Shown: in pieces, positions 1 to 64,000 of the stretch
Layout of the letters: each line of letters starts with the position of its first letter
Position numbering within the stretch: the stretch's first letter is position 1
Notes under the pieces: model-generated
Told to the model about the DNA's origin: nothing
The model's database searches: none
What the model saw: only the letters and a program-made list of their open reading frames with translations
NCBI GenBank assembly: GCA_040767805.1
Contig: JAXGNU010000004.1
Location: 32,001-96,000 of the forward strand
DNA: 64,000 nucleotides
From: Thermovirgaceae bacterium
GTDB lineage: Bacteria > Synergistota > Synergistia > Synergistales > Thermovirgaceae
Direction of reading: 5' to 3'
Position numbers and translations under genes: made by a program

Positions 1-657
1 GAGGTCCACGGGGGCCTTGAGTTCCGGGTCCTTGCCGTTTATCAGAATGCGGACCCTCGTGACGGGGGAGAAGTTGGCGACGATGGTCCGAACCAGCGAC
101 GTCATGATCAGGGTGGCCTTCTCGACGGTCAGGTTCTGGACAACCTTCACGAAGGGGTCGTTTAGGTCCAGGTACAGCAGGTCGCCGTTGCGGAATACGT
201 GGAGGACCCGCACCTGTTCCGTTATGGTGTTCTCGGCCCTCATGGTCTCCATCAGCCCCACTATGACGGTCTTCACGTCCTCCTCGAGGATGCCGGGGAC
301 GAGGGATACCCTCTCGGGCTCGATGATGTCGCCCCTGGGGACGAAGACCTCGAAGCCCGACTTCTTCGTGCCCAGGCCTGAGGGCTCGGAGGTGTCCTCC
401 AGGACCTTCCTGGCCTCGGCGGGGTCGCTCACGACGTTCGGCTGGGTGATGATCTCCTTCCGGTTCAGGTACTTCAGGGTCAGCGACGTTCCCCAGTACC
501 CCACGGCGAAGAGGAGCACCAGGACGGAGACCCAAGCGACGACCCGAAGGGCCGGGTGGACCCTCCCGCCCTCGTCGTCGTCGTAAAGGTCGTCCTCGTC
601 GTCGTCATCGAAAAGAGGATTCGGGCCCCTCTTCTCCCAATCCTGGGATTCCAGCAT
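1..657 (-). CDS. GerMN-like domain membrane protein (3' end runs off window)
   Basis: My translation from ATG at 657 (GGAGG upstream): acidic N-terminus, one TM helix (VVAWVSVLVLLFAVGYW), C-terminal ...LYLDLNDPF...SLVRTIVANFSPVTRVRILING typical of GerMN; downstream of an amidase. Confidence 0.7.
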   Translation of the reverse strand, partial: MLESQDWEKRGPNPLFDDDDEDDLYDDDEGGRVHPALRVVAWVSVLVLLFAVGYWGTSLTLKYLNRKEIITQPNVVSDPAEARKVLEDTSEPSGLGTKKSGFEVFVPRGDIIEPERVSLVPGILEEDVKTVIVGLMETMRAENTITEQVRVLHVFRNGDLLYLDLNDPFVKVVQNLTVEKATLIMTSLVRTIVANFSPVTRVRILINGKDPELKAPVDL

Positions 658-707
658 AGTCTTCGCCTCCTATCGCGATCGGTCTTTTTAAGGGTGCCGG
701 GCGGAGC

Positions 708-2381
708 CTAATTGAATTGGCTCTGTCCCAGGAATTCCACGATACCCGCCGAAAGGGCCTCGGCGATCCGCTTCTGGTAGTTGGCGTTCTTGAGCATCGC
801 CGCCTCGGCCTTGTTGGTCAGGTAACCCATCTCGACCAGGACCGAGGGCATCCCCGCTCCCCGGAGCACGAAGAAGGGCGCCTGGGCGACCCTCCTCATG
901 GTGAGCTTTTTGGCTCCCCCCTTGCGGTAGAGGATCTCAGCGAAGGAGGTGCTCTCCTGGATCTTTACGTTCTGCTGCATGTCGCCGAGGATCTTCAGCA
1001 GCATCCGTGTCCTCCTGTCGACGGCCTCGCTGCTCTCGAGGCCGCCGCCGACGAGTTCCCTGTTCTCTATCAGGGCCAGTTCCATGGCGTGCTTGTCGCT
1101 GGGCAGGGCCATCAGGTATATCTCCATCCCCTGGGCGGACCTGCCCTTGGGCAACGCGTTGCAATGAAGGCTCACGAAGGCGTCGGCGTCCTCCTTTATG
1201 GCTATGCTCGTCCTCTGCGACAGCTGGAGGTAGACGTCGGTGCTCCTGGTCAGGACCACCCGGAGCCCCTCCTTTTTGAGCATGTCCGCCATGAGCCTTG
1301 CCACGCGGAGGTTTATGTCCTTCTCCCTGACCCCGTTGGCCACCGCCCCGGGGTCCTTGCCGCCGTGCCCGGCGTCGATCACCACGGTCCTGGCCCCGCC
1401 GGGGGCCTTGGACGGCATACCCGGCGCGGGTAGGGCCGGGCCCGCCTCCGCGGGGAGTTCCTCTTCAACTTCCACCGCTTCTTCTACGGTAACCTCTTCG
1501 GCCGGCCCCGTCCAGGGGGCGTAGGGCGCCTGCGCCGCCCCTACGGGCCTCGGGTCGTAGAAGTCTATGACCTGCCTGAAGGGGCCCTCCAGGGCGAAGT
1601 GCCTCACCGACGAGGCGTTGTGCTTGAAAGCCATGACGACGCGGTCGCCGAACTGGGTCACCGAAAGGCCTACCTCCGAGGGGTAGGGCGAGGCCGAGCC
1701 GGCCGTACCCCTGGCCATCAGCCCCGGGATGGTCACCGTGACCGCCCCGGGCCCCGCCTCGATCTTCGGGGCTGTGGGGTTCGAAAGGTCCAGGACGACC
1801 CTGATGCCGAAATCCTGCCGCCCCCACCGGATGGACCTCACCGTGGCCGGCGCCGCGGAGAGAGCGCCGGGAAGGGGCGCGCCGGAAACCTGGGGCGGAG
1901 GAGCGGGGCTCGCCGGCGGGGGTCCGGGGGGCGCCTGGAGCCTGGGCTTGTAGCCCTCACCCTTCCAGGTGAGGGAGCCGGCCTCGGGGCCCGCCACGCG
2001 GCCGCAAAGGACGAGGGCGCAGTCAGGGTCCACCCACCAGTGCCCTCCTTCGCGCACCACCTCGTGCATAAGGGGGATGATCTCCCCCTTGTGAACGGCC
2101 GCCGCGGCGCCGGGAAAGAGCTGCAGCGAGCCCCCGGGGCCCTTCAGGACCAGGGTGTCGCCCTTACCCTCGGCGGAGAGGCCCGCGAGCCCCGCGGCGG
2201 AGTCCAGGGCCACCAGCCTGACGCCCCGGGCGTCCATCACGGCCACCCGCCCGAGGGAGCGGCCGTCGCGGAGCAGTTCCCACTCCACCGGGGCGGAGAG
2301 GGCCCCCGGGGAAAGGACCGCCAGGAGCAGGAGCGCGGCTATGGCGCCCAGGGCCGCCCTAGGCGCCGGCCATCGAGACAT
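708..2381 (-). CDS. N-acetylmuramoyl-L-alanine amidase (Amidase_3) with signal peptide and AMIN-like region
   Basis: VVIDAGHGGKDPGA, EKDINL, FVSLHCNA, SVLVEMGYLTN motifs. Confidence 0.92.
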   Translation of the reverse strand: MSRWPAPRAALGAIAALLLLAVLSPGALSAPVEWELLRDGRSLGRVAVMDARGVRLVALDSAAGLAGLSAEGKGDTLVLKGPGGSLQLFPGAAAAVHKGEIIPLMHEVVREGGHWWVDPDCALVLCGRVAGPEAGSLTWKGEGYKPRLQAPPGPPPASPAPPPQVSGAPLPGALSAAPATVRSIRWGRQDFGIRVVLDLSNPTAPKIEAGPGAVTVTIPGLMARGTAGSASPYPSEVGLSVTQFGDRVVMAFKHNASSVRHFALEGPFRQVIDFYDPRPVGAAQAPYAPWTGPAEEVTVEEAVEVEEELPAEAGPALPAPGMPSKAPGGARTVVIDAGHGGKDPGAVANGVREKDINLRVARLMADMLKKEGLRVVLTRSTDVYLQLSQRTSIAIKEDADAFVSLHCNALPKGRSAQGMEIYLMALPSDKHAMELALIENRELVGGGLESSEAVDRRTRMLLKILGDMQQNVKIQESTSFAEILYRKGGAKKLTMRRVAQAPFFVLRGAGMPSVLVEMGYLTNKAEAAMLKNANYQKRIAEALSAGIVEFLGQSQFN

Positions 2382-3723
2382 CCCGAACCACCATGGTGCA
2401 CCCCCCGATCTCGCCGAAGAAGCGCAGGTCGTCGCCCACCTCGGAAAGGGCCGAAAGGAGACCCAAAAGGTTACCGGCCATGGTCATGCCCGCTACGGGG
2501 GCGCCGGGGCGGCCGGAGCCGTCGATCAGGGCGCCCTTGACCCCCAGGGAGAAATCACCGCTGATGGGGTCGATGGTGTGGACGCCCATGAGTTCCGTAA
2601 CGAGGACTCCGCCGGCGCAGTCTTTGAATATCTGCTCCTTCCCCCTCTTACCGGGGACGGGGAAAAGGTTTGAAAAACCCACGTCCGGGAGGCTCCCGGG
2701 GGACCGGGAAGCGTTCCCCGTGGCGGAGGCCCCGAACTTCCTCGCGTACTTGAGGTCGTAGAGGAAGGAGGTCACCGTCCCCCGGTCCAGCAGCACCGTC
2801 CGGCCCGGGGGGACCCCCTCCCCGTCCCAGGGCGATGTCCCGACCGCCCAGGGGATGGTCCCGTCATCGACCAGGGTGAGGCAGTCGCTGCCGACCTTAT
2901 GCCCCACCCGGCCCTTCAGCATAGAGCGGTTCTTGAAGACCTCGGGCGCCAGGAAAAGTTCCCCGAGGGCTTCCACGAGGGAAGCGGCGGCCTCGGGGTC
3001 CAGCACCACGTCGTAGACGCGGGTGGGGGCCGGCTTCCCCCCCAGCGTGAGGGCGCCCCGCTCGACGGCCTCCCGCGCCACGGACCCGGGGTCGATGTCG
3101 CAAGACCGCCTGCTTTCGGCGTAGGCGCCGGCCATCTCCTGGGCCTCCCCGTCGGAGAGGACCACCGTCACGGAACAGGAGGCCCAGGTGTCGTCGTACC
3201 AGCCCAGGAAGCCCTCGCTGGAGGCGTAAAAAGTGCTCCCCGAGCCGTCCGACCAAGCCGCCTCGCGGACGGAAACCACCCTGTCGTCGGCGCGCGATGC
3301 CAGGTCGTGCATCAGCCGGCAGCGCTCCTCCCTCTCGGCATGACCCATGCCGGCGGTAGCGGCGTCGAAGACCCCGGCCATCTGGGTATCGGGGGCCTTA
3401 CCGCCGTAGAGGGCCACGTCGGACTCGGGTTCGGAGGCGTGGCAATTCTCGAGGCACAGGTCCACCAACCGCTGAATCGCGTCCCGTGATAGGTCCCCCG
3501 TGTCGGCGACGCCCTGGCGGCCCTCCCTGTCGGCGGCGCGGCAGCCTATCCGGATCGAGGATCCCAGGGTGTCCCACTCGGGCTCGCCGTCCCTGAGGGA
3601 GAGCCTCGAGGACCTCCCCGAGTGGTAGAGCACATCGGCCAGGAGCGCCCCCCTGCCCAGGGAGGCCTCCATCATCCAGCGGGCTATCGATTCGACCTCC
3701 TGCCGGGAAGGACCTTGGCTCAT
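2359..3723 (-). CDS. TldD/PmbA family protein (PmbA-like)
   Basis: DGEGVP, STGNASR, SGDFSLG, AGNL motifs; start MSQGPS overlaps the ltaE stop. Confidence 0.88.
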   Translation of the reverse strand: MSQGPSRQEVESIARWMMEASLGRGALLADVLYHSGRSSRLSLRDGEPEWDTLGSSIRIGCRAADREGRQGVADTGDLSRDAIQRLVDLCLENCHASEPESDVALYGGKAPDTQMAGVFDAATAGMGHAEREERCRLMHDLASRADDRVVSVREAAWSDGSGSTFYASSEGFLGWYDDTWASCSVTVVLSDGEAQEMAGAYAESRRSCDIDPGSVAREAVERGALTLGGKPAPTRVYDVVLDPEAAASLVEALGELFLAPEVFKNRSMLKGRVGHKVGSDCLTLVDDGTIPWAVGTSPWDGEGVPPGRTVLLDRGTVTSFLYDLKYARKFGASATGNASRSPGSLPDVGFSNLFPVPGKRGKEQIFKDCAGGVLVTELMGVHTIDPISGDFSLGVKGALIDGSGRPGAPVAGMTMAGNLLGLLSALSEVGDDLRFFGEIGGCTMVVRDVSMAGA

Positions 3724-4757
3724 CGGGAGGCCTTCAACTCCTCCATTATGGTTTCGGCGGCCCGGTTCACGTCGCCGGCGGTGACCCCGAAGTGGGTCAC
3801 CAGCCTGAACCTCCTCTCGGAGACGGCCCCGAAGAGGACGCCCCTGGCGGCGCACCGCCGGGAGAGTTCGTTGGCGTCGGGCCCGTCGGCCCCCAGTCCG
3901 ACGTAAACCATGTTGGTGGCCTTGCCCACCCTTTCCACGCCGACGCCGCCGGCAAGGAGCGCCGACGACAGCCTGGCGGCGTTCTCGTGGTCCTCGGCGA
4001 GCCTCTTCGTCATCTTCCGCAGGGCTATGAGCCCCGCCGCGGCCAGTACCCCGGCCTGCCTCAGGCCGCCGCCGAGCCTCTTGCGCCAGTGCCTCGCCCT
4101 GGTAATGAACTCGGCGCCGCCGCAGAGCATGGAACCTACGGGGGCCCCGAGGCCCTTTGAAAGGCAGAACTGGACGGAGTCAACGATCGCCGTGTACTCC
4201 GTCACGTCGACGCCCCAGGCGGTGGAGGCGTTGAAGACCCTGGCGCCGTCGAGGTGCACCGAAAGCCCCTCGGACCGGGCGGCTTCCACGGTGGCCTTGA
4301 AATCCTCCGGCGACACGGCCGTCCCTCCTGCCCTGTTGTGGGTGTTCTCCACGCAAAGCAGGCGGGCCGGGGCGTAATGGACGTTGCTCGGCCTGCACCA
4401 GGAGAGGACCCTGTCGGGGGGTATGATCCCCCCGGGGTCATCGGCCACGAGGGGCAGGATGCCGCCGAGGGCGGAGAGCCCCCCGCCTTCGTAGATGTAG
4501 ATGTGGCTGTCGGAGCCGAGGATGGTCCCGTCGCCCCGGGAGCAATGGGTCAGGAGCGCGGCGACGTTGCCCTGGGTGCCGGAGGTCACGAAAAGGGCGG
4601 CCTCCTGTCCCGTCATAAGGGCGGATTCCTTTTCCAGTTCATTTATCGTGGGGTCTTCCCCATAGACGTCGTCCCCCACGTCGGCGGCGGCCATGGCTGC
4701 CCTCATTTCATCGGTGGGCTTTGTAACGGTATCGCTGCGAAGATCGATAACTTTCAT
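3720..4757 (-). CDS. ltaE: Low-specificity L-threonine aldolase
   Basis: DLRSDTVTKPT, GDDVYGEDPT, ENTHN, HLDGARVFNA, CLSKGLGAPVGS. Confidence 0.95.
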   Translation of the reverse strand: MKVIDLRSDTVTKPTDEMRAAMAAADVGDDVYGEDPTINELEKESALMTGQEAALFVTSGTQGNVAALLTHCSRGDGTILGSDSHIYIYEGGGLSALGGILPLVADDPGGIIPPDRVLSWCRPSNVHYAPARLLCVENTHNRAGGTAVSPEDFKATVEAARSEGLSVHLDGARVFNASTAWGVDVTEYTAIVDSVQFCLSKGLGAPVGSMLCGGAEFITRARHWRKRLGGGLRQAGVLAAAGLIALRKMTKRLAEDHENAARLSSALLAGGVGVERVGKATNMVYVGLGADGPDANELSRRCAARGVLFGAVSERRFRLVTHFGVTAGDVNRAAETIMEELKASR

Positions 4758-4853
4758 GGGCGTCAGCCTCCCCGGCCGGGCTTTAGGCGGCGGCCTTTTC
4801 TTTGCTTGTTATAATATCATCATTCCGATCCTTCAAAAAAGGGTGGGTCCGCA

Positions 4854-5549
4854 ATGGAAGCCGTAACGAGAGTCCCCGTCGTGAGGGTGAGCGGCGCCGG
4901 CACGAAGCGCTTCGACGATGAAGCGGCGGTGGAGGGGAATTACCTCCTGGTCATCGACGGCGGCCCCGCCCGGGAGGTCGTCCTTTCGCCCCTGGATCTC
5001 AGGGAATGGGCCGTGGGCAACCTCTTCTGCGCCGGGGTGATCTCCGGCGCACCCGATATCCTCGCCTTTGACGAAAGGGACGGGAGGATCGAGGTCAGGA
5101 TCGCCCCCTCGCCCCGGCCGCCCGGGCGGGACGAGGGGGCTACGGTCAAGACGTCGCCCGGGGTAATAGAGGACGGGGCCCGGTGGATCGCGGAGGCGCC
5201 CCTCTTCGGCAGGACCGGGGGGTTCCACGCGGCGGCCCTGCTGTCCTTCGAGGGAAAGAGGCTGGCCCTCTTCGAGGACATCAGCCGCCACAACGCCCTC
5301 GACAAGGTCATCGGGTGGGGGCTCATCCGGGGGGTGGACCTGGGTAGGGCACTGGTGGTCCAGTCCGGCAGGCTTCCCAGGGACATGGTCGCCAAGGCCG
5401 CCGCGGCCGGGATACCCCTTCTCGGGAGCGTCTCCGCTTCGACCGACGCCGGGGTATCCCTGGCGAGGGAGGAGGGCATCACCCTGGTGAGCTTCATCAG
5501 GGAGGGCAGGATGAACATCCACACCCATCCCGAGAGGGTGAGGGTCTAG
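4854..5549 (+). CDS. fdhD: FdhD/NarQ family sulfurtransferase-like protein
   Basis: TGGFHAAAL, EDISRHNALDKVIG, SGRLP motifs. Confidence 0.85.
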   Translation: MEAVTRVPVVRVSGAGTKRFDDEAAVEGNYLLVIDGGPAREVVLSPLDLREWAVGNLFCAGVISGAPDILAFDERDGRIEVRIAPSPRPPGRDEGATVKTSPGVIEDGARWIAEAPLFGRTGGFHAAALLSFEGKRLALFEDISRHNALDKVIGWGLIRGVDLGRALVVQSGRLPRDMVAKAAAAGIPLLGSVSASTDAGVSLAREEGITLVSFIREGRMNIHTHPERVRV

Positions 5550-5554
5550 GGGGA

Positions 5555-6382
5555 CTAGATGCTGACCCCCAGCCGCGCCCAGGGGAGCAGCCCCTCGGTC
5601 ACGGCGACGCCGAGGTCCATCCCCGGGCGGTCGACGCCGTGGAAGTCGGAGCCCGCCGTCGGGAAGAGGCCGAACCGGGAGGCGACCTTCATCCAGTAGT
5701 AGATCTCCCCCGAACCGTGGTGGCCCGAAATGCACTCTAGGCCCCACAAGCCATGACCTTTCAGCCTTTCCAGGAGCGCGAAGAGGTGGTCCTCGTCCAG
5801 GCCCATCAGGCCGGGATGGCCAAGCACGGCGACGCCTCCCGCCTCGTCGACGGCCTCCAGGCACTGCTCGGGGGTGAGCCGGGAACTGGCTACGTAGGCG
5901 GGGGCGCCCCTCCCGATGTACCGGTTGAAGGCCGAGGCTATGTCCCGGACATAACCCTTCTTCACAAGGACCCTCGCTATGTGCGGCCGGGCCACGACCT
6001 CGCCGCCCGATTCGGCCTCGACCTCTTCGAGGCTTATCGCCACGCCGAGGGAAACCAGTTTCTCCACCATGAGGGCGTTCCTCCTCCGGCGGTTCTCCCG
6101 CAGGGCGCCGAGCTTCTCCTGGAGGCCGGGGCAGGACCGGTCGATACGGTAGCCCATGATGTGAAGGGTGTGGGGGGCCTCGGCGGACAGTTCCACCCCG
6201 GTGATGCCCTGGATCCCCTTCTTGCCGCAGGCCGCCAGGAACCTGTCGAGGCCGGCGGTCGTGTCGTGGTCGGTGAGGCTCAGAATCGACACGTGCCTTT
6301 TGGCGGCCCTACCGACCAGGGCTTCCGGTGAAAAGGTGCCGTCGCTGAAGGTGCTGTGGGTGTGAAGGTCCACGATCAGCAT
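5555..6382 (-). CDS. PHP-domain metal-dependent phosphoesterase (TrpH-like)
   Basis: DLHTHSTFSDG, LTDHDT, GVELS, RPHIA, GSDFHG; true start MLIVDLH at 6382. Confidence 0.9.
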   Translation of the reverse strand: MLIVDLHTHSTFSDGTFSPEALVGRAAKRHVSILSLTDHDTTAGLDRFLAACGKKGIQGITGVELSAEAPHTLHIMGYRIDRSCPGLQEKLGALRENRRRRNALMVEKLVSLGVAISLEEVEAESGGEVVARPHIARVLVKKGYVRDIASAFNRYIGRGAPAYVASSRLTPEQCLEAVDEAGGVAVLGHPGLMGLDEDHLFALLERLKGHGLWGLECISGHHGSGEIYYWMKVASRFGLFPTAGSDFHGVDRPGMDLGVAVTEGLLPWARLGVSI

Positions 6383-7437
6383 CCCCGGCCCCCCTTCCTC
6401 GAGCAGGCGACCTCGATGAGGTCCCTCAGCAGGGAATAAGCCGTATGCCTCGGGCCGATGCCGCCGCCGGCGACGAAGATCTCCCCCAGCGTGTCCGTCA
6501 GGAAAAGCACCCCGTTGGTGGCGCCGTGGACCCGCGAGAGGGGGTTGGAGGGTGAGAGGACCTCGGGCCTGACCGTGATGGCGACGCTGCCCTTTTCCCT
6601 CTCCACCCTGGAGACGAGGCGGACGGCGCCGCCCGAGTGGGCCGCCTCCAGGAGCAGCCTGGTCTTGATCTGGTTTATCCCCTGGACCTCGATGTCCTCC
6701 AGGGGGACCGGGGGAGCGTCCATGAGGACCTGGGCGATGATCGAGGCCTTGACGGCGCTGTCCCAACCTTCGATGTCGAAGGTTGGATCCGTCTCGGCGT
6801 AACCCTTCCTCCTGGCGTCGAGGAGGGCGTCGTCGAAGGAGGCGCCGGCGACCATGAGGTCGAGGATGTAGTTGGAGGTGGTGTTCATTACGCCTTCGCA
6901 GGAAAGGACCTCCGACCCCGTGAGGCAGTGCCTCGCGAAGGAGAAGAAGGGGGTGCCGCCCATGACGGCCGCCTCGAACAGGAAGAGGGCTCCCCTGGCG
7001 GCGGCGAAGTCCCGTATCTCCCGGTACCCCAGGAAGAGAGGACCCTTGTTGGAGGTGATCACGTCCTTCCCCCGCTGGAGCCCACCGAGGATGAAGCCCT
7101 TCGGCTCTTCCGGGGACTGGAGGGCGGTGGAGGTACACACGACCAGGAGGTCGTAATCCATCTCCTGGACCATCTCCCCCGCCGAGGGACAGCCCCGCCC
7201 ACCCCGGGAGGGGGCCGGGCCGAGCCTGCCCGTGGAGGATTCCTTTTTCAGGAGGGCTCCGATATCCAGCCCCCCAGGGTCGCTCACGCAACCCCTCGAG
7301 CGGGTCGCTATACCCACGAAACGGCCATCGACGCCGAACAGGTCCTTCAAGATAGGGGCTTTCTCCTCGACGATCTCACAGAAGGCCCTCCCCACGTTGC
7401 CGAAACCGAGAAGAAGGATCTTCAAGGCTATCGTCAC
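6376..7437 (-). CDS. hom: Homoserine dehydrogenase (no ACT domain)
   Basis: GFGNVG, VITSNKGP, FEAAVMGGTP, GYAETDPTFDIEGWD; GTG start chosen after GGAG. Confidence 0.88.
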   Translation of the reverse strand: MTIALKILLLGFGNVGRAFCEIVEEKAPILKDLFGVDGRFVGIATRSRGCVSDPGGLDIGALLKKESSTGRLGPAPSRGGRGCPSAGEMVQEMDYDLLVVCTSTALQSPEEPKGFILGGLQRGKDVITSNKGPLFLGYREIRDFAAARGALFLFEAAVMGGTPFFSFARHCLTGSEVLSCEGVMNTTSNYILDLMVAGASFDDALLDARRKGYAETDPTFDIEGWDSAVKASIIAQVLMDAPPVPLEDIEVQGINQIKTRLLLEAAHSGGAVRLVSRVEREKGSVAITVRPEVLSPSNPLSRVHGATNGVLFLTDTLGEIFVAGGGIGPRHTAYSLLRDLIEVACSRKGGRGC

Positions 7438-7571
7438 CTCCCGCCGGACAGTCATCAAAGCCATTGGGGTCTATGATATCATTGCGTTTGATCTTCCAGA
7501 GCGGAATGCCCGAAACGACCCGTAAAAGGGATTTCCCCGGGGGAAAAGAACAGGACGGGAGGCCACAAGTA

Positions 7572-7931
7572 ATGACCGATCCAAAGGATGATCACGACAG
7601 GGTCTTCAGCGAGAACTACGCCAGGGCGGCGGCCCGGGTGCTGGAGGCCGTCTCGAGGACGGCCCAGCTTTCCTCGCTGGCGACGCCGGAAGTACAGGAC
7701 CTCTTTGAGAACTGGCTCGAAATACTGGGCCGCCAGATCCTGCTGGACCAGGAGGTGCCCGGCCGAATGGATATCCCCTCGAAGGCGGCCGAGATAGGCG
7801 TGTCGTCCTCCTCCCTGCTGGGGTTGCTCCTTTACCTCCAGAGGCAGGGCAGGATCTGTATAACCGAGGTCCTCCTCGCGCCGGGATGCGGCCGCGATGA
7901 GGATATCTGCGACTGCATCAGGCAGGGGTGA
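7572..7931 (+). CDS. Hypothetical protein (~119 aa, C-terminal Cys motif)
   Basis: GGGAGG before ATG 7572; stop overlaps the deoC GTG. Confidence 0.65.
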   Translation: MTDPKDDHDRVFSENYARAAARVLEAVSRTAQLSSLATPEVQDLFENWLEILGRQILLDQEVPGRMDIPSKAAEIGVSSSSLLGLLLYLQRQGRICITEVLLAPGCGRDEDICDCIRQG

Positions 7932-8677
7932 CAGCCGTGACCGACATAGAACTGCTCTCAAAGCGGGCAAGGATGAAGGCGGCCAAGGCCGAGGCCGGGC
8001 TCTTCGAACGCCCCTCGCCGGAGAGGGTCCGGAGTTCCATCGACCATACACTCCTCACCGCCGGGGCCTCCCTGGAGGACGTGGCGGCCCTGTGCGACGA
8101 GGCGGTGCGCTTCGGGTTCGCCTCGGTCTGCGTCCCCTTGAGCTGTGTTCCCGACGCCCGGCGATTCCTCTTGGGGTCGGCGGTCAAGGTGGGGACCGTG
8201 GCGGCCTTCCCCCTGGGGTCCACCCCGATACCGGTTAAGACCGCCGAAGTACGCTGGGCCCTGGACAACGGGGCCGACGAAGTGGACGCCGTGGTGGATA
8301 TCAGGGCCGCCAGGGCCCTCGACAGGGGAGCCCTCCGGGACGACCTTTCGGCCCTGAGGGAGGCCTCCCGGGGGGCTGTCCTCAAGGTGATCCTCGAGAT
8401 GCCCCTGCTGAACGACGCCCAGGCGGTCACCGCGGTGATGCTGGCCGAGCAGGCCGGCGTGGATTTCCTCAAGACCTGCACGGGCTTCGCCGGTGGCGTC
8501 ACCTTCTACCACGTGGCCCTTTTGAGGACCGCCGCCTCCGACAGGGTAAGGATAAAGGCTTCCGGCGGGATCAGGACCTACGCGGCGGCGGAGATCCTCG
8601 TGGCCCAGGGGGCCGACAGGCTGGGGACGTCGAAGGCGACGCAGTTTTTGACCCCCCCGGAGGGCAAAGCGCTTTAG
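7928..8677 (+). CDS. deoC: Deoxyribose-phosphate aldolase
   Basis: IDHTLL, FPLG, GADEVD, LKVILE, FLKTCTGF, KASGGIRT, RLGTS. Confidence 0.93.
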   Translation: MTAVTDIELLSKRARMKAAKAEAGLFERPSPERVRSSIDHTLLTAGASLEDVAALCDEAVRFGFASVCVPLSCVPDARRFLLGSAVKVGTVAAFPLGSTPIPVKTAEVRWALDNGADEVDAVVDIRAARALDRGALRDDLSALREASRGAVLKVILEMPLLNDAQAVTAVMLAEQAGVDFLKTCTGFAGGVTFYHVALLRTAASDRVRIKASGGIRTYAAAEILVAQGADRLGTSKATQFLTPPEGKAL

Positions 8678-8712
8678 TCGATCCCCTGCCGGGGCCCAGG
8701 GAAGGGCTATAC

Positions 8713-8744
8713 AAAAGGGCCGGAGGCATGCGCCTCCGGCCCTT
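8713..8744 (-). terminator. Intrinsic terminator of the rrn operon (possibly bidirectional with deoC)
   Basis: 13-bp stem AAGGGCCGGAGGC / GCCTCCGGCCCTT with a T run on the minus strand just after 5S. Confidence 0.8.
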
Positions 8745-8766
8745 GGTTCATCCTGTAAAAAAAGGT

Positions 8767-8883
8767 TTCCGGCGGCGTCCTACTCTCCCACCCCTCGAAG
8801 AGGCAGTACCATCGGCGCTGGAGGGCTTAACTGCCGGGTTCGGCATGGGTCCGGGTGTGTCACCTCCGCCATGGCCACCGAAA
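8767..8883 (-). rRNA. rrf: 5S rRNA
   Basis: Reverse complement contains CCCATGCCGAAC, GCCGATGGTACTG, GGGAGAGTAGG; terminal stem; ~117 nt. Confidence 0.96.
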
Positions 8884-8895
8884 ACCTTTTAAATA

Positions 8896-9061
8896 CCGTG
8901 AATCGTAAGTCGTAAATCGTGAGTCGTAAGTACCGTGAATCGTGAATCAGAAGAACCGTGAATCGTGAGTCGTAAATCGTGGGTCGAAAACCGTGAATCG
9001 CAAGGTCAAATTCATAGGCTGATCGTTTTGCTTTTACGTTTTGCTCTTACGATTCACGACT
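8896..9061. repeat. Heptamer tandem array (CGTGAAT/CGTAAGT/CGTAAAT/CGTGAGT) with an inverted arm, continuing at 10370-10388 after the IS
   Basis: About 14-15 units on + at 8897-9003; reverse-complement units CTTACG-ATTCACG-ACT at 9046-9061 and TACG-ATTAACG-ATTAACG at 10370-10387. Confidence 0.9.
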
Positions 9062-9074
9062 CGTATATTCTTTC

Positions 9075-9264
9075 GTCGGTTCTAAAATGAACCCTGTAAG
9101 GCAGTAGGTTTCGGGACGGCGAAGACCGATTTACGACTGAGGCCCTAGAGCCTGTTCGTAAGATAGGTCTAGTCGTTCCCACCGAGAACGGACGGTATGC
9201 TTGGGGCCCGGTAAGCCCGCATTTACGAGGCCGTTCCCTGGGAACAATGCCGTCCCGACAAACC
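9075..9264 (+). ncRNA. Bridge RNA (target-binding loop followed by donor-binding loop)
   Basis: Outer stem TCGGGACGGC 9111-9120 / GCCGTCCCGA 9249-9258; guides TTTACGACT 9130-9138, TCGTAAG 9156-9162, ACGGTAT 9192-9198, TACGAG 9224-9229; 5' and 3' ends approximate. Confidence 0.88.
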
Positions 9265-9297
9265 AACTGTAGCATTTCCTACGGGGGTGTTGAAGCT

Positions 9298-21600: not shown

Positions 21601-24600
21601 GTATCGATATCCTTTAAGGACAAGGTGTTGGTGTCAGGAGAAACCAAGGGGTCATCGGTCTCAGTGAAGCTCTCGGAATCGCTGTCGCCAGCTCCCTTGG
21701 AGATCACCGGCGCGTCATTCGTGCCGTGAATTCTAATGGTCAACGTGGCATTGGAACTGCCTCCCTCATCATCGGTGATCGTGTAGGTGAAGGTGTCCGT
21801 TAAATAAGGGTCGTTGTGAGCAAGGGCCTGGATTGCCGGGTCCGTGTTGTTCAGGTTGTAGGTGTAACTGCCATCGGAGTTGATGGTTACCGTGCCGTAG
21901 GCGCCATCGATCGACACACTACCGCCCTCGGAGATCGCCTGTCCATCGACGCTATCCACCAGCAAGGGGTCGCCGTCGGGATCAATATCATTGCCAAGAA
22001 CATTGCCGGTAGCGGTGATAGCTGTATCTTCCGTGACATCACCAAAGTCGTTTATCGCTGTAGGTCCAGGGTTCGTAACGGTCCACGTAAACGTCTGGGA
22101 CGTGCTGGCACCGTGGGGGTCCGTCGCCGTCACCGTCACCGTGTAGACACCGTCATCACCAGGGCCGCCCTGGGAAGCGGAACGGTCTATGGTGCCCGAG
22201 ATAACCCCCGTGGCAGTGTCGATGGTCAGGCCTTCGGGAAGACCCTCGGCACTGAAAGTAAGGGTGTCCGAAGCGTCAGGGTCGCTGAAATAACCAGATA
22301 CATCATGGCTTATTGCATCAGCGTCGAAATCAGACCGGCCTTCAATAGGTGTGCTCACAGGGCCATCGTTGGCACCCGTCACCGTAATCGTAAGCGTCGC
22401 CGTGTCGGTGCCGCCCTCTCCGTCGCTGACGGTGTAGGTCACGCTCGTCGTCGCCGTCTCGTTTACTGCCAGGTAGTCAAAGTCCGTCCCAGGATCAAAG
22501 GTGTAACTGCCGTCGGCGTTCAATGTGAAGGTGCCGCCGTTCGTGCCGGAAATAGTACCACCCGCTGAAGCCGTGTCGGTCCCGTTGGTGAATTCCGTCA
22601 CCGAAAGCGGGTCCCCGTCAGGGTCGCTGTCGTTGGAAAGGACACCGAGCTCCTTGGAAATATCAAGCGGGTCGTTCTCGCCCGTCGTGTTCGCGTCGTC
22701 CTCCGCCACCGGAGCAGGGTTCGTAACGGTCCACGTAAACGTCTGGGACGTGCTGGCATTGTGGGGGTCCGTCGCCGTCACCGTCACCGTGTAGACACCG
22801 TCATCACCAGGGCCGCCCTGGGAAGCGGAACGGTCTATGGTGCCCGAGATAACCCCCGTGGCAGTGTCGATGGTCAGGCCTTCGGGAAGACCCTCGGCAC
22901 TGAAAGTAAGGGTGTCCGAAGCGTCAGGGTCGCTGAAATAACCAGATACATCATGGCTTATTGCATCAGCGTCGAAATCAGACCGGCCTTCAATAGGTGT
23001 GCTCACAGGGCCATCGTTGGCACCCGTCACCGTGATCGTAAGCGTCGCCGTGTCGGTACCGCCCTCTCCGTCGCTGACGGTGTAGGTCACGCTCGTCGTC
23101 GCCGTCTCGTTTACTGCCAGGTAGTCAAAGTCCGTCCCAGGATCAAAGGTGTAACTGCCGTCGGCGTTCAATGTGAAGGTGCCGCCGTTCGTGCCGGAAA
23201 TAGTACCACCCGCTGAAGCCGTGTCGGTCCCGTTGGTGAATTCCGTCACCGAAAGCGGGTCCCCGTCAGGGTCGCTGTCGTTGGAAAGGACACCGAGCTC
23301 CTTGGAAATATCAAGCGGGTCGTTCTCGCCCGTCGTGTTCGCGTCGTCCTCCGCCACCGGAGCAGGGTTCGTAACGGTCCACGTAAACGTCTGGGACGTG
23401 CTGGCACCGTGGGGGTCCGTCGCCGTCACCGTCACCGTGTAGACACCGTCATCACCAGGGCCGCCCTGGGAGGCGGAACGGTCTATGGTACCCGAGATAA
23501 CCCCCGTGGCAGTGTCGATGGTCAGGCCTTCGGGAAGACCCTCGGCACTGAAAGTAAGGGTGTCCGAAGCGTCAGGGTCGCTGAAATAACCAGATACATC
23601 ATGGCTTATTGCATCAGCGTCGAAATCAGACCGGCCTTCAATAGGTGTGCTCACAGGGCCATCGTTGGCACCCGTCACCGTGATCGTAAGCGTCGCCGTG
23701 TCGGTACCGCCCTCTCCGTCGCTGACGGTGTAGGTCACGCTCGTCGTCGCCGTCTCGTTTACTGCCAGGTAGTCAAAGTCCGTCCCAGGATCAAAGGTGT
23801 AACTGCCGTCGGCGTTCAATGTGAAGGTGCCGCCGTTCGTGCCGGAAATAGTACCACCCGCTGAAGCCGTGTCGGTCCCGTTGGTGAATTCCGTCACCGA
23901 AAGCGGGTCCCCGTCAGGGTCGCTGTCGTTGGAAAGGACACCGAGCTCCTTGGAAATATCAAGCGGGTCGTTCTCGCCCGTCGTGTTCGCGTCGTCCTCC
24001 GCCACCGGAGCAGGGTTCGTAACGGTCCACGTAAACGTCTGGGACGTGCTGGCACCGTGGGGGTCCGTCGCCGTCACCGTCACCGTGTAGACACCGTCAT
24101 CACCAGGGCCGCCCTGGGAGGCGGAACGGTCTATGGTACCCGAGATAACCCCCGTGACAGGGTCAATGCTCAGACCGGCGGGCAAACCCTCCGCGCTGTA
24201 AGTAAGAACGTCGGAATCCGGATCCTTGAAGAATCCGGAAAAGCCGAGATCTATCCTATCGGCATCGTCGCTGGCCTGGTCAGGTATAGACGTACCTATC
24301 GGAGGCCTGTTAGCCCACCCGCTCTGGGGTATCCTGTCCCATCCCGAATAGGGGTCCTCTATTTCGGGGCGCGGGAAAGGGTCCTTGCCCTCGGCATAAT
24401 CGTAGCTGAAGCTTACGCGGGGGTTCCTCGTAGCCCGAGTGTCGAAGTGGAAGACTTCGTTGACATCACGAATATAGTCAAGCCCGGAATTATTCTCGTA
24501 CTGGATCCTCCCGAGCCGTACGTGAGAGTGGCCCTCCTGTACTACGTCCTCTTCGATGTCACCGCCGGGAGAGGGAGTCGAAGGAGCCGCGGTTTTTGCC

Positions 24601-24887
24601 GGCTCATAATGGGCTGAGGCCTCGGCCGGCAGGTCTGACGGAGACAGCGCTACCGGCTCCGGGACATCCTCCGGGGCAGGGCCGCCCCCCACCGCCAGGG
24701 AAGAACCTTCCGACAGCTCGAAAGGATTACCGGCGGAGTCCATCAGCAGGATCTGGCCGGACCTTACTATTATTATTTCTCCCTCGGGGATGAGGTCACC
24801 CTTCTGGATGGGGATCAGCAGCCTGTCTTCTGTCTGCCTGAAGGCCTCACCGGTTATTTTGACGACGGTTAATTTATTGTTGCCCAT
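15633..24887 (-). CDS. Giant T1SS-secreted adhesin (LapA/BapA-like, ~3084 aa): N-terminal retention module, Ig/cadherin/VCBS-like repeats
   Basis: GGAGG before ATG 24887; no signal peptide; D/T/G-rich repeats (DPDGDPL, NADGSYTF, DTDGSE); EGHSHVRLGRI motif; directly downstream of T1SS genes. Confidence 0.9.
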   Translation of the reverse strand: MGNNKLTVVKITGEAFRQTEDRLLIPIQKGDLIPEGEIIIVRSGQILLMDSAGNPFELSEGSSLAVGGGPAPEDVPEPVALSPSDLPAEASAHYEPAKTAAPSTPSPGGDIEEDVVQEGHSHVRLGRIQYENNSGLDYIRDVNEVFHFDTRATRNPRVSFSYDYAEGKDPFPRPEIEDPYSGWDRIPQSGWANRPPIGTSIPDQASDDADRIDLGFSGFFKDPDSDVLTYSAEGLPAGLSIDPVTGVISGTIDRSASQGGPGDDGVYTVTVTATDPHGASTSQTFTWTVTNPAPVAEDDANTTGENDPLDISKELGVLSNDSDPDGDPLSVTEFTNGTDTASAGGTISGTNGGTFTLNADGSYTFDPGTDFDYLAVNETATTSVTYTVSDGEGGTDTATLTITVTGANDGPVSTPIEGRSDFDADAISHDVSGYFSDPDASDTLTFSAEGLPEGLTIDTATGVISGTIDRSASQGGPGDDGVYTVTVTATDPHGASTSQTFTWTVTNPAPVAEDDANTTGENDPLDISKELGVLSNDSDPDGDPLSVTEFTNGTDTASAGGTISGTNGGTFTLNADGSYTFDPGTDFDYLAVNETATTSVTYTVSDGEGGTDTATLTITVTGANDGPVSTPIEGRSDFDADAISHDVSGYFSDPDASDTLTFSAEGLPEGLTIDTATGVISGTIDRSASQGGPGDDGVYTVTVTATDPHNASTSQTFTWTVTNPAPVAEDDANTTGENDPLDISKELGVLSNDSDPDGDPLSVTEFTNGTDTASAGGTISGTNGGTFTLNADGSYTFDPGTDFDYLAVNETATTSVTYTVSDGEGGTDTATLTITVTGANDGPVSTPIEGRSDFDADAISHDVSGYFSDPDASDTLTFSAEGLPEGLTIDTATGVISGTIDRSASQGGPGDDGVYTVTVTATDPHGASTSQTFTWTVTNPGPTAINDFGDVTEDTAITATGNVLGNDIDPDGDPLLVDSVDGQAISEGGSVSIDGAYGTVTINSDGSYTYNLNNTDPAIQALAHNDPYLTDTFTYTITDDEGGSSNATLTIRIHGTNDAPVISKGAGDSDSESFTETDDPLVSPDTNTLSLKDIDTTNTVETDVVSVVKSGESTYHGPLPDNLLDMLTVSGGLASGETEGKIHWTFDSGTEAFDFLPAGQKLILTYTIEAKDSYGDTDTHDVTITITGTNDVGEIIDDTGNTNEDVTLTGNVLDNDIPDPDYGESLIVSGFKVDSDGDGVQENYFAGDTVTLKTSTGGRIGTFQLNANGSYTFTPHHNYSGPVPEISYKAGNLSFDGWATLKITINPVADAPKWEVHSGVETNEDEMISLNFKMPAITDNIDENGALPGDYPERLGYIELRSVDTGAKIYKGDGTTLLFTGANNTMTIVIVDEHGNLDTTVHYTDLTSDSNYGSAIKLTQAEFEALKILPPANRHNDIDMTLRVTSYETDDSGNRDTSVPGAAASRDIHVEVLAVTDDVDLKIAGSDVSYSATIDEDTTLNLSSLLSANFDDLDGSEKRSIVIYNPEGNDPIAVNGTTVNSGSSITIDAPGLSTSTTGFPAISIGGAANISGDLKGITVTLRAQDTDSDSPGHTPAVKTDSVTLDLYVNPVAGDVTAPPVSTEEDTAVKFMEDLALTDTDGSEVMDSITIKEVPTGWVIKDSGGTVVHTGDGSSDYSVPVAHVSDGSYKDYTITPPAHSSADETLTVSVQTTDTKVVDGTTVTSTETVDLGVKVTVTPVAEVIGTDTDGDGIDDLTMSGDHTYTTHALEDTWFELNQDGFDFKTPWSNQDPDEETYALLTPKLNGGATSAIGSQFKYSEDNGNSWVTLTYNGSAPVEIPVEYLDTVEFKATPNVKGSFEIEVQAKTVDTDPDTGDKVSAVSGSATLTNGVIEPVADKVTLAVSSGLNTLEDVPVALKVRPTSSDPSETFNVTIEDIPDGAKFYYDGEELTVSSGSVTIEDYSAAKTLSILPPHNSNEDFVLKVSAVSVDSHGGITDVSDVATLLITVNVQGVADPAILDVHNFSTTEADLDSGGNAIALSEVINSASLTDTDGSETLTLVLTGLDPEFTVEGATFTGGVGTGRVWIIDTSKLASTNIVAPENYSGAIKLDVKAITTENDGDSLTGAPTPIVIEVAPSPEATITGSTTAPEDTLVPVNFSIVHQHGDTDEVLSSLWIKASDVEGKGFTLYYGNSTATTLADAAGASTPGVVLEDGYYKLTGDAIDSIYAKGAPNAHGSFDFEVKYEITDPSSDGSLPSVSNQTDDTYTLTVRAVTDATETSLGEFEFTGNASVDGTTVTAEGNTSISIPVTVTQLPDPDAGNEPDTDGSERLVRFVIDGVPDGVRVEGGVYIGDTPDHENTGQWLIEKNVAFNDTDQVIEDIVFHLEGSAALVGGLNETITITAVTQDTGSFEFRSGSSWTLVTAPVGEFDDSDATLGSPAQIITYEPTGAGVMEDTPKVLNDLVDFEITGSSPFSITLTHLPPGTVVEGMFQTTVDGQTVWTASGTGGNAELQALLDGIIVTPPENWNENNHPGGFSFSVHLTTYAEGGQQYDHPLIVSPAIEPVTDPALIEVSAPDVYEGDPVPIDLVLSNSADGEFSKIVGGKLYISLDETGMDKPGTLWYEGSQLSLTPVTGVAGVADGNYYVIEGVTDISQTVGLVYTPEAHSSGQATLTATLVGQEENASNIITNTVTGTLTVEPVNSGYDITVNDSSGNEDTKIALDFSDNGLIDNDGSESVLSAVLGNVPEGYLVFYGADEASSVAASNLGSDGFGNTSWSIPVTGGSLPAYIALLPPEHFSGTVPGLELSVYSGESTLDPTASTATFNLEVIPVADGLSITPTNTFGMEGDHIPINLNASIFDTDGSETVTLEVKGLGDYASFYSGGSLISSTIYDSGTDTYTVSGIEASKIDDLSFIQASKTGMVEVTAYTVETNNGDTSTPPVTGSFEIDIFEKIATAGDDTLLYSGKPLDGLAGEDTVIMRFNEGIDFGTDPAIRNVEIFDLRGETSGSNTLNHLSIQDVIDITDSNNTLTIFGDANDSVNIIDDGHWTTETIDGFYVYTHAIHTDVILKIQQEMMANLVPEP
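22067..24156. repeat. Intragenic tandem repeat, 648-bp (216-aa) unit, ~3.2 near-identical copies
   Basis: Units start at 22067, 22715, 23363 and 24011; only a few substitutions between copies. Confidence 0.95.
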
Positions 24888-24938
24888 TATCTTCAACCTC
24901 CATGCCAAAATAGTCTTTTTTTAAAGATGTATATGGGA

Positions 24939-26357
24939 TCAGTGTTCTCGCAAAGCTTTTTCTTTCGCCCTGAAAAGGGGCTTGAGGATATAGGAGAGCA
25001 CCGTTTTTTTCCCTATTACAACGTCCACTTGCGCGACCATCCCCGGAAGGATAGGCCTGTTTTGACCCAAGGTCGTTTTTGCCGTTTTTACCCTTACCGT
25101 GTAAAAAGTGCCGCCCCTCTCATCGACGATCGTGTCGGGGCTTATGTACTCCACTTTCCCGTCGAGTCCGCCATAGATGGCGTACTCATAGGCGGTGAAC
25201 TTCACCACCACATCCTGTCCCGGTTTTACGAAGGCCCTGTCGCTCGGGGAGAGCCTCGCCTCTATGACCAGTTCGTCCTCTTCGGAGACTACCTCCGCTA
25301 TGGCCCCTCCCGGCATGACCACCGCCCCGACGGTGTTCACGAAGAGCCGCTTGACGACCCCCCTGGCCGGAGAGCGCACCTCGGACTGGGAAACCCTGTC
25401 CTCGAGGGCCTTGTTGCCTTCGATGAGACTTTCAAGGTTGGCCATCGTGACCGATAGTTCGTTGCTCCAGTTGTTTTTGTATCTCAGGCTGACCTCGCGG
25501 ACCTGGCCTTCCGCTTCCGTTACGGAGGACTTGACCCTCGAGACCTGGGCCTTTGCCTGGTCCCGGTCTCCCCTCGCCCTGGCGACCTCCTTCTCCAGCC
25601 TCTTCACTTCGAGGGGGGATATAGCGCCGGACTCCAGTAAAGACCTGGTCGCGTTCAGTTCTTCCGTGGCCAGGTCAAAGGCCGTGGAGAGTTGCCCCAA
25701 CCTGGAGGTGGATTCGACCAGTTCCTGCCGTCTTTGGGAGACCCTGTCCCTGCCGACGGAGATCGCCGAGTTCAGTTCGTCCAGGCTCGTCCTGTAGAGC
25801 TGCCTTTCATGTTCCACCACGTTGGGGGCGGCTTCCTCCACTTCTTCCGGCGCCTGGAAGTCGTGTCCCTTGATAAGGGCCTCCAGTCGGGCGGCTTTTG
25901 CCGTGAGCGCCATTATTTGGGCCCTTCTTTCACCGAAGGAGGAGGTGAACCGGGTAGAGTCGATCTTGACTATGACGGCGTCCTTTTCGACCAGGTCCGA
26001 TTCCTTTACAAGGATCTCCTTTATTACTCCTCCGTCGACGGCCTGGATGAGCTGCGTCCCCGATGTGGGCGTCACCTTGCCCATTCCCCGGACGACGTCA
26101 TCGAGGGAGGAGTAGGAAGCCCAGGCCAAAAGGAGAGCCAGCGTTACGAAGAGGCAGTAAATGATGATCCGGCTGCTTATGGGCCTTTGTTCCTCGATCG
26201 CCCATTCGGCGTCGGTTCCCCAGTCGTAGGGGCCGTCGGCCTCGCCGGAGAAGAGCCTGTTGAATATTCCGCCGGTGACCTTGTCCCCGACCTGCTCGGC
26301 CGCGGAGATAAGGCGCCCCGCGCGGTCAAACTCTTTTTTGCCGAAGGGGCCCGCCAT
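24939..26357 (-). CDS. HlyD-family T1SS periplasmic adaptor (LapC-like)
   Basis: TM helix, IQAVDGGVI, RSPARGVV, AYEYAIYGGLDG, ISPD, PGMVAQV. Confidence 0.93.
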   Translation of the reverse strand: MAGPFGKKEFDRAGRLISAAEQVGDKVTGGIFNRLFSGEADGPYDWGTDAEWAIEEQRPISSRIIIYCLFVTLALLLAWASYSSLDDVVRGMGKVTPTSGTQLIQAVDGGVIKEILVKESDLVEKDAVIVKIDSTRFTSSFGERRAQIMALTAKAARLEALIKGHDFQAPEEVEEAAPNVVEHERQLYRTSLDELNSAISVGRDRVSQRRQELVESTSRLGQLSTAFDLATEELNATRSLLESGAISPLEVKRLEKEVARARGDRDQAKAQVSRVKSSVTEAEGQVREVSLRYKNNWSNELSVTMANLESLIEGNKALEDRVSQSEVRSPARGVVKRLFVNTVGAVVMPGGAIAEVVSEEDELVIEARLSPSDRAFVKPGQDVVVKFTAYEYAIYGGLDGKVEYISPDTIVDERGGTFYTVRVKTAKTTLGQNRPILPGMVAQVDVVIGKKTVLSYILKPLFRAKEKALREH

Positions 26358-28558
26358 CAGGCCGTCCTCCTTACCTGGCCCTCTTGGAGAGCCTTCAATA
26401 CCTTTTCCTTCGGGCCGTCAGCCACGATCTTCCCCCGGTCCATGACGATGAGCCTGTCCACCAGGCTGAGCAGAGGCGTGCGGTGAGTGGTGAGTATCAC
26501 CGTTTTGTCCTTCACCAGCGCCGCCAGGTTCTTCTTTATGTGCTCTTCTATCACGTGGTCCATGGACGACGTGGGCTCGTCAAGGATGAGGATCGGCGGG
26601 TTCTTGATGATCGCCCGGGCGATCGCCACGGCCTGCCTTTGCCCGCTGGAGAGGAAACTCCCCCTCTCCCCTATGGGCATGTCAAAACCCTTGGGATGGG
26701 TGTTGGCGAACATCTCCACCCCGCTGACCCAAGACGCCAGGAGTATCTCCCTGTCCGTGACAGCAGGGCTGCCGAAAAGAAGGTTGTCCTTCAGGTTGCC
26801 GTAAAAAAGCATTACGTCCTGGGGGACTACGCCTATGTTCTTTCTCAGTTCTGATGGGTCGATCTGGCGGATGTCCCTGCCGTCGATCAGGATACTCCCT
26901 TCCTGGGGCCTGAAGAGGCCGAGGACAAGCTTGTTGACGGTGGTCTTCCCGGAACCGATGGGGCCCAGGAGGGCGACCTTCTCGCCGGCGCCTATCGTGA
27001 AGGACACGTCGGAGAGGGCGGTGCTCTCCTGCCCGGGGTAGGTGAAGGAGACACCCCGGAACTGCACGGACCCGCGGACCCGGGGCGTGCTTATGAACAC
27101 CGAACCGGCGGGGCGTTCCGTCTCTTTTTGCATGATCTCGTCCAGCGCCTTGAGGGACCGGGAGGCGGAATGGTACTGCATCAGGAGCGCCGCCACCCTG
27201 CCGATGGGGGCGATGGCCCTGGACGATAGCAGGTAGGTGGCGATGAGGCTCCCCATGCTGATGCTGTTGCTCATTATCAGGTAGACCCCTACTACCATGG
27301 TGGCTATGGAGGCGGCCATCTGTACCCACTGGACGGAATTGACCACCGATGAGGAAAGCAGCCTCAGCTTGATGTTGGTCCTTTCCAGGAAAGCCACGGT
27401 CTTCTCCCACCTAGACTGGATGTGCCCCTCGGCTCCCAGGGATTTCACCGTCTCCATCGCCACGAGGCTTTCAATGAGGGTCGCGTTCTTGAGAGAACTG
27501 GCCCTGCTGGTGGTCTCGGAGAGTTCGCGCATCTGCCCCTGGACGAGGACGGCATGGAGGAGGATCAGCCCGGAAGCCACCAGGAGGGGGATGACCAGGG
27601 TCCAGGATATCAGTGCGATGACCAGGAAAAAGAGGAGGGCGAAGGGCAGGTCGACGTAGGCGAGGACCGTGGCGGATGATATGAAAGAACGGACGCTGTC
27701 GAACCCCTGGATGCTGCCGGCGAAAGACCCCACCGAGGGGGACCTCTCCTCGCTCCTCATGTCGAGAACGTGCTCCATCATTTCCCTGGAGAGTTTAACG
27801 TTAGTCTTGGCCGCTGCAAGGTCGACGAGGTACCCCCTCGTCATGTGAATGACGAAATCGGCCGTGATCATCACGAACACGCCTATGGCCATCACCCACA
27901 GAGACTCGACGGCCCTGTTGGGCACGACCCGGTTGTATACGTTCATTACGAAAAGGGGCATCGAAAAGGCGATGAGGTTGCTCAGGACGGAGGCCACGAT
28001 TATGTCGCGGTAGAGGTGGCGATGTTCGGAGATGACGCCCCAGAACCAGTGTTCCTTTTCCAGTTTTTTCGTGCGTACCGCCCGCTCGTCGAACTGGAAC
28101 CGGGGGCGGGCGTAGATCGCGAAGCCGGTATAGCTTTCGCCCAGTTCTTCCAAACCTATTTCCGTCTCGTCCGGGCCAACCTCGGGGAAGGATACGCGCG
28201 CTTTCCCGGCCTCTTTGTCGACCGAAAAGACCACGCAGCAGTTGTTCTCGGCGAGGATCAGGACGGCGGGGAACAGGACAGGGTTGAGCCTGTCGAGGGG
28301 AGTCCTCACAACCCGGGTCAAAAGGCCCGCCCTCTCGGCAGCCCTGGAAAAGAGGGAGGGCGTGAGCCGGCCGTTCTCAAGGGGTAGACCGGCCAGCAGC
28401 GTATCGACAGAGGCATGTACACCGTGGAAACTCGAAAGGACCGCGAGCGAGGCGGCCAACGGGCCGCCCCGCAAGGTGTACTCCGGAACCTCTCCCGGCC
28501 TTTGCTCTTCGAGGGCAGGGCCGTTCATCCTTCGGGCTTCCGCTTCGGTGTTCCCCAT
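26357..28558 (-). CDS. T1SS ABC transporter permease/ATPase (LapB/LssB-like, C39-like N-terminus)
   Basis: PLFVMNVYNRVVPN, GPIGSGKTT, LSSGQRQ, ILDEPTS. Confidence 0.94.
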   Translation of the reverse strand: MGNTEAEARRMNGPALEEQRPGEVPEYTLRGGPLAASLAVLSSFHGVHASVDTLLAGLPLENGRLTPSLFSRAAERAGLLTRVVRTPLDRLNPVLFPAVLILAENNCCVVFSVDKEAGKARVSFPEVGPDETEIGLEELGESYTGFAIYARPRFQFDERAVRTKKLEKEHWFWGVISEHRHLYRDIIVASVLSNLIAFSMPLFVMNVYNRVVPNRAVESLWVMAIGVFVMITADFVIHMTRGYLVDLAAAKTNVKLSREMMEHVLDMRSEERSPSVGSFAGSIQGFDSVRSFISSATVLAYVDLPFALLFFLVIALISWTLVIPLLVASGLILLHAVLVQGQMRELSETTSRASSLKNATLIESLVAMETVKSLGAEGHIQSRWEKTVAFLERTNIKLRLLSSSVVNSVQWVQMAASIATMVVGVYLIMSNSISMGSLIATYLLSSRAIAPIGRVAALLMQYHSASRSLKALDEIMQKETERPAGSVFISTPRVRGSVQFRGVSFTYPGQESTALSDVSFTIGAGEKVALLGPIGSGKTTVNKLVLGLFRPQEGSILIDGRDIRQIDPSELRKNIGVVPQDVMLFYGNLKDNLLFGSPAVTDREILLASWVSGVEMFANTHPKGFDMPIGERGSFLSSGQRQAVAIARAIIKNPPILILDEPTSSMDHVIEEHIKKNLAALVKDKTVILTTHRTPLLSLVDRLIVMDRGKIVADGPKEKVLKALQEGQVRRTA

Positions 28559-28565
28559 GGATACC

Positions 28566-29942
28566 TTACTGCACCTTGTCTTTTACGATCTCCAACCGGA
28601 TCTCTTCCGGCGACGGCAGGCTGTCACCGAAGACGTTAAAGTATTTCAGCAGCTGCCCCGAGGCCGCGAGGTACCTGGCCTTGGCTATCGTCAAGTTGGA
28701 TTCGGCGTTCACATAGGCCCTGTTCGCCTGGAAATATTCGTTTTCAGCGTCGAGCAGGTCCAGGAGGCTTCTCCTTCCGGCCTCGAACTGTTTCCCATAG
28801 GCCTTCCTGGTATGGTCGGCGTATTGCCTGTGCTGGTCGAGGCTTTCAAGCTGTTCGCTCAGGGTCCTGACGTCGTTGAAAGAGACGAGGGCTATCTGCT
28901 TCACGTCCCGTTCGGCCCTATTCTTGTTCTCTTCCGTTTCCTTCAGGAGTTCGCCGTAACGCTCGATGTCGGCCTTGTCAGAGCCGCCGTTGTAGAGGTT
29001 GTACCTCAGTATGAGCTCGACGACCCTCTTGTCCCTGTGGCCTCTCACGCCGTCGACGTCGTTCTCGAAATTGGCGCTGGCCCTGAAATCCAGCCTGGGG
29101 CTCATTTTTGATCTCTGTTCACTGACGGCGTAAGACATGGAGTTGACCTGCTCCTGGTGAGAGCAGACCAGGGGGTTGTCGGCCAGGATCTTTTCCATGG
29201 AGGAGTCGATCTCCCCGGGCAGCGCCAGGTCGATGGCGCTCTTTCCCAACCCCTCCCCGGGGTTCTCACCGACGACCCTGACGTACTGGGTCCCGCTGTC
29301 ATGCAGGTTGGATTCCTCGGTCATGAGATTGACTCGGGCGAGGGCGAGCCGGCCCTTCGCCGTCTCGAGGTTGACCTGGCTGTCGACTCCGGCGGCGGTC
29401 CTCTCCTGGACCTTATTTTTGATCTCTTCATGTCTTGCCATGTTTTCCCTGGCCATCTCAACAAGGGTCCTGTACCTTATCATGTCCTCGTGGCTCCTCA
29501 GGGCGGCCAGGGCAACCTGTTCCATCGATGAAATGAGGTCATAGTAGCGCATTTTTTGGGCATGGCTCAGCTTCTTGACCCTGCTCGAGGTATAGTTCCC
29601 GTCGAAGATCATCTGGGTGAGGCTCAAAGAAACGCCGTTCCTGGTATATTCCTGGAAGTCGCGACCCGCGTAGCCTTGGCCGTCAAGGTATTCTCGGCCT
29701 ATACCGGCGGTCAGGTCCAGCCGGGGCCTGAACCCACCCCGGGCCGAACCGAGTTCCCTCTCGGAAGCGCTGAAGGAGTACCACTTGGCAAGGACTTCAG
29801 GGTTAGTGGATATTGCTTTGAGCAGGGAGTCAACGGTGGTCACTTCCCTCGCTTCCGCCTGGACGCCCCCCAATGAGAAACACAGGATGAATAGTAAGGG
29901 GTAAAACCAAAACTGAAGACTCTTTTTCGAAAATAGACGCAC
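28566..29942 (-). CDS. TolC-family outer membrane protein (LapE-like)
   Basis: Signal peptide, PRLDL repeats, QFEAGRRSLLDLLDAENE. Confidence 0.92.
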   Translation of the reverse strand: MRLFSKKSLQFWFYPLLFILCFSLGGVQAEAREVTTVDSLLKAISTNPEVLAKWYSFSASERELGSARGGFRPRLDLTAGIGREYLDGQGYAGRDFQEYTRNGVSLSLTQMIFDGNYTSSRVKKLSHAQKMRYYDLISSMEQVALAALRSHEDMIRYRTLVEMARENMARHEEIKNKVQERTAAGVDSQVNLETAKGRLALARVNLMTEESNLHDSGTQYVRVVGENPGEGLGKSAIDLALPGEIDSSMEKILADNPLVCSHQEQVNSMSYAVSEQRSKMSPRLDFRASANFENDVDGVRGHRDKRVVELILRYNLYNGGSDKADIERYGELLKETEENKNRAERDVKQIALVSFNDVRTLSEQLESLDQHRQYADHTRKAYGKQFEAGRRSLLDLLDAENEYFQANRAYVNAESNLTIAKARYLAASGQLLKYFNVFGDSLPSPEEIRLEIVKDKVQ

Positions 29943-30092
29943 TTCGACCTACCTCCTAGCTTTCGAATTAAATATATTGAATTTTTCGTTCCTGGTAAAA
30001 AACAGGAACCTCCCAGTCGTTGATCAAAAGCTGCGTGCCCTCACCGGGTGGACCTTTAAAGGAACCCGATGATACTTAAGACCGATGTGCCG

Positions 30093-30929
30093 TCATTCCG
30101 ACGAGGGCACAAAACCGCAAAGGAACCGGCACAGCTGGTCAAATAGAGCCTGTTGCCTGTGGTTGTACCGGAACTCCAATTCCTTCAGGTAAAGGGGGAA
30201 GTATCTCCCGGCAATGCCATGATGCCTCATCAGCCTTTCCTTGGCAAAACTCCAGAAGCCTTCCAGCCCGTTTACGTGGCCCCTGCCGCCGGGACGGTTT
30301 TTCCCGTGACCCACGGCAAGGCGGTTGAAACCGGAGTACAGGATCGAATCGTAGGCTTCAAAACGGTCGGTGCAAAGGACATTGCCGTGACGGCCCTTCT
30401 CGACGGCCGAGCCGAGAAGATCCTCGACTTTGCACCCCGGGATGACATCGACCATTATCCGTCCGCCCCGGAAGGCCAGCCCGAAGACAGGGTCCTCCCA
30501 CGACTCCTCGCCGCCCTGACGCCCGCCCCGGAAAAGAGGCCCCCCCGATCCCATCATGATCGGAAGGAGCGACGGGGCATCCTCCCCGTGGGCTAGAATA
30601 GCCATCCTCAGCACCGTCACCGCCCTGTGGGCGGTGTTATAGGCTATGCCAGCCTGGCGGGCGATGGCGCTCGCCGGTAATTCGAGTTCAAAGAGCTTGA
30701 CCACCCTAAGCCACTGGTCCGGGGCCAGGCGGCTTAGATTAATCCAGCGACCGGAGAAGTCATGGTAAAGGTACCCGCAACGCTTGCATCTCCTCCGGCC
30801 GTCCCCAAGCTTCGTGAAGGACCTTGACCTGCACCGCGGGCAGAAGCGCTGTTGGTTTTTCCAGCAAAAACTCAACAGGTACTTCCGAGCGGTGGATTCA
30901 TTTTTTACAAGATATTCATAGGTTTCCAG
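30093..30929 (-). CDS. IS1595-family transposase-derived protein lacking the first DDE motif (start uncertain: CTG 30929 or TTG 30875)
   Basis: CPRC..CKRC zinc ribbon, HTH, PVFG, TD...Y, HVNGLEGFWSFAK, YLKELEFRYN; no E-x-D-E-x-Y motif. Confidence 0.75.
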   Translation of the reverse strand: METYEYLVKNESTARKYLLSFCWKNQQRFCPRCRSRSFTKLGDGRRRCKRCGYLYHDFSGRWINLSRLAPDQWLRVVKLFELELPASAIARQAGIAYNTAHRAVTVLRMAILAHGEDAPSLLPIMMGSGGPLFRGGRQGGEESWEDPVFGLAFRGGRIMVDVIPGCKVEDLLGSAVEKGRHGNVLCTDRFEAYDSILYSGFNRLAVGHGKNRPGGRGHVNGLEGFWSFAKERLMRHHGIAGRYFPLYLKELEFRYNHRQQALFDQLCRFLCGFVPSSE

Positions 30930-31000
30930 GTCAGCACACCTTCTATTTTCGCTACAGGATTTAAGTGATCCTTTAGTTTAAATTTAGCTTACGAAAAAGG

Positions 31001-31029
31001 ATGATAGAGTACCCGGCAGGGTATGTCAA
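31001..31029 (-). promoter_or_regulatory. Sigma70 promoter with an embedded TACCC-N4-GGGTA palindrome
   Basis: Minus strand TTGACA-17 bp-TATCAT; palindrome at 31010-31023. Confidence 0.7.
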
Positions 31030-31350
31030 GCCCTTTTGAGCATTTCCTTTAAAATCATCTTGGGTGACCGTTAATAAGCTGCAAGGAACCGGCGGTAAAG
31101 ACCATGGAGATTAAAGCGAGAGGGTCTCTTATTCCACAAGGAGGGTGTCTCCAGCCGGCTTTAAGGGCTTTTTGAAGGGGAAAGGGAGGGGCAAAGACCA
31201 CTTGTTGAAAGGCGCTACATTACGGCCGCCAAGGCAGCCTGTCATGTACCAGGGGCAACCGCAGCAGTAGAATTCACTCTCATCTTATGTTATGGATCCG
31301 CAGTATGGAAGAACAGGCCGGGTCAGCCCTTCGATCCTCCGGCCCCGGTT

Positions 31351-31893
31351 TTACGCCGTCGCCCGCTCCTCCAGGGCCTTGCCGAAGGACCGGTAGGTCT
31401 CCTCGCCGAAGAGGAAGAAGACGATCTCCCGCAGGGAGGTGTCGGTCTCCTCCTGGAGATAGAGGAATACTTCGTCGATCATGGCATGGGCGCACTTGTC
31501 CACGGGGAACCCCCCCACCCCGGTACCGAGGGCGGGGAAGGCCACGCTACGGATCTTGAGTTCGTCGCACTTATAGAGGCTGTTCTGGGTGGCGGCCCTG
31601 ATGAGGGCCTCGCTGGTGACGAGGTCGGGCCCCATGGCCGCGGCGTGGACCACGTACCGGGTCTTGAGGGCCCCGGCGGCGGTGACGACCGCTTCACCCG
31701 GCTCAATGGGCCCTTTGCCCAGAGCCTCCCTCTCGATGGACTCGCCGCCGAGCCTCTTGATGGCCCCCGCGACGCCGGAACCCATCCAGAGGGCCGAGTT
31801 GGCGGCGTTGACTATGGCTTCCCCTTCGTAGCAGGTGATATCGCCCTTGCGGAGCCGGATCACTGTCCCCCCGACGGTTCGCTCGGACACCAT
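31351..31893 (-). CDS. Macro domain (ADP-ribose-binding) protein
   Basis: GDIT, AIVNAAN, GSGVAGAI, VVHAA, FPALGTGVGG. Confidence 0.92.
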   Translation of the reverse strand: MVSERTVGGTVIRLRKGDITCYEGEAIVNAANSALWMGSGVAGAIKRLGGESIEREALGKGPIEPGEAVVTAAGALKTRYVVHAAAMGPDLVTSEALIRAATQNSLYKCDELKIRSVAFPALGTGVGGFPVDKCAHAMIDEVFLYLQEETDTSLREIVFFLFGEETYRSFGKALEERATA

Positions 31894-32023
31894 GTTCTCT
31901 CCTCCCAGCCCGTTTTATCCCGATGGGTCAGCGGGTCGGTCATGGAACTCTCCAATACTTCAATTATAGAGCAACGGCGGCGCGCCCGTAAGCCAGGCCC
32001 GCGCCGTGCCGCGGGGCGGCGGT

Positions 32024-33463
32024 TCAATAGGCCCTGGCGAACACCGCCAGCCTCGCCCCCGGTCTGCCCGTGAAGAAACAGTCGCCCCGTTCCTCCCTTT
32101 CCATGGGGAAACAGCGAACAGTAGCTCCCGTCTCTTCCTTGATAGCCTTCTCCTCTTCCCGGCCGCCGGCAAAGAAAGCCTCGACGAAACCGCCGCGGCC
32201 GCGGAAAGCTTCTTTGAACTCCCCGAAGCCGCCGACCCTGACGGTGTTCTTCTCCCGGAAAGCCAGGGCCTTGGCGAAAAGGTCCTGCTGGATCTCCTCG
32301 AGCAGTGCGGGCACCCTTTCCTCCACCCGATCCCAGGGAATGTCCAGGCGCTCGCCGGTATCCCTCCGGACCGCCTGGAAGAGACCTTTCCCATGCTCCT
32401 TCTCGCCCAGTTCCAGCCGCAGGGGGATGCCCTTCTGGAGGTTCGCGAAGAAGCGGTCGCCGGGCCTCAGGTGGAAGTCGGTGTCGATCCTGACGGAGCG
32501 TTTGCCCAGGAGGACGTTCAGCCTTTCCGCCGCCTCCCGGGACCGGGGGAGGAGTTTTTCGTCCACGTAGGACTGGTCGGAGCTTATGGGGACGATCACC
32601 GCCTTGACGGGCGCTACCCTGGGGGGCAGCACCAGCCCGTCGTCGTCGGAATGGGTCATTACTATGGCCCCGATGAGCCTCGTCGAGGACCCCCAGCTGG
32701 TGGTCCAGGCGAAGTCCAGTTCACCCTCCCTGTTCTGGAAGGTGATGTCGAAGGCCCTGGCGAAGTTCTGCCCCAGGAAGTGGCTCGTGCCGGCCTGGAG
32801 GGCTTTCCCGTCGCTCATCATGGCTTCACAGGAATAGGTGTTGTCCGCGCCGGGGAACCGTTCGCCTTCGGACTTTTCACCGGCCAGGATGGGGAGGCCC
32901 AGGACGTTTTCCATGATGTCCCGGTAGACACCCAGCATCTTCAGGGTCTCCTCCATTGCCTCCTCGCTGGTGGCGTGGGCGGTGTGACCCTCCTGCCAGA
33001 GGAACTCGGAGGTCCTGAGGAAGAGCCTGGACCTTTTCTCCCACCTCATCACGTTGCACCACTGGTTGATGAGGATGGGCAGGTCCCTCCAGGACTGGAC
33101 CCACTTGCTGTACATGTGGCCGATGACCGTTTCAGAGGTGGGGCGGACTATCAGCGGTTCTTCCAGTTCCTCCCCGCCGGCGTGGGTCACCACGGCGCAT
33201 TCCGGCGCAAAGCCCTCGACGTGCTCGGCCTCCTTTTCAAGGAAGGATTTAGGGATGAGGAGCGGGAAATAGGCGTTGACGTGGCCCGTCTCCTTGAAGG
33301 CTTCGTCGAAGTGCCCCTGGATCGACTCCCACAGGGCATAACCGTTGGGCCTGATGACCATGCAGCCCCTCACGGGAGCGTAGTCGGCCAGTTCCGCCGT
33401 CTTGATCACGTCCAGGTACCACTGGGAATAGTCCTTTTTCCTGGGAACGATGTTGCGCGCCAT
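32024..33463 (-). CDS. proS: Proline--tRNA ligase (archaeal/eukaryotic type)
   Basis: KEAEHVEGFAPE, RPTSET, FLRTSEFLWQEGHT, QAGTSHFLGQNF, C-terminal RAY. Confidence 0.96.
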   Translation of the reverse strand: MARNIVPRKKDYSQWYLDVIKTAELADYAPVRGCMVIRPNGYALWESIQGHFDEAFKETGHVNAYFPLLIPKSFLEKEAEHVEGFAPECAVVTHAGGEELEEPLIVRPTSETVIGHMYSKWVQSWRDLPILINQWCNVMRWEKRSRLFLRTSEFLWQEGHTAHATSEEAMEETLKMLGVYRDIMENVLGLPILAGEKSEGERFPGADNTYSCEAMMSDGKALQAGTSHFLGQNFARAFDITFQNREGELDFAWTTSWGSSTRLIGAIVMTHSDDDGLVLPPRVAPVKAVIVPISSDQSYVDEKLLPRSREAAERLNVLLGKRSVRIDTDFHLRPGDRFFANLQKGIPLRLELGEKEHGKGLFQAVRRDTGERLDIPWDRVEERVPALLEEIQQDLFAKALAFREKNTVRVGGFGEFKEAFRGRGGFVEAFFAGGREEEKAIKEETGATVRCFPMEREERGDCFFTGRPGARLAVFARAY

Positions 33464-33769
33464 ACGTCCTTCCTCCTCATCCCGTCGCGCCTTGCCGGCG
33501 CCCCTCCAGGTATACCGCACATTTTAGGCACAAAAGGGAGACGGGGCAAGGCAACGCTCCCACTCGTCCCCATGGGCTCGACGGGAGCCGAGGGAAAGGA
33601 CAAAAGCTCCGGGAGGATATATAATCACCCTTGTAAAGGAGTGCAATTCAACCCATCCCTCCTGTCTTCCTGCCCCCCGTCGGAGGTGATGAGAAGGCGA
33701 CGGAACCTGGTGAGGAGAGCGGAAGAAAAAGCCGGAAACCCGTGAGCAGTTGAAAGGAGTGGGATTGAA

Positions 33770-34990
33770 TTGGCTGAAAAGAAGAAGATCCCCCTTGTCT
33801 GGAAGATCGCGATCGGTTTCGTGGCCGGCATCATCGCCGGCGTGGTTTTTGGCGAAAAGGTCTCCGTCATCGCCCCGGTCGGCTCCATCTTCATAGCGCT
33901 ATTGCAGATGCTCGTCGTCCCCCTGGTCTTTTCGAGCCTCGTAGTGGGCACGGCTTCGATAGGCGACCCCCTCTCCCTGGGGAGGGTGGGGATCAAGACC
34001 CTGGCCCTCTATCTCATCACCACCGCTATCGCCATCGCCATCGGTCTAGTCCTGGGCAATATCATCAACCCGGGCGCGGGAATGGGCCTGGGGGCCGACC
34101 TCTCGGCCTTCCAGATCCCGACCCCCCCGAAGATCGGCCAGGTCATCATAGATCTTTTCCCGAAGAACCCCGTGGCCTCTATGGCGCAGGCCAACATGCT
34201 CCAGATAATCGTCTTCGCCCTCTTCCTGGGAATGGCGGCGATCTTCGCCGGTGAGAAGGGCAAGCCCCTCATCAGCGTGATGGACTCCCTCGCCGAGACC
34301 ATGTACAAGTTGACGGGCATGGTCATGGAGGTGGCGCCCTACGGCGTGTTCGCCCTGATCGCCACGACGGTGGCGAAGTACGGGATATCGGTGATGGCGC
34401 CCTTCGGAAAGGTCATCTTCGCCGTCTACCTGGGCTGCTTCCTCCACGCGGCCATCGTCTACTCGGGCCTCCTCTCCATCTGGGCCCGCTTCTCGCCCCT
34501 GCGCTTCTTCAAAGGCGTGCAGGAAGCGTCGATCATGGCCTTCGTGACCCGCTCCAGCGGGGCGACGCTACCCGTCAACATGAGGGTGACCCAGGAGAAC
34601 CTGGGGGTCTCCGAGAAGATCGCCTCCTTCGTGCTCCCCCTGGGGGCCACCATAAACATGGACGGCACCGCCCTGTACCAGGGCGTCTGCGCCCTCTTCG
34701 TGGCCCAGGCCTTTGGGATCGAACTGTCCATAGGGGCCCAGCTGGGGATCCTGCTGGCGGCCACCCTGGCCTCCATCGGGACCGCCGGCGTGCCGGGGGC
34801 GGGGCTGATCATGCTGACCCTGGTCCTCACCCAGGCCGGGCTGCCGGTGGAGGGCGTGGGCCTGCTGGCGGGAATCGACGCCGTGCTGGACATGGCCCGG
34901 ACGTCGATCAACATCACCGGCGACGCCGCGGTCGCGGTCGTGGTGGCGAAAACGGAGGGTGAACTCAGGGATGTCACGAAGGCCGCGTAA
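33770..34990 (+). CDS. Dicarboxylate/amino acid:cation symporter (DAACS)
   Basis: TRSSGATLP, LGATINMDGTA, SIGTAGVPG, LDMARTSIN. Confidence 0.95.
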   Translation: MAEKKKIPLVWKIAIGFVAGIIAGVVFGEKVSVIAPVGSIFIALLQMLVVPLVFSSLVVGTASIGDPLSLGRVGIKTLALYLITTAIAIAIGLVLGNIINPGAGMGLGADLSAFQIPTPPKIGQVIIDLFPKNPVASMAQANMLQIIVFALFLGMAAIFAGEKGKPLISVMDSLAETMYKLTGMVMEVAPYGVFALIATTVAKYGISVMAPFGKVIFAVYLGCFLHAAIVYSGLLSIWARFSPLRFFKGVQEASIMAFVTRSSGATLPVNMRVTQENLGVSEKIASFVLPLGATINMDGTALYQGVCALFVAQAFGIELSIGAQLGILLAATLASIGTAGVPGAGLIMLTLVLTQAGLPVEGVGLLAGIDAVLDMARTSINITGDAAVAVVVAKTEGELRDVTKAA

Positions 34991-35675
34991 GGTCCTGGGC
35001 GTCCTCGGGGGCATGGGCCCGGCGGCGACGGCGGAGTTCCTGCGCCTGCTCGCCGTACTGGCCGGGGGGGAGAGGGACCAGGACCACCCGAAGGTCCTCC
35101 TCTTTTCGAACCCCCAGGTGCCGGACAGGACCGCGGCCATTTTGCGGGGCGGGGAAGACCCCGCCCCGCTTATCCTCGACGGCCTCAGGAGGATCGAATC
35201 CTGGGGCGCCGACCTGCTTGCGGTACCCTGCAACACGGCCCACGTGTTCATCGACCGGTTCCGTGAAAAACTGAAGGTCCCCCTGGTGCACATCGTCGAG
35301 GAGACCCTGGAGCGGGCCCGCCGGAGGAACCCCGAAGGGGCCTGGCTCGCCGCGACGATGGGGACCGTCGCTTCGGGGATCTACAGCCGCGAGGCCCTGA
35401 AGCACGGCTACGACCTGCTCCTCCCCGGCCCCGACGTCCAGGGGGATCTGCAGGAGGTAGTGACCCTGGTCAAGGCCAACCGGTTGGACCGCTCGGGGGC
35501 GGCCATGGCGGAAGCCGTCGGCCGCCTCAAGGGACAAAGGGACCTCCCCGTGATCGGGGCCTGCACCGAGCTGCCCCTCGCTTACCAGGCCTCGGGGCTC
35601 GAACCCGGCGGGATGGTCTCCAGTCTCGAATCCCTCGCCGAGGCCTGCCTGGAAAGGATCTACTCCCCGTCCTGA
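34971..35675 (+). CDS. Aspartate/glutamate racemase family
   Basis: GGMGPAAT, PDRT, PCNTAH, ACTELP. Confidence 0.92.
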   Translation: MSRRPRKVLGVLGGMGPAATAEFLRLLAVLAGGERDQDHPKVLLFSNPQVPDRTAAILRGGEDPAPLILDGLRRIESWGADLLAVPCNTAHVFIDRFREKLKVPLVHIVEETLERARRRNPEGAWLAATMGTVASGIYSREALKHGYDLLLPGPDVQGDLQEVVTLVKANRLDRSGAAMAEAVGRLKGQRDLPVIGACTELPLAYQASGLEPGGMVSSLESLAEACLERIYSPS

Positions 35676-35907
35676 GCGGGAGGTCCTTCGGGGCAGGCCG
35701 CTTCTTCCCGCCCCTGGAGAGGCGGGCCACCCTTCCAGTTTCCCCCTTGGCCGAGAGAGCCGCTGGGATAATGATCTCCTAAAGGTTGATCCTGTGGCTG
35801 TGCTTTTCAACGGCCGCCTTCTCCCCCGAGAATTGGAAAACCTGGGATTTTGGCCGCGCAGGGCCCTGGCCCGGGTGGATGCTCCTGTGGCCGTTGGTGG
35901 AATAGGT

Positions 35908-36378
35908 TCAGCTCTTTTCCCGGCCCCGGGCGGGGCCGTCTCGGCCGAGGCGGCGGAGGACCAGGCTCCAGGCGGCGAGGTCGTCGACGCTCCTGGGGGG
36001 GACGAGAAGGCCCCTGGGGATGAGCCGCCGCAGCCCCCTGGGGGGGTGGATCTGCCAGTAGAGCGCCCTTCCCCTTTCCGAGGAGTACTCTTCGGGGACC
36101 TGTTCAACCCGGAGCCCCGCGGAGGCCAGCCTCTTGATGCAGGGGGCGCTTCCCGTGCCGGAACCTACGATGACGAAACCCGGGAAGACGTTGCTGTCTT
36201 CGGCGTCGAACCTTTCTATGGCCCTTTCTACCAGGAAGGGGAAGTCCCCCTCCAGGACGGCCGCGGCCCAGGCCTCGAGGTCACCCAGAACGGAGACGCC
36301 CGATAGGAGGAGGTCGCCCGAATCGGTGGTGACGGCCCAGCCGAACTTGTCGGTCCCGGGATCGACGGCGATGAGCAT
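35908..36378 (-). CDS. YqgF/RNase H-fold resolvase-like protein
   Basis: IAVDPGTDKFG, GSGTGS, EEYSS, PPRSVDDLAA. Confidence 0.8.
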   Translation of the reverse strand: MLIAVDPGTDKFGWAVTTDSGDLLLSGVSVLGDLEAWAAAVLEGDFPFLVERAIERFDAEDSNVFPGFVIVGSGTGSAPCIKRLASAGLRVEQVPEEYSSERGRALYWQIHPPRGLRRLIPRGLLVPPRSVDDLAAWSLVLRRLGRDGPARGREKS

Positions 36379-36379
36379 C

Positions 36380-37264
36380 TCAAGGGCCCTCCGTCGTCGA
36401 AGCCCACCGCGGGTAGAGCCACATCCACTGCCCCGGGTGGCGGGCTATCCATTCGCCCAGGGTGTCGTTGCACAGTTCCAGGGAGGCCTCCACCTTCTCG
36501 CCGAAGGGGGCCCCCCCTGCCTCGCCCAGGGCGGGCTCGATATAAAGGTCGTGGCGCACGCCATCGGACCGGCGCACGATGAAAATGGGAACCACGGCGG
36601 ACCCTATCCTGTCGGCCATCTTGACCGGGCCGAAGGGCGTGCTCGCCGGCACGCCCATGAAGGGGACCACGATGCCATCGTCACCGAAATCCTGGTCGAG
36701 GAGCACGCCCAGGACCTCGCCTTTTTTCAGGCAGCGGACGGCGCTCTTGAGGTCGAACCCCCGGCTCATGGTCTTCACCCCGCAGGACGAACGCAGGGAT
36801 ACGACCAGGTCCGTTACGCGGGGGTCCCTCTGCTCGGCGCCGATGGCGTTCATGGGGTAACCCATCATGGCCAGGGCTGCGGCGGCGAACTCCCAATTCC
36901 CCAAGTGGGCCGTCAGGGCTACGACCCCCTTGCCTTTCGCCAGGGCTTCCCTGAGGTTCTCCTCGCCGTGGACCTCGACATAGTCCAGGAGTCCCGGGCA
37001 GAGGGAGGGCAGCCGGAGCACCTCGGCCAGTCCCCGCCCTAGGTTCCGGTAGGACTCTTTCACGATGGCCCTGGCCGTAGTCACGCCCACCTGGAGGACC
37101 CTGACGCACCTGGCCTCGGCGCGATCGACCCTGGCCCGGCTGAAGAACCACACCAGCACACCCGCCCACCCCCCGAGACTAACCGCGGGGGCGTGGGGCA
37201 CCCTGTTCACGATCCACCGGAAGCCCTCGAGCAGGCGCCAGGTGGCATCCTGGGACAGTTTCAA
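36380..37264 (-). CDS. Lipid A biosynthesis acyltransferase (HtrB/LpxL family)
   Basis: HLGNWE, LLDQD, PGQWMWLYPRW. Confidence 0.9.
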   Translation of the reverse strand: MKLSQDATWRLLEGFRWIVNRVPHAPAVSLGGWAGVLVWFFSRARVDRAEARCVRVLQVGVTTARAIVKESYRNLGRGLAEVLRLPSLCPGLLDYVEVHGEENLREALAKGKGVVALTAHLGNWEFAAAALAMMGYPMNAIGAEQRDPRVTDLVVSLRSSCGVKTMSRGFDLKSAVRCLKKGEVLGVLLDQDFGDDGIVVPFMGVPASTPFGPVKMADRIGSAVVPIFIVRRSDGVRHDLYIEPALGEAGGAPFGEKVEASLELCNDTLGEWIARHPGQWMWLYPRWASTTEGP

Positions 37265-37369
37265 AGGCGGACCTCCTCACAAGAGGATGAACGATCGGCA
37301 TCCTTGACGGTATACCTTCATCTGTTAAACTCGTTTTAGTCTAGCACAAAATTAAAGGGGGCATCGGCC

Positions 37370-38167
37370 ATGTTCAGAAAGATCCTCTTCCCGATCGATC
37401 TTTCGGACCTCTCACGAAAGGGGCTGGCCTGGACGACCCGGAACGTGGCCGACCCGTCCTCGGAACTGGTCCTGGTCCACGTCCTAGAACCCATAGGCGG
37501 CATGGACACGGGCCCGATGGTCCACAAGGCGGAAAGGTCCATGGGCCTCATCGGGGCGGAACTCACTTCCATCGGCATCAAGAACAGGTCCTTCGTCGTT
37601 GTCGGCGACCCCTACGAGATACTGCCGGAGATAGCCCACTCCGAGGGGTGCTCCCTGTGCGCGCTTTTCGCCGACCGGGAGGACGTGGTGGTGCCTTCCC
37701 TGCGGCTCATGGCCCTGCCCCACCTCGTCTTCAAGGCCTCGAGCGGCGTCATGCCCCCGCCCGACCCTTTCCGCAGGATAACGGTGGCGGCGGACCTCTC
37801 CCCCACCAGGACCGACGTAGTCTTCAGGGAACTGAAGAAGCTCCTGGCCGGCAGGGTCGTCCCGATGACCATCCTGCACTCCCTGTTCATGGAGGACACC
37901 CTCACATCGACGGAGATGTTCCAGGCCGCCTCCGCGGCGCTGGAGGAGGTGCGGGCGTCAGTGGAAAAGTGGAACCCCGGCACGGGGGCCGAGGTCCTGG
38001 GCGGTCACCCCGAGGTGGAGATTCTCCGCAGGGTCGAGAAGATCAACCCCGGCATGCTCGTGGTGGGGCTCTCGGTCCACGGTCACTTCTGGGAACTCAT
38101 CGTAGGGAGCACCGGCGAAGCCATCATAGAGAAGTCGCCCTGCCCCGTACTGGTGATCCCCTCCTGA
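37370..38167 (+). CDS. Universal stress protein (tandem USP domains)
   Basis: KILFPIDLS, LVHV, GDP, VGST...PCPVLVI. Confidence 0.88.
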   Translation: MFRKILFPIDLSDLSRKGLAWTTRNVADPSSELVLVHVLEPIGGMDTGPMVHKAERSMGLIGAELTSIGIKNRSFVVVGDPYEILPEIAHSEGCSLCALFADREDVVVPSLRLMALPHLVFKASSGVMPPPDPFRRITVAADLSPTRTDVVFRELKKLLAGRVVPMTILHSLFMEDTLTSTEMFQAASAALEEVRASVEKWNPGTGAEVLGGHPEVEILRRVEKINPGMLVVGLSVHGHFWELIVGSTGEAIIEKSPCPVLVIPS

Positions 38168-38177
38168 AGCCCTCCCT

Positions 38178-39470
38178 TTAGGGGCGGTCCCTGGAGGCGG
38201 CCTCCATCTCCTGCAGTATGCGGAGGATCGCCGAATCGGCGGCCGTGAGCCCTTCCCTGCTGAAATCGCCCACGTTCTTCGCCGTCACGGCGAAGTCGGA
38301 GGATATCATCCCCTGGTCCCCCGGGTCTGCGAGGCCCTGAAGGACGAGAAGCGCGGTGGTGCACGCCTCGGCCGCGGCGGTGCCCACCTTGAGGGCGCAG
38401 GAGCCCTTGGCGCCGTCGCACACCATCCCCTGGAGTGAGGACAAGAGCAGAGCGACCGATATCTCGGCCTGCCGCGGGGTGCCCCCGCCGAGCCGGACCA
38501 GCGCGGCCGCCGCCCCAGCCCCGGCGGCGATGGCGCAGCCGCATACTGGGGTCAAGCGCCCGGTGTGGGCCTTGATGAAGCCCGTCACGAGGTGGCTCAA
38601 GGCGAGGGCCTCCGCCAGTTCTCTCTCGGACTTCCCCCAGGCGCGGGCCGCCACCGAGGGGGGGACAATGGCGGTGATGCCGTGGTTGCCACTCCCGGCG
38701 CTGCTCATGACAGGCCAGGGGCCGCCGGCCATCCTTACGTCGGCCGCCGCAGCGGACCAGGCTTTCACGGTGTGGATAAGGTTGTCCATCCCCTCCAGGG
38801 CCAAAAGGTTGAAACCTATACCCAGGCCCCAGGGCCTGGAGAGACCCTGTTCGGCCACACCCATGTTCATCCCGGAACCTTCGAGAAGGAACCGGACATC
38901 CTCCTCTTCGAGGCGTCCGGCGAGTTCCCAGAGGCCCTCCATGTCCTCACCGAGCAGTTCCTCGATGTAGGGGAGCCGCCCGCCGCCGTCGGAATCGGCC
39001 TCGAGGAGCCTTTTCACGACTCGCCCGTTCTTCCTCACCTGGACAACCCTGTCGTGCCTCCCCGAAATGATCACCGTGACGGTACCGGTTTCATCGACCA
39101 GTTCGACCTCCACGTAGACGGAGGGGACGTCGGTGACCACCGTCTGGGTCACCACCCCGGAATCGACCAGTTCCTTCGCGGCTTCCACGTCCTCGGCGGT
39201 TACCCCGTCGAGGGCCATCAGGCCCTTCTCCGGGTCGCCCTTCAGGGCGCCGAGGGCCGCGGCTAGCAAGTTCCCAGTGCCGCCCCCCGTGCCGGGTATG
39301 CCGGCATGGAGGCCGTTCTTGAAGATATTGGGGGAAAGCCGGAGCGTGATGGACCTTACCGGGCCCCCGCCATGCTTGGCCGCCCAGGAAGCGGCCAGCG
39401 CTACGGCGCCCGGCTCGGTACATCCCAGGGCCGGTTTCACCTCGTTTGACAGGAACGTCCTTATATCCAA
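38178..39470 (-). CDS. Serine dehydratase alpha-like / L-cysteine desulfidase (UPF0597) protein
   Basis: PALGCTEP, SAGSGNHG, CGC, CDGAKGSCALK. Confidence 0.88.
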   Translation of the reverse strand: MDIRTFLSNEVKPALGCTEPGAVALAASWAAKHGGGPVRSITLRLSPNIFKNGLHAGIPGTGGGTGNLLAAALGALKGDPEKGLMALDGVTAEDVEAAKELVDSGVVTQTVVTDVPSVYVEVELVDETGTVTVIISGRHDRVVQVRKNGRVVKRLLEADSDGGGRLPYIEELLGEDMEGLWELAGRLEEEDVRFLLEGSGMNMGVAEQGLSRPWGLGIGFNLLALEGMDNLIHTVKAWSAAAADVRMAGGPWPVMSSAGSGNHGITAIVPPSVAARAWGKSERELAEALALSHLVTGFIKAHTGRLTPVCGCAIAAGAGAAAALVRLGGGTPRQAEISVALLLSSLQGMVCDGAKGSCALKVGTAAAEACTTALLVLQGLADPGDQGMISSDFAVTAKNVGDFSREGLTAADSAILRILQEMEAASRDRP

Positions 39471-39634
39471 TGGAGAGACCTCCCCTTAGGAATTTTCGTT
39501 GACGTCACAGTTTTACATCAAAGACCCCCGGGCAACAAGGCCGGCGGGAAACACCGACGGGGAGGACGAAGCGCGGGGCCCCGAAGGGCCCCGCGCGGGC
39601 GGAAACTTTTGAAAGAACCGGTGAGAAGCCTCTC

Positions 39635-40759
39635 CTAGTTGAGCAGTAGGGTGAGGAAGGTACCGGCCGCCACGGCCGTCCCGATGACACCGGCGACGTT
39701 GGGCCCCATGGCGTGCATGAGGAGGAAGTTCCCCGGGTTCTCGCTGGCGCTTATCCTCTGGACGACCCTGGCCGCCATGGGCACGGCCGACACCCCGGCG
39801 GCGCCGATCATGGGGTTGATCTTGCCTCCCGAGAGGACCTTCATCAGCTGGCCGAACAGAACCCCGCCGGCCGTGGAGAAGGCGAAAGCCACCAGGCCCA
39901 GGGCGATGATCTTTATCGTGGCCGCCGTGAGGAAGCTCTCGGCGCCCATCGTAGCGCCTACGGAGAGCCCCAGCAGGATGGTCACGGTGTTGAGTATCTC
40001 GTTCTGGGCGGCCTGGTTCAGCCTTTCGGTGACACCGCACTCCCTCAAGAGGTTGCCGAACATCAGGAGGCCGATCAGGGGCACGGAGGCGGGCAGTATG
40101 AGCCCCGAGGCGACGGTGCTGACTATGGGGAAGAGGACCCTCTCCCTCTTGCTGACGGGGCGGAGGGTGTCCATCCTGATGGCGCGATCTTTCCTGGTAG
40201 TGAGCAGCTTGATGACGGGCGGCTGGATCAGCGGCACCAGGGACATGTAGCTGTAGGCGGCCACCGCCACGGCCCCAAGGATCTGCGGGGCCAGTTTCAT
40301 CGTCGTGTAGATGGCCGTAGGCCCGTCGGCCCCTCCGATTATCCCGATGGAGGCGGCCTCGGGGACCGAGAAGCCTATCATCATGGCCCCGAAGAGGGCC
40401 ACGAAAACCCCGAGCTGCGCGGCGGCCCCCAGGAGGAAGGTCAGGGGGTTCGCCAGGAGGGGCGAGAAGTCCGTCAGGGCTCCTATGCCCATGAAGATGA
40501 TCACGGGATAGATCTCGTGCTCCGTACCGTAAAAAAGGTACCGCAGGAAGCCGCCCTCGTCCATGATCCCGGAGAGGGGCAGGTTGACCAGCAGGCAGCC
40601 CGTCGCGATGGGGACCAGGAGAAGAGGTTCGAACCCCTTGCCGATGGCCAGGTAAAGCAGGATACAGGCCACCACGAGCATTATCACGTTTCCGGTGGTC
40701 AGCCCCATGAATCCCGACTGTTCCAGGATCTCCGCGAGGGCCTTAATGACAAGTCCCAT
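39635..40759 (-). CDS. mmdB: Na+-translocating decarboxylase beta subunit
   Basis: IGIIGGADGPT, AYSYMSLVP, GVSAVPMAAR, GPNVAGVIG. Confidence 0.93.
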   Translation of the reverse strand: MGLVIKALAEILEQSGFMGLTTGNVIMLVVACILLYLAIGKGFEPLLLVPIATGCLLVNLPLSGIMDEGGFLRYLFYGTEHEIYPVIIFMGIGALTDFSPLLANPLTFLLGAAAQLGVFVALFGAMMIGFSVPEAASIGIIGGADGPTAIYTTMKLAPQILGAVAVAAYSYMSLVPLIQPPVIKLLTTRKDRAIRMDTLRPVSKRERVLFPIVSTVASGLILPASVPLIGLLMFGNLLRECGVTERLNQAAQNEILNTVTILLGLSVGATMGAESFLTAATIKIIALGLVAFAFSTAGGVLFGQLMKVLSGGKINPMIGAAGVSAVPMAARVVQRISASENPGNFLLMHAMGPNVAGVIGTAVAAGTFLTLLLN

Positions 40760-40790
40760 ATTGAACCTCCCCTTCGAGGATCTTCATGTC

Positions 40791-41201
40791 CTAGCCGATC
40801 ACGAGAAAGACATCGCCCGTGTTCACCGGGGAACCATCGGACACCCTGATCTCCTTCACGGTCCCGGCGGAAGGGGCCTGGATCTCGTTCTCCATCTTCA
40901 TCGCCTCGAGGACGAGGAGAACGTCCCCGGTGTTGACGGCGGCGCCGACGCTGGTGAGCACCCTCAGCACTTTACCGGGCATGGGGGCGACCACGGGGGT
41001 ATCGCCGGCTGCCGCCGGCACCGGGGCGGCGGCAGGGGCCGGGGCGGGGGCAGGAGCCGGGGCCGGAGCGGCGGCGGGAGCGGGCGCCGGGGCAGCGGCG
41101 GGAGCGGGCGCCGGGGCGGGAGCCGATGCCGTGGAACCGACATCCTCCACTTCTACCTCGTAGGCGAGCCCGTTGACGGTGATCCTGTATTTTTTGGCCA
41201 T
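40791..41201 (-). CDS. mmdC: Biotin carrier (gamma) subunit with Ala/Pro linker
   Basis: EAMKM motif; AP-rich linker. Confidence 0.92.
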   Translation of the reverse strand: MAKKYRITVNGLAYEVEVEDVGSTASAPAPAPAPAAAPAPAPAAAPAPAPAPAPAPAAAPVPAAAGDTPVVAPMPGKVLRVLTSVGAAVNTGDVLLVLEAMKMENEIQAPSAGTVKEIRVSDGSPVNTGDVFLVIG

Positions 41202-41250
41202 GGTTTGGATTTTCCTCCTTATTTTTTATCTAATGATCGAACTATTGTTT

Positions 41251-41346
41251 TAAGTGCCGTGAGTCGTAAGTGCCGTGAGTCGTAAATCGGAAGTGCCGTG
41301 AATCGTAAATCGAAAAACGTGAAGCGAAACCTTCCAGGATTTACGT
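41251..41346. repeat. Second heptamer array (CGTGAGT/CGTAAGT/CGTAAAT/CGTGAAT)
   Basis: Same units as 8896-9003, in the mmdD-mmdC intergenic region; short inverted ATTTACG at 41339-41345. Confidence 0.88.
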
Positions 41347-41348
41347 AA

Positions 41349-41756
41349 TTACTCGAACCCCTCCAGGAGGTCCATCCTGCCGGCCATCTTCCAGGCGGTG
41401 GGTTTGCCGCGGCCGATGACCTCCAGGGGCCTCAGCGACAAGGGTCTACCGATGCCCGAAGCCGCCAGGGCCGCCGCTATCACGGCGGCGGTGACGTTCT
41501 TGTCGGGGCCGGCAGGCGGCGTAAAGGCAGGCGGGGCGGGCGGAGCCGGCGGGGCCGGAGAGGTCTTCGGCCCGGGTCCCTCGGGTTTCGACGGTTTGCG
41601 CTCGGAGACAACGGCTAGGTAGCGGATGGCCATGATGGTGAGCGTGAGGGCGACCAGCACGATGAATACCGTGGAGAAGGCGATCAAGGAAAGCGCTATG
41701 GGGCCGCCTATCCCGTGGGAGAACTGCTCGGCGATGCGGGCTGTTTCCATTTCCAT
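41349..41756 (-). CDS. mmdD: OadG-family decarboxylase delta subunit
   Basis: Single TM, Pro-rich linker, AAVIAAA, W..AGR; position in cluster. Confidence 0.8.
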   Translation of the reverse strand: MEMETARIAEQFSHGIGGPIALSLIAFSTVFIVLVALTLTIMAIRYLAVVSERKPSKPEGPGPKTSPAPPAPPAPPAFTPPAGPDKNVTAAVIAAALAASGIGRPLSLRPLEVIGRGKPTAWKMAGRMDLLEGFE

Positions 41757-41762
41757 TACCCC

Positions 41763-43322
41763 CTAGTGCGGCATGACGCCGTGCTTGCGTTTCGGGCGCT
41801 GCTGGCGCTTGCCCTCGCTAAGGACAAGGGCACGGTAGATCTCGGCGCGGGTCTCCTCGGGGAGGATCACCCTGTCCACGAAGCCCCTCTTGGCGGCCTG
41901 GTAGGGCGTGGCGAAGGCCTCGCGATACTCCTCGATCTTCTGCGCCCTGAGGGCCTGGGGATCGGGGGAGCCTTCGATCTCCCTCCTGAAGATTATGTTG
42001 GCGGCGCCCTCGGCCCCCATGACGGCTATCTCGGCCTGGGGCCAGGCGAGGACCACGTCGGCGCCGAGGTCCTTGCTGCACATGCCCAGGTAGGCCCCGC
42101 CGTAGGCCTTGCGGAGGACCACCGTGATGAGGGGCACCGTGGACTCGCTGTAGGCGTAGAGCATCTTAGCGCCGTGCCTGATGATACCCCCCAGTTCCTG
42201 GTTCTTGCCGGGGAGATAACCGGGGACGTCGACGAAGGTGACGATGGGGATGTTGAAGGCGTCGCAGTAACGGATGAACCGGCTGGCCTTGTCGGAGGCG
42301 TCGATATCGAGGCAGCCGGCCATTATGGCGGCCTGGTTGGCTATGACCCCCGCGACATACCCGCCGACGCGCATGAAACCGGTGACGATGTTTTTAGCCC
42401 ACAGGGCCTGGACCTCGAAGAACTCGCCGCCGTCGGCGATCCTGGTCAGGACGTCCTGAACCCTGTAGCTCTTGTTCGGGTTGGTCGGGACGAGGTCCCT
42501 CAGGCTATCGTCGGTGCGGTAGGGGTCATCGCCGCTGTCGTAGAAGGGCGGCTCCTCCATGTTGTTGGAGGGAAGGTAGGAGAGCAGCTTCCTTACCTGG
42601 GTGAAGCACTCATCTTCGGTGGTGGCGAAGAAGTGGGCGTTGCCGGAGATCTGGTTGTGGGCCATGGCCCCCCCGATCTGCTCGCTGGTCACATCCTCGC
42701 CGGTGACGGCCTTGATGACGTCAGGCCCGGTAATGTGGAGGATGCCTATCTTGTCGACCATGAAGATGAAGTCGGTCAGCGCGGGGCTGTACACGGCGCC
42801 CCCGGCGGTGGGGCCCAGGATGAGCGACAACTGGGGCACGACGCCGCTGGCGACGGTGTTGCGGTAGAAGATGTTGCCGTAACCGCTCAGGCTGTCAACG
42901 GCTTCCTGGATCCTCGCGCCGCCGCTGTCGTTCAGCCCCAGGACGGGGGCCCCGTTCTGCATCGCGAGGTCCATGACCTTGCAGATCTTCTTGGCGTGCA
43001 TTTCGCCCAGGGACCCCCCGATGACGGTGAAATCCTGGCTGTAGACGTAAACCAGGCGCCCGTCGACGGTCCCGTAACCGGTGACTACGCCGTCCCCGGG
43101 GAAGGTCCTTTTTTCCATCCCGAAGTGTATGCACCGGTGTTCGACGAAGGCGTCGAGTTCGACGAAACTCCCCTCGTCGAGAAGCTTGTCGATCCTCTCC
43201 CTCGCCGTCAATTTGCCCTTTTCGTGCTGCTTCGCGACGGCCTTTTCACCGCCCCCCGCCTCGGCTTCCTCACGGAGCCTGACCAAGGCCTCGCAAAGCT
43301 CACCGATCGTCCTCTCAGACAT
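41763..43322 (-). CDS. mmdA: Methylmalonyl-CoA decarboxylase alpha (carboxyltransferase) subunit
   Basis: GKLTARERI, QDFTVIGGSLG, SGGARIQE, DVPGYLPG, RKAYGGAY. Confidence 0.9.
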   Translation of the reverse strand: MSERTIGELCEALVRLREEAEAGGGEKAVAKQHEKGKLTARERIDKLLDEGSFVELDAFVEHRCIHFGMEKRTFPGDGVVTGYGTVDGRLVYVYSQDFTVIGGSLGEMHAKKICKVMDLAMQNGAPVLGLNDSGGARIQEAVDSLSGYGNIFYRNTVASGVVPQLSLILGPTAGGAVYSPALTDFIFMVDKIGILHITGPDVIKAVTGEDVTSEQIGGAMAHNQISGNAHFFATTEDECFTQVRKLLSYLPSNNMEEPPFYDSGDDPYRTDDSLRDLVPTNPNKSYRVQDVLTRIADGGEFFEVQALWAKNIVTGFMRVGGYVAGVIANQAAIMAGCLDIDASDKASRFIRYCDAFNIPIVTFVDVPGYLPGKNQELGGIIRHGAKMLYAYSESTVPLITVVLRKAYGGAYLGMCSKDLGADVVLAWPQAEIAVMGAEGAANIIFRREIEGSPDPQALRAQKIEEYREAFATPYQAAKRGFVDRVILPEETRAEIYRALVLSEGKRQQRPKRKHGVMPH

Positions 43323-43350
43323 CTCTTTTCCTCCCTTTTGCTTATTCCCG

Positions 43351-43773
43351 TTATCGACCGCTATCCAACCCTGGACGTTCGCTCAGTTCCAGCAGAACAC
43401 CCCCCGCCGTTTTGGGGTGTACAAAGGCTATCCTCGCGCCCCCCGCCCCGTATCTAGGTTTTTCGTCGATCATCCTGAGGCCGAGGGCCTTCATCTTCTC
43501 GAGGGCCTCCTCAAGGTTCTCGACCCGGATGGCAAGGTGGTGGATCCCCTCACCCCTTTTTTCTATGAACTTGGCGACGGGGCTTTCAGGGTCGGTGGCT
43601 TCAAGTAGTTCCACCTCGGTGTCGCCGAGGGGCAGGAAGGCCGTCCTGACCTTCTGCTCCGCCACTTCTTCGACCCCCGTGCACTTGATCCCCAGCGATT
43701 GCTCCCAGAACTTGAGAGCTTCGTCGAGGTTGGCAACGGCTATGCCGATATGATCTATCGCTGTTGGCTTCAT
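43351..43773 (-). CDS. mce: Methylmalonyl-CoA epimerase
   Basis: [23 protein letters not shown]...GVLLEL. Confidence 0.93.
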
Positions 43774-43821
43774 GCTGTCCCTCCTATATGGGGCGAGGCC
43801 GGCCCTCTCCCGGTTTTCACC

Positions 43822-44238
43822 CTAGGATTCCCCGGCCCTCTTCTCCCGGACTTTGTTCTCTAGCCACTCTATGCAGGTGCTGGTGGGGGTCCCGGGGCCG
43901 AAGACAGCCCCGACGCCCATCCCGGTCAAGCTGGGTATATCACCCTCGGGGATGACGCCCCCGCCGAAAAGGATGATGTCCTCGGCGTTCTTCTCCTTCA
44001 ATAGCCGGATTATCTCACGGAAATAGTGCTCGTGGGCGCCGCTCAGGATGCTCACCCCGATGGCGTCGGCGTCTTCCTGGATGGCGGTCTCCACGATGCT
44101 CTCCGGGGTCTGCCTTAGCCCGGTGTAGATGACCTCCATGCCGGCGTCCCTGAGAGCCCTGGCCACCACCTTGGCCCCCCTGTCATGGCCGTCGAGGCCG
44201 GGCTTGGCCACGATAACACGGATCCTCCGTCCCTTCAT
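43822..44238 (-). CDS. Methylmalonyl-CoA mutase cobalamin-binding subunit
   Basis: AKPGLDGHDRGAK, SILSGAH, GGGVIP, FGPGT. Confidence 0.94.
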   Translation of the reverse strand: MKGRRIRVIVAKPGLDGHDRGAKVVARALRDAGMEVIYTGLRQTPESIVETAIQEDADAIGVSILSGAHEHYFREIIRLLKEKNAEDIILFGGGVIPEGDIPSLTGMGVGAVFGPGTPTSTCIEWLENKVREKRAGES

Positions 44239-44267
44239 TTCCCGTCCCTCCCGACACCAGGCGTCCC

Positions 44268-45950
<1,683 letters not shown>

Positions 45951-46156
45951 TTTTTTCAAACGCCCCTTTCCTCGCAAGAACGGGACCTAAAGGCCTAATT
46001 GACGGAACAGTGCTTTATTTTCCGGTCCCTTTGTGAATCTTCAAGCAGGTATTGACATTATTCCCTATCATCTCAAAAGATGCAACCATTTCATTGAATT
46101 GCGAGACAATTCTATTCAATTCACCCCGGGGAAAAGGCGACCCCGCCCCGGCACGC

Positions 46157-46750
46157 CTAGGGGCCACCGGTCAGCCCCTCTTCCGATGGGGGAGAGCCGC
46201 GGCGGTAACGGGCCGGGCCCTCCCGGTAGAGGTCGTTCCCGTAAGCGTCGACAAGGACAACCACGGGGAGGTCCTCCACCCTCATCCTGAAGACCGCCTC
46301 GGGCCCCATTTCCGGCCAGGCCACGGACTCCATCCTGGTGACGTAGCCCGAGAGGAGGACCGCCGCGCCTCCTACGGCCCCGAAGTAGACGGCCCCGTTC
46401 TTCACGATGGAATCGATGACTTCCGGCGACCGCCTTCCCCTGCCTATCATCCCCTTGAGCCCGAGGTCGAGGAGGAGCGGTGTGTAGGGGTCCATCCTGC
46501 CGCTCGCGCCCGGCCCGACGGGGCCGCAGACCCTGCCGGGCGGCGTCGGGGAGGACTCCAGGTAGCAGATGACCTGCCCCTCCAGGTCGAAGGGGAGGGG
46601 CCTGTTCTCCCGGGCGCACTCGGCCATCCGTCGGTGGGCCTCGTCCAGGGCGGTGAGGATGACACCGCTGATGAGTGCCCTGTCACCGGAACGGAGGGGC
46701 CTCACCGCTTCATCGTCGAGGGGAGCGACCAGCCTCGAGGCGTGCCTCAT
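46157..46750 (-). CDS. Fe-S hydro-lyase (fumarate/tartrate family) beta subunit, divergent
   Basis: LRSGD, DEAH, SGRMD, GGAAVL, GPEAV, DAYGNDLY. Confidence 0.85.
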   Translation of the reverse strand: MRHASRLVAPLDDEAVRPLRSGDRALISGVILTALDEAHRRMAECARENRPLPFDLEGQVICYLESSPTPPGRVCGPVGPGASGRMDPYTPLLLDLGLKGMIGRGRRSPEVIDSIVKNGAVYFGAVGGAAVLLSGYVTRMESVAWPEMGPEAVFRMRVEDLPVVVLVDAYGNDLYREGPARYRRGSPPSEEGLTGGP

Positions 46751-46763
46751 CGGGCGTACCTCC

Positions 46764-47621
46764 CTATATCGTGACTGCCGCGTGCCGGGCGGCGTGGCAG
46801 CAGATGTTGACCACCACCGGGGTCCCGGCGACATGGGCGGGGGCGAAGTCCATGTGGATGTCCAGGCAGGTGACGGTCCCACCCAGCCCGGCCGGCCCTA
46901 TGCCAAGGGCGTTCACGGCTTCCAGGGTCCGCAGTTCCAGTTCCGCGTACCGCCTGTCGGGGTTCCTCCGCCCCACGGGGTAGAGGGTGGCCCTCTTGGC
47001 CATAATGGCGGCCGCCTCCACCGTTCCCCCTATGCCGACACCCACGAGGGTGGGGGGGCACGGTTCGGGGCCCGCGGCTTCGACGGTGTCCCGGACGAAC
47101 TCAAGGACCTCCCGGGGCCCCTGCCCGGGCGACAATACCCGGAGGGCGCTCACGTTCTCGCCGCCGAAACCCCTGGGGGCGACCAGGAGCCCCACCCTGT
47201 CACCGGGGACGATCCTCGCGTGGAGCACCGCCGGGGTGTTAGTGCCGGTGTTCTGGCGGTCGAAGAGAGGGTCCGTGACGATGGACTTCCGGAAGCACCC
47301 CTCCCGGTAGGCTTCCTCCACGCCCGAATTCACCGCCTCGGCCAGGCCGCCCCCCACCAGGAGCACTTCCTGCCCCAGGTCTACGAAGACGACGGCCATG
47401 CCGGTGTCCTGGCAGAGAGGGACATGGCCGGCCCTGGCCAGGTCGTGGTTGCGCAGGACCTGGTCCAGCACGGACCTCCCCAGGGGGGACTCCTCCAGCC
47501 TGTCCCTAGCGTGGACCAGGGCGTTGTACACGTCCTGCCCGATGGACACGTTGGCCTTGAAGAAAAGACCCCTGACGGCCTCGGTTACGAGGGACGCTTC
47601 GACCTCCCTGACCTTTGCCAT
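46764..47621 (-). CDS. Fe-S hydro-lyase (fumarate/tartrate family) alpha subunit
   Basis: CQDTG, NTGTNTP, PCPP, GIGPAGLGG, CHAARH. Confidence 0.88.
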   Translation of the reverse strand: MAKVREVEASLVTEAVRGLFFKANVSIGQDVYNALVHARDRLEESPLGRSVLDQVLRNHDLARAGHVPLCQDTGMAVVFVDLGQEVLLVGGGLAEAVNSGVEEAYREGCFRKSIVTDPLFDRQNTGTNTPAVLHARIVPGDRVGLLVAPRGFGGENVSALRVLSPGQGPREVLEFVRDTVEAAGPEPCPPTLVGVGIGGTVEAAAIMAKRATLYPVGRRNPDRRYAELELRTLEAVNALGIGPAGLGGTVTCLDIHMDFAPAHVAGTPVVVNICCHAARHAAVTI

Positions 47622-47729
47622 TGGGTGGATCTCCTCTCCCATAGGTACTGTTTAGGGCACGGCTTGAAAAGCATTACGCCCCATGCAGGCCGACCCGCCC
47701 GACATCGCGGGGGAGCCGGGGGATGGGGC

Positions 47730-48926
47730 TCACGGCAAGGACGACGCACGCCTCCGGGTGGACCCGCTCCCAGTCCCCTTAGCGCGGTTTTCGAAGAGCG
47801 GCCGTTCCTCCTCGGGGGAAGCCTGCTTCTTCGGGCGCCGGGGGGGCGCCATTTTCAGCCCGCTCCCGGTCAGGGGGACCACCACCGTGTCTTCGGCGGT
47901 TATCACGCCCGCCATCCTGAGGGCTCTCTCGGTGGCAGGGGCCGCGGCCGCCGTGGGCTCTACCAGCAGCCCCTCCTCGAGGGCCAGGCGCTCCTGTTCG
48001 GCCAGGATGTCCTGGTCGTCGACGGTGATGACATCGCCCCTGCTGGCACGGAGGGCGTCGATCATCTCCCTCATCCGCGGGGGGACCGTTACGGCGATCC
48101 CCTCGGCGATGGTGGCCCTGAAGGTCTTCTCTCCCGTCTGATTCCACTCGGCGTAGAGGGGGGCGCATTGGGCGCCCTGGGCGGCGTAGATCCTCGGCAT
48201 GCGCCTTACCCTGGCCCGCTGGAGGAGTTCCCTGAAACCCTTGAAGACGCCCAGGAGCATCGTCCCGTTGCCGGCGGGGACCACCACGGCATCGGGCGCC
48301 CTGAAGCCGAGCTGCTCCCATATTTCAAAGGCTACCGTCTTCGTACCCTCCAGGAAAAGCGGGTTCCAGACATGGCTCGCGTAGTAGGTGCTCCCCGAGA
48401 GGGAAAGGGCCATCGAGGCCGCCGCCCCTCGGTCCCCGTCGACGACCTCGAGGGCGGCCCCGTATAGTTCGATCTGCCTCTTCTTGACCTCGGTGGTGTC
48501 CCGGGGTACTATCACCGTCGCCCTGATGCCGCACCGGGCCGCGTAGGCCGCGATGGACGCCCCGGCGTTGCCCGAGGAATCCTGGACGACGCTCTCCCGC
48601 CCCTGGTTTTTCGCTTCCGTCATGACCAGCACCGAACCCCGGTCCTTGAAGGAGCCCGTGGGAAACAGGTATTCCAGTTTGTAATAGGGGCCGCCGGAGC
48701 GGGAAGGCAAAAGGGGGGTCCATCCCTCGCCCATGGAAACGAAGGGGTCCAGCGGCGGCAAGGCGCTGGAATACCGGGCCAAACCCCGGGCCCCGGTGTC
48801 GATCACCAGGTCGGCCCAGTCGACGGTGCTCTTGAGGGGGGTCCCGCATTCGCAAGCGACGGGCCTCGAGGCCTCATTAAAGGTACGGCCGCAGCGGGGG
48901 CAAAAGTAAATAACCAGGAGGATCAC
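47730..48926 (-). CDS. Threonine synthase-like PLP enzyme (start uncertain)
   Basis: GEGWTP, PTGSFKDRG, SSGNAG, PAGNG, VEPT, LTGSGLK; N-terminal Cys pairs. Confidence 0.85.
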   Translation of the reverse strand: MILLVIYFCPRCGRTFNEASRPVACECGTPLKSTVDWADLVIDTGARGLARYSSALPPLDPFVSMGEGWTPLLPSRSGGPYYKLEYLFPTGSFKDRGSVLVMTEAKNQGRESVVQDSSGNAGASIAAYAARCGIRATVIVPRDTTEVKKRQIELYGAALEVVDGDRGAAASMALSLSGSTYYASHVWNPLFLEGTKTVAFEIWEQLGFRAPDAVVVPAGNGTMLLGVFKGFRELLQRARVRRMPRIYAAQGAQCAPLYAEWNQTGEKTFRATIAEGIAVTVPPRMREMIDALRASRGDVITVDDQDILAEQERLALEEGLLVEPTAAAAPATERALRMAGVITAEDTVVVPLTGSGLKMAPPRRPKKQASPEEERPLFENRAKGTGSGSTRRRASSLP

Positions 48927-49004
48927 CTCTCAAAGGGGCGTGTCCCGCGACCCTTGTTGCTTTTTAATATAACATCACCCGGGGCGGGAAGGAAGAAGGC
49001 CGAT

Positions 49005-49033
49005 TTGACAAGCCGCTTTTGCAGTCGTATAAA
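49005..49033 (+). promoter_or_regulatory. Sigma70 promoter for thiT
   Basis: TTGACA-17 bp-TATAAA immediately before the riboswitch. Confidence 0.85.
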
Positions 49034-49037
49034 GGAA

Positions 49038-49133
49038 GCGCAATGGGGGAGTCGGAACGGTCCGGCTGAGAGGAGACGCAGGTCTCGACCCCTGGAACCT
49101 GATCCGGGTAATGCCGGCGAAGGGATATTGCGG
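49038..49133 (+). ncRNA. TPP riboswitch
   Basis: GGGG..GCTGAGA, ACCTGATCCGGGTAATGCCGGCGAAGGGA thi-box; P1 CGCAAT/ATTGCG; upstream of thiT. Confidence 0.95.
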
Positions 49134-49156
49134 GACGGATACAAGTAAGATGCCCC

Positions 49157-49188
49157 GAAAGCCCCCCGGAACCCGGGGGGCTTTTTCC
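49157..49188 (+). terminator. Riboswitch expression-platform terminator
   Basis: AAAGCCCCCCGG-AAC-CCGGGGGGCTTTTT. Confidence 0.88.
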
Positions 49189-49237
49189 TTGCCCCCCAAG
49201 TCAGGCTCCCTCTCAAAGACCTTATTGAAGGGAGACA

Positions 49238-49750
49238 GTGGAAGCAATGGAGAGTAAAAAGGTAAGAATCCTGGTGGAGGGCGCCATGACGGCGGCCCTG
49301 GCGGTGGCGCTGTCCTACGTGAGGTTGTGGACGATGCCCCAGGAGGGGGCAATTACACTGGAGAACGTCCCCCTCTTCCTCTTCGCCCTCCGGTGGGGCG
49401 TCAAGGCCGGCCTCGGCGCGGGGTCGGTGGCGGGCCTCCTGCTACTGGTGCTGAGCGGCTACGTTATCCATCCCGTCCAGGCGCTGCTGGACTACCCCGT
49501 GGCCTTTGCCGTCCTGGCGCTGGCCGCCCTCTGGAGGAAGCCCCTGTGGGCGGGGTTGGCGCTGGGGGCTTCGGCCCGCCTCTTATGCCACGTCCTCTCG
49601 GGGGTGATATTCTTCGCGGCCTTCGCCCCGGAGGGGATCAACATCTGGCTCTACTCCACCGTCTATAACGCCACCTTCATGGTGCCTAACCTGGCCCTCG
49701 CGATCGTGGCCGTCTACATCATCTGGCCCAGGCTCTCGAAATGGGCATGA
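49238..49750 (+). CDS. thiT: ECF S-component thiamine transporter
   Basis: MPQEG, HPVQALLDY, HVLSGVIFF, YS..YN; TPP riboswitch upstream. Confidence 0.92.
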   Translation: MEAMESKKVRILVEGAMTAALAVALSYVRLWTMPQEGAITLENVPLFLFALRWGVKAGLGAGSVAGLLLLVLSGYVIHPVQALLDYPVAFAVLALAALWRKPLWAGLALGASARLLCHVLSGVIFFAAFAPEGINIWLYSTVYNATFMVPNLALAIVAVYIIWPRLSKWA

Positions 49751-49805
49751 AAAAAAGGGCGGGAGGCCGGGTCGAACCGGCTTCCCGCCCCTATCGGCGG
49801 CTGGG

Positions 49806-50051
49806 TCACTTGCCTTTCAGGAGGCCCACCACGAATAGCAGTACGACGGCCCCGACAAAGGCCATCACCAGGGAACCGAGGAAGCCCATGGGGTAGATCC
49901 CGATGGAGCTGAAGATGACGCCGCCGATGAAGGCGCCGATCATCCCTACCCCCAGGTTGCCGAAGAAGCCGAAGCCCCTCCCCTGCCACACTTTTCCGGC
50001 CAGCCATCCCGCGATGGCGCCGACGACCAGGTAACCGACAAGATGATTCAT
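49806..50051 (-). CDS. GlsB/YeaQ/YmgE family small membrane protein
   Basis: GAIAGWLAG, GMIGAFIGG, GAVVLL. Confidence 0.88.
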   Translation of the reverse strand: MNHLVGYLVVGAIAGWLAGKVWQGRGFGFFGNLGVGMIGAFIGGVIFSSIGIYPMGFLGSLVMAFVGAVVLLFVVGLLKGK

Positions 50052-50088
50052 GGGACCCCTCACTCCCGTTCCAGGCAAGTCATCCTAC

Positions 50089-50832
50089 CTAGGTGTCCTC
50101 CTCGGCGAGGTCCTCCTCGCCGGCCGCCTCCTCCAGGGAGAGCCACTTGCCCCAGTCGACGCCGGCGAAACCGCTGACAATATAGATAAGCATCCCCGCG
50201 AGGGGAGCCTTGTTCCTCAGGACGGCGATCAGCAGGAAGGCGGAGGCCCACATGAAGACGGCCTTGCGCTTGTTAAGGCTGCCGGCCTTCAGGGCCTTCA
50301 GGTTGCCGAAGGGGACGCTGGAGATCATCAGGAACCCCGTCGCCGTGACCAGGAGGGCCATGAGAACCGGGGGAAGGTGGATGCCCGCCACCACGAAGGA
50401 GACCAGCAAGTGGCCGCCGGCGGGTATGGGCAGGCCCTGGAAGGAGCCGTCCACGTGGTGGACGTTGAACCTCGCGAGCCTGAGCGCCCCGCAGAGCGCG
50501 AAAAAGGCCGCCACGAGGGCCCCGGTGACGCCGAAGAAGCCCTTGAGGTAGACCGAGTAGATGATCATGGCCGGGGCGACGCCGAAACTGACCACGTCGG
50601 CGAGGCTGTCCAGTTCCATGCCGAAGCTGCTGCTGCCCCCCAGCTTCCTGGCCATCTTGCCGTCCATGAAGTCGAAGAACACGGCGAAGAAGACCAGCCA
50701 CGAGGCCGGGACGAAATGGCCGTGGAAGGTCAGCACCAGGGAGAGCATGCCGCTGAGCATGTTCCCGCAGGTGATCATGTTGGGTACCAGGGTCTTCATC
50801 GGTACGGGCTTACCTCTACGTTCTCGGCTCAT
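50089..50832 (-). CDS. pssA: CDP-diacylglycerol--serine O-phosphatidyltransferase
   Basis: PNMIT, DFMDGKMAR, FGMELDSLADVVSFGVAP, RLARFN. Confidence 0.93.
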   Translation of the reverse strand: MSRERRGKPVPMKTLVPNMITCGNMLSGMLSLVLTFHGHFVPASWLVFFAVFFDFMDGKMARKLGGSSSFGMELDSLADVVSFGVAPAMIIYSVYLKGFFGVTGALVAAFFALCGALRLARFNVHHVDGSFQGLPIPAGGHLLVSFVVAGIHLPPVLMALLVTATGFLMISSVPFGNLKALKAGSLNKRKAVFMWASAFLLIAVLRNKAPLAGMLIYIVSGFAGVDWGKWLSLEEAAGEEDLAEEDT

Positions 50833-50833
50833 A

Positions 50834-51451
50834 TCATTTTCTCACTCCTATCGCTGTCTTCCCGGCCTTGACCTTCGCCCCGACGGTCACGGCCGGTGTA
50901 ACGCCCTCCGGAAGGTACAGGTCAACTTTTGAGCCCAATTTTATCATGCCGAACCGCTCCCCGCGAGCAAGGAAATCCCCCTTCTTCCTGGAGCAGGTTA
51001 TCCTCCTTGCCAGGAATCCCGCGACCTGGACCGTCATCCCCCTTCCATGGCGGGTCTGGAAACCCATGTAAAACCGCTCGTTCTCGAGGGAGGCCTTGGG
51101 GTTGAAGGCCATCAGTTTCTTCCCCGGCACGTACTCCATGAAGGCCACGGTGCCGTCGAAGGGCATCCTGTTCACGTGCACATCGAGGGGCGACATGAAG
51201 ACCCCCACGACGGTGCTTTTGCCCGTAAAGGGGTGCTCCGAGGGGCGGATCTCCGTCACACTGCCGTCGGCGGGGCTCACCCAGGCCTCCACATCCTCAG
51301 GGGGGATCCGCTCGGGGTCCCTGAAGAACCAGGCGAGAAAAACCGCCGCCGCCCCGAGAAGGCACCCGGCAAGGGCGCCCAGGGTAATGGCCGCGAGGAC
51401 CGCCGCTCCGGCGAAGAGCAGGACCGGTCTTTTACCCTCGGGTGCAAGCAT
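50834..51451 (-). CDS. psd: Phosphatidylserine decarboxylase
   Basis: FFRDPER, SPADG, FMSPLDVHVNR, KLGS autocleavage motif. Confidence 0.93.
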   Translation of the reverse strand: MLAPEGKRPVLLFAGAAVLAAITLGALAGCLLGAAAVFLAWFFRDPERIPPEDVEAWVSPADGSVTEIRPSEHPFTGKSTVVGVFMSPLDVHVNRMPFDGTVAFMEYVPGKKLMAFNPKASLENERFYMGFQTRHGRGMTVQVAGFLARRITCSRKKGDFLARGERFGMIKLGSKVDLYLPEGVTPAVTVGAKVKAGKTAIGVRK

Positions 51452-51457
51452 GGAATC

Positions 51458-53905
51458 CTATTCCCCCTCCCCCTCGCCGGACCGTATGACGCTTATATCG
51501 GCCACCATATCACCCTCGGCGACCTTCACCACCCTGTAGCCGGTGGCGGCCCTCCCCAGGGTGGAGACTTCGTCCACGTTCATGCGGATGACCCGGCCCC
51601 TGTTGGTCATGGCGATGATCTGGTCCTCGTCCATTAGTCCCCAGGCCCCCACGAGGAGGCCCGTCTTGGAGGAGATCCTCATGGCCCTGACCCCCCCGGT
51701 GGCCCTGTGGTGAGCCGTGAACTCGTCGAAGGCGGTCCTCTTCCCGACGCCGAGTTCGCTCACCAGCAACACCTGGTGGCCGGGCTTCACGATATCACAA
51801 CCCACCACGCTGTCACCCGCCTTAAGGCGTATTCCACGCACCCCCCTGGCCTGGCGGCCCAGGGGCCTGAACTCGCCCTCGAAGACCCTCAAGGCCTGCC
51901 CCTTGGCGGTGACCATGAGTATTTCTTCTTCGCCGCTGGTGAAGCGCACCCTGGCAATCTCGTCGCCGTCGTCCAGGGAGAGCACCCTCCTCCCCGCCCG
52001 GGTGAGGTTCTCCAGTTCCTCGGCGGGGAGCCTCTTGGCCACTCCCCTGGCGGTGATGAAGAACACGAAGCTGGCGCCCCGGAGGTGCCTGTCTTTCATG
52101 GCCACCACGGACTCGCCGTTCTCCAGGGAGATGAACTGGCTCGCGAGGCGACCCTTGCCGGTCCTGGGCTCGGGAATGACGTGACCCTTGAGGGCGAAGA
52201 CCCTCCCCCTGTTGGTGAAAAGGAAAATGTCCCTGTGGGTGGAGGATACGGTTATGATCGCCGCCTCGTCCCCCACCTTCGGCGTGGCGCCCTTCACGCC
52301 CTTGCCGCCGCGCCCCTGGAGCCGGTACTGCTCGAGGGGCATCCTCCTCAGGAAACCATCCCTGGAGAGGACCACGACGATCTCCTCCTCGGGGATCAGG
52401 TCCTCGATGGAGACCTCGTCCACGGCGTCGACGATGGTCGTCCTCCTGTCGTCGGCGAAATCCCGGCGGACTTCCCGCAGTTCCTCCCGGACGACCATGT
52501 CGAGGGCCGCGGGGTTGCCCAGGATGCTCTTGTACTTTTCGATGTCGGCGATCAGTTGGGCCAATTCCTCCTCGAGTTTTCCCTTCTCGAGGTTCGTGAG
52601 CCGCTGGAGCCTCATGTCCAGTATGGCCTGGGCCTGGGCTTCGCTGAAGCCCAACTTTTCGACGAGCCCCGCCCTGGCCTCGGAGGGATCCTTCGAGGAC
52701 TTTATGAGGGCGATGACGGCGTCGATGATGTCGATGGCCCTGACCAGCCCCTCCACGATGTGGACCCTCTCCTCGGCCCTCCGGAGGCGGAACACCGTCC
52801 TTCGGCGGATGACCTCCCGGCGGTAGTCAAGGAAGAGCCCCAGCATGGCGGGCATGGACATCTCGACGGGCCGCCCGTCCACCAGCGCCAGGTTTATCAC
52901 CCCGAAGGTCGCCTGGAGGGGGGTCCTGCGGAAGAGCTGCCTGAGCACGAGCTCGGGGGTGGCGTCCCTCACCAGTTCCAGGACGACCCTGATCCCCCTC
53001 CAGTCGGACTCGTCCCTGAGGTCCGTTATGCCGTCGATGACCTTGGCCTGGACCCCCTTCGCTATGGACTCCAGGAGGGTCGTCTTGTTGACCATGAAGG
53101 GGATCTCGGTGATCACGATGTAGTCCTTGCCCTTGCGCCCCTCCTCGACATGGGCTTCGCCGCGGATGACCAGTTTTCCCCGGCCGGTGCGGAAGGCGTC
53201 CAGGATCCCCTGCCTGCCCAGGATCACGCCTCCCGTCGGGAAGTCCGGCCCCGGGAGGACGGCGAGGATATCCTCCAGCTCGGCGGAGGGGTCGTCCAGG
53301 AGCAGGCAGAGGGCGTCCACGACCTCCCCCAGGTTGTGGGGAGGCATGTTGGTGGCCATGCCGACGGCTATGCCCGTGCTGCCGTTGACCAGGAGGTTCG
53401 GGACCCTAGCCGGGAGCGTCAGGGGCTCCTTCAGGGAGTCGTCGAAGTTGGGCCCCCAGTCGACGGTGTCCTCCTCGATATCGGCCAGCATCTGCTCGCC
53501 CAGGGCCGAAAGCCTGGCCTCGGTATAGCGCATCGCCGCCGGGGGGTCGCCGTCGAGGGAGCCGAAGTTCCCCTGGCCGTCGACGAGGGTCTTCCTCATC
53601 GAGAAGTCCTGGGCCATCCTCGTCATCGTGTCGTAGATGGCCGAGTCGCCGTGGGGGTGGTACTTGCCCATGGTCTCCCCCACGACCCTGGCGGATTTCT
53701 TGTAGGGCTGGTTATGTCTCAGCCCCAGCTCGAGCATCGAGTAAAGGACCCTCCGCTGGACCGGCTTGAGGCCGTCCCTGGCGTCGGGGAGGGCGCGCCC
53801 CACGATCACGCTCATGGCGTAGTCGAGGTAACTGTGCTTGATCTCCTCCTCGATGGGGAGGGGTATCACTTTCCCGAAAGGAAGTTCCCCTGACTTCTTT
53901 TCCAT
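51458..53905 (-). CDS. gyrA: DNA gyrase subunit A
   Basis: [14 protein letters not shown], GyrA-box QGRGGKG. Confidence 0.96.
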
Positions 53906-54085
53906 GAAAGGCTCCAACTCCTCCTGAATCGGTGACAGCAAAAAGCGGCGGGTAGGACCGCCGCCGCGAGGCGAAAGCAGGACACCCGGGGTGAGACCCC
54001 CGGCCCCCGCAGTGCTATTTTACACCAAAAATCCCTCTTTCCAGGGTGCCGCCGGGGCCCCGGCACGGGCCCCGGCGAGGGATGA

Positions 54086-55267
54086 CTACATCTTGTCGGC
54101 TATTTCCCTTCCCAGCGCCCTGGACTTTTCGAGACCTTCCGCGTCGGGGCGCCACTTGATGTTGAGCCCCTTGGCGGCCAGGGGGATACCGGCCGCCTCC
54201 AGGTGGCCTTCCACCCTGGCCACGTTTTCACCGCTCCAGCCGTAGGAGCCGAAGGCCGCCCCGACCTTGTTCTTGAACTTGAGCCCCCTCAGGTCCTCCA
54301 GGATGGGTGTTATCGTGGGCAGCAGGCCGCCGTTGAGACAGGAGGACCCGATGACGACAGCCCTCGAGCGGAAGACCTGGGCCAGCACGTCGTTGCGGTC
54401 GGCTAGGGCCATGTGGAACACCTTCGACGGGACGCCCTTCTCCGCCAGGCCTTCGCTTATGGCGCCGGCCATGTCCCTGGTGGAGTTCCACATGGTGTCG
54501 TACAGGATGACGGCGCTCCTCTCGGGTTCCTGCCTGGCCCATTCCTGGTATTTTTTCACGATCTGGAGCGGGTCCTTCCGCCAGATCACGCCGTGGCTCG
54601 GGGCTATCATATCGACCTTGAGCCCCAGGCCCAGCACTTCGTCGATCTTCTTGAGCACCATGGGGCTGAAGGGGGTCAGGATGTTGGCGTAGTACTTGAG
54701 GCACTCCTGGTAGAGTTCCTCCTGGTCGACCTGGTCGTTGTAGGGGAAGGCCGAGGCGTAGTGCTGGCCGAAGGCGTCGTTGGGCATGAGGAGGTCTCTC
54801 CCCGAGAGGTAGGTGAACATGCTGTCGGGCCAATGGAGCATGGTCGCCTCGACGAAGATCATCTCCGTCTCGCCCAGGGGGATCTTGTCCCCGGTCTTGA
54901 CCTGCCGGAACTTCCACTCCTTGTGGAAGTGGCCCGGGATGCTGTCCATGCCCCGGGGTGACACGATAACCTCGGCCTGGGGCGCAAGTTCCATCAGGGC
55001 GCCCAGGGCCCCGGAGTGGTCGGTCTCGGCGTGGTTGGCCACCACGTAGTCGATCCTGGAGGGGTCGACCAGGGACTTGACGTTGTCCAGGAACTTCTCC
55101 GTGAAGGGATCCCAGACCGTGTCCACCACGGCGATTTTCTTGTCGCGGACCAGGTAGGCGTTGTAGGTGCTTCCCCGGTGGGTCGAAAGTTCATGGCCGT
55201 GGAAAAAGTTGAGGGCCCAGTCCTTGACCCCTACCCAGAAAACATCCTTCTTGATCTCGAAGACCAA
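54086..55267 (-). CDS. fprA: Flavodiiron protein (FprA, A-type flavoprotein)
   Basis: HAETDHSG, HWPDSM, DAFGQH, PSHG, FGSYGWSG. Confidence 0.92.
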   Translation of the reverse strand: MVFEIKKDVFWVGVKDWALNFFHGHELSTHRGSTYNAYLVRDKKIAVVDTVWDPFTEKFLDNVKSLVDPSRIDYVVANHAETDHSGALGALMELAPQAEVIVSPRGMDSIPGHFHKEWKFRQVKTGDKIPLGETEMIFVEATMLHWPDSMFTYLSGRDLLMPNDAFGQHYASAFPYNDQVDQEELYQECLKYYANILTPFSPMVLKKIDEVLGLGLKVDMIAPSHGVIWRKDPLQIVKKYQEWARQEPERSAVILYDTMWNSTRDMAGAISEGLAEKGVPSKVFHMALADRNDVLAQVFRSRAVVIGSSCLNGGLLPTITPILEDLRGLKFKNKVGAAFGSYGWSGENVARVEGHLEAAGIPLAAKGLNIKWRPDAEGLEKSRALGREIADKM

Positions 55268-55314
55268 TTCGCATCTCTCCTTTCCTCTTAGACGGGGGGC
55301 GCTCCCCCCCGCCC

Positions 55315-55653
55315 TCAAAGCAGCCTCGTCGAGGTGACGGGCCTCGGCGTCTTCACCACCAGCACCCTGAAGGTGGCACCGCTCTCATTGTACCAGCAGT
55401 GAGGTATGTCCTTGGGGCTTTCTATAAGCGCGTCCTTAGACACGGCTTTCTTCTCGTCACCGATCTCCACGACGCCGGTGCCTTCGAGGACGTAAAAGAA
55501 CACGTCCACCGGGGTGACGTGCTTTTTCAGCGACTCCCCCGGTTCCAGGGTAATATGCACCACCTGCGCGTCGGGCGTATCGTAGAGCTTGCAGACCTTG
55601 ACCCCGTGGGGGGTGGTAACCAGCGCGGCTTCCCTGAAGCTCGTTATCTTCAA
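55315..55653 (-). CDS. Cupin domain protein
   Basis: HVTP..FYVLEGTG...PH; strong SD before TTG. Confidence 0.85.
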   Translation of the reverse strand: MKITSFREAALVTTPHGVKVCKLYDTPDAQVVHITLEPGESLKKHVTPVDVFFYVLEGTGVVEIGDEKKAVSKDALIESPKDIPHCWYNESGATFRVLVVKTPRPVTSTRLL

Positions 55654-55852
55654 AGGATCCTCCCTCCTTTTCATGGGGACCTTCCTTTTGCCCTGACCCC
55701 CTTTCCGGAGGTCCCCTTCCACCGCATTCCAGACATCAGGGTATTTTTAAAATAATACCCTAAATCACATTTAAGTACTTAGCCGGGGCAAGGCTGTATA
55801 ATTCGGGCCATCAAGGGGAGTGAAGGCCATCCCTAACGAGAGGAGCCGGGAA

Positions 55853-56365
55853 ATGGCGGAAAGGATAGCTGTGCTGGTGGAGAACGATTTCCACGACGTA
55901 GAGTTCTGGTATCCCTTCTACAGGCTGCAGGAAGCGGGGCATGAGCCCATCATCGTCGCCCCGGCGGCCCCCAAGGTCTACCGGGGGAAGTACGGAACCA
56001 CGGTGGAAGCCCCCTACGACGCCGGGAGCGTCGCCGCCCAATCGCCGGCCGGCGTGGTGATACCCGGCGGGTGGGCGCCGGACCGGCTCAGGATGTCCGC
56101 CGAGATCGTGGGCCTCGTAAGGGGGACCTACGAGTCGGGCGGTTTCGTGGCGGGCATCTGTCACGCCGGCAGCCTGCTGGTCTCCTGCGGGATACTCGCC
56201 GGGAAGAGGGTGACGAGCTATCCCAGCCTCAGGGACGACATGGTCCTGGCGGGAGCCGAATGGGTGGATGCCGAGGTGGTGGTCTCCGACAGGATCATAA
56301 CCAGCAGGAGGCCGTCGGACCTCCCGGCCTTCATGGCCGAGGTGATGAAGGCCCTGGCGTCCTGA
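55853..56365 (+). CDS. PfpI/DJ-1 family protein
   Basis: DVEF, IPGGWAPDRLR, ICHA, TSRRPSDL. Confidence 0.92.
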   Translation: MAERIAVLVENDFHDVEFWYPFYRLQEAGHEPIIVAPAAPKVYRGKYGTTVEAPYDAGSVAAQSPAGVVIPGGWAPDRLRMSAEIVGLVRGTYESGGFVAGICHAGSLLVSCGILAGKRVTSYPSLRDDMVLAGAEWVDAEVVVSDRIITSRRPSDLPAFMAEVMKALAS

Positions 56366-56445
56366 AACCCCTCGGCGCCGGGCAGGCAATGCTATAATGT
56401 TTTCAGGTTGACTATGGGCCGCAGAAGAACGGGGAGGGACGGAGT

Positions 56446-58236
56446 ATGAAAAAGGTGAACAGCAGGATTGTTTTCACGGCCGCCTTGCTGGCCTTGATGG
56501 TAACGGCCTCGGGAGCCGCCTGGGGAGCCATGGGTGAGGTGACTTCCTTCACCTTCAGGGCCGCCCAGGAGGATGTCCTGGGCCTCGAAAGGTCCCTGGA
56601 AAAGGACGGGAAAGCCGACGCCCATTTCGCCCTTTCCCTCAAGGGCATCGGCGCCATCACCGAGGTCACGCTGAAGGCCCTCGACGGGGCGAGGGAATGG
56701 TCCCCCGCCGGGGGAGGCGGCCGCTGGGCCATGGTCGTCAGGGACGCCTCGGGGAAGACGGTCTCTTCCGAGTCGGGGCTGCCCGTAACGCCCTTCCTTG
56801 GGTTCGCGAACCTCAACCTTTTCGTCGCCGACGACGGGACGGCCTTTTCCGAGACGCGGGAATACGAGGTCACCGTCAAGTTCATCGACGGGAGCACCGC
56901 CTCGGCCAAGACCGAGGTCAAGGGGATGCCCGACATCTTCGGGACCCCCAAGCCGCCGGAGCCCGAGGGCGGGGTCATGACGGCGGTCCTCTACGGGATC
57001 GGTGACCGGGACGTCGCCGGCAAGAGGGAGACCCTGGGCAAGGACGGCACCAACGACGCCCACTTCCAGGTCCGCTTCACCACCCTGTCGGTGGTGGACC
57101 AGGTCACGATACGCAACGTGGATGGGACCAACGCGGTCTGGGACACGGTCCCCGGCAACGGGATCTGGGCGATAGCCGTGTTCCAGGACGGCAAACTAAA
57201 GAACCGGGCCGACGGCAGCGTGCGCTTCACCGTGGACGGGGACACCGTGCTTGACCTCTGGGTGGCCGATAACGGGGCGGTGGCCGGCGGCAAGACCCGC
57301 TTCGAGGTCATAATCAGGTTCGATGACGGGACCACCTTCAGCGAGACGGCCGTCCCAGGGACCCCCGAGGGGAAATCGCCCGTGGAGGATATCCTTTCAG
57401 CGGTGCTCTACGCCCCCGCGACCACGGACATAGCCAACCGGGGCGAGACCGTCGGAGCCAACGGGACCCCCGACTGGAGGATCACCCTCTCCCTCGCGGG
57501 CGAGGGGACCGTGATAAGTTTCATTGTCCGCGGGATCGAGGGTTCCGTGGCCGAGTGGGACACCCTCCCGGGCAACAAGAAACCCCTGGTGGTGGTCACC
57601 GACTCGGGCGGCAAGATCCTCAACGCACCCAACGGTTCGGTCTCGATCCCCCTGGCCGGCAGAAAGGACCTCTCCCTCTGGCTTGACGACGCGGGGGCCC
57701 TTTCGGAGGCGACCAACAAGTTCAGGGTCATCGCGGTCCTGAGCGATGGGAGGACCTTTGAGAGGCTCATCGAACGGCCGTCGCCCCACCTCCCGGCCCC
57801 CAAGGGCACGGGGGAGGTCGTGGAATCGGACAGCGTCAGGCCCTTCTACATGGGCAAGGGACCGAGGAACATCCTAGGCAAGGGGGAACCGGCGGACATA
57901 ACCAAGGGCCTCGACGCGAACCCCGACGCCCACGTGAGGCTCAGGCTCGCGTCCCTCGACGGGACCATCGAGTCCCTGACGGTGGAATCCCTCGACGGCC
58001 AGGGAGGCGACTGGGACACCATCCCAGGCAACGGGAGGTGGCATATCGCCGTCACCGAGACCGCCACGGGACCGGTGCTGAACAAGAATGACGGTTCCTT
58101 CACCAGGAAGGTCTCCGGGAGCAGCGAGTTCCACCTCTGGCTGGCCGACAACGGCAAGTTGAGCGCCAACCCCGCCGGCTACAGGGTCGTGGTCCGCTTC
58201 ACCGACGGCCGGGCCCTCTCGCAGAACCTGTTCTAG
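56446..58236 (+). CDS. Secreted hypothetical protein with four copies of a ~125-aa repeat
   Basis: Signal peptide; repeated DAHF / WDTxPGN / LWxAD / FxDG motifs. Confidence 0.8.
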   Translation: MKKVNSRIVFTAALLALMVTASGAAWGAMGEVTSFTFRAAQEDVLGLERSLEKDGKADAHFALSLKGIGAITEVTLKALDGAREWSPAGGGGRWAMVVRDASGKTVSSESGLPVTPFLGFANLNLFVADDGTAFSETREYEVTVKFIDGSTASAKTEVKGMPDIFGTPKPPEPEGGVMTAVLYGIGDRDVAGKRETLGKDGTNDAHFQVRFTTLSVVDQVTIRNVDGTNAVWDTVPGNGIWAIAVFQDGKLKNRADGSVRFTVDGDTVLDLWVADNGAVAGGKTRFEVIIRFDDGTTFSETAVPGTPEGKSPVEDILSAVLYAPATTDIANRGETVGANGTPDWRITLSLAGEGTVISFIVRGIEGSVAEWDTLPGNKKPLVVVTDSGGKILNAPNGSVSIPLAGRKDLSLWLDDAGALSEATNKFRVIAVLSDGRTFERLIERPSPHLPAPKGTGEVVESDSVRPFYMGKGPRNILGKGEPADITKGLDANPDAHVRLRLASLDGTIESLTVESLDGQGGDWDTIPGNGRWHIAVTETATGPVLNKNDGSFTRKVSGSSEFHLWLADNGKLSANPAGYRVVVRFTDGRALSQNLF

Positions 58237-58306
58237 GGTCGGACCTCCCAGGGGTTTTTTCGCGACGGGTCATTCCAGGGACCCCCTTAAAGGGGGTCCC
58301 TTCCTT

Positions 58307-59215
58307 TTATCCGCCCCCGTCGCCCGTAAAGGACAGTTTCCCCTCGAGGACGAGGAGCAGCACGGCCGTCACTATCAGCAGCGCTCCTTTCACCTGCCCC
58401 GCCGTTGGGAGCTCGCCGAGGAGAACCCAGGCCATGACGCCGGCGAAGACGATCTCCGACATGGAGGTGATCGACGCCGCCGTCCCGGGGATATGCTTGA
58501 GGGCGAAGGATATAAGGCCGTAGGATGCCAGCGTGGGCAAAAAGGCCAGGTGCGCCAGCGCCAGCAGGGCGGGGAGGGGAAGGCCCCGCAGGTCGGGGAT
58601 CTCGCCCCTGGAAAAGGCGATGACCCCCATCATGAGCGAACCCCAAAGGAACATCTGCACAAAGGTCTTGAAGGGCTCTTCCCTCCCGGTCCCGTAACGG
58701 CCGTTGAGGATGAAGAAGGAAAAACCCGCCCCCGAGACGACGGCAAGGACCACGCCGGTCATGTCCAGGTCGGCCACGCTCGCGCCGCCGATGCCGCCGA
58801 CGGCGACCCACACGCCGGCGAGACCGGCCGCCAGGGCCGCGAAACGGGTCCTGGTGAAGGGCTCCTTGCCCAGGGCGGCGGCACCCAGGGCCGTCCATAC
58901 GGGGTTTATATAGAAAAGGATGACCGTCAGCCCCACCGGTATGGTCACGAAGGCAATGTTCGACAAGTAGTAAACAAAGACCACGCCGAAAAGGCCCGAG
59001 AGGGCGTACTTCCAGCCGTCGGCGAAGCCCGGCACCAGGGCCCGCGGGTCCTTTAAAAGCGCGCAGGCTCCCGCCACAAGGGCTCCCGTGACGGCCCGGA
59101 CCAGGGAGACCCCGGCGGGGGATACGCCGTACTGGTAGGCCACCCTCTCGGCGGGGCCGAGGGAGCCGAAGAAAAGAGCGGCAAGGATAACGCAGGCGAA
59201 CCCCAACAGCCTCAA
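58307..59215 (-). CDS. EamA/DMT family transporter
   Basis: About 10 TM helices, LGKE / LLGE duplicated halves. Confidence 0.88.
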   Translation of the reverse strand: MRLLGFACVILAALFFGSLGPAERVAYQYGVSPAGVSLVRAVTGALVAGACALLKDPRALVPGFADGWKYALSGLFGVVFVYYLSNIAFVTIPVGLTVILFYINPVWTALGAAALGKEPFTRTRFAALAAGLAGVWVAVGGIGGASVADLDMTGVVLAVVSGAGFSFFILNGRYGTGREEPFKTFVQMFLWGSLMMGVIAFSRGEIPDLRGLPLPALLALAHLAFLPTLASYGLISFALKHIPGTAASITSMSEIVFAGVMAWVLLGELPTAGQVKGALLIVTAVLLLVLEGKLSFTGDGGG

Positions 59216-59409
59216 GGCGACAACCCCTTCTTTACACGACCCGGGGACCTTCCCGCCCGACCAGCCGGGGATGGGGCGGGGGGAGAGCCGGATTATGATC
59301 ATTTATCCTATATAATAGGACACAAAGGGGATGAAACGGTCGCCGGCGTCAAGGAAAAGATCGTTTCCGCCCACCACCGGCGGCGTTTCCTGGAAAAGGG
59401 GGAGACCCC

Positions 59410-60672
59410 ATGGGACTACCGTACATCGCCAGGATCGAGCACTATGAACCCTTCATCGGGAGCGAGGCCGTCGAGAGGATCCTCTCAAAGGCCTCGAAGA
59501 TGTCGGGCCGCAGGATCGTCCACATCAACTCCACCTTCTACGGCGGGGGCGTGGCCGAACTGCTCGGTTCCATGACCCTCCTGGCCAACCTGGCCGGCAT
59601 CCAGATGGGCTGGAGAGTCATCCAGGGTTCCCCCGACTTTTTCACCGTCACGAAGAAGATGCACAACGCCCTCCAGGGCGATGAGATCAACCTCAGTTGG
59701 AAGAAGTTCAGGATATACGAGCACGTGGTCTTCGAGAACGTCCTCCGGAACCACCTGGACCACGACATAGTCGTGATCCACGATCCGCAGCCCCTCCCGA
59801 TGATCCGTCATTACCACAAGAAAGGACCCTGGGTCTGGGTCTGCCACGTGGACCTTTCCAACCCGAACAGGAAACTGTGGCCCTACATCCGGAATTACGT
59901 CAACCGCTACGACGCCGCCGTCTTCAGCATACCCGAGTACAGGCAGGACACGAGGACCCCCCTGGTCTTCATCAAGCCCGCCATCGACCCCTTCAGTATC
60001 AAGAACCGGGACTTCTCGGAGGAGGAGATCCAGGAGAGGCTTGAAAGGTACGGGATACCCACCGACAAGCCCCTGGTGGTCCAGGTGTCCCGGTATGACC
60101 GCTGGAAGGACCCGGGGGGCGTGATCGAGGCCTTCAAGATAGCCCGCAAGGAGGTCGACTGCAACCTTGTCCTGCTGGGCAACATAGCCACCGACGACCC
60201 CGAAGGCGTGGAGATCTTCAACGAACTGAAGGAGAAGCAGGAAGAGGGCATAATCATGCTCACCGTCGAGGACACGGCCCTGGTGAACGCCCTCCAGCGC
60301 AAGGCGGCGGTAGTGATCCAGAAATCGATACGGGAGGGTTTCGGCCTGACCGTGACGGAGGCCATGTGGAAGGGCAAAGCGGTCATCGGGGGCAACGTGG
60401 GGGGAATAAGGCACCAGATAACCGACGGTGAGAACGGTTTCCTGGTCGACACGGTCGAGGAGGCAGCCGAGAGGATCGTAATGCTCCTGAAAGACCCGGG
60501 CCTGCGCGACCGGATCGGTGAGAAGGCCCGTGCCACGGTCAAGGAGAAGTTCCTCATGTCCCGCTACCTCGAGGACTACCTCGACCTCTTCAATTCCTTC
60601 GAAGCGAACTATACCCTCCGGGAACCGCTCTGGGACAGGAGAACCCGGCCCTGGGCCGGAAGACGCCGGTAA
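59410..60672 (+). CDS. TreT-like GT4 glycosyltransferase (trehalose synthase)
   Basis: NSTFYGGGVAE, HNALQG, IHDPQP, SRYDRWKD, EGFGLTVTEAMWK. Confidence 0.88.
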   Translation: MGLPYIARIEHYEPFIGSEAVERILSKASKMSGRRIVHINSTFYGGGVAELLGSMTLLANLAGIQMGWRVIQGSPDFFTVTKKMHNALQGDEINLSWKKFRIYEHVVFENVLRNHLDHDIVVIHDPQPLPMIRHYHKKGPWVWVCHVDLSNPNRKLWPYIRNYVNRYDAAVFSIPEYRQDTRTPLVFIKPAIDPFSIKNRDFSEEEIQERLERYGIPTDKPLVVQVSRYDRWKDPGGVIEAFKIARKEVDCNLVLLGNIATDDPEGVEIFNELKEKQEEGIIMLTVEDTALVNALQRKAAVVIQKSIREGFGLTVTEAMWKGKAVIGGNVGGIRHQITDGENGFLVDTVEEAAERIVMLLKDPGLRDRIGEKARATVKEKFLMSRYLEDYLDLFNSFEANYTLREPLWDRRTRPWAGRRR

Positions 60673-60688
60673 CCGGCGGGGGCGATCC

Positions 60689-62197
<1,509 letters not shown>

Positions 62198-62206
62198 TCC
62201 ACGCCC

Positions 62207-63487
62207 TCAGCGCCCCTCAAAGGGGTTCCTGAAGACCGCCCTGCCCCCCAACTGGTCCTCTATCTCCAGGAGCCTGTTGTACTTGGCGACGCGCTCGCTC
62301 CGGCAGGCGGAGCCCGTCTTGATCTGGCCGCCTCCCATGGCCACGGCCAGGTCGGCTATGAAGGTGTCCTCCGTCTCTCCGCTCCGGTGGGATATGACAT
62401 AACCCCAGCCGGCCTCCCTGCACATTTTTATCGTCTCCACGGTCTCCGTGACGGTGCCGATCTGGTTCAGTTTTATCAGGACGGCGTTGGCCGATCCTTC
62501 CCGAATGCCCCGTTCGACGAACCTGGCGTTGGTCACGAAGAGGTCGTCCCCCACGATCTGGACCCTGTCGCCCAGTTCGGCCGTCTGGGCCCGGAAACCC
62601 TCCCAGTCGTTCTCGTCGAGCCCGTCCTCGATGGAGACCACGTGGTACTTCTCAACCCATTCCCCGTAGAGGGCCGTCATCTGGTCGCTGGTCCGACTGC
62701 CCTGCCCCGACCGTGCCAGGTGGTAGGCGCCGTCTTCGAAGAAGGAACTGGCCGCCGGGTCCAGCGCCAGGGCGATGTCCCGGCCTGGGGTATAGCCCGC
62801 GGACTCGATGGCCTCGACGATGACCCGGCAGGCCTCGTCGTTGCTCCCCAGGTCCGGCGCGAAGCCCCCCTCGTCGCCCACGGCCGTGGCATAACCCTTC
62901 GCCGAGAGGATCTTTTTCAGGGCGTGGAAGGTCTCGGTGCCGTAGCGCAGGGCCTCGGCGAAGGTGGGGGCCCCGACGGGCATGACCATGAACTCCTGGA
63001 GGTCCACGCTGTTGTCGGCGTGCTTGCCGCCGTTGAGGATGTTCATCATCGGGACGGGCAGCCTTGCCGCCCCCGGGCCGCCCAGGTAGGCGTAAAGGGG
63101 GAGGTCCATGACCCTGGAGCCCGCCCTGGCCACGGCCATGGATACCCCGAGGATGGCGTTGGCGCCCAGGGCGCCCTTGTTCGCCGTACCGTCCAGTTCG
63201 ATCATCAGGCGGTCGATCTCCTCCTGGCGCGTAGGGTCCATCCCCACGAGGCGGGGGGCGATGATGGCGTTGACGTTTTCCACCGCCCGCAGGACGCCCT
63301 TGCCGCCGAACCGCGTCATGTCGCCGTCGCGGAGTTCTATCGCCTCTTTTTCCCCCGTGGACGCCCCGGAGGGTACCGAGGCGGAAACCTCGATGCCGCC
63401 GTCGAGCCTGCACCAGGTGCGGACGGTCGGGTTGCCCCTGGAATCCAGGATCTCCATTGCCCTGACAGCCGCGATGGTCTTCTTCAA
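62207..63487 (-). CDS. eno: Enolase
   Basis: [35 protein letters not shown]. Confidence 0.97.
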
Positions 63488-63675
63488 AACGGTCTCTCCC
63501 TTCGGTCGTTAATCCGCGCCTATCGATGGAACAAAGGCCCTGGGCTAACTATAACAGAAGGGAGGGCGGGCGGTGGGAGGTTATTAAGGCAGGCAGGCAT
63601 CCCTGCGGACCATTGTCCCCCTTGAAAAAGGGGGATATAATTATCGGCCGATGAATAACTTTTGGAGGTAATGCC

Positions 63676-64000
63676 TTGACCAGGAAGGACATCACCCCCC
63701 GGAACCTAGAAGGGGACGCCGGTGAGGAGCGGGAAAAGGAGGCCGGAACGGCGGAGGAGGGTTTCAGGGAGATCCTGGACTCCGTGCCGGAACTCATCCT
63801 GAGGTTCACCCCGGACCTGGTCACCACCTTCGCCAACAGGACCTACTGCGATTACCACGGGGTAAGGTGCGAAGACATCGTGGGGAAGAGCTTCAAGGAT
63901 CATGTTTACCCCGGCGACATGCCGTCACTCAAGGAGAGGCTCATGGGCCTCACGCCGGAGAACCCCGTCCTGGCGGGAGAGGAAAGGACCCTCATGGCCG
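63676..64000 (+). CDS. PAS-domain signalling protein (5' part only)
   Basis: GGAGG then TTG; FREILDSVPELILRF...FANRTYCDYHG...IVGKSF..HVYPGD PAS pattern; open to the window end. Confidence 0.75.
   Translation, partial: MTRKDITPRNLEGDAGEEREKEAGTAEEGFREILDSVPELILRFTPDLVTTFANRTYCDYHGVRCEDIVGKSFKDHVYPGDMPSLKERLMGLTPENPVLAGEERTLMA

Follow-up and report, generated by a model that had tools for sequence, protein, structure and literature searches.

A predicted IS621-type bridge RNA with both guide loops inside one outer stem in an IS110-group element of a Thermovirgaceae bacterium

Introduction

Directly upstream of a recombinase gene in a Thermovirgaceae bacterium (Synergistota; assembly GCA_040767805.1), nested stems enclose short strings that match sequences at both ends of the surrounding element and in its flanks, raising the question of whether this region encodes an RNA that guides the recombinase to its target and donor, and how such an RNA would compare with the bridge RNA of IS621. 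The window analysed here comprises 64,000 nucleotides (contig JAXGNU010000004.1, forward-strand positions 32,001 to 96,000), and all coordinates refer to it. An earlier note, made from the letters alone, had proposed a fully decodable bridge RNA belonging to an intact, naturally reprogrammed recombinase system with a different scaffold.

Results and Discussion

Element boundaries and copies

The element and its junctions are organized as follows.

9053..9059, + strand: left target (LT), TTCACGA, identical in both full copies
9060..9061, + strand: CT core of the left junction; CT is the sole sequence common to both junctions
9062..10369, + strand: IS110-group element, 1,308 bp including one CT core, with boundaries taken from the second copy
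9062..9297, + strand: left end, 236 nt, encoding the predicted bridge RNA; the right donor, CGTAT, begins at 9062
9298..10314, + strand: putative bridge recombinase gene, 338 aa, with PF01548, PF02371 and homology to IS621 and ISCro4
10361..10367, + strand: left donor (LD), ACGGTAT, the right end of the element
10368..10369, + strand: CT core of the right junction
10370..10374, + strand: right target (RT), TACGA, within the match of the right target guide

Positions 9062-10369 (+) very probably represent an intact IS110-group insertion sequence whose left end encodes an IS621-type bridge RNA. The boundaries, which the earlier note had assumed, are confirmed by a second full copy at G000:C6, an unrelated locus, which shows 100% identity throughout its 1,308 bp and has the same CT/CT ends; the flanks of the two full copies part ways outside ACGATTCACGA-CT ... 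CT-TACGATT. Independent copies in this way reproduce the defined ends, flanked on either side by a 2-nt core, that characterise the IS110 group. A third copy is cut down to its last ~330 bp and has the same right end as the full copies, a congener carries a homologous 5S-23S spacer without the element, and other flanks are joined to the same element ends in public runs and in locus L085. The non-coding ends, 236 nt on the left (9062-9297) and 55 nt on the right (10315-10369), follow the IS110-group pattern of a long left and a short right end, the reverse of that described for the IS1111 group in the text of PMC11208160.

The recombinase

The 338-aa product matches Pfam families PF01548 (DEDD_Tnp_IS110, E 2.1e-25) and PF02371 (Transposase_20, E 1.4e-24), and residues 5-327 of 338 align with the structures of the IS621 recombinase of E. 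coli (PDB 8wt6, E 2.5e-41) and the ISCro4 transposase (PDB 9t56, E 1.5e-42), the latter being the best-scoring solved homologue and compared by protein only. The DEDD residues D9, E58, D101 and D104 align with D11, E60, D102 and D105 of IS621, and S250-G251 aligns with S241-G242. The protein thus has the N-terminal DEDD RuvC-like domain and the C-terminal Tnp domain with catalytic Ser-Gly of the IS110 family, and is a full-length homologue of the IS621 enzyme. Given two identical copies, an open frame and conserved catalytic residues, the description of the element as intact is supported.

Guide sequences and their matches

Four guides and one handshake guide are predicted within the left end.

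9130..9138, + strand: left target guide (LTG), TTTACGA-CT, TTTACGACT
9156..9162, + strand: right target guide (RTG), TCGTA-AG, 7 nt, exact reverse complement of 10368-10374
9163..9164, + strand: predicted target-loop handshake guide, AU, complementary to donor positions 6-7 (A10366, T10367)
9192..9198, + strand: left donor guide (LDG), ACGGTAT, identical to 10361-10367 and followed by G9199
9221..9229, + strand: right donor guide (RDG), ATTTACGAG

The first loop carries the left target with core and the core with right target, and the second loop carries the left donor and the core with right donor, the four guides matching the element's own target and donor; the earlier observation is confirmed base for base. 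The LTG TTTACGACT is identical to the left flank plus core at 9053-9061 (TTCACGACT) in 8 of 9 positions; the odd position places an RNA U opposite a bottom-strand G, giving a left target match of 6/7 plus a U:G wobble. Against its own flank the RTG scores 7/7; against those of other elements it never exceeds 5.

According to the text of PMC11208160, the 5′ loop strands of the IS621 RNA are in top-strand sense, 8-9 nt long, and pair with the bottom strand, and the 3′ loop strands are antisense to the top strand and 4-7 nt long. Strand sense and lengths in the window fit this published rule, including an LTG of 9 nt with the core, and the LTG/RTG/LDG/RDG layout proposed earlier is supported. Two details of the donor loop call for comment. 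The LDG is followed by G9199-C-U, leaving the core C unpaired unless G9199 bulges, whereas LTG, RTG and RDG do include the core; the LDG of IS621 is described in the published text as pairing 7 nt plus the core C at its eighth position, and the G, which the earlier note had marked as an oddity, is a real departure (among eight relatives this position is G in 3/8, C in 4/8 and U in 1/8). The RDG had been given as the 6-nt string TACGAG, which is indeed the reverse complement of 9060-9065 at 9224-9229 and remains valid as a contiguous reading, but its length does not stand as well: by analogy with IS621, whose RDG is described in the same text as 9 nt acting discontiguously on 7 donor bases, the guide would be better read as 9 nt (9221-9229), in which ACGAG could pair with CTCGT and AT with the next AT, leaving out two middle U, for 7 donor bases.

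In the text of PMC11208158, handshake guides pair with positions 6-7 of the non-cognate DNA. The target-loop AU (9163-9164) would face donor A6-T7, as in IS621, and is not complementary to target position 7; the AGAT that includes it is invariant in 8/8 aligned relatives, and a GU linker before the RTG is likewise shared with the published IS621 description. The corresponding donor-loop positions, G9230/C9231, fit only one of target positions 6-7 (G6).

When the 236-nt left end was shuffled 100,000 times with dinucleotides preserved, single guide matches occurred in 1.6%, 2.3%, 1.9% and 8.7% of cases and all four together in none, and 0 of 2,464 control windows of 236 nt, taken elsewhere in the window on both strands, contained all four in order. 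Chance as the source of the guide matches is rejected on both counts. The donor presumably also resembles that of IS621, given in the earlier note as ACAGTAT-CT-TGTA.

Target sites

8897..9000, no strand assigned: heptamer tandem array (CGTGAAT / CGTAAAT), supplying the target sequence family
8903..8916, - strand: unoccupied site, perfect for both target guides (14/14), the sole perfect match in the 1.65-Mb assembly

The assembly contains 22 such heptamer arrays, and the perfect unoccupied target is located 146 bp from the element. From these sequences we infer that the element would home to those variants of a dispersed heptamer repeat that carry CT; a target consisting of a heptamer tandem repeat is a difference from IS621. 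One such site lies between 23S and 5S, in the spacer of the single rRNA operon present in the assembly.

These observations bear on whether the RNA gene could be genuine and the element in this genome nevertheless an immobile fossil. The genome's only perfect target is nearby and unoccupied, the third copy is truncated, the LDG lacks a core pair at G9199 and the circle junction is not seen in contigs, all of which such a reading would explain; however, two full copies without a single difference lie at unrelated loci, the gene keeps its reading frame and every catalytic residue, the same ends are joined to other flanks in public runs and L085, and rare circles would be invisible in contigs in any case. 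A fossil is therefore considered very unlikely, and the reading of an intact element is retained.

Fold of the predicted RNA

A bridge RNA of about 180-190 nt is predicted on the + strand from ~9077 to ~9260, with the following helices.

9078..9093, + strand: 5′ stem-loop (GGTTC / GAACC), the least well kept helix among relatives (86% of cells paired, many gaps)
9111..9120, + strand: outer closing stem, 5′ strand, 10/10 Watson-Crick pairs with 9249-9258
9123..9127, + strand: target-loop inner stem, 5′ strand, 5/5 Watson-Crick pairs with 9166-9170; 94% of cells paired
9140..9153, + strand: target-loop terminal stem-loop; 100% of cells paired, 2/4 pairs covary
9166..9170, + strand: target-loop inner stem, 3′ strand, pairing with 9123-9127
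9175..9181, + strand: donor-loop basal stem, 5′ strand, 7/7 Watson-Crick pairs with 9239-9245, all 7 changing on both sides
9186..9191, + strand: donor-loop inner stem, 5′ strand, 6/6 Watson-Crick pairs with 9231-9236; 4/6 covary
9204..9218, + strand: donor-loop terminal stem-loop; 100% of cells paired
9231..9245, + strand: donor-loop stems, 3′ strands
9249..9258, + strand: outer closing stem, 3′ strand, pairing with 9111-9120

All coordinates and strings given in the earlier note are present in the window, and its four stems are Watson-Crick throughout (10/10, 5/5, 7/7 and 6/6). Folding of 9062-9297, which it had suggested, yields a minimum free energy (MFE) of -94.7 kcal/mol, compared with -74.8 +/- 4.8 kcal/mol for 200 shuffles (z = -4.17), with 0/200 shuffles folding as well as the native sequence. 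LTG and RTG are mutually complementary and form 7 pairs in the MFE fold, an arrangement that could sequester the guides. A scan of 8500-11000 against Rfam 15 (E <= 1) gave no matches beyond 23S, 5S and one sRNA hit due to chance, leaving the RNA region unmatched. A further hairpin at ~9270-9290 overlaps the ribosome-binding region.

Conservation and covariation in relatives

Searches with a covariance model derived from the window place the RNA ahead of the recombinase gene in seven relatives: L084, a metagenomic relative that is 86% identical (E 1.9e-50), five loci of the same phylum (E 2e-14 to 2e-8) and L086 (E 2e-4), the six other than L084 having 40-49% protein identity. In the alignment, which was fitted to this covariance model, 93% of cells pair, a share that drops to 48% or less once partners are shifted by 1-3 columns, and 28/41 pairs change on both sides, values reached by 0/500 shuffles. 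Covariation is found in all eight helices of this structured left-end RNA, with its 5′ stem-loop and two large internal loops. In the outer closing stem 9/10 pairs change on both sides, and the stem is also recovered structure-blind by RNAalifold on a MAFFT alignment; the target-loop inner stem keeps just 3/5 pairs in L084, and the target-loop terminal stem-loop is also conserved in relatives outside the phylum. Several helices contain G:U pairs, which fits an RNA of this strand. Beyond this group, the single-sequence model R1 gave only seven weak, partial matches among 80 genome loci with 28-39% protein identity (best E 0.037 and 0.048), all seven on the strand of the gene, upstream of it and covering one loop each.

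This pattern of change decides against a purely DNA-level explanation, in which the repeats would be subterminal copies of the ends or of the preferred site, bound as double-stranded DNA by the transposase, with the stems incidental. Considered as DNA, the LDG, which repeats the right end directly, and the RDG, which repeats the left end in inverted form, do resemble subterminal repeats, and the material from RNA runs consists of contigs only. Nevertheless, the stems are kept through double changes to the extent given above, their G:U pairs would read A:C on the opposite strand, and the layout copies the experimentally established RNA of IS621 next to a homologous protein, making DNA signals highly improbable; a repeat acting purely as DNA is rejected by the covariation of pairs.

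In a small sample of four left and six right flanks, the target guides covary in part with the flanks and the donor guides stay with the conserved ends. The clearest case is L084, in which donor loop and donor are unchanged relative to the window and target guides and flanks have changed, the RTG from A to G with T to C in the target and the LTG from A to U with A to T in the target; the natural reprogramming claimed earlier is thus supported, although the L084 LTG matches its own left flank at 7/9 positions versus 8/9 for the flank in the window. Likewise, a single LTG base (C/U) separates L166 from L167, with the corresponding difference in their left flanks. The RTG of L086 matches its own flank at 5/7 positions, and a left boundary sought for L170 gave no clean decoding. 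The window and L084 represent a natural reprogramming pair, with a shared donor loop and different target loops.

The same comparison weighs against the structure being a 5′ leader that regulates transposase translation, with the guide matches a by-product of insertion into repeats. Its position directly upstream of the gene and the hairpin overlapping the ribosome-binding region would suit a leader, but a leader needs no copies of both ends and both target halves in the order and strand sense of IS621, an arrangement absent from all shuffles, and the target guides of relatives change with their flanks as the donor guides stay fixed. This explanation is extremely improbable, and a bridge RNA is the reading carried forward.

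A nested scaffold

Both guide loops are inside one shared 10-bp outer stem and are not side by side, so that two separate, successive stem-loops are not found. The earlier note had described an extra closing stem and a different scaffold; the stem itself is upheld by its double changes and structure-blind recovery, but it is not simply extra, corresponding instead to the long basal stem that closes the target loop alone in relatives outside the phylum. Twelve loci from outside the phylum were folded, two of which lacked the motifs, and in 7 of the 10 evaluable loci the MFE structure has an own stem of 13-21 pairs that closes the target loop before the donor loop. AGAU and the LDG are 27-31 nt apart in the clade of the window, versus 34-65 nt outside the phylum. 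As judged from these predicted folds, the donor loop in the window's clade is nested in what is the basal target-loop stem outside the phylum.

In the published text, IS621 itself has an 11-nt linker between two separate stem-loops and the closing stem is absent, whereas the window has linkers of 4 nt and 3 nt in the 10-bp outer stem; the RTG also differs, with 7 nt in the window compared with 4 in IS621. We tentatively raise the possibility that the window, L084, L086 and the five same-phylum loci form a distinct bridge-RNA scaffold class, in which the donor loop has moved into the basal stem of the target loop, though this is doubtful at present. Such a nested class would be a three-way junction tying both loops together via 3-4-nt linkers, compact and with a 7-nt RTG. 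Because target loop and donor loop lie ~80 Å apart, each IS621 synapse is reported to draw them from two different RNAs; if the class is real, a rigid nested scaffold would either enforce this two-RNA arrangement or require a different synapse geometry. Full-text searches of the literature found no description of the nested topology; however, an October 2026 preprint, considered here by its text, reports 86 bridge-RNA models, many deviating from IS621. A one-stem scaffold bears on which elements of IS621 can be dispensed with, and bridge RNAs that are shorter or more rigid could be designed after it.

Promoter and proposed mechanism

10351..10356, + strand: -35-like TTGACG in the right end, from the junction promoter scan
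9064..9071, + strand: candidate -10 hexamers, TATATT (9064-9069) or TATTCT (9066-9071), usable only after circularisation

A consensus scan identified a sigma-70-like promoter across the junction of right end (RE) and left end (LE) in 4/4 elements and at 0/4 linear left junctions, and no promoter was found in the linear window between 8700 and 10500. Use of TATATT, the preferred -10, leaves a spacer of 15 nt; a 17-nt spacer leads to the weak TATTCT, with 9/12 matches in all. A TTGAC motif is located 4-6 nt before the left donor in all seven relatives for which the right end was found. Of 24 listed public runs, 20 contain the stretch, six being on record as RNA, one of these only as a guess; the metatranscriptome material consists of assembled contigs covering parts of the region, and as such cannot show a transcript, its ends or the circle junction. 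The four runs compared in detail, all contigs, contained no joints, neither of a circle nor of an empty site.

By homology with IS621, excision would join the right end to the left end, and the junction would put the -35 element ahead of the -10, a junction-built promoter from which the RNA would be made mainly from the circle. The 338-aa DEDD/Ser recombinase would bind this RNA, the first loop reading the target, with the LTG pairing to the bottom strand of TT(T/C)ACGA-CT and the RTG to the top strand of CT-TACGA, and the second loop reading the donor junction, with the LDG pairing to the bottom strand of ACGGTAT and the RDG to the top strand of CT-CGTAT. Ser250 would then cut after the CT core, strand exchange would be aided by the AU handshake guide (9163-9164) on donor positions 6-7, and the element would land in CT-bearing variants of the dispersed heptamer repeat. 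Transcription, RNA-protein binding and catalysis are steps that we only infer, by analogy with IS621.

Relation to known systems

The comparison with the IS621 RNA draws on the text of PMC11208160 and PMC11208158 and is not a nucleotide alignment. On that basis the two systems share an RNA in the long left end, a short right end, a CT core, a promoter split over the RE-LE junction, and the succession of 5′ stem-loop, target loop and donor loop. The bridge or seek RNAs of the IS1111 group, as described in published text, share the protein family and guide logic; however, they follow the gene, in the right end, and are accompanied by long subterminal inverted repeats, whereas the RNA in the window belongs to the left end. 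Since the basic mechanism is established and, according to the published text, predicted bridge RNAs already number tens of thousands, the finding refines current knowledge and does not overturn it. It adds a fully decodable bridge recombinase system, apparently active to judge from its sequence, in an anaerobic-digester bacterium whose phylum is small (268 species-level genomes in the collection searched).

IS110-group relatives outside the phylum (L007, L012, L019, L025, L037, L040, L062 and others; at most 39% protein identity) have the same gene order and share the conserved target-loop terminal hairpin and the AGAU after the RTG, several loci also having a conserved ACGGUAU-type LDG and GCAU..A.AAGG-type RDG. 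The protein of the enterobacterial relative L040 is not closer to IS621 than the window protein (E 1.4e-48). The E. coli records reached via L040 are annotated only as 'IS110 family (RNA-guided) transposase'.

The Insertion Sequence and Its Copies

The window very probably holds a genuine, apparently active bridge-recombinase element of the IS110 group with a decodable bridge RNA, and we infer its transcription, RNA-protein binding and recombination. Systems of this kind are already known and abundant; the points of interest here are the nested scaffold of the RNA, a natural pair of target-loop variants and an unpaired core position in the left donor guide (LDG), together with homing to a heptamer repeat, rRNA spacer included. 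The element comprises the following:

9062-10369: element, 1,308 bp, with CT on either side at 9060-61 and 10368-69
Left end: non-coding, 236 nt, holding the RNA region
9298-10314: sole gene, encoding the recombinase (338 aa)

The recombinase matches the Pfam families DEDD_Tnp_IS110 (E 2.1e-25) and Transposase_20 (E 1.4e-24). Its residues 5-327 align to those of ISCro4 (PDB 9t56, E 1.5e-42) and IS621 (PDB 8wt6, E 2.5e-41), with D9, E58, D101, D104 and S250-G251 at the positions of IS621 D11, E60, D102, D105 and S241-G242.

Three places in the assembly (1.65 Mb in 29 contigs, 80.6% complete) match the element. The earlier note held that other copies with different boundaries would refute its reading, a test that the reading passed: a second full copy on contig C6 proved 100% identical to the first and had the same CT/CT ends. 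All that the flanks of the two share is ACGATTCACGA-CT on the left side and CT-TACGATT on the right side, with unrelated sequence further out. The third copy (G000:C2:125986-126330) retains just the last ~330 bp; its right end is the same, and CT-TACGG comes next. On the left, its junction comes after a heptamer whose last 7 nt equal those of the left target and is joined to internal element sequence without a CT core; judged by this junction, the copy does not look like the product of a standard core-to-core event.

In public data, the same element ends are also joined to other flanks (loose contig ends at 9060 and 10372; runs X15 and X16). The right flank there reads TAC and then enters another tandem repeat, one that is also seen in the metagenomic relative L085, and the final 7 nt of one left flank fit the left target guide (LTG) at just 4/7. 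These flanks may represent off-target insertion or a variant of the element whose guides differ; the contigs stop short of the target loop.

Fold and Guides of the Bridge RNA

The stems and guide strings given in the earlier note are present in the window sequence exactly as described, the four nested helices enclosing two internal loops. The full layout is as follows:

9078-9093: 5' hairpin
9111-9120 with 9249-9258: outer stem, all Watson-Crick
9123-9127 with 9166-9170: target-loop inner stem, all Watson-Crick
9130-9138: LTG, TTTACGA-CT, against TTCACGA-CT
9140-9153 and 9204-9218: short terminal hairpins capping the internal loops
9156-9162: right target guide (RTG), TCGTA-AG, against CT-TACGA, 7/7
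9163-9164: AU, opposite donor A-T at 10366-10367, not the target's own position 7
9175-9181 with 9239-9245: donor-loop basal stem, all Watson-Crick
9186-9191 with 9231-9236: donor-loop inner stem, all Watson-Crick
9192-9198: LDG, ACGGTAT, equal to the right end
9221-9229: right donor guide (RDG), ATTTACGAG, pairing contiguously with CT-CGT, and with the next AT too if the two middle U are skipped

Folding of the left end yields -94.7 kcal/mol, whereas 200 shuffled sequences gave -74.8 +/- 4.8 (z = -4.17) and not one was as good. Guide matching was scored on four counts: for left flank plus core, a 9-mer with no more than one mismatch; for core plus right flank, an exact antisense 7-mer; for the right end, its exact 7-mer; and for core plus left end, an exact antisense 6-mer. 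Not one of 100,000 dinucleotide-preserving shuffles of this left end contained the full set, and none of 2,464 control windows taken elsewhere in the 64 kb contained it in order. The four guides make ~30 pairs in total. The sole difference between LTG and target places an RNA U opposite a bottom-strand G, in both full copies.

According to the IS621 papers (PMC11208160, PMC11208158), 8-9 nt of each loop's 5' strand pair with the bottom strand and 4-7 nt of its 3' strand with the top strand. The LTG there is 9 nt with the core, the LDG 8 nt (7 plus core C) and the RDG 9 nt on 7 donor bases with two U flipped out, while A81 and U82 after the RTG act as handshake guides that pair donor positions 6-7 after strand exchange. 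Whereas the IS621 LDG pairs the core C, position 8 in the window is G9199, an oddity raised in the earlier note that proved real: for the core C to be paired, G9199 would have to bulge so that the CU after it could pair there. In eight aligned relatives position 8 is G in three, C in four and U in one, with CU next in 6/8, and since it varies in this way it does not look constrained to pair in the window's clade.

Since the two target halves are direct repeats, the LTG (9130-9136) and RTG (9156-9162) share 7 nt of complementarity, and they pair in the MFE fold; in the free RNA they could sequester each other. The same complementarity is observed in the relatives L084 and L166.

Relatives and the Nested Scaffold

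No close relative was found in reference genomes, where the best 80 of 433 confirmed hits, mainly from Proteobacteria and Bacteroidota, are 28-39% identical. Metagenomes yielded L084, a full relative with 86% identity, L085, truncated at its 5' end, with 97%, and L086 with 42%. Within the window's phylum, 7 of 268 genomes, the window's counted, have a homologue at E <= 1e-40 (identity 40-49%). A covariance model built from the window's RNA matched L084 (E 1.9e-50), five same-phylum loci (E 2e-14 to 2e-8) and L086 (E 2e-4), in every case upstream of the recombinase gene and on its strand; L169 gave no match to this model. The relative L170 (L170:189-308) has a 51-nt insertion in the donor-loop terminal hairpin, its recombinase gene containing one in-frame TAA, and in L168 the hairpin is interrupted at that position by 18 nt.

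In the resulting 8-sequence alignment, which was fitted to the model so that pair counts favour the structure, 93.0% of cells are paired against 29-48% with the 3' partners slid 1-3 columns; 28 of 41 pairs change on both sides, and none of 500 shuffles reaches any observed measure. Structure-blind MAFFT alignment with RNAalifold (6/8 sequences) recovered the outer and target-loop stems with compensatory changes, the donor-loop stems being garbled by misalignment.

The outer stem is the best-supported helix, with both-sided changes in 9/10 pairs. Described earlier as an extra closing stem, it is real but not merely added on. The corresponding 5' strand of relatives outside the phylum pairs the sequence immediately 3' of the target loop, closing that loop alone and leaving the donor loop as a separate hairpin, a pairing also seen in the model's alignment to one such relative (L012). 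Twelve of these loci were folded, two of them without the motifs found; among the 10 evaluable, the MFE fold closed the target loop alone with 13-21 pairs in seven and did not in three. In contrast, all six sequences of the window's clade have only 3-7 target-loop-alone pairs and at least 12 spanning both loops, and AGAU lies 27-31 nt from the LDG in them but 34-65 nt from it in the others. The donor loop is thus nested within the basal stem of the target loop, with linkers of 4 nt and 3 nt. For IS621, by comparison, the papers describe a 5' stem-loop, then two successive stem-loops up to the 3' end with an 11-nt linker, and a synapse whose two loops lie ~80 A apart and come from different RNA molecules (PMC11208160, PMC11208158). 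Full-text literature searches returned no description of the nested form; passages of a 2026 preprint, however, report 32,190 bridge RNAs under 86 models, 'many' deviating from IS621.

Target Guides and Flanks of Relatives

L084 and the window element agree in length and in donor ends, and their donor loops are identical, but their target loops differ. The L084 RTG (GCGTGAG, flank CT-CACGT) shows A-to-G in the guide with T-to-C in the target, and its 5' G lies opposite T as a wobble; the LTG (TTCACGT-CT, flank TTTCCGT-CT) shows A-to-U with A-to-T and mismatches at two distal positions. One LTG base differs (C/U) between the same-phylum loci L166 and L167, and their left flanks differ likewise. 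When all guides were scored against all flanks, a small sample of 4 left and 6 right flanks, RTGs scored 6-7/7 on their own flanks (7/7 in L165) and 2-5.5 on those of other guide types. LTGs scored 7-8.5/9 on their own, the exception being that of L084, which scored 8 on the window's flank and 7 on its own. Neither L086 (RTG 5/7 on its own flank) nor L170 (left boundary not decodable, stop codon in the gene) helps.

In L166 and L167 (44-46% identity), which occupy different insertion sites, the RTG, LDG and RDG are in register, and in both the LTG fits the left flank only when shifted one nucleotide from the window's register, a fit that takes in 7 flank bases and the core C before it meets a mismatch.

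Predicted Junction Promoter and Public Runs

Neither a sigma-70-like nor a terminator-like site was found on either strand of the linear window at 8700-10500. Joining right and left ends in silico creates TTGACG (10351-10356), a 15-nt spacer and TATATT (10/12 matches), or alternatively TTGACG, a 17-nt spacer and TATTCT (9/12). The joined ends of L084, L166 and L167 likewise form a promoter-like pair (10-11/12), compared to 0/4 linear left junctions, and a TTGAC motif lies 4-6 nt ahead of the left donor in all seven relatives with the right end found. This candidate promoter, a consensus match only, would start transcription at about 9076-9079, by the base of the 5' hairpin.

The stretch is present in 20 of 24 listed public runs (sludge, digesters), six of the 20 being recorded as RNA, one of these a guess. 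In four of these runs, analysed as contigs, there were no joints; contigs from RNA libraries cover 9080-9185 and 9106-10055, although a contig carries no information on transcripts, their ends or their strand.

Target Sites and the rRNA Locus

The element sits in the 23S-5S spacer, antisense to both genes, at the only 5S/23S locus found in the assembly:

8767-8882, minus strand: 5S
8897-9000 and 10371-10387: heptamer array near the element
From 10415, minus strand: 23S

Given the lack of a terminator-like site in this region, 5S would need either read-through of the 1.3 kb insertion or its own promoter. The congener G251 has a homologous 5S-23S spacer free of the element, with a repeat array that differs in detail.

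As its target the element uses a variant junction, bearing CT, within tandem repeats of a heptamer (CGTGAAT / CGTAAAT), of which the assembly has at least 22 scattered arrays. This heptamer family, variants included, is present between genes as well as in the rRNA spacer of the congener and supplies the element's targets. Just one 14-nt site in the genome matches perfectly; it is 146 bp upstream, on the opposite strand, and unoccupied. A further site has one mismatch and four have two.
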